A DNA stretch of 64,000 nt from a bacterium (GCA_031551405.1 JAVBNQ010000003.1:62001-126000), one strand, 5' to 3'; shown: positions 1-64,000, numbered from the stretch's first letter. The notes: generated by a model from the sequence alone, not told the origin. Translations and numbers: made by a program.

Positions 1-1092
1 TTGTATCTTGGAAAAATTTTGATTTTTTCTGTATCTTTACTTGTTTTGTTTAGTATTTTGATGATTTTTAGCGCGAGTTCTATTTTTGCGAACGAAAAAT
101 TTGCGGATCCTTTTTTTTTCTTAAAAAAACACATAGTTTGGACATGTCTCGGATTTATCTCGCTTTTTGTTGGATGTTTGATTCCTGTAAAAAAACTTCA
201 AACTTTTAGTTTAATTTTTGTTTTTTTGAACCTTGCTTTGTTGATTTTGGTTCTTTTCCCATCGATAGGGCAATCGGTCGGTGGCGCTAGACGGTGGATA
301 AGATTTTTTGGATTTGGGATTCAACCGTCTGAGATCGCAAAACTTGTTTTTATAATTTACACGGCGAGCTGGCTCGATAGAAAACATCAGCTTATGAATC
401 AGAATTTTTTGACGCTTCTACCGAATTTATTTTTACTTTTAACAACGTTCTTTTTGATTTACAAAGAACCTGACTTGGGAACTGTAGTCTTGATTACAAT
501 GGTTTTGATGAGCATGTATGTTATAGCCGGCATAAGTAAAAAATATTTAATTTCACTTTTTTTAGCGTTTATTCCATTTTTAGTTTACAGTTTAATTTGG
601 ACGCCATACAGACTCAAACGTTTAATCGCATTCCTGAATCCGTGGGATTATTTTTCTAGCTCAGGATATCAAGTTGTACAGTCGTATTTGGCGATCGCAA
701 ACTCAGGCATTTTTGGTCGCGGTATCGGCGGAAGCCAATTAAAACTTTTGTATTTGCCTGAAGCGCATACTGACTTTATTTTTTCGATTATTATCGAGGA
801 ACTTGGCGTTTTTTCAGTAATCGGAATCATTGGATTTTTTATAATTTTTACGATTATTGGAATTAGAATTAGCCTAAAAACGACGGATTATTTTACGAAA
901 ATGTTGGCTTTTGGAATTACTCTTTCGATTGCCTATCAAGCTATGGTAAATATTGCGGTTATCACAGGTAGTATCCCGACGAAAGGCATTACCTTGCCAT
1001 TTCTATCATTTGGAGGATCGTCGCTTTTGATCAGTATGTTTGAAACCGGAATTTTGCTGAATATTTTTAACACTTTGCGTAAAAATAATTAA
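1..1092 (+). CDS. ftsW: SEDS-family cell division protein FtsW (start may lie upstream of the window edge)
   Basis: Multi-TM protein with SEDS motifs GARRWI, QPSEIAK, EPDLGT, LPEAHTDFIF, GITLPFLSFGGSS. Confidence 0.93.
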   Translation: MYLGKILIFSVSLLVLFSILMIFSASSIFANEKFADPFFFLKKHIVWTCLGFISLFVGCLIPVKKLQTFSLIFVFLNLALLILVLFPSIGQSVGGARRWIRFFGFGIQPSEIAKLVFIIYTASWLDRKHQLMNQNFLTLLPNLFLLLTTFFLIYKEPDLGTVVLITMVLMSMYVIAGISKKYLISLFLAFIPFLVYSLIWTPYRLKRLIAFLNPWDYFSSSGYQVVQSYLAIANSGIFGRGIGGSQLKLLYLPEAHTDFIFSIIIEELGVFSVIGIIGFFIIFTIIGIRISLKTTDYFTKMLAFGITLSIAYQAMVNIAVITGSIPTKGITLPFLSFGGSSLLISMFETGILLNIFNTLRKNN

Positions 1093-1113
1093 AACAAAAT
1101 ATTTGGAGGAAAA

Positions 1114-2436
1114 ATGTCAAAACAAAAGACTATTTCGAAGGAAGCTTCTTATTCGGGAGTAGGTCTGCACACTGGAAATAAAACAACGCTAACTTTCAAA
1201 CCTGCTCAAGAAAATTCCGGCATAAAATTTGTGAGAATCGATATGCCCAACCAACCGGAAATTCCGGCTCGTATAGAAAATGTCGTTGGTGTGACGCGAG
1301 GAACTACAATTGCAGCAAATGATGCATCAGTTCATACAGTCGAGCATATTTTAGCGTCTTTGAGCGCTCTCGAAATAGATAATGTAATTATTGAAATTGA
1401 CGGCAACGAACCTCCTGTTGCAGACGGAAGCGCATTTCCATTCGTTCAAATTTTGAAAGAGGCTGGGATTGTCGAGCAAGCTCAGGACAAAGAATTTATA
1501 AAAATCGATAAAACTATAGCATACAAAAAAGGTGATGTTGAACTCATAGTAGTTCCATCAGAAGAATTCAAGATTTCGCTTACGATTAGCTACAATCATC
1601 CGATTTTGAATACGCAATATATGTCATTTTCGATCGAGGATGGGGATTTTATGAATGAAATCGCACCGGCCAGAACTTTTTGTTTTGATTATGAAATCGA
1701 GTGTATGCAAAAAGAAGGTCTTGCTAAAGGCGGAAGTTTGGATAACGCGATTGTGATCGGCGAGAACAAAATTCACAACAAAGAATTGCGTTTTAAAGAT
1801 GAGTTTGTGAGACATAAAATTTTGGATCTTATCGGAGACTTGGCTTTCCTCGGAAAACGATTAAAAGGACACGTAATTGCATTTAAAAGCGGGCATTCCG
1901 TTAATATCGAGTTTGCACGGGAAATTTTTAAGAGTTTGAATACACCAAAAAATATCGAGGCTAAAATAGAAGCAGAAGACTACAAGCAAGTTTGTGAAGG
2001 GAAATTATTAAATATCGTTGATATAATGGGAATTATTCCGCATAGATATCCGTTTTTGTTGATCGATAAAGTGATAATTACAGAGGATGCGAAGTCTGCA
2101 GTTGGATTTAAAAATGTCACGATGAACGAGGCTTTTTTCCAAGGACATTTCCCTGGAAGACCGGTGATGCCTGGAGTTTTGATTATCGAGGCGATGGCTC
2201 AAACTTCGTGTGTTCTTTTTCTCTCAAAAGCAGAGCTCGCTGAGACAAAACTTGCGCTTTTTATGGGAATTAATAATGTGAGATTTAGGCGACAAGTAGT
2301 TCCAGGGGACGTTTTGCGATTTGAAATGGAAGTGACGAGAGGCCGAGAACGCGGCGGAAAAGTGCTCGGAAAAGCGTTTGTTGGGAATAGTCTCGTCGCA
2401 GAAGCAGAAATTATGTTTTCGTTAGTCGATAAATAG
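1114..2436 (+). CDS. lpxC-fabZ: Bifunctional UDP-3-O-acyl-GlcNAc deacetylase / 3-hydroxyacyl-ACP dehydratase (LpxC-FabZ fusion)
   Basis: N-terminal GVGLHTG, TVEH, HKILDLIGD (LpxC); C-terminal PHRYPFLLID, FFQGHFP, PGVLIIEAMAQ (FabZ); GGAGG SD. Confidence 0.96.
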   Translation: MSKQKTISKEASYSGVGLHTGNKTTLTFKPAQENSGIKFVRIDMPNQPEIPARIENVVGVTRGTTIAANDASVHTVEHILASLSALEIDNVIIEIDGNEPPVADGSAFPFVQILKEAGIVEQAQDKEFIKIDKTIAYKKGDVELIVVPSEEFKISLTISYNHPILNTQYMSFSIEDGDFMNEIAPARTFCFDYEIECMQKEGLAKGGSLDNAIVIGENKIHNKELRFKDEFVRHKILDLIGDLAFLGKRLKGHVIAFKSGHSVNIEFAREIFKSLNTPKNIEAKIEAEDYKQVCEGKLLNIVDIMGIIPHRYPFLLIDKVIITEDAKSAVGFKNVTMNEAFFQGHFPGRPVMPGVLIIEAMAQTSCVLFLSKAELAETKLALFMGINNVRFRRQVVPGDVLRFEMEVTRGRERGGKVLGKAFVGNSLVAEAEIMFSLVDK

Positions 2437-2554
2437 TTTTGGTTCATTTTTTATCGTATAATTTTTTCGAAAAAGGCTAGGGCATTTTTGAAAATTGAAT
2501 AGTTTTAAAAAATGTTATAATCAAATAGGGGTGTTTTTGAGAACGGCAAAAATT

Positions 2555-4291
2555 ATGGCTATACATAAAAAAATTACGATATTTTTTTTATTAATAAGTA
2601 CGTTTTTTTATCAAAATTTGTTTTGTTTAGAACTGAGTTTTAATGATAATGTCGCAAAAATTACTGAAGATTATAAAAATTCTAATGACGATCAATATGT
2701 TTTTGTGATTTCGAATATTGCCTATAATTCTGAAGTTCAAAGAAATATTGCGAATATTCTCGAAATTTTGAAAAATGAATACAAAAATGATTTTAAAATC
2801 GTAGGTCTAGAGGGAGATTATGGATTTATAAATACTAAAATTATAAGAGATTTGCCGATCGCATCTTTCAAAAAAAATATCATCAAAAAATTGGTTGAGA
2901 AAAATTTGATTACAGGCGCTGAAGCTTTTATGTCAAATCTTGAACCCAAAAACGAATCTATTTTTTTATATGGAATAGACGACTGGCAGTTATTAAATAA
3001 AAACAACGAGCTGCTAAAAATGGCGCTTTATCGATATTCCGACGCGAATCAAAAATACAAAGAAATTCAAACTAAAATTAAAGAATTTTTTCTAAAAAAT
3101 AACCCAAAAATCAACGAGCTTTACGATTTATATATTGCTTTTATCCAGAAGGATTTAGAAGTAAGCGATTTTGTGTTGCAAATATTGGCTATATCTCCCG
3201 AAAATGAAAAAAAATTGCAAAAATATCCAAATTTATCGAATTATTTGAAACATTTGAATAAATACAAGGAGTTAAATTTTATTGCTATAGAAAGAGACGC
3301 AAATTTTGTAATTGAAGCACTAAAAAATTCAAAGCTCATTACAAAAAATGAATTGTCAAATTTAGAAAGCTTGTCGAAGCAAAAAACAAAATATTTTTTT
3401 TCGGAACTTCAGGGAATACTTGAAAAATATAAAATAAGTATAAAAAATAATTACACAAAGTTGAATTCATACTTGGATTTTTTGAATGTCACAAAAAATT
3501 TCGAATTTAAAATTATTGATTTTGAATTGAAAGAGTTTTTTAATCTAGCAGTTAAAAGTTTAGCTAAAAATAAAAAAGAACAAAATTTTGTTTTCATGCA
3601 AAATTATTTTTTTGAGATGAGAGATTTTTTTACCATTCAAATTACTTACTCTCAATTTGTGAATTTTATTTCTCAAAAAAAGCAGTTTTGGGATTTGTTT
3701 AACAAATATTTTAATATCGCCAGCTATAAAATTTTATATGACAAGTTTGTCGCTATAGAAAATTTTTATCTGAACAGCGATAAAAAAGCAGAATTACTCG
3801 TAAAAAATTTATTTAATTACGATAGTAAAATAATTGTAATGATCGTGAATGGTTTTTATAAAGATTTAGTTGTAGCGAATCTAAGGTTGGTCGCGAAAAA
3901 TTACACGGTAATTGAACCTGTTTTTGAAAGTTATGATGATTACGACAAGAGAGCATTATTTAATAGATTGAATGGCAAATTGACTAAAAAAGATTATCCG
4001 ATAATTAATAGCATTATTTATAGCAACGAATTTCGCGTTAAATATTTTGAAATTTTGGGCACGACTTGCTTGGAGATGCAGAAACAGCTTAGCAGTTACG
4101 ACATTTTTAAGATTTTAAAGTACATGACTAAACTCGCTATTGAAAACGATTTAATGGCTAAATTCGATGAGTTTTTGACTATTTTAATTAATAAAGGTTA
4201 CAAAAGATCTGATAAAGAAAGTTATACATTGAGAGATTTAAAGTCTGATTTAGATATTTTGGAAGATGTAGAAGCCTATTCGGCAGCATAA
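2555..4291 (+). CDS. Secreted hypothetical protein; resembles the N-terminal domain of Omnitrophota/Elusimicrobiota giant proteins, with degenerate motifs
   Basis: Long ORF (2495-4291; ATG at 2555 gives a signal-peptide-like N-terminus); segments VQRNIANIL, VGLEGDYGFI, ITGAE, LYGIDD, IVNGFY...YTVIEP. Confidence 0.6.
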   Translation: MAIHKKITIFFLLISTFFYQNLFCLELSFNDNVAKITEDYKNSNDDQYVFVISNIAYNSEVQRNIANILEILKNEYKNDFKIVGLEGDYGFINTKIIRDLPIASFKKNIIKKLVEKNLITGAEAFMSNLEPKNESIFLYGIDDWQLLNKNNELLKMALYRYSDANQKYKEIQTKIKEFFLKNNPKINELYDLYIAFIQKDLEVSDFVLQILAISPENEKKLQKYPNLSNYLKHLNKYKELNFIAIERDANFVIEALKNSKLITKNELSNLESLSKQKTKYFFSELQGILEKYKISIKNNYTKLNSYLDFLNVTKNFEFKIIDFELKEFFNLAVKSLAKNKKEQNFVFMQNYFFEMRDFFTIQITYSQFVNFISQKKQFWDLFNKYFNIASYKILYDKFVAIENFYLNSDKKAELLVKNLFNYDSKIIVMIVNGFYKDLVVANLRLVAKNYTVIEPVFESYDDYDKRALFNRLNGKLTKKDYPIINSIIYSNEFRVKYFEILGTTCLEMQKQLSSYDIFKILKYMTKLAIENDLMAKFDEFLTILINKGYKRSDKESYTLRDLKSDLDILEDVEAYSAA

Positions 4292-4326
4292 GCGACGTAT
4301 TTTAGTTAAATTTTAAGCATTTCTCC

Positions 4327-4355
4327 TTTACAAAATCCAGAGTGTTTGTTATTAT
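4327..4355 (+). promoter_or_regulatory. Putative sigma70 promoter of ilvBNC
   Basis: TTTACA-17nt-TATTAT with extended -10 TG; a TATAAT overlaps at 4353-4358. Confidence 0.5.
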
Positions 4356-4399
4356 AATGACAAAATTTGTGGATTCCCACAAATTTCCGGAGGTTTATT

Positions 4400-6073
4400 T
4401 TGCAGATTACTGGCGCAAAAATTGTTATAGAATCCTTGATTAAAGAGAATGTTGAGGTGATTTTTGGATATCCAGGCGGGCAGGTGATTCCTATTTTCGA
4501 CGCGCTTTATGATTACAAAAATTTCAGGTTTATTTTGCCGCGTCACGAGCAAGCAGCAGTTCATGCAGCTGATGGCTATGCACGCGTAACAGGTAAACCA
4601 GGAGTTGCTATCGTTACGTCAGGTCCCGGAGCTACGAATACTGTCACGGGACTCGCAAACGCTTATATGGATTCTATTCCGCTCGTTTGTATTACAGGTC
4701 AAGTTCCGACGAGTTTGATCGGTAACGATGCTTTTCAAGAGTCAGATATCACAGGCATTACTCGTCCTATCACTAAGCATAATTTTTTAGTAAAAGACAT
4801 AAAAGATTTGGCTATGACGATAAAAAAGGCGTTTCATATCGCTACGACTGGAAGACCTGGACCAGTTTTGATTGATATTCCGAGCGATATTCAAAAGCAA
4901 AGTTTTGACTTCGACTATCCATCAGAGCTCAACATGCGAAATTATAAACCAAATTATGAAGGGCATATTAAACAAATCAAAAAAGCAGCAGAATTGATAA
5001 ATTCTGCGAAAAAACCAGTACTTTACGTTGGAGGTGGAGTCATTTCGTCAGAAGCTTCGTCTGAGTTAATGAATACTGCTGAAAAAGCGCAAATTCCGGT
5101 TACAACGACGCTTATGGCTTTGGGTGCAATCCCATCGCGACATAAATTGAATCTGGGAATGCTTGGAATGCATGGAACTTATTACGCGAATCATGCAATG
5201 CAGAACTCGGATTTAGTCATTGCTGTTGGTGCAAGATTTGACGATCGAGTCACTGGAAAAGTCTCTGAGTTCGCGCAAAAAGCAAAAATTATCCACGTCG
5301 ACATTGATCCTACTAGTATTGCGAAGACTGTTCGAGTTGATGTCCCTGTTGTTGGTGACGCAAAAAATGTTTTGGCGCAGCTTTTTGATTTGGTTGAGAA
5401 AGCTGAGCATGAAGATTGGCATGAACAGATTGATGAGTGGAAAAAAGAGCATCCGCTTGCATATTTACGTGATGATAAATTGAGACCTCAATACGTGATT
5501 GAGCAAATTGCTGAAATTACTCGAGGTGAGGCGATAATTTGCACAGAAGTTGGCCAACACCAAATGTGGACAGCGCAGTACAGCAAGTTTGAGAAGCCTA
5601 GGACGTTTGTAACGAGCGGAGGGCTGGGTACTATGGGCTATGGTTTTCCAGCGGCTATAGGCGCGAAAATTGGCGCTCCGAATAAAACGGTTTTTAATAT
5701 TGCTGGTGACGGAAGTATTCAAATGAATATTCAAGAACTCGCTACAGTTTTTGAGAATAAAATCCCGGTTAAGATTGTGATTCTTAATAACGGATACCTT
5801 GGGATGGTGCGGCAGTGGCAAGAGCTTTTTCATCAAAAAAGATACAGCTGCACGACATTGAGCGGAAATCCTGATTTTGTTAAGCTCGCGGATGCGTACG
5901 GCGCAGTCGGAATGAGGATTACAGATAAAAAAGATGTGAAAAGTGCGATTGAAAAAGCTATGCAAATAGACAACACTGTTATTTTGGATTTTGTTGTAGA
6001 GAAGGAAGAAAACGTGTTTCCGTTCGTTCCAGCTGGAAAAGCCATTCACGAGATTCTTCGAGGTTTAGCATAA
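4400..6073 (+). CDS. ilvB: Acetolactate synthase large subunit
   Basis: [35 protein letters not shown] ThDP motif; TTG start at 4400 after GGAGG. Confidence 0.97.
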
Positions 6074-6109
6074 TTTTTTAGAAGTTAATGGGGGAGAAAT
6101 TTTATAAAA

Positions 6110-6583
6110 ATGAAACATACAATTTCGGTTTTAGTAGAAAATCAATTTGGAGTTTTAGCGCGTATCTCCGGGCTTTTTAGCGCTCGAGGGTTTAACATTG
6201 AAAGTCTTGCAGTTGGTCAAACTGAGGATCCAAATATTTCAAGAATGACGATTGTTGTTAATGGCGACGAGGCGATTCTCGAACAAGTTTTGAAACAATT
6301 AAATAAACTCATAGACGTGATAAAAGTTTTAGAAATTCCGAAAAGTTCTGTTAAAAGAGACTTGATTTTGATAAAAGTCAATTTTACGAAGGAAATCCGA
6401 AGTGAACTAATGCAGATTACGGATATTTTTAGAGCTAAAATAGTCGATGTATCGAAAGATTCTGTGGTGATTGAATTGACTGGTGACGAGGATAAAATCG
6501 AGGCTTTCATCAATTTAGTGACTCCATTTGGTATAAAAGAATTAACAAGAACAGGGATAATTGCTCTTTTACGAGGAAATTAA
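6110..6583 (+). CDS. ilvN: Acetolactate synthase small (ACT) subunit
   Basis: [29 protein letters not shown]; follows ilvB. Confidence 0.96.
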
Positions 6584-6626
6584 AAACTAAAATTTATTAA
6601 AAAAATTGAATTTTTGGAGGGAAAAA

Positions 6627-7628
6627 ATGTCTGCTAAAATTTATTATGACAAGGATGCAAATGCTAGTTTATTGAATCAAAAAAAAGTTGCGATAATTGG
6701 TTATGGAAGCCAAGGACATGCGCATGCTTTGAACTTGAAAGAAAGCGGTTTTAATGTTGTAGTCGGACTCAAAGAAGGCAGAAAAAGCTGGAATAGAGCG
6801 ATCGAGGACGGCTGGAAACCAATGAGCGTAAAAGAAGCTGTCGATGGCGCGGCTTGGATACAGATTTTAACGCCGGATGAATTGCAAGGCGAAATTTACG
6901 AGAAAGACATAAAACCAAGTTTGAAGCCAGGAATGACTTTGAGTTTTGCACATGGATTCAATATCAGGTACAAAATTATAGTTCCGCCAGCTGACGTCAA
7001 TGTTGCTATGGTTGCGCCAAAAGGTCCCGGACACTTGGTAAGAAGACAGTATACCGAAGGGAAAGGCGTTCCGTGTTTAGTTGCTATTCATCAAGATGCG
7101 ACTGGAAATGCTTTGGATCTGGCGCTCGCGTACGCAAAAGGAATCGGTGGAACCCGAGGCGGAGTTTTACAAACAACTTTTGCCGAGGAAACTGAGACGG
7201 ATTTATTCGGAGAACAAGCTGTTCTCTGCGGAGGGACTGTCGAGCTGATTAAGGCTGGGTTTGATACTTTGGTCGAGGCCGGATATCAACCTGAAATTGC
7301 TTATTTTGAATGTTTGCACGAGCTAAAATTGATCACAGACCTTATTTTTGAAGGCGGCATTGGTAATATGAATTATTCGATTTCTGATACAGCGGAGTAT
7401 GGCGAGTATGTCGTAGGTAAAAGAATTATAAACGATGCAGCCAGACAAGAAATGAAAAAAGTTTTGGGAGAAATTCAAGACGGAACTTTTGCAAAAAATT
7501 GGATGAATGAAAATAAAAACGGAAGACCAAATTTCAACAAATCTCGAGAAGACGTCAAAAAGCTTAAAATTGAAAGCGTCGGAGAAGAATTGCGAAAAAT
7601 GATGCCTTGGCTCAAAAAGCAAAAATAA
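6627..7628 (+). CDS. ilvC: Ketol-acid reductoisomerase
   Basis: [38 protein letters not shown] at 6627 after GGAGG. Confidence 0.97.
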
Positions 7629-7657
7629 ATTCACGTTAAATCTTTTAAAAAAAAACT

Positions 7658-7689
7658 TCCCTCGTCAAAAAACGAGGGATTTTTTATTT
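7658..7689 (+). terminator. Intrinsic terminator after ilvC (A-tract upstream, possibly bidirectional)
   Basis: TCCCTCGT/ACGAGGGA 8-bp stem followed by a T-tract, between convergent ilvC and metX. Confidence 0.8.
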
Positions 7690-7752
7690 ATAATTAAATT
7701 TAAGATTTTTGGCTAAGCAGAAGTGTCATGAAAATTGTTGTAAATTAGATTT

Positions 7753-8835
7753 TTAGATTAGAGAGTTGAGGAAAGGTTTTATGAGTTTTGTTTGTTCTTC
7801 AGCTTCAATCAGGAAAGAATCATGTCCCCATGTCGACGGAATCGAGCAATATGTAGCCGGCACGTGACGTTGCCGTAAAATTTTTACGATCTCAAGCGAC
7901 TGATAAATCGGGTAAAGCCAGTCTGAATCAAAAGCGATTACTAAAAATTTTACGTCACAAGATTTCTTTGACTCGAGCAATCTATCTGAAACATCAAAAT
8001 AATCCATGGCTTTCGTGATATACAAATACGAGTTTGCGTCGAAACGTTTCACAAAATCATCGCCTTTTATATGCAAATAATTTTCTACCTCGAAATTCTT
8101 TGAAAATAATAGTTCTTCTTTGATTTTTCGGCGAGAAAATTTTGTATTCATCGAATTGTCACTCATGTAAGTGATATGGCCGATCATCCTCGCAATCGAG
8201 ACTCCGAGCTGCGGAATTTTTTTGTCATAATAATTGCCGTTATTCCAGTCGGGATCACGCATAATCGCTTGTCTGCCGACCTCGTTAAACGCAATTTGTT
8301 GAGGAGAATGCTTGAGTGTAGTCGCAATCGGAATAGCGCTCAAAGTATACTCGGGATAGCTCGCAACCCACTCAAGAACCTGCATTCCACCCATCGAGCC
8401 GCCGACTACGCTTACTAGCTTTTTTATGCCGAAATGATCAACCAATTTTTTCTGTAAATTGACTATATCTTTTATTGTGATGAACGGGAAAGACATTGCA
8501 TAATTTTGATTTGTTTTCGGATTAATCGAAATTGGTCCGGAAGTTCCCTTGCAGCCTCCGAGAATGTTCGAGCAGATGACGAAAAATTTGTTCGTGTCAA
8601 TCGCTTTGTCCGGGCCGATTATCGTATCCCACCATCCTGGTTTCTTGTCGCCGTCGTGATAGAATGCGGCATGAGCGTCTCCAGAAAAAGCGTGCTCAAC
8701 GAGAATTGCGTTCGTCTTTTCGGCATTCAAAATCCCGTAAGTCTCGTACGCCACAAAAATTTCGTCTATTTTATCGCCATTTTCAAAAATAAATTCGTCA
8801 TCAAACTTTAAATATTTTGTCTCGACTATTTCCAT
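7753..8835 (-). CDS. metX: Homoserine O-acetyltransferase (MetX family)
   Basis: HAFSGDAHA, GGSMGGMQ nucleophile elbow, RFDANSY, GHDSFL. Confidence 0.93.
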   Translation of the reverse strand: MEIVETKYLKFDDEFIFENGDKIDEIFVAYETYGILNAEKTNAILVEHAFSGDAHAAFYHDGDKKPGWWDTIIGPDKAIDTNKFFVICSNILGGCKGTSGPISINPKTNQNYAMSFPFITIKDIVNLQKKLVDHFGIKKLVSVVGGSMGGMQVLEWVASYPEYTLSAIPIATTLKHSPQQIAFNEVGRQAIMRDPDWNNGNYYDKKIPQLGVSIARMIGHITYMSDNSMNTKFSRRKIKEELLFSKNFEVENYLHIKGDDFVKRFDANSYLYITKAMDYFDVSDRLLESKKSCDVKFLVIAFDSDWLYPIYQSLEIVKILRQRHVPATYCSIPSTWGHDSFLIEAEEQTKLIKPFLNSLI

Positions 8836-9559
8836 TTTTTTCCTGTTTTTTCAAAAGCGAAAAAATCAAAACGATTTCGCCTTTTATATTTTCCTTTTTC
8901 GTCAAAAAATTTTTCATTTCAACCAAACTTTTCCGCAAAATTTCCTCATGCATTTTCGTCATTTCGCGAGCAATACAAACTTGCAATTTATCAAGCATTT
9001 CATCGTTATTTTCTTGCAATACGTCGTGAATATGTTGGATTGTTTTTTGAATCCTATGTGGCGACTCGAGAAAAACTACAGTATTTGAGATCGTCAAAAA
9101 TTCTTTTAAACCTTCGATTTTTTGCTTATTTTTTTTTGGCATCCAGCCGGCAAATACAAAATTATTCAGATCAAAATTCGAAGAAACGAGAGCATTAATC
9201 ACAGAACAAGCTCCTGGAATTGCCTCGATTTTTATGCCCTTATCAAGCAAAAATTTTACCAATTTGTCGCCCGGATCAGCGATGAGTGGTGTTCCTGCGT
9301 CAGAAACTAAAGCAAGATTTTGCCCGGCTTCAAGTAAATCCAAAATCGAAACAATTTTTTTCTCATCGCTAAATTTGTGATAGCTCACGAGTTTTTTCGA
9401 AATATTATATTTTTGTAAAAGTCTAATCGTGTATCTGGTATCTTCGCAGAGAATTGCGTCGACAAAGTTCAATACTTCAACTGCTCGATACGTAATATCT
9501 TTTAAGTTTCCTATCGGAGTCGCGATTATGAATAATTGGCCTTTTTTTGCGTTTTTCAT
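8801..9559 (-). CDS. rsmI: 16S rRNA C1402 2'-O-methyltransferase
   Basis: IATPIGNLKDITYRA, CEDTR, VSDAGTPLIADPG, ESPHR, REMTKMHEE. Confidence 0.95.
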   Translation of the reverse strand: MKNAKKGQLFIIATPIGNLKDITYRAVEVLNFVDAILCEDTRYTIRLLQKYNISKKLVSYHKFSDEKKIVSILDLLEAGQNLALVSDAGTPLIADPGDKLVKFLLDKGIKIEAIPGACSVINALVSSNFDLNNFVFAGWMPKKNKQKIEGLKEFLTISNTVVFLESPHRIQKTIQHIHDVLQENNDEMLDKLQVCIAREMTKMHEEILRKSLVEMKNFLTKKENIKGEIVLIFSLLKKQEKNGNSRDKIFKV

Positions 9560-10470
9560 TTAATCAAATCAGACAAATATCTTTCACCAGTGTCTGGGAA
9601 AATTACGACGATATTTTTGTTTATAAATTCTTCGCGTTTTGCGATTTCCAAAGCTGCAGACATACTCGCGCCGCTCGATATCCCGCACAAAATTCCTTCA
9701 GTTTTTGCGAGCTTTCTCATCATAAAATATGCGTCCTCGTTGGACACTTGGATTATTTCGTCGATGATTTTTGTGTTTAAAATTTTTGGAATAAAACCTG
9801 CGCCAATGCCTTGGATTTTGTGAGCTCCCGGATTTTTTCCGCTCAAAACCGCAGAATCTTTTGGTTCAACCGCAAAAATTTTTATGCTAGGGATTTTTTC
9901 TTTCAGAATCTCGCCAACCCCGGTCAATGTCCCGCCCGTTCCAACTCCCAAAACTACCGCGTCAAGTTTTTCATCCAAATCTTGCAAAATTTCGATTGCT
10001 GTCGTTTTTCGATGAATTTCCGGATTACTTTTGTTTTCAAATTGACTCGGGATAAAGCTATTTTTTATGTTTTGATGAAGCTCATTTGCTTTCTCAATCG
10101 CGCCTCGCATTCCTTTCGCGCCTTCAGTCAAAATTATTTCTGCTCCAAAGATCTCCAAAAGTTTCCGTCTCTCTAGGCTCATTGTGTCCGGCATCACTAT
10201 CAGAAGTTTGTAAGATTTTACGGCAGATACAGCCGCCAGCGCAATTCCGGTGTTGCCGCTCGTCGCCTCGATGATCGTGGTGTCCGAATTAATTAGACCG
10301 GATTTTTCGGCATCTTCGATGAGAGCTATTGCGACGCGGTCTTTGACGCTGCCCCAAGGATTAAAATATTCCAATTTTGCAAAAATATTTGCGCGAGTTT
10401 CTTTGATTTTATTTATTTTTACGAGTGGCGTGTTCCCGATAGTTTTTGTAATATCTGAATAAATTTTCAT
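9556..10470 (-). CDS. cysK: Cysteine synthase A
   Basis: IGNTPLV, SVKDR (PLP Lys), TSGNTG, GTGGT, HKIQGIGAGFIP, PDTGERYLS. Confidence 0.95.
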   Translation of the reverse strand: MKIYSDITKTIGNTPLVKINKIKETRANIFAKLEYFNPWGSVKDRVAIALIEDAEKSGLINSDTTIIEATSGNTGIALAAVSAVKSYKLLIVMPDTMSLERRKLLEIFGAEIILTEGAKGMRGAIEKANELHQNIKNSFIPSQFENKSNPEIHRKTTAIEILQDLDEKLDAVVLGVGTGGTLTGVGEILKEKIPSIKIFAVEPKDSAVLSGKNPGAHKIQGIGAGFIPKILNTKIIDEIIQVSNEDAYFMMRKLAKTEGILCGISSGASMSAALEIAKREEFINKNIVVIFPDTGERYLSDLIK

Positions 10471-10488
10471 TTTTTGCTCCGAGTGTGA

Positions 10489-11235
10489 TTACGAGGACAT
10501 GCGCCTCAAATAGATCAAATACTCGACATTTCCGGCCGGACCTTTGAGAGGAGATTCGCAGACGCCGACAATTTCAATTTTTTCGTCCAAATCACTTATA
10601 AAATTTTTTAAGTTTTCGATAACTTCAAGACGATCTTTTTCGTTTTTTACAACGCCGTTTTTCCCGATTTTTTTTCGTCCCACTTCAAATTGTGGTTTGA
10701 TTAGAGCCAAGATTTCCAGTTCGTTTTGTAAAATCCTGAAGAGGTTTGGCAAAATATTTTTGAGTGAGATAAAAGAAACGTCAATGCTAACAAAATCAAT
10801 TTTATCAGTCTGCAGAATTTCTTTTCCATCCCAATGCCTAAAATTCGTTTTTTCGATGTTCACGACGCGTAGATCATTTCTCAGTTTCCAGTCGAGTTGT
10901 CCGTATCCGACGTCAATCGCGTAAACTTTTTTCGCGCCGTGCTGCAGCATACAATCCGTAAAACCGCCAGTCGAAGCTCCGATGTCAAGACACGTTTTAT
11001 CAGTCAAATTTAAACCGAAATTTTCTATGCCTTTGAGAAGTTTGAAACCTCCGCGAGATACAAATTGAATTTCGTTTCTTTCGATCTCAATGTCTTGGTT
11101 TTCGTCAACAAGCGTTCCTTTGTCTACGATTTTTCCGCCGATTTTTACCTTTCGGTCCAGAATCAAAAAAATTGCTTCGTTTCTGCTCTTAACCAAACCT
11201 TTTTCAAAAAGCAAAACATCGATTCTTTTTTTCAT
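10489..11235 (-). CDS. tlyA: TlyA-family rRNA 2'-O-methyltransferase
   Basis: S4 domain, VSRGGFKL, DIGASTGGFTD, DVSFISL, LIKPQFE, GNVEYL. Confidence 0.94.
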   Translation of the reverse strand: MKKRIDVLLFEKGLVKSRNEAIFLILDRKVKIGGKIVDKGTLVDENQDIEIERNEIQFVSRGGFKLLKGIENFGLNLTDKTCLDIGASTGGFTDCMLQHGAKKVYAIDVGYGQLDWKLRNDLRVVNIEKTNFRHWDGKEILQTDKIDFVSIDVSFISLKNILPNLFRILQNELEILALIKPQFEVGRKKIGKNGVVKNEKDRLEVIENLKNFISDLDEKIEIVGVCESPLKGPAGNVEYLIYLRRMSS

Positions 11236-11240
11236 TTTCG

Positions 11241-12356
11241 CTACAATATTTCTTTCAAAGCTTTGATAAATGCTTTATTTTCCTCTGGCGTTCCAATCGT
11301 AACTCGAGCAAACTCTTGTAATTCGTACTCGTCAACTGCTCGAATGATAATTCCTTTTTGCAGCAACTTTTGAAATAATATTTTTCCAGGAATTTTTGTT
11401 TTGAATAAAATAAAATTCGCAGACGTTGGAAGATATTTCATATCGAGATTTTTGAATTCTTCATATAAAAATTTTTTGCCGCTGCGGATTAAATCGAGAG
11501 TTGCGTCGAGATGCTCTTTATCATCCAAACTAATGCTCGCGATAATTTGAGCAATAGAATTTACGTTAAAAGGCGGACGAACTCTCTCGACAAACCCGAC
11601 AATTTCCGGATCCGCAATCATGTAGCCGACTCTGAGACCTGCCAGCCCGAAAATTTTTGAGAAAGTTCTCAGTACAACGATATTTTTGTATTTTTTCTGA
11701 AGCTCAAGAGTTTCGGGATATTGCGGATCTTCCGTCGCAAATTCGTAATATGCTTCGTCCATTATCACCAAAACGTTTTCCGGCACTCTCTCGATAAATT
11801 TTTCAAAATCAAGTTTTTCTACGAAAGTTCCTGTTGGATTATTTGGGTTTCCGATAAAAATTAATTTTGTTTTTTCTGTGATTGCATCGAACATTTTTTC
11901 TAAATTTACGACGAAATTTGGAGTCATTTCGACGGTTATGGTGGTAGCGCCCATCAGATCAGCGGACATTTTATATCTCACGAATGAGTGTTTTGAAACG
12001 ATAATCTCGTCGTCATCATTCAAAAAAGTCTTGCCCAAAAGCTCGATAATCTCGTCAGAACCATTTCCAAACAAAATTTTTTCTGTGTTTTGCCCAAGTT
12101 TTTTCGCGACTTTTTCTCGCAAACCAAAACAAACGCTATCCGGATACCTGTGAATATTTTCCAAAATATCCTGGATTTTGACGACATTTTTCTTAGGCCT
12201 TCCGATTGAATTTTCGTTCGACGCCAATTTATAAATTTTTTCGATTCCGAGCTCGCGTTTCAGCTCATCAATCGGTTTGCCGGGAAGGTATGGCTCAAAA
12301 TTAAAAACTTCTTTTCTCACTAATTTTTTCACATCAAAACCCATTTTATTCTCCAA
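11241..12356 (-). CDS. hisC: Histidinol-phosphate / aromatic aminotransferase
   Basis: KLASNEN, GNGSDEII, NPNNPTG, DEAYYEF, RTFSKIFGLAGLRVG. Confidence 0.93.
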   Translation of the reverse strand: MENKMGFDVKKLVRKEVFNFEPYLPGKPIDELKRELGIEKIYKLASNENSIGRPKKNVVKIQDILENIHRYPDSVCFGLREKVAKKLGQNTEKILFGNGSDEIIELLGKTFLNDDDEIIVSKHSFVRYKMSADLMGATTITVEMTPNFVVNLEKMFDAITEKTKLIFIGNPNNPTGTFVEKLDFEKFIERVPENVLVIMDEAYYEFATEDPQYPETLELQKKYKNIVVLRTFSKIFGLAGLRVGYMIADPEIVGFVERVRPPFNVNSIAQIIASISLDDKEHLDATLDLIRSGKKFLYEEFKNLDMKYLPTSANFILFKTKIPGKILFQKLLQKGIIIRAVDEYELQEFARVTIGTPEENKAFIKALKEIL

Positions 12357-13419
12357 CTTCGTTGACGGGATAAGAGCCCAAAATTTTGAAAAACAAACAT
12401 TTCTTCTCGAGAAGATTTAATGCCTGTTTCACATCTTCGTCGTCTCTGTGCCCTAAAAAATCCACAAAAAAAATATATTCCCAAGCTTTCTTTTTGGTTG
12501 GTCTAGACTCGATTTTCGTTAAATTTATGTCGAATTTTCTAAAAGGCACAAGCATCTCGTAAAGAGCACCGATTTTGTCTTTTATTGAAAATATAATCGA
12601 GGTTTTATTTGCGAGCGATTTTTCATTTTTTTCCAAGCTTATCACCCAAAATTTCGTTTTATTGTTGCTTTTATCCTCAATATTTTTTGCCAAAATTTGT
12701 AAATTATACGTTTCTGCTGCCTCTACGGAAGCTATCGCGCTCGCTCCTTGTTCTTCTGACGCGAGTTTAGACGCTAGACTCGTAGAATCCACACAAACCA
12801 GCTCTCGTCCCGGCAGATTTTTCGCGAGCCAATCTCGACTTTGCGCTAAAGCCTGTGAATGAGAATAAACTTTTTTGATTTTTGAAATATCGATTTGCGT
12901 CGAGAGTAAATTGTGATGAATGTTCAAAAAAATTTCCGAGTAAATTTGCACATCTTTTTCAACTAGTAAATCAAAAGTGTGATTTATAATTCCTTCCGTT
13001 GAGTTTTCCGCCGGAACAACGCCGAATTTTACGTTTTTCTTCTCGACCTCAGCAAAAACTTCGGCAATTGAGCCAAAAGAAAAATAATCGCAGAATTTAC
13101 CGAAAAACTTTTGACTAGCCAAATGCGTGTAACTTTGTTCGAGACCAAAAAATGCGATTTTGAGTTTTTCCTGAAGATCGCGAGAGCAAGCAAAAATTTC
13201 TTTATAAATAGATGTCAAATATTTTTTTTGAAAAGGCTTTTTAACGAGCGAGTCTAATCTTTTCAATATATTTTTTTCCCTTTCCAAATTCAAAATCGGC
13301 AAATTATTTTGTATTTTAAAATCTTTGACATCCGATGATAAATTAAATCTTTCGTTCAATAATTCAACGATTTTATTATCGATTTCGTCAATTTTTATTC
13401 TAATTTTTTCTAAATCCAT
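12346..13419 (-). CDS. pheA: Chorismate mutase / prephenate dehydratase (P-protein)
   Basis: N-terminal AroQ-like LEKIRIKIDEID, PAENSTEG, SHSQALAQ, ACT domain NLTKIESRP. Confidence 0.94.
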   Translation of the reverse strand: MDLEKIRIKIDEIDNKIVELLNERFNLSSDVKDFKIQNNLPILNLEREKNILKRLDSLVKKPFQKKYLTSIYKEIFACSRDLQEKLKIAFFGLEQSYTHLASQKFFGKFCDYFSFGSIAEVFAEVEKKNVKFGVVPAENSTEGIINHTFDLLVEKDVQIYSEIFLNIHHNLLSTQIDISKIKKVYSHSQALAQSRDWLAKNLPGRELVCVDSTSLASKLASEEQGASAIASVEAAETYNLQILAKNIEDKSNNKTKFWVISLEKNEKSLANKTSIIFSIKDKIGALYEMLVPFRKFDINLTKIESRPTKKKAWEYIFFVDFLGHRDDEDVKQALNLLEKKCLFFKILGSYPVNEVGE

Positions 13420-13434
13420 TTTTATTTTCCCTCG

Positions 13435-14418
13435 CTAAAATAAGTTCATTACGCTTCGAATTTCAGCTAAATTTTGTTCAGCAATCCCTTGAGCTTTTTT
13501 CGAGCCTTCTCGTAAAATGTCGAGTAGCAAACTTTTATCAGCAATAATTTTTTGCCTTTTTTCACGAATAGGAGCTAACAAATTTTGTAAATTTGCTGAT
13601 AATTTTTTTTTGCATTCCACGCAACCGATTTTGCCGGCTTTGCAGCTGCATTCTATCTCGGATTTTTCAGGCTCGTTAAAAATTTCGTGCATGTTAAAAA
13701 CATTACAGATTTCAGGATGTCCAATGTCAGTTGATTTTATTCTCGATGGATCTGTAATCATTTTTCGGACTTTTTCATCAATTTCCAACGGAGAGTCGGA
13801 GAGATAAATGCTGTTGTCATAACTTTTGCTCATCTTGCGTCCGTCTATTCCCAAAAGACGCGGTGTTTTCGTGAGGAGCGCGTTTGGCTCGACGAGGAGG
13901 TCGGTTTTGTATAAAAAGTTGAAGCGTCTCACAATTTCTCGTGCTAGCTCCAAATGCGGCACTTGGTCTTCTCCGACGGGAACAAGCGAGGTTTTGTAAA
14001 GCGCGATATCTGCAGTCTGTAGCACCGGATATCCCAAAAATCCCAAGTTCGCGGATTCTTTGTTTTCAAGGTTTTGCAGCTGTTCTTTGTACGTCGGACA
14101 TCTCTCGAGCCAACCAAGAGGCGTCACCATCCCTAAAATTAAATATAATTCCGAATGACTTTTGACAAGTGATTGCTGGAAAATTACGCATTTTTCATAA
14201 CTCAAACCGCACGCAAACCAGTCTGCAAGCATCTCAAAACTGTTGTTTTTAAAATTTTCGGTTTCGTCGTATTTTGTTGTGAGAGCGTGCCAATCAGCCA
14301 CAAAAAATAGCGATTCGTATTCATCTTGAAGTTTCACCCAATTAACCAGAGCTCCAAGCAAGTGCCCGATATGTAATTTCCCCGTAGGCCGCATGCCTGA
14401 AATTAAACGTTTTTTCAT
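13435..14418 (-). CDS. trpS: Tryptophan--tRNA ligase
   Basis: SGMRPTGKLHIGH, YPVLQTADI, VPVGEDQ, KMSKS. Confidence 0.96.
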   Translation of the reverse strand: MKKRLISGMRPTGKLHIGHLLGALVNWVKLQDEYESLFFVADWHALTTKYDETENFKNNSFEMLADWFACGLSYEKCVIFQQSLVKSHSELYLILGMVTPLGWLERCPTYKEQLQNLENKESANLGFLGYPVLQTADIALYKTSLVPVGEDQVPHLELAREIVRRFNFLYKTDLLVEPNALLTKTPRLLGIDGRKMSKSYDNSIYLSDSPLEIDEKVRKMITDPSRIKSTDIGHPEICNVFNMHEIFNEPEKSEIECSCKAGKIGCVECKKKLSANLQNLLAPIREKRQKIIADKSLLLDILREGSKKAQGIAEQNLAEIRSVMNLF

Positions 14419-14467
14419 CTAAAATTTACCACCAAAAAATTAAAAATTACTCGAAAATCAGGTCAGA

Positions 14468-14495
14468 ATTATAGCACAATGAAATTTTCTTTCAA
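14468..14495 (-). promoter_or_regulatory. Putative sigma70 promoter of the trpS-pheA-hisC-tlyA-cysK-rsmI-metX run
   Basis: Minus strand TTGAAA-16nt-TATAAT with extended -10 TG. Confidence 0.55.
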
Positions 14496-14601
14496 AATCT
14501 TTTTTTTCAAAAGTTAGCAGAGTTAAAAAATTTCATCTTAAAATTTTATTTGTTTGAGTTAAATATTGGAAGAGATAATGAGGGTGAAGTGTAATTTTAT
14601 T

Positions 14602-15159
14602 CTAAACAAGTGATGCTCCGATATTTTTTATGGTACTATGCAGATCTTTTCTTTTATGCGCCGGTTCGTTTCGCATACCAGTAACCACAAGTACATCTCT
14701 TACATCAAATTCAAGAAGTTGAAACATCTTTTTTGTATAATCGTAATATGTCTCAAACATGCTGTAATCAGGATTCCCTTGAGTAAACGCAAGAACTAAC
14801 TTTTTTCCGGCGTTTTCTTCCTTAAATTTTGGAGAGAATCTCGGAGAAATCTGCGCAAATAACCTGTCAGTAAATATTTTTGCCTGAGCGCTCATCTGTC
14901 CCATATAAATCGGTGAACCAAGAACAAGTGCATCCGTATTCTTGAGTGCATCATAAATTCCTTGCATATCATCCTTAATAAGACAGTTAGCACCTTGTAC
15001 GCAGCCTAAACAACCTTTACATGGTTTTATATCAAGATCGCTGTAATACCAGACCTCAGTTTCGGCGCCTTGCTGTTTCGCTCCTTCAAGTATTTAGTTT
15101 ACAGTCCAAGCAGTATTGCCTTCTTTTCGCGGGCTTGCGATAAATCCGATGACTTTCAT
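14602..15159 (-). pseudogene. Iron-sulfur flavoprotein / flavodoxin-like FMN reductase interrupted by an in-frame TAA at codon 22
   Basis: From ATG 15159 (GGAG SD): MKVIGFIASPRKEGNTAWTVN*ILEGAKQQGAETEVWYYSDLDIKPCKGCLGCVQGANCLIKDDM, continuing in frame into ORF 14602-14967 (LVLGSPIYMGQ); stop at 15094-15096. Confidence 0.85.
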
Positions 15160-15559
15160 ATTTTCTCCTATTCAGTGTTTTTTACGTTTACAAATTTTTG
15201 TGAGTACATTTTATAAGTAATCAAGTCTTTTTTCAAACTTTATCTTTACAAAAAATTAACAAATTTTTTAGCAAAAATTGTCTATAAATTAGTAACAAAT
15301 AGTTTTGGAAAAAAATAAATTATTTGAAATTTTTGGGATTTTTTTAGGTTATTCCAAAGGAGTATAGTTTAAATATTGTATGCAGAGTTGAAGTTAGAAG
15401 TAAATAAATGCGAGAATGAAAAATGAAGTAGGAAAGACGACGAGTAATGAGAGGTATCGAAAAAACAAGAGTCAGTGATTTTATATATAAAAATGAATTT
15501 TAACAAAAATAATTTGTCGATTTTGAGTGGCCGAAGCTTAGTTATAAAATTCGAAATAT

Positions 15560-16390
15560 TTAAATTCCAATATTTTGGGTTTTTATTTCGGTGAATGCGA
15601 GCTCTTTTTCTTTTTCGTTCGGGGCTTTTCCGTGCCATTCTACGTTATGTTCCATAAAGGAAACGCCTTTTCCTTTCACGGTTTTCGCAATAATCGCAGT
15701 TGGTTTGCCTTTTGTGGTTGCAAAATTTTCGTAAGCTTCAAAAATTTCAGAATATTTGTGTCCATCGACTTCAATAGCGTTCCAGCCAAAACTTTCGAAT
15801 TTTGCTTTAATTGGCTGAACGTTTTTTATGTCCTCTATTTTCCCATCGATTTGCAATCCATTAAAGTCTATGATTGCGCATAAATTATCAAGTTTATGAT
15901 GACTTGCAGTCATAGCAGCTTCCCAAATTTGTCCGGATTGCAGTTCGCCGTCGCCTATTAAAACGAAAGCTCGCGATGCTTTTTTATCGAGCTTAAAAGC
16001 GAGGCACATTCCACTGCCAATCGAAAGCCCTTGTCCGAGAGATCCGGTTGAGATTTCGATTCCAGGCAAACAACATTTGTATCCGGGATGTCCTTGGAGA
16101 CGAGAGCCTAATTTGCGTAAAGTTTTCAGCTCTGACTCTTCAAAGTAGCACGCACGACTCAAACATGAGTATTGCGTTGGACAAACGTGGCCTTTTGAAA
16201 AGATCACGCGATCTCTGTCCTCCCAAAAAGGGTTTGCGCAGTCGTGCTTTAAAACGCCAAAATAAAGTGCAACCATCAGCTCGACGCACGACAAAGATCC
16301 ACCGGGGTGTCCACTGCCGGCAATATGCAACATTTCTATAATATCTCGTCTTACCTGTTTGGATAAATCAATATATTTTTGATAATTCAT
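15560..16390 (-). CDS. Transketolase N-terminal (ThDP-binding) subunit
   Basis: SGHPGGSLS, SKGH, LQGHP, STGSLGQG, GDGELQSGQIWEA, WHGKAP; 276 aa split-type subunit. Confidence 0.93.
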   Translation of the reverse strand: MNYQKYIDLSKQVRRDIIEMLHIAGSGHPGGSLSCVELMVALYFGVLKHDCANPFWEDRDRVIFSKGHVCPTQYSCLSRACYFEESELKTLRKLGSRLQGHPGYKCCLPGIEISTGSLGQGLSIGSGMCLAFKLDKKASRAFVLIGDGELQSGQIWEAAMTASHHKLDNLCAIIDFNGLQIDGKIEDIKNVQPIKAKFESFGWNAIEVDGHKYSEIFEAYENFATTKGKPTAIIAKTVKGKGVSFMEHNVEWHGKAPNEKEKELAFTEIKTQNIGI

Positions 16391-16417
16391 TTTTTTTCTC
16401 CGGAAATAAATTTTGTC

Positions 16418-16446
16418 ATTATATTTTTTTTCGATTTAATTCGCAA
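16418..16446 (-). promoter_or_regulatory. Putative sigma70 promoter of the transketolase subunit gene
   Basis: Minus strand TTGCGA-17nt-TATAAT. Confidence 0.6.
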
Positions 16447-16588
16447 TATTAATTTAAAATTAGAGTCAAATATTTAATCTTTTAATTTGCAAAAAAAATG
16501 TACGTACATTTTTGTGGCTGGACGACGGTAAAATGAAAAAATTGTGTTTTGTTAAGGCAGGTAGTTGTAAGAGGTTACAGCAAAATTA

Positions 16589-16660
16589 AGGCGTGGAGCG
16601 GATTCGAACCGCTGAATAAAGGTTTTGCAGACCTCTCCCTTACCACTTGGGTACCACGCC
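16589..16660 (-). tRNA. tRNA-Cys (GCA), CCA not encoded
   Basis: Reverse complement GGCGTGGTACCCAAGTGGTAAGGGAGAGGTCTGCAAAACCTTTATTCAGCGGTTCGAATCCGCTCCACGCCT folds as a cloverleaf; U73 discriminator. Confidence 0.96.
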
Positions 16661-16759
16661 GTAAAAAAGTTTGTTTAATAAAATTTGAGAAATAAAAAAA
16701 GTCGCCAATTTTAGCAAAATTTATCAAAAATAAAAAGAAAATTTTTGCTATCTAAAATA

Positions 16760-16788
16760 TTGCTTTTATGTATCTTTTTTATTATAAT
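16760..16788 (+). promoter_or_regulatory. Sigma70 promoter, probably driving a leaderless mRNA plus tRNA-Leu
   Basis: TTGCTT-17nt-TATAAT; the A of the ATG at 16795 is 7 nt downstream of the last base of the -10 box. Confidence 0.65.
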
Positions 16789-16794
16789 CACGAA

Positions 16795-17127
16795 ATGAAA
16801 AAATTTCTGGTTATATTTTTGCTGTTCATTACTCAAATAATTTTTTTGCAAGCTGAGATTGCGTCTCGTCGGTTTTACAACAGTCAAATCGAAAATTCTT
16901 TTGATGACGTAGAAGAATTAAACCGTTTATTAGGCTTGGAGAGGCTCGTTTTTGCGAGAGCAACCACTAGTGACGAACGAGCGCTTTCACTTCTCAGAAT
17001 TTCCGATATATTTTTAAAATTGAATGATCCCAAAAAAGCAAAATTGATTTATCGTCAAATTATTCAGAATTATTCATCAAAAGAAATGGTAGCAACCGAA
17101 GCCAAAAAACGACTTTTGGCATTATAA
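16795..17127 (+). CDS. Small secreted TPR-like protein
   Basis: Signal-peptide-like MKKFLVIFLLF...LQA; C-terminal TPR-like helix pair ALSLLRISDIFLKLNDPKKAKLIYRQIIQNY...AKKRL. Confidence 0.65.
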   Translation: MKKFLVIFLLFITQIIFLQAEIASRRFYNSQIENSFDDVEELNRLLGLERLVFARATTSDERALSLLRISDIFLKLNDPKKAKLIYRQIIQNYSSKEMVATEAKKRLLAL

Positions 17128-17139
17128 AATTTTTAGTTT

Positions 17140-17220
17140 GCGAGAGTGGCGGAATTGGCAGACGCACTAGACTTAGGATCTAGCGCCTTTGGCGTGTGGG
17201 TTCAACTCCCACCTCTCGCA
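17140..17220 (+). tRNA. tRNA-Leu (TAG), CCA not encoded
   Basis: GCGAGAGTGGCGGAATTGGCAGACGCACTAGACTTAGGATCTAGCGCC...GGGTTCAACTCCCACCTCTCGCA; long variable arm. Confidence 0.96.
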
Positions 17221-17255
17221 TTAGATTTTGATATTTTTCGTATAGAAAAAAATTG

Positions 17256-17290
17256 AAAGCTCGTCAATTTACGTTGATGGGCTTTTTTTA
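17256..17290 (+). terminator. Intrinsic terminator after tRNA-Leu
   Basis: AAAGCTCGTCAA/TTGATGGGCTTT stem with a T-tract. Confidence 0.75.
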
Positions 17291-17482
17291 TTTTTAGCTT
17301 CTAACAATTTCGTTTTATTTTTGATTTTGAGAATTAATTTTTAGCGATTTGTTGGCAAAATAATGGCAAATTTTCTATGAAAATTTTAGACTCGAGCTCT
17401 AAGATATGTTTTTTGGGAGAGGAGATACTTGTTGATAGTTTTTTATTGTGAGTGGCGTAGAAAAAAAACAGTAAGGTAAAAT

Positions 17483-18811
17483 TTAAATTTTACAAAGCCG
17501 CGCTACATTTTTTCCGTCGATAATATTTGTTTCCATGTCAGAATATTCCCATTTTCCGTATCTTCCGATTGAAAAAATATTGTTTTTAGTCAGCCAATCC
17601 AAAATTATTTTCACATTTTCGTCTCGCTTCGAGTCATATGTCACATAGCCGGGACTCATCTTCAAAATCGTCATATCCAAAATTTGATCTTTTGAATCCA
17701 AAATTTTTGCTTTCAACAAACCGGCTACAGCATCTCCGATATATTTATCGTAATTTTTTTGCCTAAAATCCTCAGGCAAAGAAATTTCCGTATAAATGCT
17801 GGAACATCCCTTTGGCGCCATTTTTTTTGCAAAATTACTTGTGAATCCAGCCCTGTAAAAAATAAATTCTTCCTCGGGAAAATAAATCCAATGTTTGTCT
17901 TTTATTTCTTTTTTAACGCCAAAATTTATATTCAAAACTGTATTTGTTTTTAACTCAAAAGCACGTTTTTTTATATCGAGAGGCACGTCTTTTATTATTT
18001 CCAAAATCAATTTTTTTAACGGCGAAGAATTTATCAAATTTTTGTATTTATAATTTTTTCCATTTTTGGTAGTCGCGATTTTCTTTTTATAATCGATAGA
18101 CGATATTTCTAAGTTTTTTTCGATATTTTTTTGTTTTAATTCTTTTTCAAAAGCTTTGATCAGCGCGTTTATTCCTCCGGTTTTCGGGTAATAAAAAGAT
18201 GCGTTGTAGCCAGTTTTCTCGTCGTCATCATTGAACGTGCTTTTTAAAACTTCATCCAAACTCGGTTTTGGAACATAACTTTTCATCCACGATAGCGAAA
18301 GTTTTTCAGGCGGAAAATTCCAAAGTTTTTTGTTGTAAGGCAGCATAAAATATTTCGATATGCTTTTGCCAAAATTTTTTTCGCTCCAATCAGCGAAATT
18401 CGCAAATTTTTCAGTTTTTTTATTATTTGAATCTTTCGATAAGTTCTTTTCGTAATAAGCCATTAAATAATCGAATAAACAGTTTTTTTTGATTTGCGTT
18501 GGCAAATTGTAGAGATTTTTTTGGAAAGGGTATTTTATGTAGCGGTTTGCGAGGAAAATGAAAGATTTTCGTTCTTGTTCAGCCAAATTATTTTGCAAAA
18601 GATTTTTGACTAATTTTTCGATTTTATCGTCAGAAAAATGTAGTAAATGCCCGGTAAAATCATAATAAAAATTATTCGATTTCACGGTTCTGCAAAACCC
18701 GCCGAGTTCACTTTCTTTTTCAAAAAGCAAGTATTCAATATTGCTTTTTTCCAGATGATAAGCCGCGCTGAGCCCTGAAATTCCGCCGCCAATTATTATG
18801 TTTTTTTCCAT
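17483..18811 (-). CDS. FAD-dependent oxidoreductase (protoporphyrinogen oxidase / UDP-galactopyranose mutase-like)
   Basis: IIGGGISGLSAA Rossmann motif, GGFCRT, DFTGHLLH, FYYPKTGG, C-terminal GRYGKWEYSDME. Confidence 0.8.
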   Translation of the reverse strand: MEKNIIIGGGISGLSAAYHLEKSNIEYLLFEKESELGGFCRTVKSNNFYYDFTGHLLHFSDDKIEKLVKNLLQNNLAEQERKSFIFLANRYIKYPFQKNLYNLPTQIKKNCLFDYLMAYYEKNLSKDSNNKKTEKFANFADWSEKNFGKSISKYFMLPYNKKLWNFPPEKLSLSWMKSYVPKPSLDEVLKSTFNDDDEKTGYNASFYYPKTGGINALIKAFEKELKQKNIEKNLEISSIDYKKKIATTKNGKNYKYKNLINSSPLKKLILEIIKDVPLDIKKRAFELKTNTVLNINFGVKKEIKDKHWIYFPEEEFIFYRAGFTSNFAKKMAPKGCSSIYTEISLPEDFRQKNYDKYIGDAVAGLLKAKILDSKDQILDMTILKMSPGYVTYDSKRDENVKIILDWLTKNNIFSIGRYGKWEYSDMETNIIDGKNVARLCKI

Positions 18812-18819
18812 TTTTACCT

Positions 18820-19743
18820 TTATGATTTGTTGATTTTTTTGAGTGCGAGAGGTAAATTCTCGATAATATCGCTAGCTTGTAAGCACATTTCTCCGGTCTT
18901 TTGTTTTGCTATGTCGCCAGCGAGTCCGTGGATAAAAACTCCGATTTCTGCTATTTTCAACAATTCTGCCTTTTTGAACTGCGATTTGAGTCCTGCCAAA
19001 ATTCCACACAAAACGTCTCCTGAGCCGGCTGTCGCCATTCCGGGATTTCCGGTTTTATTCATGAAAACAGTTTTTCCGTCAGAGATCATAGTATTGTGTC
19101 CTTTCAAAATGCAAACTAAATTATTGTTTTTTGCAATTTTTTTGCAAATTTCTTTTCGATTTTTTGAGACAAATTCAGGATTCGGAGCATTAATAAGTTT
19201 CTCGAATTCTTTTTCGTTTGGAGTGATAATTGTGCATTTTTTTTCCGAGGAGGGAAGTTTTTCAAGTTTGAAATTTGCTTTTTTTGAACCTTTTTCATCT
19301 AGGTTTGAAAAAGCAAAAAGCGCGTCAGCGTCGAGGATTATTGGAATATTTAGATTTTTTGCAAATTCGTAGAATTTTTGGGTGAATTTTACAGTTTTTT
19401 CATTTTTGCCAATTCCTGGGCCCAAAACTATGCAATCAATAATTTTTTCTTCTAAAAAGGTTTTCAAAGATTTTAGAGATTTTAAGTCGAAAAAATCCCC
19501 GATTTCAGATTCAATAGGATAGGTCATAATTTCTAGAAAATGTGACATGCTCGGTAAAATCAAATTTTGTGGAACTGCGCAAGTTACGACTCCGGCGCCG
19601 ATTTTTAGCGCAGCTTTACTCGCCAAAACTGCAGCTCCGAGCATTCCAAGCGATCCGCCAACAACCAAAGTATGTCCGAAATCGTATTTTGTTTTTAATT
19701 TATCTCGTCTATTTTTATCAAAAAACTTTTTGATTTTTTGCAT
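18820..19743 (-). CDS. nnrD: ADP-dependent NAD(P)H-hydrate dehydratase (YjeF C-domain, stand-alone)
   Basis: KYDFGHTLVVGGS, GPGIG, LDADAL, TPNEKE, MATAGSGDVL, HGLAGD. Confidence 0.9.
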   Translation of the reverse strand: MQKIKKFFDKNRRDKLKTKYDFGHTLVVGGSLGMLGAAVLASKAALKIGAGVVTCAVPQNLILPSMSHFLEIMTYPIESEIGDFFDLKSLKSLKTFLEEKIIDCIVLGPGIGKNEKTVKFTQKFYEFAKNLNIPIILDADALFAFSNLDEKGSKKANFKLEKLPSSEKKCTIITPNEKEFEKLINAPNPEFVSKNRKEICKKIAKNNNLVCILKGHNTMISDGKTVFMNKTGNPGMATAGSGDVLCGILAGLKSQFKKAELLKIAEIGVFIHGLAGDIAKQKTGEMCLQASDIIENLPLALKKINKS

Positions 19744-19744
19744 T

Positions 19745-21871
19745 TTAGTTTTTTAGCTGCTCAATATGTTTGCATTTTGGATAGCCTGTGCAACCCAAAA
19801 ATTTCCCTCGTCTACTAAATTTTACCGTCAGATCGAGCCCGCATTCAGGACATTTTTTTTGGATATTTTGTTCGATATTTCGCGAATATTTACATTTTGG
19901 GTAAGACGAGCAGGCTATAAATTTTCCAAATCTACTGGATTTTATCGTGAGTTTTCCTCCGCATTTTGGGCAAGGCTCAAGATTTTTTATTTCTTCAGAA
20001 TTTGCTTCTGATGTTTTTGGTTCTACATCTTTTTCATTTTTATTTCGCTCGATGTATTTGCATTTTGGATAAGCGCTGCAGCCAACAAATTCGCCAAATT
20101 TGCTTTTTCTGTAAACCAATTCTTCACCGCATTGCGGGCAAGTTTTGTTTGCTTTTTTGACTTCTTTCTGGCTCGGCATTTCTTTTTCAGCAAACTTTAT
20201 AGTCTCGATAAACGGTTTGTAAAAGTTATCCAGCATTTTGATCCATTCTTCTTCGCCTGTTGCGACTTTGTCTAATTTATCTTCCATCTCAGCAGTAAAA
20301 TGCGCGTCAACAATATTTGTGAAATATTTCTCCAAAATTTCTGTTACTTTTACTCCAATTTCTTCGGGAAAAAACTTTTTTTCCTCGAGTTTTACGTAGT
20401 TTCTAGCCAGCAAAGTCGCAATCGTAGGAGCATACGTCGACGGTCTTCCAATGCCGTTTTTTTCCAAAGTTTTTATCAAAGTTGCTTCTGTGTAACGAGC
20501 CGGCGGCTCTGTAAAATGTTGTTTTGGGAGGATTTCTTTTGCTTCTAATTTTTCATTTATTTCAAGTTTTGGAAGGATTACGTCTTTTGCGTTGTCGTCG
20601 TATTTGTAAACCTCTAAAAATCCGTTAAAAAGTTTTGTTTCTCCGACGGTTTGCCAAACAGTATCTTCATTTTTAAGTTTCACGATATTTTGTTCAAAAA
20701 TCGCATCGCTAATTTGACTTGCGACTGCACGCTGCCAAATTAGTTCATAAAGTCGGAACTGATCTCTTGTCAGAAATTCTTTTATTGTCTCTGGAATTTT
20801 AAAAACTGATGTTGGACGAATACATTCGTGGGCTTCCTGAGCATTTTTGTCTTTTGTTTTGTAAAAAACAGGTTTACCCGGCAAAAATTTAGCAGCAAAA
20901 CTTTTCTCGATATATTTTCGGATCTCTTCTAATGCAGGTTTTGCAATTGCCGTCGAATCAGTTCTCATATACGTTATGAGACCGACTTCCTCACTTCCGA
21001 GGTTAACGCCTTCATACAAAGTTTGCGCTACTTGCATGGTTTTTTTTGACGAAAAACCCAAAATTTTTGACGCGGCTTGCTGCAAAGTGCTTGTGATAAA
21101 AGGCGGATTCGGTTTTTTTAGCCTTTCTTTTTTATTTAAATCTATGATTTCAAAATTATTTTTGTCAAAATTTTCTAAAATTTTTTGTACGCTTTTTTCA
21201 TTTTTCAACTCTTTGTTGCCGTAATTTTTGCTTTCTTTTTCAATGAATTTTGCGAGGAATTTGATATTATCTTTTTCAAACAAAGCTTCGATCGTCCAGA
21301 ATTCCTCAGCCTTAAAATTTTGTATCTCGCGTTCTCTATCGACAATTAATTTCAAACTCGACGATTGTACTCTTCCGGCAGACAAACCTTTTAGTAATTT
21401 TTTGTTTAAAAAAGGACTTAAATTGTAACCAACCAATCTGTCAAGGATCCGTCTGGCTTGCTGAGCATTGATTAAATTATAATCGAGATCTCGAGGATTT
21501 TTGATTGCGCTTTTTATGGCATCCGGCGTGATTTCGTGGAATGCGATCCTCTTGAAATCAGTCTTCTCTAGTTTTGTGGCTTCGACTAAATGCCAGCCTA
21601 TCGCTTCTCCCTCTCGATCTTCGTCAGTCGCGATAAAAATTTGGCTGGATTTTTTTATAGTTTCAGCGAGAGTTTTTACAGTATTTTTTTTGTCAGTTGA
21701 TATTTGGTAGGTTGGTAAATAATTTTTTTCGACGTCAACGCCCATTCGCGATTTTGGCAGATCGCGGATATGTCCCATCGTCGCCAAGACTTTATAGCCT
21801 GTGCCTAATATTTTAGCTATGGTCTTACATTTTGCCGGAGACTCAACGATAATAAGATTTTGTTTACTCAT
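19745..21871 (-). CDS. topA: DNA topoisomerase I with C-terminal zinc ribbons
   Basis: IVESPAK, ATDEDREGE, SAGRVQS, LITYMRTDS (catalytic Tyr), three C4 zinc-ribbon repeats. Confidence 0.97.
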   Translation of the reverse strand: MSKQNLIIVESPAKCKTIAKILGTGYKVLATMGHIRDLPKSRMGVDVEKNYLPTYQISTDKKNTVKTLAETIKKSSQIFIATDEDREGEAIGWHLVEATKLEKTDFKRIAFHEITPDAIKSAIKNPRDLDYNLINAQQARRILDRLVGYNLSPFLNKKLLKGLSAGRVQSSSLKLIVDREREIQNFKAEEFWTIEALFEKDNIKFLAKFIEKESKNYGNKELKNEKSVQKILENFDKNNFEIIDLNKKERLKKPNPPFITSTLQQAASKILGFSSKKTMQVAQTLYEGVNLGSEEVGLITYMRTDSTAIAKPALEEIRKYIEKSFAAKFLPGKPVFYKTKDKNAQEAHECIRPTSVFKIPETIKEFLTRDQFRLYELIWQRAVASQISDAIFEQNIVKLKNEDTVWQTVGETKLFNGFLEVYKYDDNAKDVILPKLEINEKLEAKEILPKQHFTEPPARYTEATLIKTLEKNGIGRPSTYAPTIATLLARNYVKLEEKKFFPEEIGVKVTEILEKYFTNIVDAHFTAEMEDKLDKVATGEEEWIKMLDNFYKPFIETIKFAEKEMPSQKEVKKANKTCPQCGEELVYRKSKFGEFVGCSAYPKCKYIERNKNEKDVEPKTSEANSEEIKNLEPCPKCGGKLTIKSSRFGKFIACSSYPKCKYSRNIEQNIQKKCPECGLDLTVKFSRRGKFLGCTGYPKCKHIEQLKN

Positions 21872-21872
21872 T

Positions 21873-22109
21873 TTAATTCAACAACCGTTTATTTTTATCT
21901 GTTTCAGAAATATCTATGACGCCAAACCCAAAATCCGAAAGTCCGCTTATCTCCAAAATTTCTCTGATTTCTGATTCCGTGACATCGTCTATAAGCAAAC
22001 TTCTGTCTTCGCTAAAAAGCTTGAAAATATCATTCACTCCGATAGATTTTTTTTTATATAAATTTATTACATCGACAATCTCGATTATATCCGTCGCTAA
22101 TTTTGCCAT
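21873..22109 (-). CDS. Small hypothetical protein in the smg/DUF494 position between dprA and topA
   Basis: AGGAGG SD, ATG start, stop abuts the topA start; no motif recognised. Confidence 0.7.
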   Translation of the reverse strand: MAKLATDIIEIVDVINLYKKKSIGVNDIFKLFSEDRSLLIDDVTESEIREILEISGLSDFGFGVIDISETDKNKRLLN

Positions 22110-22297
22110 TTTTGGCCTCCTTTCTCAACAGAAACATGAATATTTGAGCGAAATTTAAGCATTTTTTTAATTTTAAGTCAAATCAAAATTTTGGATTTTA
22201 TTTTCTAAGTTTTTTAGTATTTTTTTAAAAAAGGGTAAAACCAATGGGCTTTGAATGTAGTATTGTAATTGAAGTATTTGATTTTCTGAAAACAATT

Positions 22298-23404
22298 TTA
22301 GACGTTGTCACTATAAAATTTCCCCGGTAATTCTTTTATCAAATTTTTTAATTCTAGACTTAAAAGTCTGCCGATCAAATCATTTATGTTGATATTAAAA
22401 TTTGAGGCAATTTCTTCAAAATTTGTTGTTCTTTTTTCCTGAATGAAATTAAAAATTTGAGTTTCGTTCTCTGTTAGATTATTTATTGCAATCTCTCGTA
22501 TTTCATTATTCTTTTCAATTTTCATTTTGCAATCAAATTCTTCTAAAATATCGTTTATGTCAACGAGAATTCTAGCTCCGTCTCGAATTAGGCTGTTCGT
22601 ACCAAAAGCTCGCGGATTAGTAATTTCTCCGGGAAGCGCAAATATTTCTTTGCCTTGCTCGAGAGCATGCGTCGCTGTGATGAGCGAGCCACTTTTCTCA
22701 GTTGCTTCAACCACTAAAATTACGTCGCTCAGTCCGCTGATGATTCTGTTTCTGTTCGGAAAATTGAATTTTTCCGGCGTCATATTAAACGTAAGTTCAG
22801 TAATAATTACGTTTTTTTCGAGTATTTTTTCGTACAATTTTTTATTTTCTGATGGATAAATATAACGAAATCCGCTGCCTATCACGCCGATCGTATTTCC
22901 AAATTCCAAAGCTCCTTTATGAGCTTCTGAATCAACGCCTCGCGCAAGTCCACTCACAACGGTGATGCCGTTCATGGCGAGTTCTTCCGCGATTTTTCTT
23001 GCCATTTTTTTTCCATAATCACTCGGATACCTAGTTCCGACTATCGCGATTGATCTATTTTTCAAATTTTTTTCGTTGCCTTTAACGAACAAAAAAGGTG
23101 GTGGTGCATAAATATTTTTCAATTTTTCTGGATATTCTTTATCGGAGAACCGGATGATTTTTATATTGTGCTTTTGGATATATTCTAACTCCTGATCGAG
23201 GTTTTCATTTAGTTTATCGCAATTCAAGAGATTCGTTGTGATTTCTTCAGTAAGCTTTAGATTTACGAGTGATGTTTTGTCAGAATTAAAAAGCTCAGCT
23301 ATATCGTTATGAAAGTAGCTTTTGAGCTTGTAAAAAGTCAACGGACCAATCCCGGGTACAAGCCATAATTTTAATTCATCTAAAAAAATTTTTTTAAATT
23401 CCAT
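22298..23404 (-). CDS. dprA: DNA-processing protein DprA
   Basis: YPEKLKNI, IAIVGTR, VSGLARGVD, FPNRNRIISGLS, SGSLITA; C-terminal winged helix. Confidence 0.95.
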   Translation of the reverse strand: MEFKKIFLDELKLWLVPGIGPLTFYKLKSYFHNDIAELFNSDKTSLVNLKLTEEITTNLLNCDKLNENLDQELEYIQKHNIKIIRFSDKEYPEKLKNIYAPPPFLFVKGNEKNLKNRSIAIVGTRYPSDYGKKMARKIAEELAMNGITVVSGLARGVDSEAHKGALEFGNTIGVIGSGFRYIYPSENKKLYEKILEKNVIITELTFNMTPEKFNFPNRNRIISGLSDVILVVEATEKSGSLITATHALEQGKEIFALPGEITNPRAFGTNSLIRDGARILVDINDILEEFDCKMKIEKNNEIREIAINNLTENETQIFNFIQEKRTTNFEEIASNFNININDLIGRLLSLELKNLIKELPGKFYSDNV

Positions 23405-23410
23405 TTTTTG

Positions 23411-24025
23411 TTATTGCTCTATAAAATTTTGTAAAATTTTACGCATTTTTTCCAAAGCTTTAGCTCGATGACTAATTTTTGCTTTTTCGATTATACTCAT
23501 TTCTGCAAAAGTTTTGTTGAATTTTGGGACAAAAAAGATTGGATCATACCCAAAACCGTTTTTGCCTTTTTTTTCGAATGTAATGAAGCCAAAACATTCG
23601 CCTTGCGTTGTGATAATATTCTTTCCAGGAACTTTAAAAGCTATAACGGTTTTGAAAACAGCATTTCGTTTTTCATAAGGAGTTTCGCCGAGATTTTTCA
23701 GGAGTTTTTTAATATTGTCGTCGTAGGTCGCGTTTTCGCCGGCATATCTTGCAGCAAAAATTCCAGGCTCGTTATTAAGCGCCTCGACTTCAAAACCTGT
23801 GTCATCTGAAATAGCTGGTAAACCAGTAAATTCGCTAATTTCTGAAGCCTTTTTTTCGGCATTTTCTATTATCGTCTTGCCATCTTCAATTACTTCTGGA
23901 ATATTTTTGAAATTTTTTAGGCTCAAAAAATCGATCGCTAAATCTTGAAAATACGACGATATTTCTCTAAATTTCCCTTCGTTTGTCGTGGCAATTATAA
24001 TTTTTTTACACATTTTTATTTCCAA
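23411..24025 (-). CDS. rdgB: dITP/XTP pyrophosphatase (HAM1 family); true start may be the ATG at 24013
   Basis: ATTNEGKFRE, DDTGFEV, GFGYDPIF, SHRAKAL. Confidence 0.94.
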   Translation of the reverse strand: MEIKMCKKIIIATTNEGKFREISSYFQDLAIDFLSLKNFKNIPEVIEDGKTIIENAEKKASEISEFTGLPAISDDTGFEVEALNNEPGIFAARYAGENATYDDNIKKLLKNLGETPYEKRNAVFKTVIAFKVPGKNIITTQGECFGFITFEKKGKNGFGYDPIFFVPKFNKTFAEMSIIEKAKISHRAKALEKMRKILQNFIEQ

Positions 24026-24104
24026 AATTTAATACTATAATTATACTGATATATTTTAATTTTGCAAGCTTTTTAAAAAAAATTTAATTTAGCAAAATTA
24101 GTCG

Positions 24105-25448
24105 CTATTTTAACGATTTTATAAAATGCGAGACTGCAGTAATATTATCTACAAAAATAAGATTCGCGTCTTTGATCTTTAGATTTTTTGCAGTCGGTAA
24201 AATTATGGTTTTAATTCCAAAATTTTGCGTTCTATTGAGCCGTTCCTGTAAAAAGGAAACCGGCCTGATTTCACCGCCGAGCCCAACTTCTCCAATAAAA
24301 ACGATATCTTTCGGAATCACAATCTCGAGATAGCTGCTGATAATAGACGCACAAATCGCCAAATCCAACGCTATGTCTTTGATTTTTAATCCACCGACGA
24401 GATTCAAAAAAATATCTTGATCATAAAGTTTTAGTTTTAATTTTTTTTCAAGGACAGCAATCAAAAAAAATAATCTATTTATATCTAGACCTGAAGTTTG
24501 CCGTCGTCCTATTCCTTGAAAATTTCTGGAAACCAAGGCTTGAAGCTCGACATTTATAGCTCGAGTCCCCTCAACAACCGTTGAAATAATCATTCCGGAA
24601 CTAAGCGAAATATTTTCGTCAAAAAATATTTTCTCAGGATCTTTTACCTCACAAAGCCCGCCGGAGGTCATCTCGAAAACCGCAATTTCCGACGTACTTC
24701 CGAATCTATTCTTAAAGCTTCGAATTATGCGAAAAACGCCTTTTTCATCCTCAAAATAAAGCACGACGTCTACAATATGTTCCAAAATTTTTGGGCCTGC
24801 CAAATTGCCTTCTTTTGTGATGTGTCCAATGAGAAAAATGGTGATATTTTGTGTTTTTGCGATTCGCAGGAGATGAGACGCTACATCTTTGATTTGGCTT
24901 ATTGTGCCGGATGAGTTCAAAATTTCCGGATTATAGATCGTCTGAATTGAGTCGATGATCAAAATTTCCGGTTTTTGCGAATCAATCGCGTTTTTTATAT
25001 CATTCAGATTATCCGTTGCAAGCAAAAAAATATTTTGACTGTTTATTTTGAGGCGGTTTGCTCGTGATTTTATTTGCGAAATAGATTCCTCACCCGAGAT
25101 ATACAAAACTTTTTTTTGTGAGTAAAAACTGAGCTGTAAGAGTAGCGTAGATTTTCCGATCCCAGGGGCTCCACCCAAAAGCGTGAAACTTCCGTCGACA
25201 ATTCCTCCACCCAAGATTCTGTCGAATTCCTTAATCCCACTCGAGAATCTTTCTACATTTTCAACTCCGGCTTCGTCTAATGAAATCGGCGGTTTAGCTG
25301 AAAAATGCGAGGAAGTTTGTTTTTCATTAACTTTTACGGTTTCCTCGAAGCTGTTCCACGCGCCGCAGTCAGGACATTTTCCGAGCCATTTTGAGGCAGT
25401 GTAGCCGCATTCAGTACATAAAAAACTGATTTTATTTTTCATTTCCAT
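24105..25448 (-). CDS. radA: DNA repair protein RadA/Sms
   Basis: CTECG..CPDC zinc finger, GAPGIGKST, DSIQT, KNRFG, Lon-like C-domain. Confidence 0.96.
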   Translation of the reverse strand: MEMKNKISFLCTECGYTASKWLGKCPDCGAWNSFEETVKVNEKQTSSHFSAKPPISLDEAGVENVERFSSGIKEFDRILGGGIVDGSFTLLGGAPGIGKSTLLLQLSFYSQKKVLYISGEESISQIKSRANRLKINSQNIFLLATDNLNDIKNAIDSQKPEILIIDSIQTIYNPEILNSSGTISQIKDVASHLLRIAKTQNITIFLIGHITKEGNLAGPKILEHIVDVVLYFEDEKGVFRIIRSFKNRFGSTSEIAVFEMTSGGLCEVKDPEKIFFDENISLSSGMIISTVVEGTRAINVELQALVSRNFQGIGRRQTSGLDINRLFFLIAVLEKKLKLKLYDQDIFLNLVGGLKIKDIALDLAICASIISSYLEIVIPKDIVFIGEVGLGGEIRPVSFLQERLNRTQNFGIKTIILPTAKNLKIKDANLIFVDNITAVSHFIKSLK

Positions 25449-26259
25449 CCGACCTGAATTTTTGATTACTTAAGGATAAATCCCAAAAAATTTCAACTTG
25501 CAAGTTTTCTGGTCTAACTTTTTTGTCCAAATTGTATTTTTTATAAAATTTCTCGAGACTTTCTTCAGAAAAGATTTGATTTTTTATTAGTCTTGGAAAC
25601 AATATTTTGCGTCGTTCTTTGAAGCAAAATTTTACAAAATCGACAAAGTTTTTTTTATTATCCAAGTCGTCAGCAGCCAAAAATTTTGGTTTAAACTCGA
25701 CGAGAGCAGAGTCAATTTTTGGTTGAGGATAAAAAACTGTTTTGCTGACTTTCTGGAATTTTTCTACGTCCCAAAATTTTTGTACGATGCACGACAGCAC
25801 TCCAAAATTTTTTGTATTAGGATTTGCGATGATTCTGTCAGCGACTTCTTTTTGCATCATCAAAATTATTTTTTCTAAGCTGTTAAAATAGTCGAGCATT
25901 TTAAAAATTATAGGAGAGGTGATATTGTACGGAATATTTGCAATTAATTTATTTGGAATGATAGCATCGAGCTTCCAATCTTTTTTCAAACAATCACCTT
26001 TTATCATAAAAAAACGGTTTTCTTCGTTATATTTTTGCATTAAAAATTCTATTAGAGCTTTGTCAATTTCGATTGCGACTACTTTTTGCGCATTTTCGAG
26101 CAGAAAATCCGTCATAAAACCTTTCCCGGGTCCTATTTCCAAAATTATATCGCTTTTCGAAATTGCTGCTCTAGCCAAAATTTTATTGAGAATATTTTTA
26201 TCGTTTAAAAAGTTTTGGCCGAAATTTTTTTTAACTCGATGATTGATGATATTTTGCAT
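25432..26259 (-). CDS. rsmA: 16S rRNA dimethyladenosine transferase KsgA
   Basis: KKNFGQNFL, EIGPGKG, ANIPYNI, MMQKEVA. Confidence 0.95.
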   Translation of the reverse strand: MQNIINHRVKKNFGQNFLNDKNILNKILARAAISKSDIILEIGPGKGFMTDFLLENAQKVVAIEIDKALIEFLMQKYNEENRFFMIKGDCLKKDWKLDAIIPNKLIANIPYNITSPIIFKMLDYFNSLEKIILMMQKEVADRIIANPNTKNFGVLSCIVQKFWDVEKFQKVSKTVFYPQPKIDSALVEFKPKFLAADDLDNKKNFVDFVKFCFKERRKILFPRLIKNQIFSEESLEKFYKKYNLDKKVRPENLQVEIFWDLSLSNQKFRSDGNEK

Positions 26260-26262
26260 AAT

Positions 26263-29200
26263 TTATTTTGCTGTCGCTTTTTTTTCTTGGCTCGTGATGA
26301 GTGGGAAATTATACTCAAGCATTATTTGTTTATCTTCGCGATTCGTATTTTGATCGATATTAACCAAGCCTTTCAAATGTAAATTTTTCTTTATTTGGTA
26401 TTTTGCTTCTATTTCATGTTGGACACCAAAAGTGTCTTTGTTTTCAGTATCCTTGTGAGTATCAACCCCGAAAGCGTAACTCAAAAATAAATTTGAAAGT
26501 AAATATTTTCCGACAGTGAGACTACTTCCGGAGAAAAGGCTCGCATTTTTATTCTCTTGAGTGTTGAAAGATTTTTCTGTAACTTTTGTGCTCACTCTCA
26601 CAAAGTCGATTAGTCTGGTGGATTCTACGAGCACTTTGACGAGAGGTGTGGTGAGTGTATTATCGATGAGCCTAAAAAATTCTCGTTTCACGTAAAGTTC
26701 TTTGTCTTCGCTCGATGAATTTTTATCAAAAGTGCCTCCTGACATCGCCAAACCCATAGCTTCTTGCGAGGAAGTGTTTGGGAAGTTCGTGGATTCAAAC
26801 TTTAGCTTTAGATCACTGAGTTTTGATCGCGAGACGGACAAAACGATTGTGTCGTCGACCTTGCGATTGAAAGTAGGGTCTTCTCGTTGAATGTTCGATT
26901 CAGCGATTAGAGCAACATAAGGCTCATTATTTATAACGGAAAAATTGCCTTCTTTGACTCTAAAATAGTTGCCTAAAAAATTGAGATCACCGCGCAAGAA
27001 ATTTATTTCACCGTTAACAATTAAGTTTTTTGTTGGCCCTTTAAAAGTAAAAATTCCTTCGATACACATATTTACGAACTCATTTTCAAACCAAGTATTT
27101 TTGCCGGCTTGAAGCTTTACGTCGAATTCCGCGTTCTTTAAAAAGTCTGGAGTATCGTCTGAATTTTCCTTTGGTGGATAGGTAAATGCTGCGTCTTCTA
27201 AAGTCAAATTTGCAAGAATTTTGTATTTTTCAGGGCGGCCTTTTATATTTGCGACTCCTTTTATGTCTGCTCGAGAATTTGACGCCGGAATAATCTTTAG
27301 AATGGCACTTTGTGGAATTTTTAGGCTTCTCACTTCAAGAGCAATTCCTTTTTCGCCTTTTGTCTCGAGACTTACATCGAAATTTTCTAGTTCAAAATTT
27401 TTTAATATCCCACTTCCAAAAATTCTTAACGAGCTTTTTCCAATTTTCGCCTCTGTATTTTTTATTATAAATCTATTTGCTTCAAAAATAATTTCCGAGT
27501 TGAAATTTTTTATGTTACGAAAAATGTCGTTCATGTGAAAGCTGGCATCGTCAATTTTGAGTGAGCCTTTTTGATAGATATCGTTTATTTTATTGTAAAG
27601 CTCGAGGTCTAAGCTCACTTTTCCCTTTGCCGAACTTATTGTGTCTCCGATTAAATCCTCGAGAATTCGCAGATTTGCGTCACTACTTTTTATTTTCACC
27701 GACATTTTTTGTTTGTCTACGTATTTTTTTTCCGTCTCAACCAAGGCAAAAGGGATAATCCCATCTGCAGAAATATTGTATTTTGATTTTGATTTAAGTT
27801 CTAAATTTTTTATGTTTATCGAATTTTTGTTGATATAAATTTGCGTTTTGACGGTATCGAAATTCAGAACTTCAAACTTTCCATTTTTTCCATCAATATT
27901 TATATCGATTTCCGGTGATTTTGAGCTTCCGTGTACTTTGACGGAAAAGTCTGATGGCCCTTCGACGTAAAGTCCGATATCAAGTAATTTTGAAACGCGA
28001 GCTAAATCAAAAGCTTTTCCCCTTATTAAAATGTTTAAATTGTCATTTGAATCGATTTTCCCATTGACGAAAAGGGAAGATTTTAGGTCTTTGTACTCTA
28101 GTTCGCTTAAAATGACTTCGCTATTTTTTAGTGTGATCTTCCCGTCGAGATTTTTGTTCTGTGAGATTTTAGGGATTATGATAGAACCATCTTTGAAGTT
28201 ATATTTTAGTTTTTTATCTCTAAAGTTATATTTATTTATCCAAAAATTTGAGAGAGTGAGATCTCCGGACAAAAGTTCATTGCTGAATTTTCCATCGACG
28301 GTAATATCCCCGATTCCTTTAGCTAGTCCAAAAAGATCCCATTTGTTCATATAAATTTTTAAGTCGAACTGAGGCGCTCCGGAAAAATCGAAATAGCTAT
28401 TTTCTTTAACTAAAAATTTTGTTTGTTTGTTTTCAAAAGCCGCGTTTTTTATAGCAACTTTTTTGGATTTTGGATGAAAAGAGATATCAAAACTAGATTT
28501 GTCGATATCAAAGCCTGCAAAAGATCCATTCTTCCAGTCCAAATTTGAGGTTGCGTTAAAAGATTTTTCTATATTTTCAACGGATAATTTTCCGGTCAGC
28601 AGCCCTAAAAAAATTTTTTCGTTACATAGATTGTTTATTTCTGTTGAGTCAAAATTTTTAAAATCTAGACCAAATTTGAAATTATTTTTGTTAGAATTTA
28701 AGTTGTATTTTAGATTTGATTTTTCGTTGATGAACAAGTTTCCATTTTGAATTTGCAAATTTTTACCATCGTAAAAAATATTATTCTTAAACAAGTATTT
28801 TTTTGAATTTTTTGAGAAGCTGAATTCAAAATTTTTTGAGTCGATAATTGGGGATTTTGTCGTTCCTCGAAAGTTTAATTTTCCGTTTAACCAAAAATTA
28901 GTTGCAAAAAATTTATTTTTTTTGAGTAAAATCGATAAAAGATTTTCGCAATTATAATAAATAAAATGTAATTCTCCGGCTATCTTGTTATTTTTCTCAA
29001 CTTTTAAATTTCCAAAAACATTGTTGTCGATGATTATTTTTGTGAGATGAAAAGTTTTGGTTTCGTAATCATATTCGTAGTTAGTTTTTAGATTCGAAGT
29101 TTTCGATTCGTTAAAATGAAAATTTTTTATATCCAATTTTCCTTGATATTTTGCATTTTGTTCGTCGTAAAAAAGCTCGTTTTGTAAATTTAGAGAAAAT

Positions 29201-31563
29201 TTTTTGTTATTTAAGACGAAATCGTTTATTTCTCCGGAAATGTTCAATTGATCTAGTTTCTTTCCTCTGAAATTCGGTAAAGCTTGTAAAATGCCTTTTT
29301 GGGAGTTGTTGTTCAAAATTTTCAAATAATAAAGATTTTTTTCTGAGTTAAGATCGAATAAAAAGTTTACTTGGTTATCTTGCATCTGTTTAGAAAATTT
29401 TAGAGTAGATTTTATATCGATATCCTTTTCTTTTTTCAGTTCAAGTTCTCCGGATAAGAACATGTTATGGAAAAAACTGTATTTTTCTGTTTTTTTGTTT
29501 TCGTATTTTAGAAATATTGAGAGATAATCATAGAGGTCGAAATTCGTAAATTTAGTGTATAAATAAAAATATTTTGAGACGAAATCATATGAAAATTGCG
29601 CAGTTGCATTGTCATCTAAAAATAATTCGTTCGCGACTAAAACTTTGTTTTTTAGACAAATATTTGTGTTTAGAAAATAATTATTTTTATCGTAAATTTT
29701 TAATTTTGACACAAATTCTAAATTATTAAAAGTTCCGTTGAATTTACAATCAAAATCAGTCAGAACATTTTTTTTGCCTATATAATAATCAAAAAAATCC
29801 AAGCTTACTTTTTTGAAGTTTATAGCAAAATCCAAATTTTCATCTGCATTCAATGGAATTTTTCCGTCTATCAAAATTTTGTTTTTTTGATTTAAAGTAA
29901 ACTCGTCAAAAATTAATTTATTGTCGATTATTGTACCAGCAGAGTGGAGAATGTTTGAATTGGTTTTTGAATCAGAAAGATTTAGTTTGAAATTTTCGTT
30001 TGTTTTTGAACAATTCAAGGCTAACTCATAGAAATCCTCGCTATTTTTGAGATCAATTTCGCTTTGTAAAATAATTTGAGTTTTTTCGGATTTCTGAAGA
30101 TTTTTTAGTATCGAAAAATCGAAATTTTTTAGTTGTAAATCATTGATAAAATTGAATTTTTTAGGAATTAAAAAACTGCAATTTAATGCTTCAGAATTTA
30201 GCAAAAGATTCATGTTTTTTTTAGACAATACAAACTCAGCGTATATTTGTCCAATATTTTTTAGGTTTATTTCGATAGGATCTATTTTTATTGCATCGTT
30301 GATAATTTTAATTGAAAAAGGAGCTATTTTGACTTGGTAGTCCGAGGCAATTTTTGCGTCTAAAAACCCGGGGTTCACTGAGCCACTATATTTCCCCTCC
30401 TTGAGTTTTAAGTTGAAATTGAGCGAAATAGGAAGAAAAGAGATTTGTATATTTTGTAATTTTTGTTTGAGATTTTCGTTTAAAAAATCAAAATTTATCT
30501 TGTCGATATCGTCAATAAATCCAGAAATTTCGGTAGGTCTTGCAAAAATTTTATTTGAATTTAAAGAAAATTGCAGTTTTGCGTTATTTAGCATCGCAAA
30601 AGCTGAGTCTATCGAGTAGGCATTCCCGTGAAATTTTATGTTTGCGTCTAGATTTTGTAAATAAATCTTTTCTAAAAAGTGTGGTTTATTTTTGTGGTTT
30701 TCGGGTTTTTCCGTAAAATTTAAATCAATTTTTTCGATTAGAATATTTCCGTTTACATTTATTTTTTCAAATTTTTTTTCGAATAAAATATCATAAAGAT
30801 TACATGCGATTTTTAAGTTTGAAAAAAATTTTCCGCTTGAAGAAAAAGTAATTGGAAAAATTGCATGGTTTTTTAAGATTTCATCAAAAATATTTAGCTT
30901 TTTCAGATCGAAAAATTTTTGTGATACTGTTTTTATTTCCAAATTTTTAGTTGCGAGGTCAAACAATACGGAAATTTTTGCAATTTTATTAGTTAAACCT
31001 AGACGTACAGTTTTGTTTTGTTTCTTGATTTTTAAAGTGGATTTTTTAAGGTTGAGCGAGGAATTCAAAGCGGATTTTTCATCATGAAAATTTATATTTA
31101 TATTTTTGAATTCTAACGAGGGCAAATAATCGATTTTCGCAATGTTTTCAAAAAGTGAGTCGAGTTCTTGTCTTGATAAAGATAAATCTGTAGTTGTTTG
31201 AGATTTTTCGATATTTAATTTTATATTTTCAAAACGTAAATTTAATATGGATTTTACGTCTAGATTTTTGGTTTTGAGTATTCTAAAAATATCGAGTTTT
31301 ATGCAGAGCTTGCCGACGTGTTCTAAATTTAAATTTGAAATAGAACTAGTTTTTTCTACAAATTTAACGTTATAAAAAATGATTCTGTTCGGTAATTTCA
31401 CAACTATTTTATCGAAATCCAAATATTTGAAATTTTTGGCGAGCGAAGAATTAATTTTAATCTTTACATTTGGCACTAGTTTTGGAATAGATATTCCGAC
31501 ACTTATGAGCACAAAACCAAATGAGATAATAATTGCTAAAATTATTTTTATTAAATTTTTCAT
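26263..31563 (-). CDS. TamB/AsmA-like large periplasmic beta-taco protein
   Basis: 1766 aa; single N-terminal TM anchor, repeated amphipathic beta-strand pattern, C-terminal TamB-like region (VNGEINFLRGDLNFLGNYF, LTVGKYLLSNLFLSY, IEAKYQI). Confidence 0.75.
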   Translation of the reverse strand: MKNLIKIILAIIISFGFVLISVGISIPKLVPNVKIKINSSLAKNFKYLDFDKIVVKLPNRIIFYNVKFVEKTSSISNLNLEHVGKLCIKLDIFRILKTKNLDVKSILNLRFENIKLNIEKSQTTTDLSLSRQELDSLFENIAKIDYLPSLEFKNININFHDEKSALNSSLNLKKSTLKIKKQNKTVRLGLTNKIAKISVLFDLATKNLEIKTVSQKFFDLKKLNIFDEILKNHAIFPITFSSSGKFFSNLKIACNLYDILFEKKFEKINVNGNILIEKIDLNFTEKPENHKNKPHFLEKIYLQNLDANIKFHGNAYSIDSAFAMLNNAKLQFSLNSNKIFARPTEISGFIDDIDKINFDFLNENLKQKLQNIQISFLPISLNFNLKLKEGKYSGSVNPGFLDAKIASDYQVKIAPFSIKIINDAIKIDPIEINLKNIGQIYAEFVLSKKNMNLLLNSEALNCSFLIPKKFNFINDLQLKNFDFSILKNLQKSEKTQIILQSEIDLKNSEDFYELALNCSKTNENFKLNLSDSKTNSNILHSAGTIIDNKLIFDEFTLNQKNKILIDGKIPLNADENLDFAINFKKVSLDFFDYYIGKKNVLTDFDCKFNGTFNNLEFVSKLKIYDKNNYFLNTNICLKNKVLVANELFLDDNATAQFSYDFVSKYFYLYTKFTNFDLYDYLSIFLKYENKKTEKYSFFHNMFLSGELELKKEKDIDIKSTLKFSKQMQDNQVNFLFDLNSEKNLYYLKILNNNSQKGILQALPNFRGKKLDQLNISGEINDFVLNNKKFSLNLQNELFYDEQNAKYQGKLDIKNFHFNESKTSNLKTNYEYDYETKTFHLTKIIIDNNVFGNLKVEKNNKIAGELHFIYYNCENLLSILLKKNKFFATNFWLNGKLNFRGTTKSPIIDSKNFEFSFSKNSKKYLFKNNIFYDGKNLQIQNGNLFINEKSNLKYNLNSNKNNFKFGLDFKNFDSTEINNLCNEKIFLGLLTGKLSVENIEKSFNATSNLDWKNGSFAGFDIDKSSFDISFHPKSKKVAIKNAAFENKQTKFLVKENSYFDFSGAPQFDLKIYMNKWDLFGLAKGIGDITVDGKFSNELLSGDLTLSNFWINKYNFRDKKLKYNFKDGSIIIPKISQNKNLDGKITLKNSEVILSELEYKDLKSSLFVNGKIDSNDNLNILIRGKAFDLARVSKLLDIGLYVEGPSDFSVKVHGSSKSPEIDINIDGKNGKFEVLNFDTVKTQIYINKNSINIKNLELKSKSKYNISADGIIPFALVETEKKYVDKQKMSVKIKSSDANLRILEDLIGDTISSAKGKVSLDLELYNKINDIYQKGSLKIDDASFHMNDIFRNIKNFNSEIIFEANRFIIKNTEAKIGKSSLRIFGSGILKNFELENFDVSLETKGEKGIALEVRSLKIPQSAILKIIPASNSRADIKGVANIKGRPEKYKILANLTLEDAAFTYPPKENSDDTPDFLKNAEFDVKLQAGKNTWFENEFVNMCIEGIFTFKGPTKNLIVNGEINFLRGDLNFLGNYFRVKEGNFSVINNEPYVALIAESNIQREDPTFNRKVDDTIVLSVSRSKLSDLKLKFESTNFPNTSSQEAMGLAMSGGTFDKNSSSEDKELYVKREFFRLIDNTLTTPLVKVLVESTRLIDFVRVSTKVTEKSFNTQENKNASLFSGSSLTVGKYLLSNLFLSYAFGVDTHKDTENKDTFGVQHEIEAKYQIKKNLHLKGLVNIDQNTNREDKQIMLEYNFPLITSQEKKATAK

Positions 31564-31856
31564 AGCTAGATATTTTACAAAAAACCTATTTCAAAATCTA
31601 TTGATTTTTTAACTTTGAAGATTGCGTTGACAAAAATTTATGAAATATAAAATTAATTAGAAGAAGATGAGTTAAATTTGTTAATAAAAAAATTTAAAAT
31701 CGAGAAGAGGGAGTTTGGCTTACAAAAAGTATTGAGCTTCCTATAAATTTTTAAGGATTTTTACTTTAAAATATGACAAAAAAAGCTGATAGAAGCTTGG
31801 CTCAGGATTTTATTTTTACGCTAAACCAGTTTTGTTTTTTGAGTAAACATTCCAAA

Positions 31857-31885
31857 TTGACTTTAATCAAGAAATATGCTAATTT
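31857..31885 (+). promoter_or_regulatory. Putative sigma70 promoter of aspS-PGM-eno
   Basis: TTGACT-17nt-TAATTT with extended -10 TG, ~30 nt upstream of the AGGAG-preceded ATG. Confidence 0.5.
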
Positions 31886-31915
31886 TGACAATTCATTTTT
31901 TTAGGAGATAAATTT

Positions 31916-33694
31916 ATGTTTAGGACGCACTATTGCGGAGATTTAAGAGAAGAGCATATTGGACAAAATATAACGATTTCCGGTTGGGTAAATACACGGC
32001 GCGATCACGGTGGAGTTGTGTTCTTTGATTTGCGTGATATACGAGGCAGAGTTCAAGTTGTTTTTCGTCCAGAAGATTTTTCTGAAAACCAAAATATTTT
32101 TGAAATAATCAAGCAAAATGTGAAACCTGAGTCAGTATTGAAAATAGATGGAATTGTATCAAAAAGAATTTCCGGAACTGAAAACTCGAACATGCTGACT
32201 GGAAAAATTGAAATAATCTTGAAAAATATCGAGGTTTTGAATACGTCTAAGCCTCCAATTTTTGATATTGAAAAATCTCGAGATGTGGCAGAAGACGTGA
32301 GATTGAAATATAGATATTTGGACTTACGAAATCCTGAACTTCAGGACATTTTTGTTAAGAGAAGCTCTTTTATTCAGGCAGTTTCTGAATTTTTGAAGAA
32401 CGAAAATTTTGTGTACGTCGAGACTCCGATATTGACAAAATCAACGCCGGAAGGCGCTCGAGATTATTTGGTTCCGAGCAGAATCGAAAACGGTAGTTTT
32501 TTCGCATTACCTCAGTCACCGCAACTTTTTAAACAACTTTTGATGATTTCCGGATTTGATCGGTATTATCAAATCGCAAAATGTTTTAGAGACGAGGATC
32601 TGCGAGCTGACAGGCAGCCGGAATTTACGCAGCTCGATATGGAATTTTCATTTGTAACTGAAGATGAGATTTACGATATAATCGATAGACTTTTGAAACA
32701 TACTTTTAAAATCTTTGGAATCGACGTGAATCTGCCGATCGCAAAAATTTCCTACGACGAGGCAATGTCAAAATATGGAAGCGACGCCCCGGATATGAGA
32801 TATGAACTATTGATTAACGATATTTCGGATATTTTTGTCGGAACAGAGTTTCAAGTTTTCAAGCAAACGCTCGAGTCAAATGGAAAGATTTTAGCGCTAA
32901 AAGTCGATGGCGGAGCAAGCTTTTCGAGGAAAGATTTGGACGTGTTGACGGAAAAAGCAAAAGAATTTGGCGCAAAAGGACTTTTGTGGGGAAAATACAC
33001 GGAAAACGGCTTGGAATCTCCGATGACAAAATTTGTAAGCCAGCAAAATATCGACGAAATGATTAAAGTTTTGGAAGTCAAAAAAAATGACCTCGTCTTG
33101 ATAATTAGCGATCAGAAGGAAAAAGCACAGCAAATTCTTGGTGTTTTGAGGAAACTTTTGGCAGTTAAGCTCGATCTGATAAAACCAGGAGTTTACAAAT
33201 TCGTCTGGGTTTACGACTTCCCAATGCTCGAATACGACGAAGACGAAAAACGTTTTAATGCAAAACATCATCCGTTTACATCGCCAAGTCTCGAAAATTA
33301 TGGCGACTTGAAAAATATGACAAAAAATGAGATTTTGAACATAAAATCCAGGGCTTACGATATTGTCTTGAACGGAACTGAACTCGGAGGCGGAAGCATC
33401 CGAATTCACAAAAAAGACGTTCAGGAAAAAGTTTTCGAGCTTTTGAATATTTCACACGACGAAGCTACAGAAAAATTTGGATTTTTACTCGAAGCTTTGG
33501 AGTTTGGGGCGCCGCCACACGGAGGAATTGCTCTCGGAGTCGATAGACTGATTATGCTTGCGACCGGAACAGATTCAATCCGCGACGTGATAGCCTTCCC
33601 AAAAACGCAAAAAGCCGCTTGTCTTTTGACGAACGCTCCGTCTACTGTGAGCATAAAACAACTGAGGGAGCTCGGCATAAAAATTGTTGAATAG
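31916..33694 (+). CDS. aspS: Aspartate--tRNA ligase
   Basis: RTHYCG, RRDHGG, STPEGARDY, LPQSPQLFKQ, FRDEDLRADRQPEF, GAPPHGG. Confidence 0.97.
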   Translation: MFRTHYCGDLREEHIGQNITISGWVNTRRDHGGVVFFDLRDIRGRVQVVFRPEDFSENQNIFEIIKQNVKPESVLKIDGIVSKRISGTENSNMLTGKIEIILKNIEVLNTSKPPIFDIEKSRDVAEDVRLKYRYLDLRNPELQDIFVKRSSFIQAVSEFLKNENFVYVETPILTKSTPEGARDYLVPSRIENGSFFALPQSPQLFKQLLMISGFDRYYQIAKCFRDEDLRADRQPEFTQLDMEFSFVTEDEIYDIIDRLLKHTFKIFGIDVNLPIAKISYDEAMSKYGSDAPDMRYELLINDISDIFVGTEFQVFKQTLESNGKILALKVDGGASFSRKDLDVLTEKAKEFGAKGLLWGKYTENGLESPMTKFVSQQNIDEMIKVLEVKKNDLVLIISDQKEKAQQILGVLRKLLAVKLDLIKPGVYKFVWVYDFPMLEYDEDEKRFNAKHHPFTSPSLENYGDLKNMTKNEILNIKSRAYDIVLNGTELGGGSIRIHKKDVQEKVFELLNISHDEATEKFGFLLEALEFGAPPHGGIALGVDRLIMLATGTDSIRDVIAFPKTQKAACLLTNAPSTVSIKQLRELGIKIVE

Positions 33695-33706
33695 GAGCTG
33701 AAAAAA

Positions 33707-35125
33707 ATGATTAAATTTGGAACGTCTGGGTGGAGAGATATTATTGCTGATAATTTTACTTATCAAAATGTAAAAATCGTATCTCAGGCTATAGCGAATT
33801 ATTTAAAAACGCAAAATTTTGAAAACAAAAATGTAGTCGTCGGATATGACACGAGATTTATGTCTGAGGATTTTGCAAAAACGGTTTCATCGGTTTTGGC
33901 TGCAAACGGTTTTGTTGCGAATTTTAGCGATGAAGACGTGCCAACGCCTGTTATTTCGTTTGAAATTATTCGCTCAAAAGCTTGCGGCGGAATAAACATT
34001 ACTGCTTCTCACAATCCTTATAATTACAGCGGAGTGAAATTTTCGCCGAGTTGGGGCGGACCTGCTTTACCAGAAACGACGAAAGAAATAGAAAAAAATT
34101 GCCAGGTAATCGAAAAAGATTTGGCTCAAATAAAGTTTATGAATTTCGATGAAGCAGTCGTGAAAAATTTGATAAAAATCGTAAATTTTAAAGACGAATA
34201 TTTTAAACGAATTTACGAACTCATCGATATAAATGTTATAAAAAAATCAAACTTGACAATCGGCGTAGACGTGATGCATGGAGCCGGGCGAGGATATTTG
34301 GATAAAATTTTACTAGATAATGGCATAAAAACAAAAGCCTTGAACACAAATCGAGACCCTCTTTTCGGAGGGAAACATCCAGAGCCTGCTTGCGAAGAAT
34401 TGTCCGAGCTGATCAAAATGGTCAAAACAAAAGAATGCGATTTTGCTGTTGCGACTGACGGAGATGCAGATAGATTTGGTATTATAGACAAAGACGGAAG
34501 CTACATCAGTCCGAACGAACTGATCGCGACGCTTCTCTCTCATCTGGTGAAAAATCGAGATTATAAAGGCATTGCTGCCAGAAGCGTTATGACGAGCAGT
34601 TTTATTGACGCGGTTGCAAAACATTTTGGCGTTGAACTAAGAGAGACTCCAGTTGGATTTAAATTTATCGGCGAAATTCTTGTGAAAGAAGGGCTCGTTA
34701 TTGGCGGAGAAGAAAGCGGTGGACTCACGATTAAAGATCACGTCCCGGAAAAAGATGGAGTTTTAGCTTGCCTACTGGCTATTGAAATGGTTGCGACTTT
34801 TGGAAAAAGCATTCGAGATATTATAGGAGAACTTGAAAAAGAAGTCGGAAAATTTTTTAGCGATAGAATAAATTATCGTTTGTCGATTGAAAAAATGGAA
34901 AAAATAAAGACTTCGCTTGCGCAAAATCCGCCGCAAAATTTTGGTGAATTTAAGGTAAAAAATTTAATTACTCTAGACGGATTCAAATTTGTTTTTGAAG
35001 ACGGTTCTTGGCTTGGAATCAGGCTTTCAGGAACAGAACCTATCGTACGCTGCTACGTAGAGGCTAGATCAGAAGAAAATTTGAAAAAATTGATTGCTGA
35101 AGGCGATAAATTTATAAATAAATAA
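33707..35125 (+). CDS. Phosphoglucomutase/phosphomannomutase family
   Basis: FGTSGWR, TASHNP, DGDADR, GGEESGG, RLSGTEP. Confidence 0.93.
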   Translation: MIKFGTSGWRDIIADNFTYQNVKIVSQAIANYLKTQNFENKNVVVGYDTRFMSEDFAKTVSSVLAANGFVANFSDEDVPTPVISFEIIRSKACGGINITASHNPYNYSGVKFSPSWGGPALPETTKEIEKNCQVIEKDLAQIKFMNFDEAVVKNLIKIVNFKDEYFKRIYELIDINVIKKSNLTIGVDVMHGAGRGYLDKILLDNGIKTKALNTNRDPLFGGKHPEPACEELSELIKMVKTKECDFAVATDGDADRFGIIDKDGSYISPNELIATLLSHLVKNRDYKGIAARSVMTSSFIDAVAKHFGVELRETPVGFKFIGEILVKEGLVIGGEESGGLTIKDHVPEKDGVLACLLAIEMVATFGKSIRDIIGELEKEVGKFFSDRINYRLSIEKMEKIKTSLAQNPPQNFGEFKVKNLITLDGFKFVFEDGSWLGIRLSGTEPIVRCYVEARSEENLKKLIAEGDKFINK

Positions 35126-36433
<1,308 letters not shown>

Positions 36434-36461
36434 CCTTAAAATTATTCAAAATTTATGAGTT

Positions 36462-36505
36462 TGAGAAGGATGAGACGAAAAATTCTTGTCCTTCTCATTT
36501 ATTTT
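36462..36505 (+). terminator. Intrinsic terminator after eno
   Basis: TGAGAAGGATGAGA/TCTTGTCCTTCTCA 14-bp stem followed by TTTATTTT. Confidence 0.75.
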
Positions 36506-36532
36506 CTGGAAACTTGCAAAATTTTTTAAATT

Positions 36533-37537
36533 ATGGATGGAAAAATGTCAGCTTTAGAAACTATCAGACAAAATGCAAAAAAAAATCCTAAAAAAATTAT
36601 TTATCCGGAAGGCGAGGACATAAGAGTAATCGAAGCTGCTGTAGATTCTTTAAAATTTGGATTAATCACAAAAGCCGGACTTATTGGCGATGAGAAAGTA
36701 ATTGAAAATTTGGCAAAAAACAATAACTTTGATTTGACAAATGTTGAGATTTTTAACCCAAAATCTTCAAATAGAACCGAAGAATTTATGGAAATTTATT
36801 ACGAGCTTAGAAAGTTTAAAAATATATCGAGAGATGAAGCTAAAAAAACTGTGGAACAAAATTTGTATTTTTCAGGAATGTGCGTCAGAACTGGAATGTA
36901 TGATGGATTTATTGGCGGTTCGGTAAATACGACCGGAGATACTGTGAGAGCTGCTCTTTACACTCTTGGACTTAAAAAAGACATTAAGACTTTATCGAGT
37001 TTTTTTATAATCGAAGTGCCAAATTGCGAGTATGGCGACGATGGTTTATTTTTGTTCGCGGATTGCGGAGTTGTTCCTGATCCAACTCCGGTTAAGCTTT
37101 CGGAAATTACAAAAAACACAGTTGATGCATACAAATCTCTCTTTGGAAAAGATCCGATTTGCGCGCTTCTCTCTTACTCGACAAAAGGCAGCGCTGAGGG
37201 TGATTCTGTTAAAAAAATGCGGGAAACTTTAAAAATTGTGAAAGAAAAATACCCGGAAATAAAAATTGACGGAGAATTACAACTTGACGCAGCGATTGTT
37301 CCGAGTGTCGCGAAATCAAAAGCGCCGAACAGTGAAGTAAAAGGAAATGCGAATGTTTTAATTTTTCCGGATCTTGCGAGTGGAAATATTGCCTACAAAC
37401 TAGCGCAACGGTTAGCAAAAGCTGAGGCGATTGGTCCGCTTTTGGCAGGTCTCGCGTATCCGGCAAATGATCTTTCAAGAGGTTGCAGCTCTAGCGATAT
37501 TTTTAACGCTACGGCAGTCACAGTTTTACAAGCTTAA
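36533..37537 (+). CDS. pta: Phosphate acetyltransferase (short form)
   Basis: PEGEDIR, FADCGV, LSYSTKGS, DGELQLDAA, GNIAYK, NDLSRGC. Confidence 0.95.
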   Translation: MDGKMSALETIRQNAKKNPKKIIYPEGEDIRVIEAAVDSLKFGLITKAGLIGDEKVIENLAKNNNFDLTNVEIFNPKSSNRTEEFMEIYYELRKFKNISRDEAKKTVEQNLYFSGMCVRTGMYDGFIGGSVNTTGDTVRAALYTLGLKKDIKTLSSFFIIEVPNCEYGDDGLFLFADCGVVPDPTPVKLSEITKNTVDAYKSLFGKDPICALLSYSTKGSAEGDSVKKMRETLKIVKEKYPEIKIDGELQLDAAIVPSVAKSKAPNSEVKGNANVLIFPDLASGNIAYKLAQRLAKAEAIGPLLAGLAYPANDLSRGCSSSDIFNATAVTVLQA

Positions 37538-37648
37538 AATCAGAGTTAAAAGTTTAAGTAAAAATTTTCGGCAGCTAATATAAAAATTTCATCCTCGCTG
37601 AAAGCGATGAGATATTGCTAGTCCTGCAAGGACTTTGGAGTAAAAATA

Positions 37649-37918
37649 ATGTCAAAAAAATTTGGAAAAGACGAAGATTTACTGGAATTAGGTAAATTTT
37701 ATTTCATCAATAAAAAATTTAATGACGCGATCGAAATTTTAAAAAAAGCGTTTGATTTAAATTCTGCAGACGACGAAATTGCGTATAATTTAGGGCTTTG
37801 TTACGAAGCAATAAACGATACCGATAAAGCAAAATTTTATTACAAAAAAACTTTGTATTTAAATAAGGAACATAAATTAGCGAGCGAACATCTACATAAA
37901 ATCGTCGGAGAATATTAA
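37649..37918 (+). CDS. Small TPR protein
   Basis: Two TPR motifs (LGKFYFINKKFNDAIEILKKA; YNLGLCYEAINDTDKAKFYYKKT); GGAG SD. Confidence 0.8.
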   Translation: MSKKFGKDEDLLELGKFYFINKKFNDAIEILKKAFDLNSADDEIAYNLGLCYEAINDTDKAKFYYKKTLYLNKEHKLASEHLHKIVGEY

Positions 37919-37927
37919 ATTTCTCAA

Positions 37928-38677
37928 ATGTACAAAAAATCAGATTTTTTAATAATCGAAGGCGATAAAGATATTTTGGAACTTTTGGAGTCAAATCCGA
38001 AAATAATCGACAAAATTTTATGGCATAAAAAATCCGTAACTTCTGAAATATTCGAAAAAATTGGATTTTTTGCTCAAAAATTAAGTATCAAACTCGAAGA
38101 ATTAACGGCTCAAGATTTTAAAAATTTACGCAAAACGGTTCATTCAAAAGGCATTTTTGCAAAACTGAAATTTGAAAAATTTCATTCTGACTTAGAAACC
38201 ACTCTAAAAAAAAGTAAACTTGTTATTATTTTGGATAAGATCCAGGATCCAGGCAATTTTGGGACGATAATAAGGACGTCAAATCTCCTGAATGTTGATG
38301 CGATTATCACGACGAATGGCAGCATTCATCTCGCAAATCCTAAAACTCTGCGAGCAACAAAAGGTTATTTTTCAAATACTCCGATTTTTGAGAATGTCGA
38401 TATTACGAAATTGACAAATCTGCTCGAAAAATATAAATTTTACTGCAATATTTGCGACATAGACGGTGAAAGTATTTACGACGAGAAATTAAAGTTTGAA
38501 AAACCAACATGTTTGTTTTTTGGCAGCGAAGGACAAGGTTTTTGCGAATTTCTCGAAAACGGCGCGAAAAAAATTACGATCGATATGCCCAAAAAAGGCG
38601 AGTCGTTGAATTTAGCAATTTCTGTTGGAATAATGATTTATGAGGTAAATAAGCGATGGAAATTAAACAAAAATTAG
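37928..38677 (+). CDS. TrmH/SpoU-family RNA methyltransferase
   Basis: IIEG, IQDPGNFGTIIRT, FGSEGQG, ESLNLA; usual position upstream of pheS. Confidence 0.9.
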   Translation: MYKKSDFLIIEGDKDILELLESNPKIIDKILWHKKSVTSEIFEKIGFFAQKLSIKLEELTAQDFKNLRKTVHSKGIFAKLKFEKFHSDLETTLKKSKLVIILDKIQDPGNFGTIIRTSNLLNVDAIITTNGSIHLANPKTLRATKGYFSNTPIFENVDITKLTNLLEKYKFYCNICDIDGESIYDEKLKFEKPTCLFFGSEGQGFCEFLENGAKKITIDMPKKGESLNLAISVGIMIYEVNKRWKLNKN

Positions 38678-39675
38678 ATGAAATAAAACAGCAGTTTTAT
38701 GACAAAATTAAAGACGTAAAAATTCACGAAACTTTGGAAAATTTGCGAGTAGAATATTTTGGAAAAAAAAGCGTTTTGACTGAGCTTTTGAAAAATATAA
38801 AAAATATTTCTGACGCAGAAAAGCCTTTGATTGGAAAATTAGTAAACGAAATTAGAGCAGAATTGACGCTTGTTTTCGAGGATAAAAAACTAAAACTAGA
38901 AACTTCCGAACAAAATTCTGGAATTTTTGATTTTTCTATTCCGGGGAAAAATTTTGAAGCCGGGAATCTGCATCCAATTACGAAAGTTATGAATGAAATC
39001 ATCGAGATTTTTGAAAAACTCGGCTTTACAACGGTAAAAGGCCCGGATATTGAGTCTGATTATTATAATTTTGAAGCTTTGAATTTTCCGGAGAATCATC
39101 CGGCGAGAGACATGCAAGACACTTTTTTTATCAAAAATCAAGAGGAGCCTTTGCTGTTGAGGACGCATACTTCGCCGGTTCAAATTAGGTTTATGAAAAA
39201 ACATAGGCCACCTTTCCAGATAATTGCTCCGGGAAGCGTTTATCGTTGTGACAATGACGTGTCGCATTCACCGATGTTTCATCAAATCGAGGGACTTTGT
39301 GTTGGAGAGGATATTTCGTTCGCAAACCTAAAATGGATTTTGACTGAGTTTGTAAATATTATGTTTGGCAAGAACACAAAAATCAGGTTTAGACCGGGAT
39401 TTTTTCCATTCACAGAGCCGAGTGCTGAAATCGATATCAGCTGCGTGATTTGTGGCGGAGAGGGTTGTAGAGTTTGCAAAGGAATCGGCTGGCTCGAGAT
39501 TTTGGGGGCCGGAATGGTACATCCGAATGTTTTCAAAAATTGCGGTTATAACCCCGACGAGATTCAGGGGTTTGCGTTTGGAATGGGAATCGAGAGAATT
39601 GCAATGTTAAAATACGAAATTAATGACATCAGGCTTTTATTCGAGAATGATTTAAGATTTTTGCGGCAGTTTTAA
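38656..39675 (+). CDS. pheS: Phenylalanine--tRNA ligase alpha subunit
   Basis: HPARDMQDTF, LRTHTSPVQ, FHQIEG, FPFTEPS, GFAFGMGIER. Confidence 0.97.
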   Translation: MEIKQKLDEIKQQFYDKIKDVKIHETLENLRVEYFGKKSVLTELLKNIKNISDAEKPLIGKLVNEIRAELTLVFEDKKLKLETSEQNSGIFDFSIPGKNFEAGNLHPITKVMNEIIEIFEKLGFTTVKGPDIESDYYNFEALNFPENHPARDMQDTFFIKNQEEPLLLRTHTSPVQIRFMKKHRPPFQIIAPGSVYRCDNDVSHSPMFHQIEGLCVGEDISFANLKWILTEFVNIMFGKNTKIRFRPGFFPFTEPSAEIDISCVICGGEGCRVCKGIGWLEILGAGMVHPNVFKNCGYNPDEIQGFAFGMGIERIAMLKYEINDIRLLFENDLRFLRQF

Positions 39676-39713
39676 AATTTTTATTTTTCTAAAAAATTAT
39701 TTTTGGAGGGAAA

Positions 39714-40004
39714 ATGACACGAGAACAAATTTTAGCGATCATAAAAGAAGAATTGATTTTTAAACGTTTAAAGCTCGAAAAAATCGGGATTGCTTTAGAG
39801 GATATAAAAGACGACACAAAATTATTCGGAAGCGAAAGTTTGGACTTGAGCTCAGTCGATATTTTGGAGCTTGCAATCGGAATTCAGCAAAAATTTAACA
39901 TTAAACTTGGAAAAATCTCGGAAGCTGAAGCCAAAATTAAATTTTCTACTCCAAATTCTCTCGCAGATTATATATTGGAATTACAGCAAAAAAATTCAAA
40001 ATAA
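39714..40004 (+). CDS. Acyl carrier protein (atypical; aryl-polyene / type II PKS-like)
   Basis: 96 aa; DDTKLFGSESLDLSSVDILELAIGIQQKFNIKL...LADYI; GGAGG SD. Confidence 0.85.
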   Translation: MTREQILAIIKEELIFKRLKLEKIGIALEDIKDDTKLFGSESLDLSSVDILELAIGIQQKFNIKLGKISEAEAKIKFSTPNSLADYILELQQKNSK

Positions 40005-40690
40005 TGCGTTTAGTTTTCATTCAAAATTGGCAAAATGAGCTTGGAAAAAGTTTAATAAATAATTTTTTACGAAATAGCCAAAACAAAATTATTTTAGCTG
40101 ACGAAAACAAGAAAGTTTACAACGATTTTGGCGACGAAAAAAATATTGAAATTTTGCAAGACTTGGATTCTGTAAAAAATTTTTTTCAAGATCAAGATGA
40201 AAATATTTTTATTTTTAATACGAAATTTATAAATGAACTTGAAAATGCTGACGAAAATTATATTTCGGAATTAAATTTTGAATTGCAGAGAACATTTGAA
40301 ACTGTAAAAATTTTGTGCAAAAATTTATTAGACGCAAACAGAAAAGGTAAATTTATATTTCTGACTGTTAATCCGACCTTAAATTTAGCGATTGATTTTC
40401 CGATTGCTCCAATTCATGACGAAGCCATTCACTCTTTCATCAAAACTTTGGCAAAAGAAATGTCTGCATTAGATTTTACGTTTAATGCGATTTGTTTGGA
40501 GCCGATTTTTGAGATGCTTACTCGCGATCAAATCAAATCTTACCGTCGTAAAATGCAAATTTACGCAACTAGAAAAAATCCTGTTTCGTTTGATGAACTT
40601 TTTAATTTCATAGAATATGTTAGTTTGAGCACTACAAATATTTTGTCCGGGGCGATTTTTTATATCGGAAGTGGGATGTCAGAAAATTAA
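40004..40690 (+). CDS. Degenerate SDR/FabG-like protein (pseudo-ketoreductase)
   Basis: SDR-like C-half (GKFIFL, AIHSFIKTLAKEM..FNAIC, LSGAIFYIGSG) but no GxxxGxG or YxxxK; TAATG overlap with the ACP gene. Confidence 0.6.
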   Translation: MRLVFIQNWQNELGKSLINNFLRNSQNKIILADENKKVYNDFGDEKNIEILQDLDSVKNFFQDQDENIFIFNTKFINELENADENYISELNFELQRTFETVKILCKNLLDANRKGKFIFLTVNPTLNLAIDFPIAPIHDEAIHSFIKTLAKEMSALDFTFNAICLEPIFEMLTRDQIKSYRRKMQIYATRKNPVSFDELFNFIEYVSLSTTNILSGAIFYIGSGMSEN

Positions 40691-40862
40691 CAGGTGTTTA
40701 ATTTAAGCAAAATTTTATTGTTTTTGCGAGCACGAGTTCGTTTTTATGATTAATATTTTCTTAACCACGACAGAAGTCCTCCTAAGATGTTTCTCTTGTG
40801 AAATTTGATTTGAACCTGCCGCGCAAAGGCATACCAGAAATATTTGAAATGATGAGGGAAAC

Positions 40863-41612
40863 ATGGATTTTAGAAATAAAATTGTTGTTTTAACCGGTGG
40901 GACCGGAGGCATTGGGAAAGCTATATGTAAAGAATTTTTGTCCGAAGGCGCAAAAGTAATTTTTATCTATTCTTCAAACGACCTTTCTGCAAAAAATTTA
41001 AAAAATTCTTTGCCCGGAGAGTTACAAAAAAATTTGTTTTTTTATAAGGGTTCAGTCGCAGATTTAGAGTTTGTAAAATACTTTTTTCAAGACTTGGAAT
41101 CTAATTTTCCAAAGCTCGATATTTTGATCAATTGCGCCGGAATTAATATCGATAAACTTTTTTTGGAGATGGAAACGAACGACTGGACGAAAGTTTTAGA
41201 TACGAATTTGCGAGGGACTTTTTTGATGAATTTTTTTGCAAAAAATCTTTTACAAAAAACGGAAGAAAAATCTTATATCGTAAATTTTTCGTCGATTTCC
41301 GGGGTTTTTGGGAGATCAGGTCAAGCAAATTACGCGATGTCAAAAGGCGGAATAATCGGTCTGACAAAACTTTTCGCAAAAAAATATGTAGCTCAAAACA
41401 CCAACGTGAATTGCGTGGCTCCGGGACTCATAAAAACTGAAATGTTAGATAATATGCCGACAGAAAAAATAAACGAAATATTGGATTTTACGATACAAAA
41501 AAAAATGGGTGAGACGATTGATGTAGTAAATCTTGTAAAATTTTTGTGCTCGGGAAAAGCGGATTATATTACCGGAAATTGCTTGCGTTTAGACGGCGGG
41601 TTTTGCAAATGA
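40863..41612 (+). CDS. fabG: 3-oxoacyl-ACP reductase (SDR)
   Basis: TGGTGGIG, LINCAGI, SSISG, GQANYAMSKGG (YxxxK), VAPGLIKT, LDGG. Confidence 0.9.
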   Translation: MDFRNKIVVLTGGTGGIGKAICKEFLSEGAKVIFIYSSNDLSAKNLKNSLPGELQKNLFFYKGSVADLEFVKYFFQDLESNFPKLDILINCAGINIDKLFLEMETNDWTKVLDTNLRGTFLMNFFAKNLLQKTEEKSYIVNFSSISGVFGRSGQANYAMSKGGIIGLTKLFAKKYVAQNTNVNCVAPGLIKTEMLDNMPTEKINEILDFTIQKKMGETIDVVNLVKFLCSGKADYITGNCLRLDGGFCK

Positions 41613-43831
41613 AGTCAGAAAAAAATTTAAATCAAAAAGTTTTGATTACCGGAATGGGACTCATTTGTTCGCTTGGAAAAAACAGAGCGCAAGTTTTGGA
41701 GGCATTGTCAAAAAATAAGTCTGGTCTTGGAAAAATCAAGTCAATAAAAAATTTAGAAAAATTGAGAAGTAATATCGGAGGAGAAGTCAATTTTGGTGAA
41801 GATTTTGAATTTGGAAAAATTGATCCGAATGAAAAATTAGCAAGACTTGCGATCGAGGAGGCGATTCTTGATTCACAGATCGATTTTGAGACTTTTGAAC
41901 GCAAGAGATGCGGATTGATTTATGGAACTTGTGACGGAAATTTGAGGACGATCGAACATTTATATAAAAATTTTGAAAGAAAACACGAAAAACTCACTGA
42001 ACTTTACAGCTCGCTGTACAGTATTTTTAACTTTATAAACGAAAAATATGGCGTTTTTGGCCCTAAATTTATTTTTGTAAATGGTTGTGCTGCGTCAAAC
42101 AGTGCGATAGGTTTTGCTTTCGAAATTTTGAAATTCGGGACTGTAGATTCGTGTATAGTCGCTGGTTCAGATTCTTTGGCGGAAACGACTTTAGCAGGAT
42201 TCAACAGTTTGCAGGCGCTGAGCGAAAATGGAGCCTCGCCTTTTAGCGAAAATGCCGGGATTTCACTTGGCGACGGAGCCGGCGCTTTAATTTTGGAGAC
42301 TGAGGAATCAGCTCTGAAGCGTAATGCCAAAATTTATGCTGAAATACTCGGGTACGATTCAAGTTCCGATGCGTATCATGTCACAAGTCCGGAGCCTACA
42401 GGTGCTGGTTTGAAACAGGCAATGTCACGAGCATTAGAAATTTCAGCGTTGACAAAAAATGATGTGAAAGTGATTTGTGCGCATGGAACAGGCACAGAAG
42501 CAAACGATTTTGCCGAGACAAATGCAATAAAAAAATGTTTTGGTGAAAATGCGAAAAATTTGGAGATTACTTCGACGAAATCTTTTTGCGGGCATACTCT
42601 GGGAGCTTCTGGAATCACGCAGGCTGTCATTATGGTTGATTCTATGCAAAAAAATAAAGTGCCTCCGATATTAAATTTTCAGAAAAATCGAGTCGGCTGC
42701 GATCTAAATTACACAAAAAATATTTCAAAAAATATAAATTACGAGAATTTTATCTCAAATAGTCTGGCTTTTGGTGGTAATAATGTATCGACGATTTTTG
42801 CAAAATACAAAAAAGATCGCGAACAAAAAGAATTTTATCCGACTGAAAAAGATAAAATTGTTGTAACCGGGTTTTCTGCCATTACTCCGGAAATAAAAAA
42901 TAAAGACGATTTTTTTGAAATTTTAAAGCAAAACAAAAAAAATATTCCGTCCGGAAAAATTAAATCGTTTAATAATTTCGAGCTTAGTGCTGGATTCAAA
43001 TCTTTCAGGCGATTTCCGCTGACTTCTCAGCTCGGCATAGAATCCGTGAATCAAGCCTTAATTGACGCGAATTATGCCCTAAAAAATCCGGAAGATTTGG
43101 GGGTTTTGTCTAGTGTTTACAAGGCCGGTTTAAATGTTTTCGAGGAAAATTATTTTAATATTTTGGAGAATGGTTTAGAGTCAGCTTCAGCGATTGATTT
43201 CCCAAATATTGTTTTAAACTCGACTCTTGGTAGTATTTCAAAGGCTTTGAATATTCGAGGTTTTAGTAGTGTGGTTTGGGGAGATTATAGTCCATTTGCT
43301 GCGATTTTTTACGCAGGTTTGCTTTTAAAACGCTCGAGACAAAATATTTTTGCAATCTCAGGCATTGACACGACAAGCCGTTATGATCAAAAAATTTTGG
43401 ATTCATCACAAGTTAAAAATTATGATTTTTGCGAGGGAGCTTCAAGTTTAATTTTGGAGAATTTTAGGCATGCGAAAGAAAGAGACGCCAGAATTTATGC
43501 CGAGCTGTCTGGCTTTGCGATGAACAGTTTTAACGCGGAAAACGTAAAAGATAAAAAAAAATCGTATCTTGATTGTCTAGACAAAAGTTTGGAAATTTCC
43601 GAGCTTTCTCTTGACGAAATAGATTTGCATGTTACAAATTTTAGAGCAGAAAATGTTTTTAAAAATACGATTTCTAGTCAGGATTTTATTGGAAATTTAG
43701 AGACATCTTCATCGCTCTTTGATATTGGTATGGGGATTTTTAATTTTGAGGAAAAACTTATGAAAAATATAATTTTTAGTGCTCAGACTTTGAATGGAAC
43801 AAACTTTAGTTTTGTAATGAAAAAAATATAA
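41609..43831 (+). CDS. Fused beta-ketoacyl synthase: active FabF-like KS plus inactive KS (chain-length-factor-like) domain
   Basis: Domain 1: NGCAAS, DAYHVT, AHGTGT, GHTLGA, SLAFGG. Domain 2 from ~42850 (IVVTGFSAITP, FPNIVLNS, EGASSLILE..A.ERDARIYAELSG) lacks the Cys/His/His triad. ATGA overlap with fabG. Confidence 0.88.
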   Translation: MKSEKNLNQKVLITGMGLICSLGKNRAQVLEALSKNKSGLGKIKSIKNLEKLRSNIGGEVNFGEDFEFGKIDPNEKLARLAIEEAILDSQIDFETFERKRCGLIYGTCDGNLRTIEHLYKNFERKHEKLTELYSSLYSIFNFINEKYGVFGPKFIFVNGCAASNSAIGFAFEILKFGTVDSCIVAGSDSLAETTLAGFNSLQALSENGASPFSENAGISLGDGAGALILETEESALKRNAKIYAEILGYDSSSDAYHVTSPEPTGAGLKQAMSRALEISALTKNDVKVICAHGTGTEANDFAETNAIKKCFGENAKNLEITSTKSFCGHTLGASGITQAVIMVDSMQKNKVPPILNFQKNRVGCDLNYTKNISKNINYENFISNSLAFGGNNVSTIFAKYKKDREQKEFYPTEKDKIVVTGFSAITPEIKNKDDFFEILKQNKKNIPSGKIKSFNNFELSAGFKSFRRFPLTSQLGIESVNQALIDANYALKNPEDLGVLSSVYKAGLNVFEENYFNILENGLESASAIDFPNIVLNSTLGSISKALNIRGFSSVVWGDYSPFAAIFYAGLLLKRSRQNIFAISGIDTTSRYDQKILDSSQVKNYDFCEGASSLILENFRHAKERDARIYAELSGFAMNSFNAENVKDKKKSYLDCLDKSLEISELSLDEIDLHVTNFRAENVFKNTISSQDFIGNLETSSSLFDIGMGIFNFEEKLMKNIIFSAQTLNGTNFSFVMKKI

Positions 43832-43928
43832 AAGAATGTAAGATAAAAAAGATTTTGAAAAAAATTAACATTTAGTGTATTATTACTCATTAAAAATTAA
43901 CAATTTTCAAAAAAACTAGGAAGGATAT

Positions 43929-44837
43929 ATGAATTTTTTTAAAATTTTTATAATTTACTCTATCGTAATACTTAATTTGTCTGCTTTTTTATTTGCTAAT
44001 ACGACTAATAGCGCTGTTTTTTTGCGGATTAATTCATCGGCTAGAACAGCAGCTTTAGGTGGGGTCGGAAATGCGATTTTTGGCGATGTAAGTAATACAG
44101 AGCAGAATCCAGCTAGTTTATTTTGGCTACAAACAAAACAAGTAATGTTTTCTCACAACGAGTGGTTTGAGGGAATTAGATCAGAATATGTAACTTTCGC
44201 ATTGCCTTTAAATTACGAATATACTTATATGTTTGGAGTATCGGTAAAATACTTGTATATGAATGATATGACAAAACGTGACGAACAGGGGAATGATTTG
44301 GGAACTTTTGGAGCAAGTGACAGCGTCTATACTGTAAGCGTAGCCAAGAAAATTTATGACAAAATGGCAATTGGTGTGAATTTGAAATTCATCACTCAAT
44401 CGATAGACGTAGAATCAGGATCTGCTTTTGCCGGAGATCTTGGGTTTTTATACAACACTGAGAGCGCAATTTCTTTTGCATTGGCGATAAGAAATCTTGG
44501 CTCAAAACTAAAAATTTATCAGGAAGAAGCCCCGCTTCCACTGACTTATTCTGTTGGAGCTGCGTATTATGTTCAGGAAACTTTAAATGTTGGAGTTGAC
44601 ATTGACGTAGAGACAAATTGCGATCCGGTTTACAAATTGGGCGGTGAGTATATGATTTCACCGAATTTTGATATTCGAGCCGGATATGTGATCACTACAG
44701 AAGATTATGATAATTTGGGGGTTACGGCTGGTTTCGGCTTTAATCTAAATTACAAACTTTATTTGGATTATGCATATGTTCCATTCGGAGAACTTCAAGA
44801 TACGCACAGAATTAGTTTGAAATATCTCTTCGAATAA
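43929..44837 (+). CDS. PorV/PorQ-like (UPF0164, FadL-type) outer-membrane beta-barrel
   Basis: Signal peptide; FLRINSSARTAALGG, NPASL, DLGFLY, IRNLG, IRAGY, LDYAYVPFGELQDTHRISL. Confidence 0.8.
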   Translation: MNFFKIFIIYSIVILNLSAFLFANTTNSAVFLRINSSARTAALGGVGNAIFGDVSNTEQNPASLFWLQTKQVMFSHNEWFEGIRSEYVTFALPLNYEYTYMFGVSVKYLYMNDMTKRDEQGNDLGTFGASDSVYTVSVAKKIYDKMAIGVNLKFITQSIDVESGSAFAGDLGFLYNTESAISFALAIRNLGSKLKIYQEEAPLPLTYSVGAAYYVQETLNVGVDIDVETNCDPVYKLGGEYMISPNFDIRAGYVITTEDYDNLGVTAGFGFNLNYKLYLDYAYVPFGELQDTHRISLKYLFE

Positions 44838-44896
44838 AACCTTCAAAATTATCTATCCGGATATACTCTACCAAAATCATTTTTATCGAGGAAATT

Positions 44897-45571
44897 ATGT
44901 TCCCAATCTCTATTTTTTTTAACAATTTTTTAATTTATATTTTAGTTTTTTTCGGTATTACTTTATTGCTTTTTTTTATTGCGAGGAATATTTTCGTTTG
45001 GTACTTGAAAATAAATAAAGTTTTAAAGTACCAAAATTTTATTTTAGAAAAGCTGGAAAATCTTGAAAATTCGTTGTCAAATTTATCGAAAGTTCAGACC
45101 AATCTGCAGTCTGCAAATTTTCAGAATTACGAAAATGCAACGTTAGATTCAAAAACTGATGATTGCACTGTCGAAAATATTTTTAAAAACACGAAAAATA
45201 TTATTGTTCATGACGTTGAAATGACAGAAAAAAATGTTTTTAGTTATTTTAGAGCGAAACAATATGCAGTAATTTTGATCGATAAAAGCATTCAAGATTT
45301 TAAGTCGTACAAAAATATTATGCTCGTTCAAGAAAAAATAGATTTAATTTATATCAAGTGTAATTTTGAAAAATTAGCTGAGATTTTGAAAGAATGTTTA
45401 GCTAGAAAAAAGCTCAAAGGCGATGTGAAATATGTTTGGATCGAAAATCAAGTGATTGATCAGAAAAACGGAATTGACAAGATTTTTGAAACTTTTAGCG
45501 AAAATAAAATCGGTGTGATTTTGGGTAAAAATTTGTATTCAGAATATGTAAATTTGGCAATGCAAAAATAG
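44897..45571 (+). CDS. Hypothetical membrane-anchored protein
   Basis: N-terminal TM helix (RNIFVWYLKIN), coiled coil, soluble C-domain. Confidence 0.6.
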   Translation: MFPISIFFNNFLIYILVFFGITLLLFFIARNIFVWYLKINKVLKYQNFILEKLENLENSLSNLSKVQTNLQSANFQNYENATLDSKTDDCTVENIFKNTKNIIVHDVEMTEKNVFSYFRAKQYAVILIDKSIQDFKSYKNIMLVQEKIDLIYIKCNFEKLAEILKECLARKKLKGDVKYVWIENQVIDQKNGIDKIFETFSENKIGVILGKNLYSEYVNLAMQK

Positions 45572-45578
45572 TTTATTT

Positions 45579-46115
45579 ATGAAAAAAAATTCGCACAAGT
45601 TTACATTTTTTTTCTGTCTTGCGATTTTTGTAATTTTAGCTGGGATTTTTTTTGATAAAATTTTGCACTTCGATGAAATAACAAAATATTCTCGAGACTT
45701 TGGCGTTGAAAAGAGTCTTGTGATTTCGTTGATTTGGGAAGAGAGCAAATTCAAAAAAACTGCGATTTCATCAGCCAAAGCCCTTGGTCTTATGCAACTT
45801 ATGCCTCAGACAGCAGCTCATATCTCAAAAAATTTGAAAATCCAAAATTTTAATGAAATGCTTCTTCTTGATTCAGACATTAATATAAGGCTTGGAACGT
45901 ACTACCTCAAGTTTTTGCTTGATCGATATGACGACGATTTAATTTTATCTCTTGCGAGTTATAACGCCGGAATCGGTGTCGTTGACACGTGGATTAGTGA
46001 GATAAAATTGCAGGATAGAAAAAGCGAAATTGCTGACATAAAATACAAAAGTACGCAAGTTTTTGTAAAAAAGGTTTTGAGAAATTATAAGTTTTTGAAG
46101 AGACTAGGAATTTGA
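45579..46115 (+). CDS. Lytic transglycosylase (SLT domain)
   Basis: IWEESKF, ALGLMQLMPQTA, NIRLGTYYL, LASYNAG. Confidence 0.92.
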   Translation: MKKNSHKFTFFFCLAIFVILAGIFFDKILHFDEITKYSRDFGVEKSLVISLIWEESKFKKTAISSAKALGLMQLMPQTAAHISKNLKIQNFNEMLLLDSDINIRLGTYYLKFLLDRYDDDLILSLASYNAGIGVVDTWISEIKLQDRKSEIADIKYKSTQVFVKKVLRNYKFLKRLGI

Positions 46116-46133
46116 GTAAGGGCAGGAATTTCT

Positions 46134-48755
46134 ATGGAAAAAAAATTGACAACCGGCTCGTTAACTCCGCTCGAAAAACAATATTTGCAAGTCAAAAATA
46201 AATATCCTGATTCAATTTTGTTTTTTAGGCTTGGAGATTTTTACGAAATGTTTGGTGAAGACGCAAAAATCGCGTCAGAGATTTTAAATATCACGCTTAC
46301 AGCCAGAAATAATGTGCCGATGTGCGGAATCCCTTACCACAGCTCGCAAAATTATATCTCAAAACTTCTAAATTCCGGACATAAAATCGCTATTTGTGAG
46401 CAGCTCGAAAAGCCTTCCAAATCTATAAAAATCGTAAAACGCGATGTAGTTCGAGTCATTTCTCCCGGAACAATTATCGAAGAAAATCTGCTTTCTGACA
46501 AAGACAATAACTATTTGGTTTGCATTGTTCCAGATATGAAAAATAGAGGGATAGCTTTAAGCGTAATCGATATTTCGACCGGAGATTTTAGTTCTACCTT
46601 TATCAAAAATAATGTTTCGAGTTCTCTGACTATGGAGCTCGCAAAATACTCGCCAAAAGAAGTAATAATTCCAGAAAATTTTTTGAACGACAAAAAATTA
46701 ATCGCAATCGTAAAAAATTTTGAAGTTTCTATTTCGACGATAAAAATTGCTGACTCTGTTAATTTAAATCCTGAACTTACTCGAGATTTCAAGTTTGGTC
46801 AGGATTGTGATTTTGTGCAGACTAGCGTTTTTGGAATTTTGAATTATATTTTTTGCAACTACAAAGAAGCTTTGAATTTCATAAAACCCGTTAGAATTTA
46901 CGAGGTAAATAATTTTTTGCACATAAGCGAAAACTCAATTTCTCACCTCGAGCTCATTCAAAATTTTTTCACAAAATCCAGGAAACATTCGCTTCTTGAC
47001 GTTTTGAATCAGACGAGAACTTCAATGGGCGCGCGGCTTCTCAAAAAATGGCTGCTTGAGCCGTTGCTTGAGGTTGCGGAGATAAAAAAAAGGCAAGATT
47101 TTGTTGAGCTTTTTTATAATAATTTTGATATTTTGCAGAAACTCAGGCAGATTTTGGGAGAAATTAACGATATCGAAAGGACGATTACGAGAATAAATTG
47201 TAACGCGAATATACCGAGAGATTTAATCGCTTTAAAAAAAACATTATCTTTGCTGGAAAGTATCAAAAATTTGCTTTCGGATTTGGATCTCAAAAATACG
47301 CAAATCGAGGAAAAAATTTGCAGCTGCCTTGAGCTCTTATCTGATGAAGCATTGAACAATTTAATGTTTCAAATTGACGCAGCAATTGTTGATAATCCGC
47401 CGAATAATTTAAAAGACGGAAATATTATAAAACCTGGATTTAATGATGAGCTTGATCGACTTAGAAATATTCGCGGCGTCGGGAAAAATATACTTTTGAC
47501 ATACGAAACTGAGGAAAAAGAAAGGCTTAAAATTCCGACTTTGAAAATAAAATTCAACAATGTCGTCGGTTATTTTTTCGAAATAACGAATCTTTACAAG
47601 AAAAATGCTCCTCAAGAATACATTCGTCTGCAAACGCTTTCGAATTGTGAACGTTTTACGACGGAAAGGCTGAAGAAATACGAGATCGATTTACAGGAAG
47701 CAGACCAGGCAGCAATTGATTTAGAGCTAAAAATTTACAACTCGATTCGAGAAAAAATTCGTCAGAATTTAAGAAGTTTGCAGATTTTAGTTGCGATTTT
47801 ATCTGAGCTCGACGTAATTACAAATTTCGCTTTTATCTCAAAAACATATAATTATTCGCGGCCAAATGTATCGGAAAATTACGACATTGTGATAAAAAAT
47901 GGACGACACCCGGTCGTAGAACGCATTTTCTCAGAGATGAGTTTTGTGCCAAACGACACGATTTTTGATAGAGATAAATGCCGTTTTTATTTGATAACAG
48001 GCCCGAATATGGCTGGAAAATCGACGTATATTCGCCAAGTTGGTCTCATCATCATTATGGCGCAAATCGGATGTTTTGTGCCTGCTGACGAAGCTGACGT
48101 CGGCGTTGTCGACAAGATTTTCTCGCGCATAGGTTCCGGCGACAAGCTCGTAAAAGGCGAATCGACTTTTCTTGTTGAGATGAAGGAAACAGTCGAAATC
48201 ATAAAAAATTCGACGGAGCGAAGCCTCGTGATTTTGGACGAAGTGGGGCGTGGAACCTCGACGTTTGACGGAATAAGTCTAGCGTGGACTATAGCTGAGG
48301 AACTAATCGAGCGAGATTGGATGAACAAAATGAAAAATGTCGCAGAAAAAGGACCAAAAACCTTGTTTGCGACGCATTACTTGGAGCTTGCCGAGCTGGA
48401 AAATATTTACGCTGGCGCTAAAAATTTTAGTTTGCTAGTTGACGATAATCACGGTGATGTAGTCTTTTTGCATAAACTTGCGATTGGAAAAAGCAATAAG
48501 AGTTATGGGATTCACGTCGCAAAAATTGCGGGACTTCCCGGACCAATTATTGACAAGGCAAAGCAAAAATTGAAAGAATTAGAAAAAATAACAAAACAAG
48601 AATTTAGAAAAAACGAAGATCAGTTTTCGTTTTTTGAAAATAATAGCGAAATTTTAAACGAGATAAAAAGTTTAAATCTAGATGATTTGGCTCCGACTTC
48701 CGCTTTGTTAAAAATTCAAGATTGGCAAAAATCAATTTGCAATTCTAATAACTAA
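46134..48755 (+). CDS. mutS: DNA mismatch repair protein MutS
   Basis: FRLGDFYEMF, TGPNMAGKST, ESTFLVEM, DEVGRGTS, FATHY, SYGIHVA. Confidence 0.97.
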   Translation: MEKKLTTGSLTPLEKQYLQVKNKYPDSILFFRLGDFYEMFGEDAKIASEILNITLTARNNVPMCGIPYHSSQNYISKLLNSGHKIAICEQLEKPSKSIKIVKRDVVRVISPGTIIEENLLSDKDNNYLVCIVPDMKNRGIALSVIDISTGDFSSTFIKNNVSSSLTMELAKYSPKEVIIPENFLNDKKLIAIVKNFEVSISTIKIADSVNLNPELTRDFKFGQDCDFVQTSVFGILNYIFCNYKEALNFIKPVRIYEVNNFLHISENSISHLELIQNFFTKSRKHSLLDVLNQTRTSMGARLLKKWLLEPLLEVAEIKKRQDFVELFYNNFDILQKLRQILGEINDIERTITRINCNANIPRDLIALKKTLSLLESIKNLLSDLDLKNTQIEEKICSCLELLSDEALNNLMFQIDAAIVDNPPNNLKDGNIIKPGFNDELDRLRNIRGVGKNILLTYETEEKERLKIPTLKIKFNNVVGYFFEITNLYKKNAPQEYIRLQTLSNCERFTTERLKKYEIDLQEADQAAIDLELKIYNSIREKIRQNLRSLQILVAILSELDVITNFAFISKTYNYSRPNVSENYDIVIKNGRHPVVERIFSEMSFVPNDTIFDRDKCRFYLITGPNMAGKSTYIRQVGLIIIMAQIGCFVPADEADVGVVDKIFSRIGSGDKLVKGESTFLVEMKETVEIIKNSTERSLVILDEVGRGTSTFDGISLAWTIAEELIERDWMNKMKNVAEKGPKTLFATHYLELAELENIYAGAKNFSLLVDDNHGDVVFLHKLAIGKSNKSYGIHVAKIAGLPGPIIDKAKQKLKELEKITKQEFRKNEDQFSFFENNSEILNEIKSLNLDDLAPTSALLKIQDWQKSICNSNN

Positions 48756-48850
48756 TTTTGATAATAAAAAAATTGTTTATTTTAAGTTTTCTCATAAAGT
48801 TTAAAATCTTGCTTTTAAAAAGATTTTTTAGATTTTAGAAAGGTAAAAAT

Positions 48851-51229
48851 ATGGAATTTTTAGATTTTTACGGAAATTATTTTACGATTTTTGTAAGCTT
48901 AACAATAGTCGTGATTTTTTATATATTTGTCTTTGGCAAAAATAAATATATTTTAATCAATAAACTTTTCATAATCGTCAATTCTTTGATAATTCTTTGG
49001 TTTTTAGGCTCGCTTTTAATAAATTTTAATTTTATACCTATAGATTTTAAGCTTTTGATTCAAAGAATTTCGTATATTTTTGGTATTGCGTTAGGCGTTT
49101 TTATTTTAAGACTAGCTAATCAGATCACAAAGGCAAATTTGGAGCGAATTTACAAAATTTTTGATTTTATTGCTTTATTTCTGGCTTTAGCGTTATTTAC
49201 CCAATATTTCATTCCTAACCTAATCCAAAAATCTGACGGTTTTATTCAGAGCTCTTTTGGTTTTTTTTATTATATTTTTATTGCTTATTTTTTGATCGGA
49301 TTTTTTGTATCTTTGCTTGCTTTGGTGTCTGCATTCAAAAAATTAGAGGCTCATAAAAGAACACAATTTATCTACATAATTGTTGGTTTTACTGTAATTT
49401 ATTTAGGTATTTTTATATATTTTGCCACGACGCTTAGGCTGATTTATTTCCACACTCTGTCTGGATATTTGATAAGTTTCGGTCAATTTATTTTATTTTA
49501 CGGTATTCTGAATTTTTGTCTTCCAGGCGTCACGAATTTTAGTTTAGCTTTTAGGTCTTTTTTGAATTGGTTTTTATTTTTAGTCGTTGCATTTCTAGTT
49601 TTTTCGCCATTTTTATTTTTTGCTCATAACTATTTCAATATTGTCTTGCTGATTACTCTAATGTGCCTTTTCATTCCAAATTTGAAGCAAACGATAATGC
49701 AGCCCGCCAAATCCTTCATAATGAAAAAATATCATTACCTCGAAAAATTAGACAAACTAAATTTTTTTGAATACATTAATTCGAATATTATAGACGATTT
49801 AATAAAGCAAGTTTACAAGATTATTGAGATAAAAAGTGTTGCTGTTTTTTATCGTCAATCGAATGGAAAGTTTAAGCTTTTTTGCGGAATTGATTATAAT
49901 ATAAAAGATATCGTGATTGACTTGAGTCTATATCGAGAATTGAATGATGCTGATTTATTTGTTAATTGTGATGAAAAAGCTGATTTATTTCAAAACTTTA
50001 AAGACACTAAAATTCTTTATGTTTTGAGGCATGACACAGAAGGAATTATTGGTTTTTTTCTGCTTGGCGAAAAACTAAAAGGTAGTTTTAATAACGAAGA
50101 TTTTAAAAGACTGAGTAATATTCGACGTATAATTGAAAAAAAATTAGTTTTAGAATTAAAAGTTTTGAGTGATATCGAAAGATCAAAAGAGAATTATCAG
50201 AAATATATTTTGGAGACTACGAAGAGATTCATCGAAATAAAAAAAGAAAAGCAGCTTGCAGAAAGCGTTGTAAATTTTTTAATACGAAATACAGATGTGG
50301 AAAATGCTATTTTTTTTACGATTAATCAATTTAACGATGACAAGAAACCATCATACAGTATTTTGTACGAAACTTCGCCTCTGAATTTGAGCTCCGGGAA
50401 AAAATATGAATATTTTGCGGAATTTTTGTTTAGCAGGCAAGAGATTTTGTATTTCAGTCAAGTCCAAAAACTAGCAATAGACTCGCATTCTTTGAAAGTC
50501 AAAAACACACTGGACTTAATGACTAAAAATAATATTTCGTTTGTAATTCCGCTCATTTTTGAGAGATTGATTGGATTTATTTTGATCAAAGACGACAAAA
50601 AGAATCAGAACGATTACACTATCAACGATCGTCATATTTTTGATTTGGTGGGCTACAGCGCGTCACTTTCCTTGCAAAATATTAAACTGACTGAAGAAAG
50701 CATTATGGATAAATTAACGCATTGTTACAAAAAAGATCATTTTGATTTTCAGCTTCAAGAACAAATTTTTTTCAGCATAAAAAATAGTTTAAATTTTATT
50801 TGTTTAATGATTGATGTCGATAATTTTAAGCAAATAAATGACAAATTCGGACATGTTTTTGGCGACGAGATTCTAGTAAAAGTAAGTTCATTATTAAAGG
50901 AATGTTTACGTGTGAATGATATTGTGTCGAGATGGGGAGGAGAAGAGTTTGCAATAATTTTGACATTTATAGAACTGGAAGAAGCTCGACAAATAGCGGA
51001 GAGAATTCGCGAAAATATTGCAACCAATATACGAGATAAAGCAAATAATAGTATTACTGTTAGTATAGGAATGTGCTTATTCGACGTGAATGGAAAATTG
51101 AATATAAACAAAATTAAACTAGACGAAATTGGGAAAGCTTTTCTCGATAAAGCTGATCAGGCTTTATACAAAGCAAAAAAGAATGGAAAAAATCAAGTCG
51201 TTGTTAACGAGAAATTTGTTGTATCGTGA
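48851..51229 (+). CDS. Membrane-bound diguanylate cyclase (multi-TM sensor, GAF-like domains, GGEEF)
   Basis: About 8-9 N-terminal hydrophobic helices; DKLT, MIDVDNFKQINDKFGHVFGD, RVND I-site, RWGGEEF, ADQALYKAK. Confidence 0.92.
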   Translation: MEFLDFYGNYFTIFVSLTIVVIFYIFVFGKNKYILINKLFIIVNSLIILWFLGSLLINFNFIPIDFKLLIQRISYIFGIALGVFILRLANQITKANLERIYKIFDFIALFLALALFTQYFIPNLIQKSDGFIQSSFGFFYYIFIAYFLIGFFVSLLALVSAFKKLEAHKRTQFIYIIVGFTVIYLGIFIYFATTLRLIYFHTLSGYLISFGQFILFYGILNFCLPGVTNFSLAFRSFLNWFLFLVVAFLVFSPFLFFAHNYFNIVLLITLMCLFIPNLKQTIMQPAKSFIMKKYHYLEKLDKLNFFEYINSNIIDDLIKQVYKIIEIKSVAVFYRQSNGKFKLFCGIDYNIKDIVIDLSLYRELNDADLFVNCDEKADLFQNFKDTKILYVLRHDTEGIIGFFLLGEKLKGSFNNEDFKRLSNIRRIIEKKLVLELKVLSDIERSKENYQKYILETTKRFIEIKKEKQLAESVVNFLIRNTDVENAIFFTINQFNDDKKPSYSILYETSPLNLSSGKKYEYFAEFLFSRQEILYFSQVQKLAIDSHSLKVKNTLDLMTKNNISFVIPLIFERLIGFILIKDDKKNQNDYTINDRHIFDLVGYSASLSLQNIKLTEESIMDKLTHCYKKDHFDFQLQEQIFFSIKNSLNFICLMIDVDNFKQINDKFGHVFGDEILVKVSSLLKECLRVNDIVSRWGGEEFAIILTFIELEEARQIAERIRENIATNIRDKANNSITVSIGMCLFDVNGKLNINKIKLDEIGKAFLDKADQALYKAKKNGKNQVVVNEKFVVS

Positions 51230-51387
51230 AAATTGTAAAATTTGATTTTTCAGAATTATTTAACATTTTGAAATTTGAAAATAATTAATTTAAAATATAA
51301 GCCTAGAAAATTTTAAGTAAAACGTAAAAATCGCGAATTAAATGCTAATAAAAAAACAAAAAATTTAGCAAAAACAAGGAAAAGTTT

Positions 51388-52572
51388 ATGAATCAAGACT
51401 CAAATTTAGATTTATTGACTCGGGGAACGCTGGAAATTATTTCATTTAATGAACTGAAAACTAAATTATCGTCAAACAAAAAATTGAGGATAAAATTCGG
51501 TGCAGATCCGACGGCAAGCGATTTACATCTAGGTCACACTTTGCCTCTGACCAAACTCAAACATTTTCAGGATTTGGGACACGAGATTATTTTTATTATC
51601 GGGGATTTTACGGCGAGTATCGGAGATCCGAGCGGAAGATCAATATTGCGAAAGCCGCTTACAAAAGACGAGATCGAGCGTAATGCAGAAACTTATACTG
51701 CTCAGGTTTTTAAGATTTTGGATAAAAACAAGACGCAAGTTGTTTTCAATAGCGAGTGGCTGTCGAAGCTGGGAATTGAAGGTCTTTTGAATCTGGCGTC
51801 GAAATACACGGTCGCCAGAATGCTAGAACGCGATGATTTTCACAAACGTTATTCTTCAAATTCTCCGATTAGCATTATCGAGTTTTTGTATCCTCTGATC
51901 CAAGGCTATGATTCCGTGCATCTCAAAGCTGATGTTGAGATTGGCGGGAGCGACCAAAAGTTTAATTTGCTCGTAGGTCGAGACTTACAAAAAGATTTTG
52001 GGCAAGAGCCGCAAGTCGTGATGACTGTGCCTATTTTGGAGGGACTCGACGGCGTTAAAAAAATGAGCAAAAGCTATGGAAATTATGTCGGAATCAGTGA
52101 AGAGCCGAAGGAAATTTTTGGGAAAATTATGTCAATTTCAGACGAGCTTATGATGAAATATTACGAACTTTTGACTCTTGAAAATCTTGGCGAATTGAAG
52201 ACAAAACATCCAAAAATCTTGAAAGAAAATTTGGCTGAAATTTTGATCACGAGATTTTATGACGAAGAAAAAGCTAATCTTGCAAAACTTGAGTTCAATA
52301 AAATTTTCAAAGAAAAAGAATTACCTGACAATATTGACGAGTTTTTTGCTACAAAAAATTTGCAAGGACTTTCTGCTCAGGATTTGCTTTTTGAAACAAA
52401 GCTTGCCTCGTCAAAGGCTGAAGCAAAAAGAATGATCGATCAAGGCGCAGTCAAAATTAATTCGCAAAAATGCGAGAATTTTAAAGAAAAAATTATTTTG
52501 ACACATGGAATGATTATTCAATTTGGAAAACGCAAGTTTTTAAAAATTTCGATGGGAACAAAAAATACATGA
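51388..52572 (+). CDS. tyrS: Tyrosine--tRNA ligase
   Basis: [35 protein letters not shown]-terminal S4 domain. Confidence 0.96.
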
Positions 52573-53228
52573 GTTCTATCACTGATTTTTTTTCTAACAT
52601 ATTTTTTTCAGGACTTAGTTTAGCTTTCCGTTTTTCCCTAAGTTTTTTTATCCTTCCTTACATTGCAGCTACAAAAAAAAATCTAAAATCCTCGCTTGAT
52701 TCAATCCTTTTTTTATTCCTTGGACGAATGTTTTTTTTATTGTTTTTTGGGCTTTTTGTATCGATTTATCCGGATTTTGTCGACTATTTGTACTTTAACT
52801 CAAAAAATTTGGTTTATATGAATTTTTTATTTGGGTTTATTTTGTTTTTTATTGGCATTATGCTGATTTTTTCCGGAATAAAAAGATATAAATTATTCGA
52901 TTATTTTTACAAATACGACAAATTTTTTATTTTTCTTGTCGGAATTATCATCGGAATGATTCCGAATGTCGTGACAAAATCCTTTTTTTCAGGTTTAATC
53001 GTTAACGTTGAAAATTATGTGCTGTCTTTTTTAAGCACTTTTTTGTTTTGCGTTTTTAGTTTTTTGTCGCCTATGATTTTGTTAGCGATTTTATCCGGAT
53101 TTATCTCGTACAAAATTCATGAAAAAAATGTATTTTTGTATTCAACTCTTCAAAAAATTTGCGGTGCAGTAATCATTTATTTGGGATTTAAAATTGTACT
53201 CGAAGGCTGGTTGCTTTTTAATGTTTGA
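52569..53228 (+). CDS. Integral membrane protein (about 6 TM; DsbD_2 / sulfite-exporter-like)
   Basis: Highly hydrophobic, FFLPY..., FLGR, ..CGAVIIYLG pattern; ATGA overlap with tyrS. Confidence 0.55.
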
Positions 53229-54108
53229 AAATTCGAGAAATTTTGTAAAAAAACTTGACGATATTTTGAAAAATTGCGTTTTATGTCCACGAGAGTGCCG
53301 CGTCGATAGAACGAACAAAGAAGTTGGATTTTGCAAAACAAAAGACGAGATTTTAATTGCGAGTAATAATTTGCATTTTGGCGAGGAGCCGCCTATCTCC
53401 GGACAACATGGTTCCGGCACAATATTTTTTAGCAACTGTAATTTAGCTTGCGTTTTTTGTCAAAACTATCCAATTAGTCAGCTAGGGAACGGCAAAATTT
53501 ATACGATTGACGAGCTAGTTCAAATTATGCTAAGATTACAATCCTCGGGAGCTCATAATATAAATTTTGTAAGTCCGACGCATTATTCTACGACGGTTGC
53601 ACGAGCCGTTTTTTTTGCCAAACAAAAAGGTTTGAAAATACCAATAGTTTATAATTGCGGTGGCTATGAATCTGAGACGATTATCGAGCTTTTGAAAGAT
53701 ACAGTTGATATTTATTTGGTTGACATGAAATATGGGCTCGACGAGGTAGCACAAAAATATTCAAAGGTTTCTGATTATGTTTCAAAAAATTTTGTTGCGA
53801 TTAAGAAAATGTTCGAAATCGTGGGAAATTTAGAGCTGGACAAAAACGGAATAGCGAAAAAAGGCGTGATTGTTAGGCATTTGGTTTTGCCAGAAAATTT
53901 AGAGAATACAAAGAAGGCTTTGGAAAATTTGGCGAAAATTTTTGATCCTAACAAAGTTTTTTTGAGTTTTATGTCACAATATCATCCGGCTCATAAATCG
54001 TATGAATTCGAAGAATTATCTCGAAAATTAACGCAAAAAGAATACGACGAAAGTTTGAAATATTTGGATGAATTTGGGTTTAAAAACGGTTGGATTCAGC
54101 ATTTTTAA
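53221..54108 (+). CDS. Radical SAM protein, PflX-like
   Basis: CVLCPRECRVDR, HFGEEPPISG..GSGTIFF, CNLACVFC (CxxxCxxC), HNINFVSPTH, VRHLVLP. Confidence 0.9.
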   Translation: MFENSRNFVKKLDDILKNCVLCPRECRVDRTNKEVGFCKTKDEILIASNNLHFGEEPPISGQHGSGTIFFSNCNLACVFCQNYPISQLGNGKIYTIDELVQIMLRLQSSGAHNINFVSPTHYSTTVARAVFFAKQKGLKIPIVYNCGGYESETIIELLKDTVDIYLVDMKYGLDEVAQKYSKVSDYVSKNFVAIKKMFEIVGNLELDKNGIAKKGVIVRHLVLPENLENTKKALENLAKIFDPNKVFLSFMSQYHPAHKSYEFEELSRKLTQKEYDESLKYLDEFGFKNGWIQHF

Positions 54109-54123
54109 AATACAAAAAATTAG

Positions 54124-54468
54124 TAGCCGAAAATTCAAGTCGGCAAAAATATTTTTCGAGCTGGAAAACTGAAAGATTTCAGGTTTTTAAAAACTATTTA
54201 ATCTTTGTCGCTTTTCCTGTTTTTCCCTTGATTTATATGTCTGACTATCTCAGAGGTTCAGCAGACTAGCGTTTTTTGTTTCTTTTTTGGGCGATATCAA
54301 AAAAGAAAAATAAAAGAACGCCGCGCTCGGAAAAAGTGAAAATCTATGCGCGTAGACAGAAAAAGCAAAAAGTTTTGTCGAAGCAAAAAAACGAAAATTG
54401 TTATTTTTCTGAATTTTCTCGATTTTTACAATGTGAATAAACTCTTAAACTTTATCGTTTTTCGGCTA
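54124..54468 (+). other. Structured non-coding element A (candidate ncRNA or repeat)
   Basis: 10-bp terminal inverted repeat 54124-54133/54459-54468; 11-bp hairpin 54279-54308 whose loop can pair with 54206-54212. Confidence 0.45.
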
Positions 54469-54507
54469 TCGACTGCTGTTTTTATTTTCACAAATCGTTT
54501 TCACGAG

Positions 54508-54705
54508 CTTTGTTCATTTTCTTTTGCTCGTCCAGAAAGAAAATGAACCAAAAGAAAACGACGCCCCTAACATTCCGGATATAGGGAAAAATTTTCCAAA
54601 AATTTAAATTTCTAAAGAGACTCGCAGCCCAAAAAGGGGCTCAAACAAGTTTAGAAATTTTAAACGATTTTTTAAAAATTTTTCCGCTTTCCTTCATGAT
54701 GGGGT
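54508..54705 (-). ncRNA. Structured non-coding element B (candidate ncRNA with 3' pseudoknot and triple helix)
   Basis: Perfect stems 54512-54524/54536-54548 (13 bp), 54585-54595/54675-54685 (11 bp), 54606-54616/54650-54660 (11 bp), apical 54626-54641, basal 54563-54567/54701-54705. Confidence 0.5.
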
Positions 54706-54912
54706 TTTGAAAAAACTACATCGTAATTTTTAGAGATTAAAAACAAAAAAACGAGAAATTTTCGCGAAGCGGCGGTTATTGCCTGTCGCGCAACGGCACT
54801 GTATACAAAGCTCAGCAAATTGAATGGTTAATGTCAGACTAAAATTATATGTGAAATTTGATATAGAAGTAAGTTGAAATTGAATGCGATTTAATAGGAT
54901 GAAATTCATAAA

Positions 54913-56088
54913 ATGGAATACAAAAAACGCGATGAATTTTTAGCTTTTGGCAAACCGATTCTAAGTCAAGATGAAATTGACGAGGTGGTTGATACCTTAA
55001 AAAGTGGTTGGCTGGGAACAGGCGCAAAAACTAAACGTTTTGAGAGAGATTTTGCAAATTATATTGGCTCAAAATATGCGATTGCAGTAAATTCGTGTAC
55101 TGCGGCTTTACACCTCGCAATGCTTGGACTTGGAATTGGCGAAGGCGATGAAGTGATTGTTCCGGCGCTAACCTTTTGCGCTACGAGTAACACTGTACTT
55201 CATGCCGGCGCGACTCCTGTTTTAGTAGACGTGGACAGAAAAACTTTCAATATCGATGTAAGGAAAATTGAAGGAAAAATAACTGAAAAAACAAAAGCTA
55301 TTATTCCAGTGCACATGGCGGGAAGATCATGCCAAATGGACGAAATAAAAGCTATTGCAAAAAAATACAATCTTTTTGTGATAGAAGATGCTGCTCATGC
55401 GATCGAGTCAGTTTATCAAAATCAAAAAATTGGGAATATTGGCGATCTTGGTTGTTTTTCGTTTTATGTCACAAAAAATATCACGACGGCAGAAGGCGGA
55501 ATGCTTACCACAAACGACGAAAATCTTGCCGAAAAATTGAGCATTTTGTCTCTTCATGGAATGGACAAAGACGCTTGGAAAAGATTTTCATCGGACGGAT
55601 ATAAACATTACGACGTGATTTATTCGGGGTATAAATATAATATGACGGATATAGCGGCTTCTCTCGGAATTCATCAGCTGAAAAAAGTAAATGAAATGCT
55701 AAAACGTCGCGAGGAAATCTGGAGTATTTACGATGAAGAATTGAAAAATTTGCCTTTGATTTTGCCACAAAAAATGAGTCAAGAAGGGATTCACGCGCGG
55801 CATTTGTACCAGATTTTAATTGACGATACAAAAACAAAAATGACTCGAGACGAAGTTTTACAAAAAATGACGGACCTAAATATTGGAACAGGAGTTCACT
55901 ACAGGGCGCTTCATTTGTACAAATTTTATCGGGAAAAATTTGGTTTTAGAGAAAATGATTTTGAAAATGCGTTTTATGTTTCAAACAGAATTTTGTCAAT
56001 TCCGCTGACTCCTTATTTGACGGACAAAGATGTTTTTGATGTGATTAATGCTTTGAAAATTATTTTTGAGGGCAAAAATGAAAAATAA
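54913..56088 (+). CDS. DegT/DnrJ/EryC1/StrS-family PLP nucleotide-sugar aminotransferase
   Basis: SGWLGTG, NSCTAALH, IIPVH, IEDAAHA, FSFYVTKNITTAEGG, GYKYNM. Confidence 0.93.
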   Translation: MEYKKRDEFLAFGKPILSQDEIDEVVDTLKSGWLGTGAKTKRFERDFANYIGSKYAIAVNSCTAALHLAMLGLGIGEGDEVIVPALTFCATSNTVLHAGATPVLVDVDRKTFNIDVRKIEGKITEKTKAIIPVHMAGRSCQMDEIKAIAKKYNLFVIEDAAHAIESVYQNQKIGNIGDLGCFSFYVTKNITTAEGGMLTTNDENLAEKLSILSLHGMDKDAWKRFSSDGYKHYDVIYSGYKYNMTDIAASLGIHQLKKVNEMLKRREEIWSIYDEELKNLPLILPQKMSQEGIHARHLYQILIDDTKTKMTRDEVLQKMTDLNIGTGVHYRALHLYKFYREKFGFRENDFENAFYVSNRILSIPLTPYLTDKDVFDVINALKIIFEGKNEK

Positions 56089-56842
56089 AAATGGGCAAAT
56101 AATTTTTATGTTTGTTTTTTCTGTTTTGGCTGTATTTGCATTTATAACCTTAATTATAAACGTTTCCAAATTGTCAGTCGCAAAAATAAAATTACAAAAA
56201 GCTGCTGATTCTATAGCCTTGACGATGGCGACATACCAGGCCAGATGTTTTAATGCAATAAGCGATAAAAATTTTATTCTCAAATTTCCGTCAGGAAAAA
56301 AAACTGAAACTTTCAAAAAAGATGACCCGGACAGTTTTTCTTTTCCAGGTATAGATCAAATCAGCATGTACGATGGTTACGAATTTATATCTGAATCAGA
56401 GTTTCAAAATTATTTGAAAATAATTACTCCACATCAAAATCAGCAAGATAAATTTGTGAGCATTTATCAACAAATGATTCCAAGATTAAAGGATGATCTC
56501 ATCGCAAAAAATGATAAAGACGCAAAAGTTTTGGAATCACAAATGTCGCAATTCAATTTTAGAAGAGAAAATGTGCGAATAAAATACCGCGACTGGATTC
56601 ACAGCTCCGGATCTCGAGCTGAAATACGAGTTAATGTTGATGCGTGGATGGTTCATCCGAACTCGTACGTTTATTCTATGGTAACCTTGAATAAAATCGT
56701 AACACTTTGGAATAAAACATTTAATTTGCAGGCTATTGCCTTAGGCGAAGTCGTGAATGTTGGCGCAGAATTGTGGCCGGATCCAAAGCCTCATTATAAA
56801 GCCAAGCTTGGACAAACTCGTGAAAAAGGAGTTTTACATTAA
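56078..56842 (+). CDS. TadG-like pseudopilin / Tad-domain protein
   Basis: MKNKNGQ plus hydrophobic helix, then KLQKAADSIAL typical of Tad N-termini; overlaps the upstream stop. Confidence 0.7.
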   Translation: MKNKNGQIIFMFVFSVLAVFAFITLIINVSKLSVAKIKLQKAADSIALTMATYQARCFNAISDKNFILKFPSGKKTETFKKDDPDSFSFPGIDQISMYDGYEFISESEFQNYLKIITPHQNQQDKFVSIYQQMIPRLKDDLIAKNDKDAKVLESQMSQFNFRRENVRIKYRDWIHSSGSRAEIRVNVDAWMVHPNSYVYSMVTLNKIVTLWNKTFNLQAIALGEVVNVGAELWPDPKPHYKAKLGQTREKGVLH

Positions 56843-57301
56843 TTGTCAAAAATATTTTTAAAAAACAAAAAAGCTCAAGCTTTAGTCGAATTTATATTTT
56901 TAGCGCCTTTACTTTTGTTTATTTTTATGGCCGGATTCAAATTTTACGATATTGCCATAAAGTCGCAAAAGCTTGAAATGGCGTCATATTATGCCGTTAG
57001 GCTTTACAGCAAATATTCTATTCGAGGCGTGAGTAAAGGAAGTATTTACAATTATTTAGATAAAAAAGAAAGGGTTATGAACGAGATTGTAAAACCGCGA
57101 GTTTATAAATATCTCGGCACCAATGAGATTCAGGTTACAATTGAAAATGGAAATGAGATAAAGCTCGTTTGGCCGGTAGAATTAAGTTTTGGAGTTCCTG
57201 GGTTAGTTTTTACAAAGAAGATTGAGCTCAAAGCAGTTGGCGCTATTGAAAACGATCCACTAGAGTATGGTGGGGGAAGAAATGCCGATGATCTTTTTTG
57301 A
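56843..57301 (+). CDS. TadE-like pseudopilin
   Basis: KNKKAQALVEFIFLAPLLL prepilin motif (cleavage before Q, Glu at +5), A..AVR. Confidence 0.8.
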   Translation: MSKIFLKNKKAQALVEFIFLAPLLLFIFMAGFKFYDIAIKSQKLEMASYYAVRLYSKYSIRGVSKGSIYNYLDKKERVMNEIVKPRVYKYLGTNEIQVTIENGNEIKLVWPVELSFGVPGLVFTKKIELKAVGAIENDPLEYGGGRNADDLF

Positions 57302-57314
57302 TAAGGATGAACCT

Positions 57315-57881
57315 ATGGATGAGAAGCAATTAATCAAATTAGCAAAAGGCGGCGATATAAAGGCTTTTGAAATTCTCGTAAATACTCATGAAAAAAAAAT
57401 TTATAGTACTGCATTTTGGATGTTAAATAACAAAGACGATGCTTTGGACGTGACTCAGGAAGTTTTTCTTTACGCCTTTCAAAATCTCAAAAAATTTAGA
57501 GAGCAAAGTAGTTTTTTTACTTGGATCAACTGGATTTTACTGGACCAAGTAAAACGCAAACGCACCAAAAATAAGCTCAATCATTTTTTAAAACCAATCT
57601 TTATGACTGATCATTCAAATGAAGAATCAGAACTTGATTTTTTGGCAGCAAAAAACGACAATCCAACAGATTTAATTATCAAAAAAGAGCAAGAGGATTT
57701 TATACTCGCAAAAATTAATTCTCTGCCAGATAAATACAGTCTTCCGATTATTCTCTGCGATTTACAAAATATGTCGTATAGAGAAGCAGCTGATGTTTTG
57801 AATTGTAGTGAGTCTACGATAAAAATCAGGCTTTTTCGAGCCAGATCAAAACTGAAAGATTTTTTGAAGGCTTTGAAGTAG
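57315..57881 (+). CDS. ECF RNA polymerase sigma factor (RpoE/SigW-like)
   Basis: GDIKAFEILV, DALDVTQEVF, SSFFTWI, SYREAADVLNCSESTIKIRLFRAR; ATG at 57315 after AAGGA. Confidence 0.92.
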   Translation: MDEKQLIKLAKGGDIKAFEILVNTHEKKIYSTAFWMLNNKDDALDVTQEVFLYAFQNLKKFREQSSFFTWINWILLDQVKRKRTKNKLNHFLKPIFMTDHSNEESELDFLAAKNDNPTDLIIKKEQEDFILAKINSLPDKYSLPIILCDLQNMSYREAADVLNCSESTIKIRLFRARSKLKDFLKALK

Positions 57882-57885
57882 ATAC

Positions 57886-57919
57886 AAAAAAAGCCTGGAT
57901 TTTGGTCCAGGCTTTTTTT
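57886..57919. terminator. Bidirectional intrinsic terminator
   Basis: AAAAAAAGCCTGGA-TTTTGG-TCCAGGCTTTTTTT between the convergent sigma and pckG genes. Confidence 0.88.
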
Positions 57920-57938
57920 ATTTTATGATTTATAAAAT

Positions 57939-59750
57939 TTATTTATGTTTCGCAATTCTTTCTTTCAAAGCCTCAAGTTCTTGCTTCAATTCATTTGGCA
58001 ATTTATCACCAAATTTTGCATAAAATTCTTCGATTGAAGCTACTTCGTTTTTCCAGCCTTCTTTTTCGATTTCAAAAAGTTTATTTATTGCTTTCTCGTC
58101 AATATTTAAACCATTCGTATCTAGCGCGCCTTGTTTTGGAAGAATTCCGATAGCAGTTTTATTTCCTATGTCTTTTCCTTCGATTCTTTCAGTAACATAT
58201 TTCAAAACTCTGCTGTTTTCGCCGTATCCAGGCCACATAAATTTTCCATTTTCATCTTTTCTGAACCAGTTTACAAAGAAGATTTTTGGAGCTTTATCAC
58301 CAAGTTTTTGTCCCATTTTTATCCAATGCGCAAAATATTCACCCATGTTGTATCCGCAAAATGGCAACATTGCGAATGGATCACGTCTTACGACTCCGAC
58401 AGCTCCGATATTTGCAGCTGTAGTTTCTGATCCAGTCGAAGATCCCATAAACACTCCGTGAATCCAGCTAAGCGCTTCGTTGATTAGAGGAATTGTGCTC
58501 GGTCTTCTTCCTCCGAATAAAAATGCAGAAATAGGAACTCCGTCTGGATTTTCCCAATTTGGATCTATAACCGGACATTGGTTAGCTGGAGCTGTGAAAC
58601 GAGCATTTGCATGAGCGCCTTTTGCATCTGTTCCAGGTTTCCAATCTTTTCCTTGCCAGTCGATTCCGTGGCTTGGAGCCGCGATTCCCATGTCTTCCCA
58701 CCAAACGTCTCCGTCATCAGTCAATAAAACGTTCGTGAAAATCGTATTTTTTTCAACTGTTTTCATAGCATTTGGGTTAGATTCTGCTGAAGTTCCAGGA
58801 GCTACGCCGAAAAATCCGGCCTCTGGATTCACAGCATAAAGTCTGCCGTCTTTGCCGATTCGCATCCAGGCAATGTCATCTCCTAAACATTTCACTTTCC
58901 AGCCTGGGATCGTAGGATTCATCATTGCTAAATTCGTTTTTCCGCAAGCGCTTGGGAAAGCTGCCGCGACGTAATAAGTTTTGTTTTCAGGATTTGTCAA
59001 AGCCAAAATCAGCATATGCTCAGCCATCCAGCCTTCGTCTTTTGCTTGAGCTGAAGCGATTCTCAAGGCCAAACATTTTTTGCCGAGAAGAGCGTTTCCA
59101 CCGTATCCTGATCCGTATGACCAAATCGTTCTTTCCTCTGGAAAATGCACGATATATTTTTTTTCGATTGGAGCGCAAGGCCAAGCTTTGTCAGTTTCGC
59201 CAGCTTTCAAAGGAGCTCCGACTGAATGTAAGCATGGAATAAATTCGCCGTTATCGCCGAGTTTATTCAAAACTTCTTTTCCCATTCTCGTCATAATTCT
59301 CATATTTACAACAACGTACGGCGAATCAGAAATTTCTACTCCGATTTTTGAAATTGGAGCGCCGATTGGTCCCATTGAAAACGGAATCACGTACATTGTT
59401 CTTCCAGCCATGCATCCGTCATAAAGCGATAACATTGTTTTTTTGATTTCAGCTGGCTCGATCCAGTTATTCGTTGGACCTGCAGCTTCTTTGGTTTTTG
59501 AAGCAATGTAAGTTCTGTCTTCGACTCTAGCTACGTCGCTAGGATCTGATCTGAATAAATAACATCCAGGTCTCTTTTTCTGGTCTAATTTTATTGCAAG
59601 TCCGGATTTTTTCATTTCATCCAAAAGTCTTTGCGATTCTTCTTTTGATCCGTCGCACCAATAAATGTCTTTTGGTTTGCAAAGCGTCGCGATTTCCTCA
59701 ACCCAAGCTAATAATTTTTTGTTATTTGTGTTCACGTTAATTCCCTCCAT
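57939..59750 (-). CDS. pckG: Phosphoenolpyruvate carboxykinase (GTP)
   Basis: [62 protein letters not shown]. Confidence 0.96.
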
Positions 59751-59792
59751 AGAAATATTTGACTTGAAAATTAAATTTTTAGTATTTTAGTA

Positions 59793-61598
59793 TTATGATT
59801 GAATTAAGACTAAATTTTTTTCTGCAGCAATTTGATCACCTTTTGCAACCAAAATCTGCTTCACTCGTCCGGAACAAGATGCAACAATCGGCGTTTCCAT
59901 TTTCATAGCTTCCAAAACTAATAATTCTTGTCCTTCTGAAACGCTATCTCCAACATTAACAGAAATCTTTACAACAACTCCAGGCATTGGAGCAGAAACC
60001 GCGCATTCCTTTCCAGTCGAAGGCGGACTAGTTTGTTTGACTTCAGCAGCCCCTGAATTTATCTCAAAATTATAAACTTGCCCGTTTACAGTCGCATTAT
60101 TTCCATCGATTTTTACGTTGTAGTTTTGATTGTTTAATTTGATATTGTAGGCGTTCGAAGCTTTTGATTCAATTTTTTCTTCTTTTTTAGCCTGAGCATT
60201 TTTTCTTACTGAAACTTTTGCATTTCCTTTCAAAAACTCTATCCCTTTGTCCTGGCAGCTTCCGATTATAAAAATATTTTCGTCAGTTATTGGAAGTCCT
60301 GCTTCTTCAAGTAATTTTTTAGCGGCTTTTACGCCTTTTTTTGGATCTCTTTCATCGATATCAATAGGAGATTCTGTGGTTGGCGCGAGTCCGAGCTGTT
60401 CGCTTGCAATTTTGATTACTTCAGCGTCAGGCGTCGTCGGCGTCTTGCCGAAATATCCGAGAACCATTTTGCCGTATCCGTCAGCGATTTTTTTCCAGTC
60501 GCCAAACATTACGTTATTAAAAGCTTGTTGGAAATAGAATTGCGAAACCGGAGTAACGCTCGTTCCAAAACCGCCTTTTTTAACTGCGTCGCCCATTGCT
60601 TTGATAATCGCCGGATATTTTTCCATAATTCCGTTATCTCTTAGCATCTGAGTGTTTGCAGTCAAAGCTCCGCCAGGCATTGGCGAAAACGGAATCATTG
60701 GTTCAACTTTTAAAGCTTCAGGTGGGAAAAAATAATCTTTCATGCAATCTTTGAAAACTTCTTCAGCTTTCAAAATTTTGTTAATATCAACTCCCAAATC
60801 ATAATCTGAGCCTCGCAAAGCATGCCACATACTTACTATATCAACGTGCGAAGTTCCGCCGGAAACCGGCGCCATTGCTAGATCTATTCCGTCAGCTCCG
60901 GCTTCGATGGCTGACATATGACAAAGAATGCTAGTTCCAGCTGTTTCGTGAGTATGAAATCTCACCTCAATTTCCGGAGGAAGCATTTGTTTTGCGATTT
61001 TTATAGTTTCATGAACAGTGTTTGGAGTCGAAGTTCCGGACGCATCTTTAAAACAAACTGAATGAAATGGAATCTTTGCATCCAAAATTTTTTGTAAAAC
61101 GCCTTTGTAAAACTCAGGAGTATGAGCTCCTTCGCATCCGAGAGGCAAAGCCATCATTGTTATTGTTACTTCGTGTTTCAAGCCGGCGTCAGCTATGCAT
61201 TGTCCACTGTAAATCAAATTATTCACGTCGTTTAACGCATCAAAATTTCGAACGGTCGTCATTCCGTGTTTTTTGAAAAGCTCGGCGTGAAGTTTTATCA
61301 TATCTTTTGGCTGGGATTCGAGAGCAACAACGTTTACGCCTCGAGCCAAGGATTGTAAATTTATATCTTTTCCAACAACTTTTCTAAAAGTATCCATCAT
61401 ATCAAAAGCGTCTTCATTGCAATAAAAATATAAAGACTGAAATCTCGCTCCGCCGCCAGCTTCAAAATGAGTAATTCCGGCTTCTTTTGCAGCTTCTACA
61501 GCCGGCATAAAGTCTTTTGTTAAAACTCTTGCTCCAAACACAGATTGAAATCCGTCTCTAAAAGAAGTATCCATAAATTTTATCAGTTTTTTTGCCAC
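59793..61598 (-). CDS. Pyruvate carboxylase subunit B / oxaloacetate decarboxylase alpha (carboxyltransferase plus biotinyl domain)
   Basis: DTSFRDGFQS, GGARFQ, FKDASG, HTHET, PGG, VTPVSQ, C-terminal EAMKM biotin site; GTG start. Confidence 0.9.
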   Translation of the reverse strand: MAKKLIKFMDTSFRDGFQSVFGARVLTKDFMPAVEAAKEAGITHFEAGGGARFQSLYFYCNEDAFDMMDTFRKVVGKDINLQSLARGVNVVALESQPKDMIKLHAELFKKHGMTTVRNFDALNDVNNLIYSGQCIADAGLKHEVTITMMALPLGCEGAHTPEFYKGVLQKILDAKIPFHSVCFKDASGTSTPNTVHETIKIAKQMLPPEIEVRFHTHETAGTSILCHMSAIEAGADGIDLAMAPVSGGTSHVDIVSMWHALRGSDYDLGVDINKILKAEEVFKDCMKDYFFPPEALKVEPMIPFSPMPGGALTANTQMLRDNGIMEKYPAIIKAMGDAVKKGGFGTSVTPVSQFYFQQAFNNVMFGDWKKIADGYGKMVLGYFGKTPTTPDAEVIKIASEQLGLAPTTESPIDIDERDPKKGVKAAKKLLEEAGLPITDENIFIIGSCQDKGIEFLKGNAKVSVRKNAQAKKEEKIESKASNAYNIKLNNQNYNVKIDGNNATVNGQVYNFEINSGAAEVKQTSPPSTGKECAVSAPMPGVVVKISVNVGDSVSEGQELLVLEAMKMETPIVASCSGRVKQILVAKGDQIAAEKNLVLIQS

Positions 61599-61647
61599 TT
61601 TCTTGCTCCTATTATTTGTTAAAAATTTAAATTGTTAATGAATTTAT

Positions 61648-62529
61648 TTATTTTGTGTCGTAGATATAAATATCAGCTTTAAAATTTGATGCATGGGATT
61701 TTACAAACTGCGTGACTACTTTTGGCCCTTTAAAATTCAAACTTACGGTAAAATATTTTGCAAGCTGCTTCAATCTTTCAAAAGCAAGTTCTTCATTTTC
61801 ATCATACAATACTATTTTTATGCTTTCAATATATTGAAATTCTGATTTTAAGAAATCTGCTGATTCTTTCAATAGATCTATATTTTTAATATCAGTTTTT
61901 CTTTCTTTTATATTAAATAAATCTAAAAGCGACAATGATAATATTTTATCATTATTTTTTGTATAGAAGCCTCCTAATATCATAAAATTAACGCCTTTTT
62001 CCGTATATTCATTCCCCGCATCATCCCAAACTTTTAAAATATAAGAATATGGTTGCCCTGGAATTAAAAATTCATCTTTGTTATTTTTTCCATTCCAATT
62101 TATAAGTGAAGGTAATTTTTTATTATCACCCAAAACAAAAAAAACCTCTCCCTTAGTGTTTACTACGGTAATAGTCCATTTTTTTATTTTCACATTTGGA
62201 TCAATATCAAAGTTGAATGTGAAAACAGGATTAAATCTTATATTAATCAAATCAGGAGATATTAATTTTTTATTAAAAACCAAATCGTTATATAATAATT
62301 TAATGGCGTCTAAATGCGCTATATTTATATTTAAAAATTCGGAATTATTTTCCATTACATTTTCTTTTAAAAAAATTTGCTCGGCTTTAAAATTTATTTT
62401 TGGTTTTTCAGAGTCTATTTCTATTTTTACATCGGCATTTACATTAACTTGCTGAACTTCTGAATGCAATAAATTGTTTAGTGTTACAAATAATAAACTT
62501 AAAAAAAGTAATTTAATCATTCTTGACAT
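61648..62529 (-). CDS. Secreted hypothetical protein with an FlgD-Ig-like segment and a possible degenerate OmpA-like C-terminus
   Basis: Signal peptide; WTITVVN..G...INWNGKN..G.PYSYILKVWDDAGN; GGAG SD before the ATG at 62529. Confidence 0.55.
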   Translation of the reverse strand: MSRMIKLLFLSLLFVTLNNLLHSEVQQVNVNADVKIEIDSEKPKINFKAEQIFLKENVMENNSEFLNINIAHLDAIKLLYNDLVFNKKLISPDLINIRFNPVFTFNFDIDPNVKIKKWTITVVNTKGEVFFVLGDNKKLPSLINWNGKNNKDEFLIPGQPYSYILKVWDDAGNEYTEKGVNFMILGGFYTKNNDKILSLSLLDLFNIKERKTDIKNIDLLKESADFLKSEFQYIESIKIVLYDENEELAFERLKQLAKYFTVSLNFKGPKVVTQFVKSHASNFKADIYIYDTK

Positions 62530-62597
62530 TTTTTTCTCCAAACTAATTTATTTATGCTTTTTAAATAAAACTGAATAATTGAAGGATAATAGAAACT

Positions 62598-63839
62598 TTA
62601 TTTTAATCTAAATAAAAAGCTAATCACTCCATTTTGTATTTCATCATTTTTTATTTCCGAAAAAAGCCAATTTTTTAGAACGCTAATAGCATAATCGTCT
62701 AGTTTTTTATATCCTGAAGTAATTTCTATTTTCATAGATGTCTCTATGATTTTACCATTTGGCAATACTTCAAAATAAATTGAAACCACTCCGTCAATGT
62801 TTTTTTCTTGCGCCCAATCGGGATATTTTGGAAGAACGTTGTATACGATTGAACGATTTTTGATGGCTCCCGTAATGCTAAAATTTTTTGTATTTAAATT
62901 TGTATTTAAATCTTTTTGATTTGCCGTAGTATTGGTAACAACGCGAGTTTGATCGACTTTAATTTCCTTTACTTTGTTTTCTTCTATTTCCAAACTATTT
63001 TTACTTAAAAGTTTTATAGGTTTTTGTCTAGAGTCGTATTCTGAGCTAATTTTAGAAATTCTTTGCTGCCCACTATTTTCATTTTTATCTTGCAAAACTA
63101 CAATTTTTTCTAAATTAAAATTATTCGAATTTTTTTCGGTTTTTATTTCGGCTGTTTTTATATCTTTCATTTTCTCAAAAGTTTTATTAGACATATTAAT
63201 TACAGGAGTCTCGTTAAAATTTGCAATCTTTTTATCTAAATCCTTAATTTTTTCATTATCTTTTAATTCTATTTGAGGCTTGTCAAAATTTTTTATTTTT
63301 ACGTTTTTTTGTAATTCGTTTGCCAATTCCAATGTTTTTTTCGAAAATTTCTTTTCGCCGACTTCTTCTAATGTGATTAATTTTTTTACATCTTCTGAAT
63401 CAAGGTGCTCTCTATTTTTTAAAATCGGCTCGTCATCTATATCTTTAATACTAATTTTTTTTTCAGTTTTTATTGGTTCAATATCTAAATCTTTTGGTTT
63501 TGAGCGTTCAATCGTTGGTTCCGGAATTTCTATTTTTGTTTTGATTATCTCTGGCATTGTTTCTCTTGGTGTTTCCGGTATATTATTTTTTTGTTCTATT
63601 TTTTTCTGCTCTACAATAATTTTTGGTTTTATGATTTCTTTTTTTTGTATTTTATCATAAAATTCAACGCTATCTATTGAAACCTCATTGTAATCTATGC
63701 TTTTTTTTAAATCGTTAATTAAATATACAATAAACAATCCATGAATGACAATTGAGGAAACAATTCCAAGCTGTAGCGTAATTTGTGTTTTTTTATAGTT
63801 ATTTTGATAAATATACATAAAGTACCTGATGTGATACAA
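62598..63839 (-). CDS. TonB-family energy transducer
   Basis: TM with SSIVIHG (S...H motif), long K/E/P-rich linker, TonB C-domain PKYPDWA...G.V...FEV..NG...SGY..LD..A......W.F. Confidence 0.88.
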   Translation of the reverse strand: MYHIRYFMYIYQNNYKKTQITLQLGIVSSIVIHGLFIVYLINDLKKSIDYNEVSIDSVEFYDKIQKKEIIKPKIIVEQKKIEQKNNIPETPRETMPEIIKTKIEIPEPTIERSKPKDLDIEPIKTEKKISIKDIDDEPILKNREHLDSEDVKKLITLEEVGEKKFSKKTLELANELQKNVKIKNFDKPQIELKDNEKIKDLDKKIANFNETPVINMSNKTFEKMKDIKTAEIKTEKNSNNFNLEKIVVLQDKNENSGQQRISKISSEYDSRQKPIKLLSKNSLEIEENKVKEIKVDQTRVVTNTTANQKDLNTNLNTKNFSITGAIKNRSIVYNVLPKYPDWAQEKNIDGVVSIYFEVLPNGKIIETSMKIEITSGYKKLDDYAISVLKNWLFSEIKNDEIQNGVISFLFRLK

Positions 63840-63841
63840 TT

Positions 63842-64000
63842 TTATTTTTTTTGTTCTGTAGCTATTGTAATCTTTGCAGCTCCGGATTTTTTTGCTATTT
63901 CCATTATATCCAGCAAATTGGCGTGTCTACTATTTTTATCTATTTTTATTAATATCATATCGGATTTAATAAGATCTAGTTTCTTTTTAATCAACGTTTC
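63842..64000 (-). CDS. ExbD/TolR C-terminal fragment (truncated by the window edge)
   Basis: Minus-strand translation ETLIKKKLDLIKSDMILIKIDKNSRHANLLDIMEIAKKSGAAKITIATEQKK*, immediately upstream of the TonB gene. Confidence 0.8.
   Translation of the reverse strand, partial: ETLIKKKLDLIKSDMILIKIDKNSRHANLLDIMEIAKKSGAAKITIATEQKK

What the first reader, a model, noticed from the sequence alone, without database searches (positions are those of the whole stretch)
54508..54705. Candidate large structured RNA ending in an H-type pseudoknot with a telomerase/ENE-like U-A-U triple helix
Seen: this gene-free segment has a nested long hairpin (11-bp stems 54585-54595/54675-54685 and 54606-54616/54650-54660, an internal loop GAGACTCGC/CAAACAAG, an apical AGCCC/GGGCT stem, a basal GCCCC/GGGGT pair) and a 13-bp stem at 54512-54548. 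On the minus strand the 3' end reads UCGU-UUUCUUUU-G-GUUCAUUUUCUUU-CUGG-ACGA-GCA-AAAGAAAAUGAAC. UCGU pairs with the loop ACGA, making a pseudoknot, and the loop-1 strand UUUCUUUU matches the purine strand AAAGAAAA in parallel, base for base including C opposite G. Established: this is the geometry of major-groove U-A-U/C-G-C triplexes in the telomerase pseudoknot and ENE elements. Inference: it is an RNA or ssDNA module with a protected 3' end. From memory (unverified), similar ACTCGC..GCTCAAACA and TTTCTTT..AAAGAAA..ACCAAAAGAAA motifs recur in intergenic DNA of many phyla without a clear function. No transposase or reverse transcriptase is adjacent, so it could be a non-autonomous mobile RNA or an undescribed ncRNA class.
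Basis: partly seen in the sequence, partly recalled or inferred. Interest (0 to 1): 0.8.

Follow-up and report, generated by a model that had tools for sequence, protein, structure and literature searches.

The report
Multicopy hairpin-plus-triplex repeat element
The flagged stretch is one worn copy of a non-coding repeat, scattered through this small genome and through bacteria of many phyla, built from a long hairpin with an unchanging inner loop and a knotted hairpin that could hold a third strand; what it does and what spreads it are unknown.

Summary
The hairpins are real (fold z about -5 on both strands). This is not a single-copy RNA gene. Window 54245-54758 is a mosaic of repeat modules, and 24 places in this 1.2-Mb genome carry the same H1 + H2 unit.

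H2 (54578-54693) belongs to a cross-phylum family. The flanking 8-bp stem covaries fully: 92% of cells paired against 53% in shuffles. Sampled genomes hold 6-44 copies. The window's own copy is a diverged variant.

Its loop-to-downstream helix changes sequence but keeps pairing: 15 of 29 distinct modules against 1, 6 and 9 of 29 in controls. The A-rich tail usually mirrors the purine arm, as a triplex requires.

Isolated wobble-type mismatches favour folding of the window's minus strand (41 against 14).

There was no Rfam hit, no conserved ORF and no linked transposase. The closest described relatives are the BoxC/PIT/TM intrastrand-triplex repeats. Earlier notes of this scan report similar elements on other DNA. 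RNA versus single-stranded DNA, and the function, remain open.

The parts
54245..54314 (.). Orphan, inverted copy of the 'type C' H1 variant (module Hc); no H2 beside it here
   Evidence: 20 copies in the genome. The reverse complement aligns with H1 of the composite units.
54315..54420 (.). Repeat module M2, the commonest module of the mosaic
   Evidence: 32 nhmmer copies; alignment.
54436..54508 (.). Repeat module M3, the leader of subfamily A units
   Evidence: 10 copies.
54509..54577 (-). H1, the hairpin/pseudoknot/triplex-type module. Pyrimidine arm 54512-24, loop 54525-35, purine arm 54536-48, A-rich tail 54550-58.
   Evidence: 15 copies of this variant in the genome. Stem and loop-tail covariation. 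The same motif occurs in unrelated genomes: 22, 10 and 3 copies, with reversed-pattern controls at 0.
54578..54693 (-). H2, the long nested hairpin. Outer stem 54585-95 / 54675-85, inner stem 54606-16 / 54650-60, inner loop 54617-25 and 54640-49, apical hairpin 54626-41.
   Evidence: Model R1 scores it 111 bits and finds 24 strong copies in the genome. 16 sister copies match model R2, built only from other phyla, at E <= 1e-4. This copy itself scores only 15.3 bits against R2.
54563..54705 (-). Basal closing pair of the unit, GCCCC 54563-67 with GGGGT 54701-05, enclosing H2
   Evidence: Present in the MFE of both strands. An analogous GCCC..GGGC closure is seen in the G076 copies.
54694..54758 (.). 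Tail module T3 with a small A/T hairpin at about 54710-54732
   Evidence: 17 copies. The stem changes TAC/GTA to TGC/GCA between subfamilies.

Best explanation
The segment is one decayed copy of a multi-copy, non-coding, probably selfish (non-autonomous mobile) element that occurs in many bacterial phyla. The unit has two parts. H2 is a long hairpin whose inner loop is almost invariant while its stems drift with compensation. H1 sits beside the base of H2. It is a pyrimidine-arm/purine-arm hairpin whose loop pairs with the sequence just past an A-rich tail, and the tail mirrors the purine arm, so a third strand can lie in the helix.

Shown:
- repetition in this genome and in others;
- covariation of the stems;
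- covariation of the H1 pseudoknot helix;
- the fixed order of H1 then H2;
- no coding capacity and no linked gene.

Inferred:
- The element acts as a single strand. On the mismatch asymmetry this is the window's minus strand, where H1 reads Hoogsteen pyrimidine tract, then Watson-Crick pyrimidine tract, then a 3' purine tract.
- The invariant H2 loop is the handle for a trans-acting protein that copies or processes the element.
- The clamped triple helix stabilises the end of that strand. If the strand is RNA this would work like an ENE or telomerase-type U-A-U triplex. If it is DNA it would be an intrastrand triplex of the BoxC/PIT/TM kind.
- In this genome the copies are old (70-93% alike) and have been shuffled into mosaics in long spacers.
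For: Repeat in this genome:
- 86 matches of the spacer in the own genome.
- 24 H1+H2 units.
- R1 finds 24 strong and 3 weak H2 copies.
- Module map; several contig ends fall in these modules.

H2 family:
- 98 of 124 matches have at least 6 of 8 Watson-Crick pairs in the flanking stem, against about 0.5 expected (my binomial estimate).
- All four pair types occur at every stem position.
- 92.1% of cells paired against 53.3% shuffled (0 of 500 shuffles reach it) and 34-50% in slid controls.
- 91 distinct apical inserts among 111 matches.
- 32, 44, 6, 35, 28 and 29 copies in six genomes, with reversed-pattern controls at 0-1.
- R2, built without this phylum, finds 16 G000 copies at E <= 1e-4.

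H1:
- The motif is in 5 of 151 genomes sampled, at 22, 10, 3, 1 and 5 copies, with controls at 0.
- It is followed by H2 in those genomes.
- An H1-like module lies 50-110 nt upstream on the same strand in 17 of 104 core matches, against 1, 4 and 1 in the other three positions.
- The loop-downstream helix has at least 4 bp in 15 of 29 distinct modules, against 1, 9 and 6 of 29 in controls, with about 12 different helix sequences.
- The tail mirrors the arm in 14 rows, repeats it directly in 1, ties in 5 and is uninformative in 9 (hand count).

Strand: isolated A-C mismatches 41 against G-T 14 on the plus strand; over all positions 161 against 111.

Non-coding and unlinked:
- no shared ORF among the G000 units;
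- the largest neighbouring ORF cluster covers 7 of 119 loci;
- no Rfam family.
Against: - No partner enzyme was found. Y1_Tnp, the TnpB zinc ribbon and RVT_1 are absent from this complete assembly. Y1_Tnp is absent from the 35-copy genome G044, and where it is present it is not within 1.5 kb of a copy.
- No target-site duplication or empty site was seen, so mobility is inferred from copy number alone.
- Copies in this genome are 70-93% alike, so there has been no recent spread.
- The pseudoknot helix is missing in about half of the distinct H1 modules, among them the commonest G000 variant, type C. One control (downstream window reversed) reaches 9 of 29.
- Wobble counts within the short pseudoknot helix lean the other way: 4 plus against 2 minus, counted by eye.
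- Orientation relative to genes is weak across phyla (51 co-directional against 38) and mixed along a complete chromosome (17+ / 12-).
- The window's own H2 core is a variant that the outside model scores at only 15.3 bits, level with a spurious opposite-strand hit.
- RNA is not shown.
Confidence: 0.6

Rival explanations
1. It is purely a DNA-level palindromic repeat of the REP/MITE/BoxC kind. The hairpins and the triplex form, if at all, in DNA during replication. Arm-to-arm correction keeps the stems complementary. There is no RNA role and no function for the host, and the elements mainly cause rearrangement.
For: - High copy number with near-identical copies within a genome.
- The whole element is one long palindrome, with copy-specific but complementary outer stems.
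- Contig breaks fall at copies.
- Weak orientation relative to genes.
- On the plus strand H1 has the pyrimidine-purine-purine order that Holder et al. call a class II purine-motif DNA triplex. They showed this forms in vitro for the E. coli motif and linked it to genome instability (PMC4666352, abstract and sections 15, 16, 18 and passages read).
Against: - The 41:14 excess of mismatches that are wobble pairs on only one strand is not expected from symmetric duplex-level processes.
- The unpaired inner-loop letters are invariant across phyla while the stems drift, which points to recognition of a folded single strand.
- In G000 and G076 the linker between the two like-composition strands is a single base beside 4-5 extra stem pairs. 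That fits a groove-crossing RNA pseudoknot better than a DNA paper-clip (my reasoning, not a test).
Confidence: 0.27
2. It is a family of host-used RNA elements. The units would be co-transcribed in untranslated regions, or made as small RNAs, and would act as stabilisers, terminators or insulators, as proposed for many REP elements.
For: - In this genome H2 lies with the upstream gene co-directional in 19 of 24 cases.
- Copies are over-represented where the next gene is not co-directional: 10 of 24, against 100 of 936 gaps genome-wide.
- Contigs of an RNA library cover the spacer at 100% identity.
- Di Nocera et al. report the same placement for REPs and suggest RNA roles (PMC3733652, abstract read).
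Against: - The co-directional strand is the plus strand, which is neither the one favoured by the mismatch asymmetry nor the one able to form an RNA triplex (Holder et al. state that purine-motif triplexes do not form in RNA).
- No promoter-like site, and only one weak terminator-like site outside the unit.
- The gene-strand bias is confounded with the replication strand (r = 0.86; 22 of 28 copies lie on the G-rich strand).
- DNA carry-over in the RNA library is not excluded.
Confidence: 0.1
3. It is a single-copy, lineage-specific large structured ncRNA, or a chance fold of low-complexity A/T-rich DNA.
For: Strong fold z-scores on both strands.
Against: - 24 units in the genome.
- The same modules occur in other phyla.
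- Covariation far above shuffled and slid controls.
Confidence: 0.02

Closest known systems
BoxC / PIT (potential intrastrand triplex) / TM_ECO repeats of E. coli and other Proteobacteria and Cyanobacteria (Holder et al. 2015, PMC4666352, read: abstract, sections 15, 16, 18, passages; Hoyne et al. 2000 only as cited there)
   Same: - A multi-copy, strictly intergenic motif with the order pyrimidine tract, loop, purine tract, short loop, purine tract.
- Pairs of motifs in inverted orientation occur.
- No link to transposons, no gene-class bias, and no function found.
- H1 on the window's plus strand fits their class II definition.
   Different: - Theirs is G/C-rich, about 37 nt, and treated as a DNA structure.
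- This one is A/T-rich.
- This one has a covarying helix between the first loop and the sequence after the third strand, making it a pseudoknot.
- This one is joined to a roughly 110-260-nt hairpin with an invariant inner loop.
- No similarity to E. coli genomes was found with a gammaproteobacterial copy as query (0 matches).
REP / REPIN elements with RAYT transposases; GTAG- and CGTC-tagged REPs (PMC3733652, abstract read; PMC3116915, search listing only)
   Same: - Dispersed intergenic hairpin repeats, tens of copies per genome.
- Long hairpins with compensated arms.
- Preference for gaps after genes and between convergent genes.
   Different: - No GTAG tag and no 20-40-bp unit.
- No RAYT in two carrier genomes, and none beside copies in the others.
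- The conserved part is the apex of the hairpin and is shared across phyla.
Mosaic intergenic repeats: BIME (E. coli), NIME (Neisseria), BOX (pneumococcus).
   Same: Long spacers built from a small set of modules in varying order and orientation, as.
   Different: No sequence relation was tested. Modules of those families are species-restricted, whereas two modules here are cross-phylum.
Telomerase-RNA pseudoknot and ENE + A-rich-tract triple helices (PAN, MALAT1, transposon ENEs). Recalled, established knowledge.
   Same: On the minus strand a U-rich strand lies parallel to the purine strand of a U-A helix, with a C opposite the G, and is closed by a second helix. This is the major-groove U-A-U / C-G-C logic.
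   Different: - No RNA has been shown and no 3' end mapped.
- Only one base separates the two U-rich strands.
- It is a multi-copy genomic repeat.
- No Rfam hit to any such family.
Integron attC sites (recalled)
   Same: A folded single strand in which unpaired features are conserved while stem sequences and the apical part vary freely.
   Different: The AAC/GTT boxes are not in pairing register with the covarying stem here (read). The copies are dispersed, not in cassette arrays, and no integrase link was seen.

Membership tests
Cross-phylum H2 hairpin family (defined here) | Inner loop AAAACTCG-[hairpin]-CTCAAACAGTT enclosed by a complementary stem of about 8 bp | tested here: inconclusive
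   The window copy has a 3-nt insertion and a 1-nt insertion in the loop. It scores 15.3 bits against the outside model R2. Membership rests on homology to 16 sister copies that match R2 at E <= 1e-4.
Intrastrand triplex motif (PIT/TM; Holder et al. class II, or class IV on the other strand) | Three consecutive tracts (pyrimidine, purine, purine) of at least 8 nt with matching triads and short loops | tested here: met
   TTTTCTTT / AAAGAAAA / AAAAGAAA at 54517-24, 54536-43 and 54550-57.
Intrastrand triplex motif (PIT/TM) | A triplex actually forms (CD, NMR, footprint) | not testable with these tools
   Only sequence logic and covariation are available.
H-type pseudoknot | The second helix, between the hairpin loop and the downstream strand, is kept through changes on both sides | tested here: met
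   Helices seen include CGTC:GACG, CGCC:GGCG, CGTCC:GGACG, CTGGCC:GGCCAG, TGCTC:GAGCA, ATGTC:GACAT, TCGCC:GGCGA, CCTTGAT:ATCAAGG and others. 15 of 29 modules reach 4 bp, against 1, 9 and 6 of 29 in controls. The helix is absent in type C modules.
REP/REPIN-RAYT | RAYT (Y1_Tnp) gene in the genome, flanked by the repeats | tested here: not met
   PF01797 has 0 matches in G000 and 0 in G044. No core motif lies within the Y1 loci of the other genomes.
REP/REPIN-RAYT | GTAG or CGTC tag at one end of a 20-40-bp palindrome | tested here: not met
   The units are 110-260 nt and no terminal tag is seen in the alignments. CGTC occurs only inside the H1 loop.
MITE | Terminal inverted repeats, target-site duplication, and a related autonomous IS | tested here: inconclusive
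   Terminal inverted repeats are present, since the whole unit is a palindrome. No duplication is evident in 15 Lutispora flanks. No autonomous relative was found.
ENE / telomerase-type RNA triple helix | It exists as RNA, with the A-rich strand at or near a 3' end | not testable with these tools
   The RNA library is kept as contigs only, with no strand and no ends.
Any Rfam 15 family | Score at or above the gathering threshold | tested here: not met
   The window gave only 2 tRNAs. The best sub-threshold hit was 27.8 bits against a threshold of 90. 11 G000/G002 loci and 13 cross-phylum loci gave nothing relevant.

The most novel reading that the evidence does not exclude
The unit is made as RNA from the strand on which the core reads AACUGUUUGAG...CGAGUUUU (the window's minus strand). 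It would be a widespread, so far uncatalogued class of bacterial multi-copy RNA: a long hairpin with an invariant protein-binding loop, followed by a 3'-terminal U-A-U / C-G-C triple-helix pseudoknot that shields the end. That would make it a bacterial counterpart of the ENE triple helices of eukaryotic and viral non-coding and transposon RNAs, possibly spread through an RNA or single-strand intermediate by an enzyme not yet identified.
Probability: 0.3. Interest if true: 0.85.

Novelty: new variant of a known kind. Interest (0 to 1): 0.62.

Why it matters
Bacterial intrastrand-triplex repeats (BoxC/PIT/TM) have been known since the 1990s and have no assigned function. Here the triplex-type motif has three added features:
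- it is locked by a covarying pseudoknot helix;
- it is physically joined to a long hairpin whose inner loop is letter-for-letter the same from Elusimicrobiota to Proteobacteria, Desulfobacterota, Campylobacterota, Firmicutes, Bacteroidota and candidate phyla;
- it shows a one-strand wobble bias.

Together these give a testable model: a folded single strand recognised by a conserved factor. They also name cultured carriers in which it can be tested. On the practical side, these repeats break assemblies of small genomes and fill their few long spacers.

Tried and rejected
- Rfam at the gathering threshold and at E <= 10 gave nothing relevant.
- Coding: the 66-aa ORF of the window copy and the minus-strand ORFs of subfamily A2 are not shared among units, and two units have no ORF of 40 aa or more.
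- Partner enzymes: Y1_Tnp, the TnpB zinc ribbon and RVT_1 are absent from G000. No motif lies near the Y1 genes of other carriers. No recurrent neighbouring ORF was found. Only 10 stretches were found in 2.9 million viral contigs.
- Contig C8, which ends in these modules, is an ordinary chromosome piece carrying glyQ/glyS and a UvrD-type helicase. It is not an element.
- Insertion into pre-existing palindromes: no empty outer palindrome was found in Lutispora.
- Self-nesting at the apex: the two candidate loci turned out to be a point variant and a second subfamily.
- Empty-site test at the window locus: the DegT homologues in relatives are only 35-37% identical and so are paralogues, which made the synteny test impossible.
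- E. coli link: 0 matches with a gammaproteobacterial copy as query.
- RNA evidence: contigs of run X1 cover the spacer, but they show neither strand, nor ends, nor that the region is transcribed. X2 laid nothing.
- Replichore test on one complete chromosome: strands are mixed, and any two-arm pattern would be post hoc.
- Literature: the two core motifs as text gave 0 papers.
- RNAalifold on the 22 G000 H2 copies recovered only the inner stem, because the A/T-rich outer stems align poorly.

Full report
**1. Observation**

The stretch lies in an 804-bp spacer (54109-54912) between a radical-SAM ORF and a DegT-type aminotransferase gene, both on the plus strand. The 13-bp stem 54512-24 / 54536-48 is perfect and the 11-bp stem 54606-16 / 54650-60 is perfect. 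The outer stem 54585-95 / 54675-85 has one A-A mismatch. The 198 nt fold far better than shuffles on both strands (z -5.07 and -4.74; 0 of 200 shuffles each). Rfam gives nothing at the gathering threshold. At E <= 10 it gives only far sub-threshold microRNA and snoRNA look-alikes.

**2. It is a repeat**

The spacer finds 86 matches in its own 1.21-Mb, 14-contig, 34-35% G+C genome. Every position of the finding is covered by 14-36 blastn pieces. An nhmmer profile of ten long copies gives 56 hits. 24 places carry the same pair of modules in the same order. A covariance model of H2 (R1) finds 24 strong and 3 weak copies, plus 7 opposite-strand echoes.

Iterated module searches give these copy numbers: M2 32, H2 28, Hc 20, T3 17, H1 15, M3 10.

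The usual order is M2-(M3)-H1-H2-T3. The window adds an inverted, orphan 'type C' H1 at 54245-54314. Copies are 70-93% alike, and the genome has no long high-identity repeat that could be an insertion sequence. Several contigs end in these modules. The taxon label (uncultured Elusimicrobiota) comes from earlier notes only and I did not check it.

**3. H2 is cross-phylum**

Within the genome and in a sister genus (G002, 7 hits), the inner loop of H2 is constant while the apical stem changes sequence and stays a stem.

The listed titles name Burkholderiales, Neisseria, Gammaproteobacteria, Desulfobacterales, Desulfuromonadales, Syntrophales, Campylobacterales, Lachnospiraceae, Clostridia, Megamonas, Saprospiraceae, Crocinitomicaceae, Cyclobacterium, Ignavibacteriae, Omnitrophota and Gracilibacteria.

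These matches are not chance:
- The eight bases before the motif pair with the eight after it in 70-104 of 111 distinct matches, position by position, with all four pair types at each position.
- 98 of 124 matches have at least 6 of 8 pairs in register, where I estimate about 0.5 by binomial chance. Some of the others are shifted by one base.
- On an alignment of 40 sequences, 92.1% of cells are paired against 53.3% in shuffles (0 of 500) and 34-50% in slid controls, with a covariation score of 0.947 against 0.214. I took these 40 from 45 candidates and dropped 5 beforehand: four without stem pairing and one near-duplicate.

Copy numbers with a relaxed pattern are 32 (Lutispora saccharofermentans), 44, 6, 35, 28 and 29, with 0-1 for the reversed pattern.

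Alignments of 20 copies each from two genomes show the whole element as one long hairpin of about 175 nt or about 260 nt:
- the apex is shared across phyla;
- the middle is shared within a genome;
- the outer 12 bp differ between copies yet pair in about 85-93% of 15 copies.

A model built only from other phyla (R2) finds 16 copies in this genome at E <= 1e-4. The window's own copy has GAG inserted in the 5' loop strand and an extra A in the 3' strand. It scores only 15.3 bits with filters off, no better than a spurious opposite-strand hit. It is therefore a diverged member through its sister copies, not a direct match.

**4. H1 is cross-phylum too, and the pseudoknot covaries**

The H1 pattern (pyrimidine tract, loop, purine tract, spacer, purine tract) was sought in 151 genomes, mostly from other families. 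It occurs 22, 10 and 3 times in three unrelated genomes, once in G002 and 5 times here. The reversed pattern occurs nowhere. In those genomes H1 is followed by a long hairpin with the H2 core.

Among 104 core matches with enough flank, 17 have an H1-like module 50-110 nt upstream on the same strand (16 of them at 50-76 nt). The other three positions give 1, 4 and 1.

The loop of H1 pairs with the bases just after the A-rich tail, and this helix changes sequence between lineages:
- CGTC:GACG in the window;
- CGCC:GGCG in subfamily B;
- CGTCC:GGACG in C7 and in G112;
- CTGGCC:GGCCAG, TGCTC:GAGCA and TGTC:GACA in G076;
- ATGTC:GACAT in G135;
- TCGCC:GGCGA, CGTG:CACG, TGTGC:GCACA, TGCC:GGCA, GGCA:TGCC, CCTTGAT:ATCAAGG and GTGCC:GGCAC in other phyla.

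Of 29 distinct modules, 15 have at least 4 contiguous pairs at that place. The controls give 1 (window moved 14 nt), 9 (downstream window reversed) and 6 (loop shuffled). For at least 5 pairs the figures are 7 against 0, 2 and 0. The helix is absent from the 'type C' variant, which is the commonest in this genome.

It is lost in copies C6_42904 and C7_6446, which keep the other register.

**5. Third strand**

A triplex needs the tail to be the mirror image of the purine arm.

| Relation of tail to arm | Rows |
|---|---|
| Mirror fits better | 14 |
| Direct repeat fits better | 1 |
| Tie (includes the window's own copy) | 5 |
| Uninformative (no internal G) | 9 |

Margins are often one base and the rows are not independent.

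Within G076 the length of the A-run next to the turn changes together in arm and tail. By my eye count of the 22 rows listed, it is 5 and 5 in about 14 copies, 4 and 4 in five, and unequal in three.

**6. Which strand, and RNA or DNA**

In the 60-nt arms of 96 of 111 elements, transition mismatches that are A-C on the plus strand (G-U or G-T on the minus strand) outnumber G-T by 161 to 111. Per element the count is 46 against 27, with 23 equal. For isolated mismatches flanked by two pairs on each side the ratio is 41 to 14, spread along the arms. Shared ancestry inflates these counts, but the direction is clear: the folded strand is the one on which the core reads AACTGTTTGAG...CGAGTTTT, which is the window's minus strand.

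On that strand H1 reads pyrimidine (third strand), pyrimidine (Watson-Crick), loop, purine. This is the pyrimidine-motif order, which Holder et al. state can also form in RNA. The plus-strand order is a purine motif, which they state cannot.

Pointing the other way:
- The few wobble pairs within the short pseudoknot helix lean to the plus strand, 4 against 2 (by eye).
- In this genome the plus orientation is co-directional with the upstream gene in 19 of 24 cases and lies on the G-rich strand in 22 of 28. A minus-strand RNA would therefore be antisense to its neighbours and would need its own promoter, and the simple scan finds none.

Across phyla the orientation relative to genes is weak (51 against 38).

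An invertebrate-gut metatranscriptome holds the locus in 100%-identical contigs. Contigs give no strand and no ends, and they do not exclude DNA carry-over.

**7. What it is not**

- No ORF is shared among units.
- Apical inserts vary by 6-30 nt, not in multiples of three.
- No gene family recurs beside the copies: the largest cluster covers 7 of 119 loci.
- No Y1 transposase, TnpB or reverse transcriptase is found in this complete assembly.
- Y1 genes of other carriers have no copy nearby, and one 35-copy genome has none.
- Viral contigs hold only 10 stretches.

**8. Known relatives**

Earlier notes e1-891999 and e1-3337833 pointed me to the BoxC/PIT/TM literature. Holder et al. 2015 (PMC4666352; I read the abstract, sections 15, 16 and 18, and passages) describe abundant intrastrand triplex motifs in prokaryotes. 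They describe a G/C-rich motif of E. coli with the same three-tract order. It is always intergenic, is sometimes found in inverted pairs, is not linked to mobile elements, folds into a DNA triplex in vitro, and is associated with rearranged loci. No function was found in the earlier work they cite. H1 is an A/T-rich motif of that kind.

What I did not find in what I read of that paper is:
- the loop-to-downstream helix;
- the attached long hairpin with an invariant loop;
- the strand bias.

A gammaproteobacterial copy finds nothing in E. coli genomes. REP/REPIN elements share the life-style but not the defining tag or the RAYT (PMC3733652, abstract). Notes e1-953748, e1-891999, e1-3566162 and e1-3337833 show that this scan has met triplex-pseudoknot repeats on other DNA. 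I could not compare sequences, so identity with this family is open.

**9. Reading**

Most likely (0.6) this is a selfish, non-autonomous repeat. It would work as a folded single strand, with the invariant H2 loop as the recognition site for an unidentified factor and H1 as a clamped triple helix at one end. In this genome it is old and has been shuffled into mosaics.

| Other reading | Weight |
|---|---|
| Purely duplex/DNA-level repeat | 0.27 |
| Host-used RNA element | 0.10 |
| Unique ncRNA, or chance | 0.02 |

The boldest reading still open (0.3) is a widespread bacterial RNA with an ENE-like protected 3' end.

Noticed in passing
window 54315-54420 (module M2): This is the commonest module (32 copies). 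It has its own GC-rich hairpin whose arms change together between copies (for example CCTC..GAGG against CGCGC..GCGCG). I did not look for it outside the genome.
   Followed up: partly
window 54710-54732 (in module T3): A small A/T hairpin whose stem switches TAC/GTA to TGC/GCA between subfamilies, across 17 copies.
   Followed up: partly
G000 contigs C1, C2 (both ends), C8, C9, C10, C6, C14: The assembly breaks inside these repeat modules. Contig C8 (6.2 kb; glyQ, glyS and a UvrD-type helicase) is bounded by them on both sides.
   Followed up: partly
L233, L242 (5' arm) and L241, L245 (3' arm), Lutispora saccharofermentans: Four of 20 copies carry an extra insert of about 45 bp, similar in sequence, in one arm or the other. 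It looks like a second small element nested in the first.
   Followed up: no
G000 subfamily A2 units (C9:7.2k, C12:73k, C12:15k, C6:0.1k): Open frames of 42-84 aa on the minus strand are shared by these four copies only. They are absent from the window copy and from subfamilies B and C7.
   Followed up: partly
G000 type C units, for example C1:18892-19104: These units have a different conserved 3' tail of about 300 bp after H2. The stretch right after the H1 tail reminded me of the nexus of a Cas9 tracrRNA. That is recalled only, not tested, and no CRISPR context was seen.
   Followed up: no
window 56066-57301: TadE/TadG-like pilus-assembly ORFs and an ECF-type sigma factor lie just downstream of the DegT gene.
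   Followed up: no
L110 2947-3531: A zeta-toxin-family ORF lies between two of three closely spaced element copies in a Crocinitomicaceae MAG.
   Followed up: no
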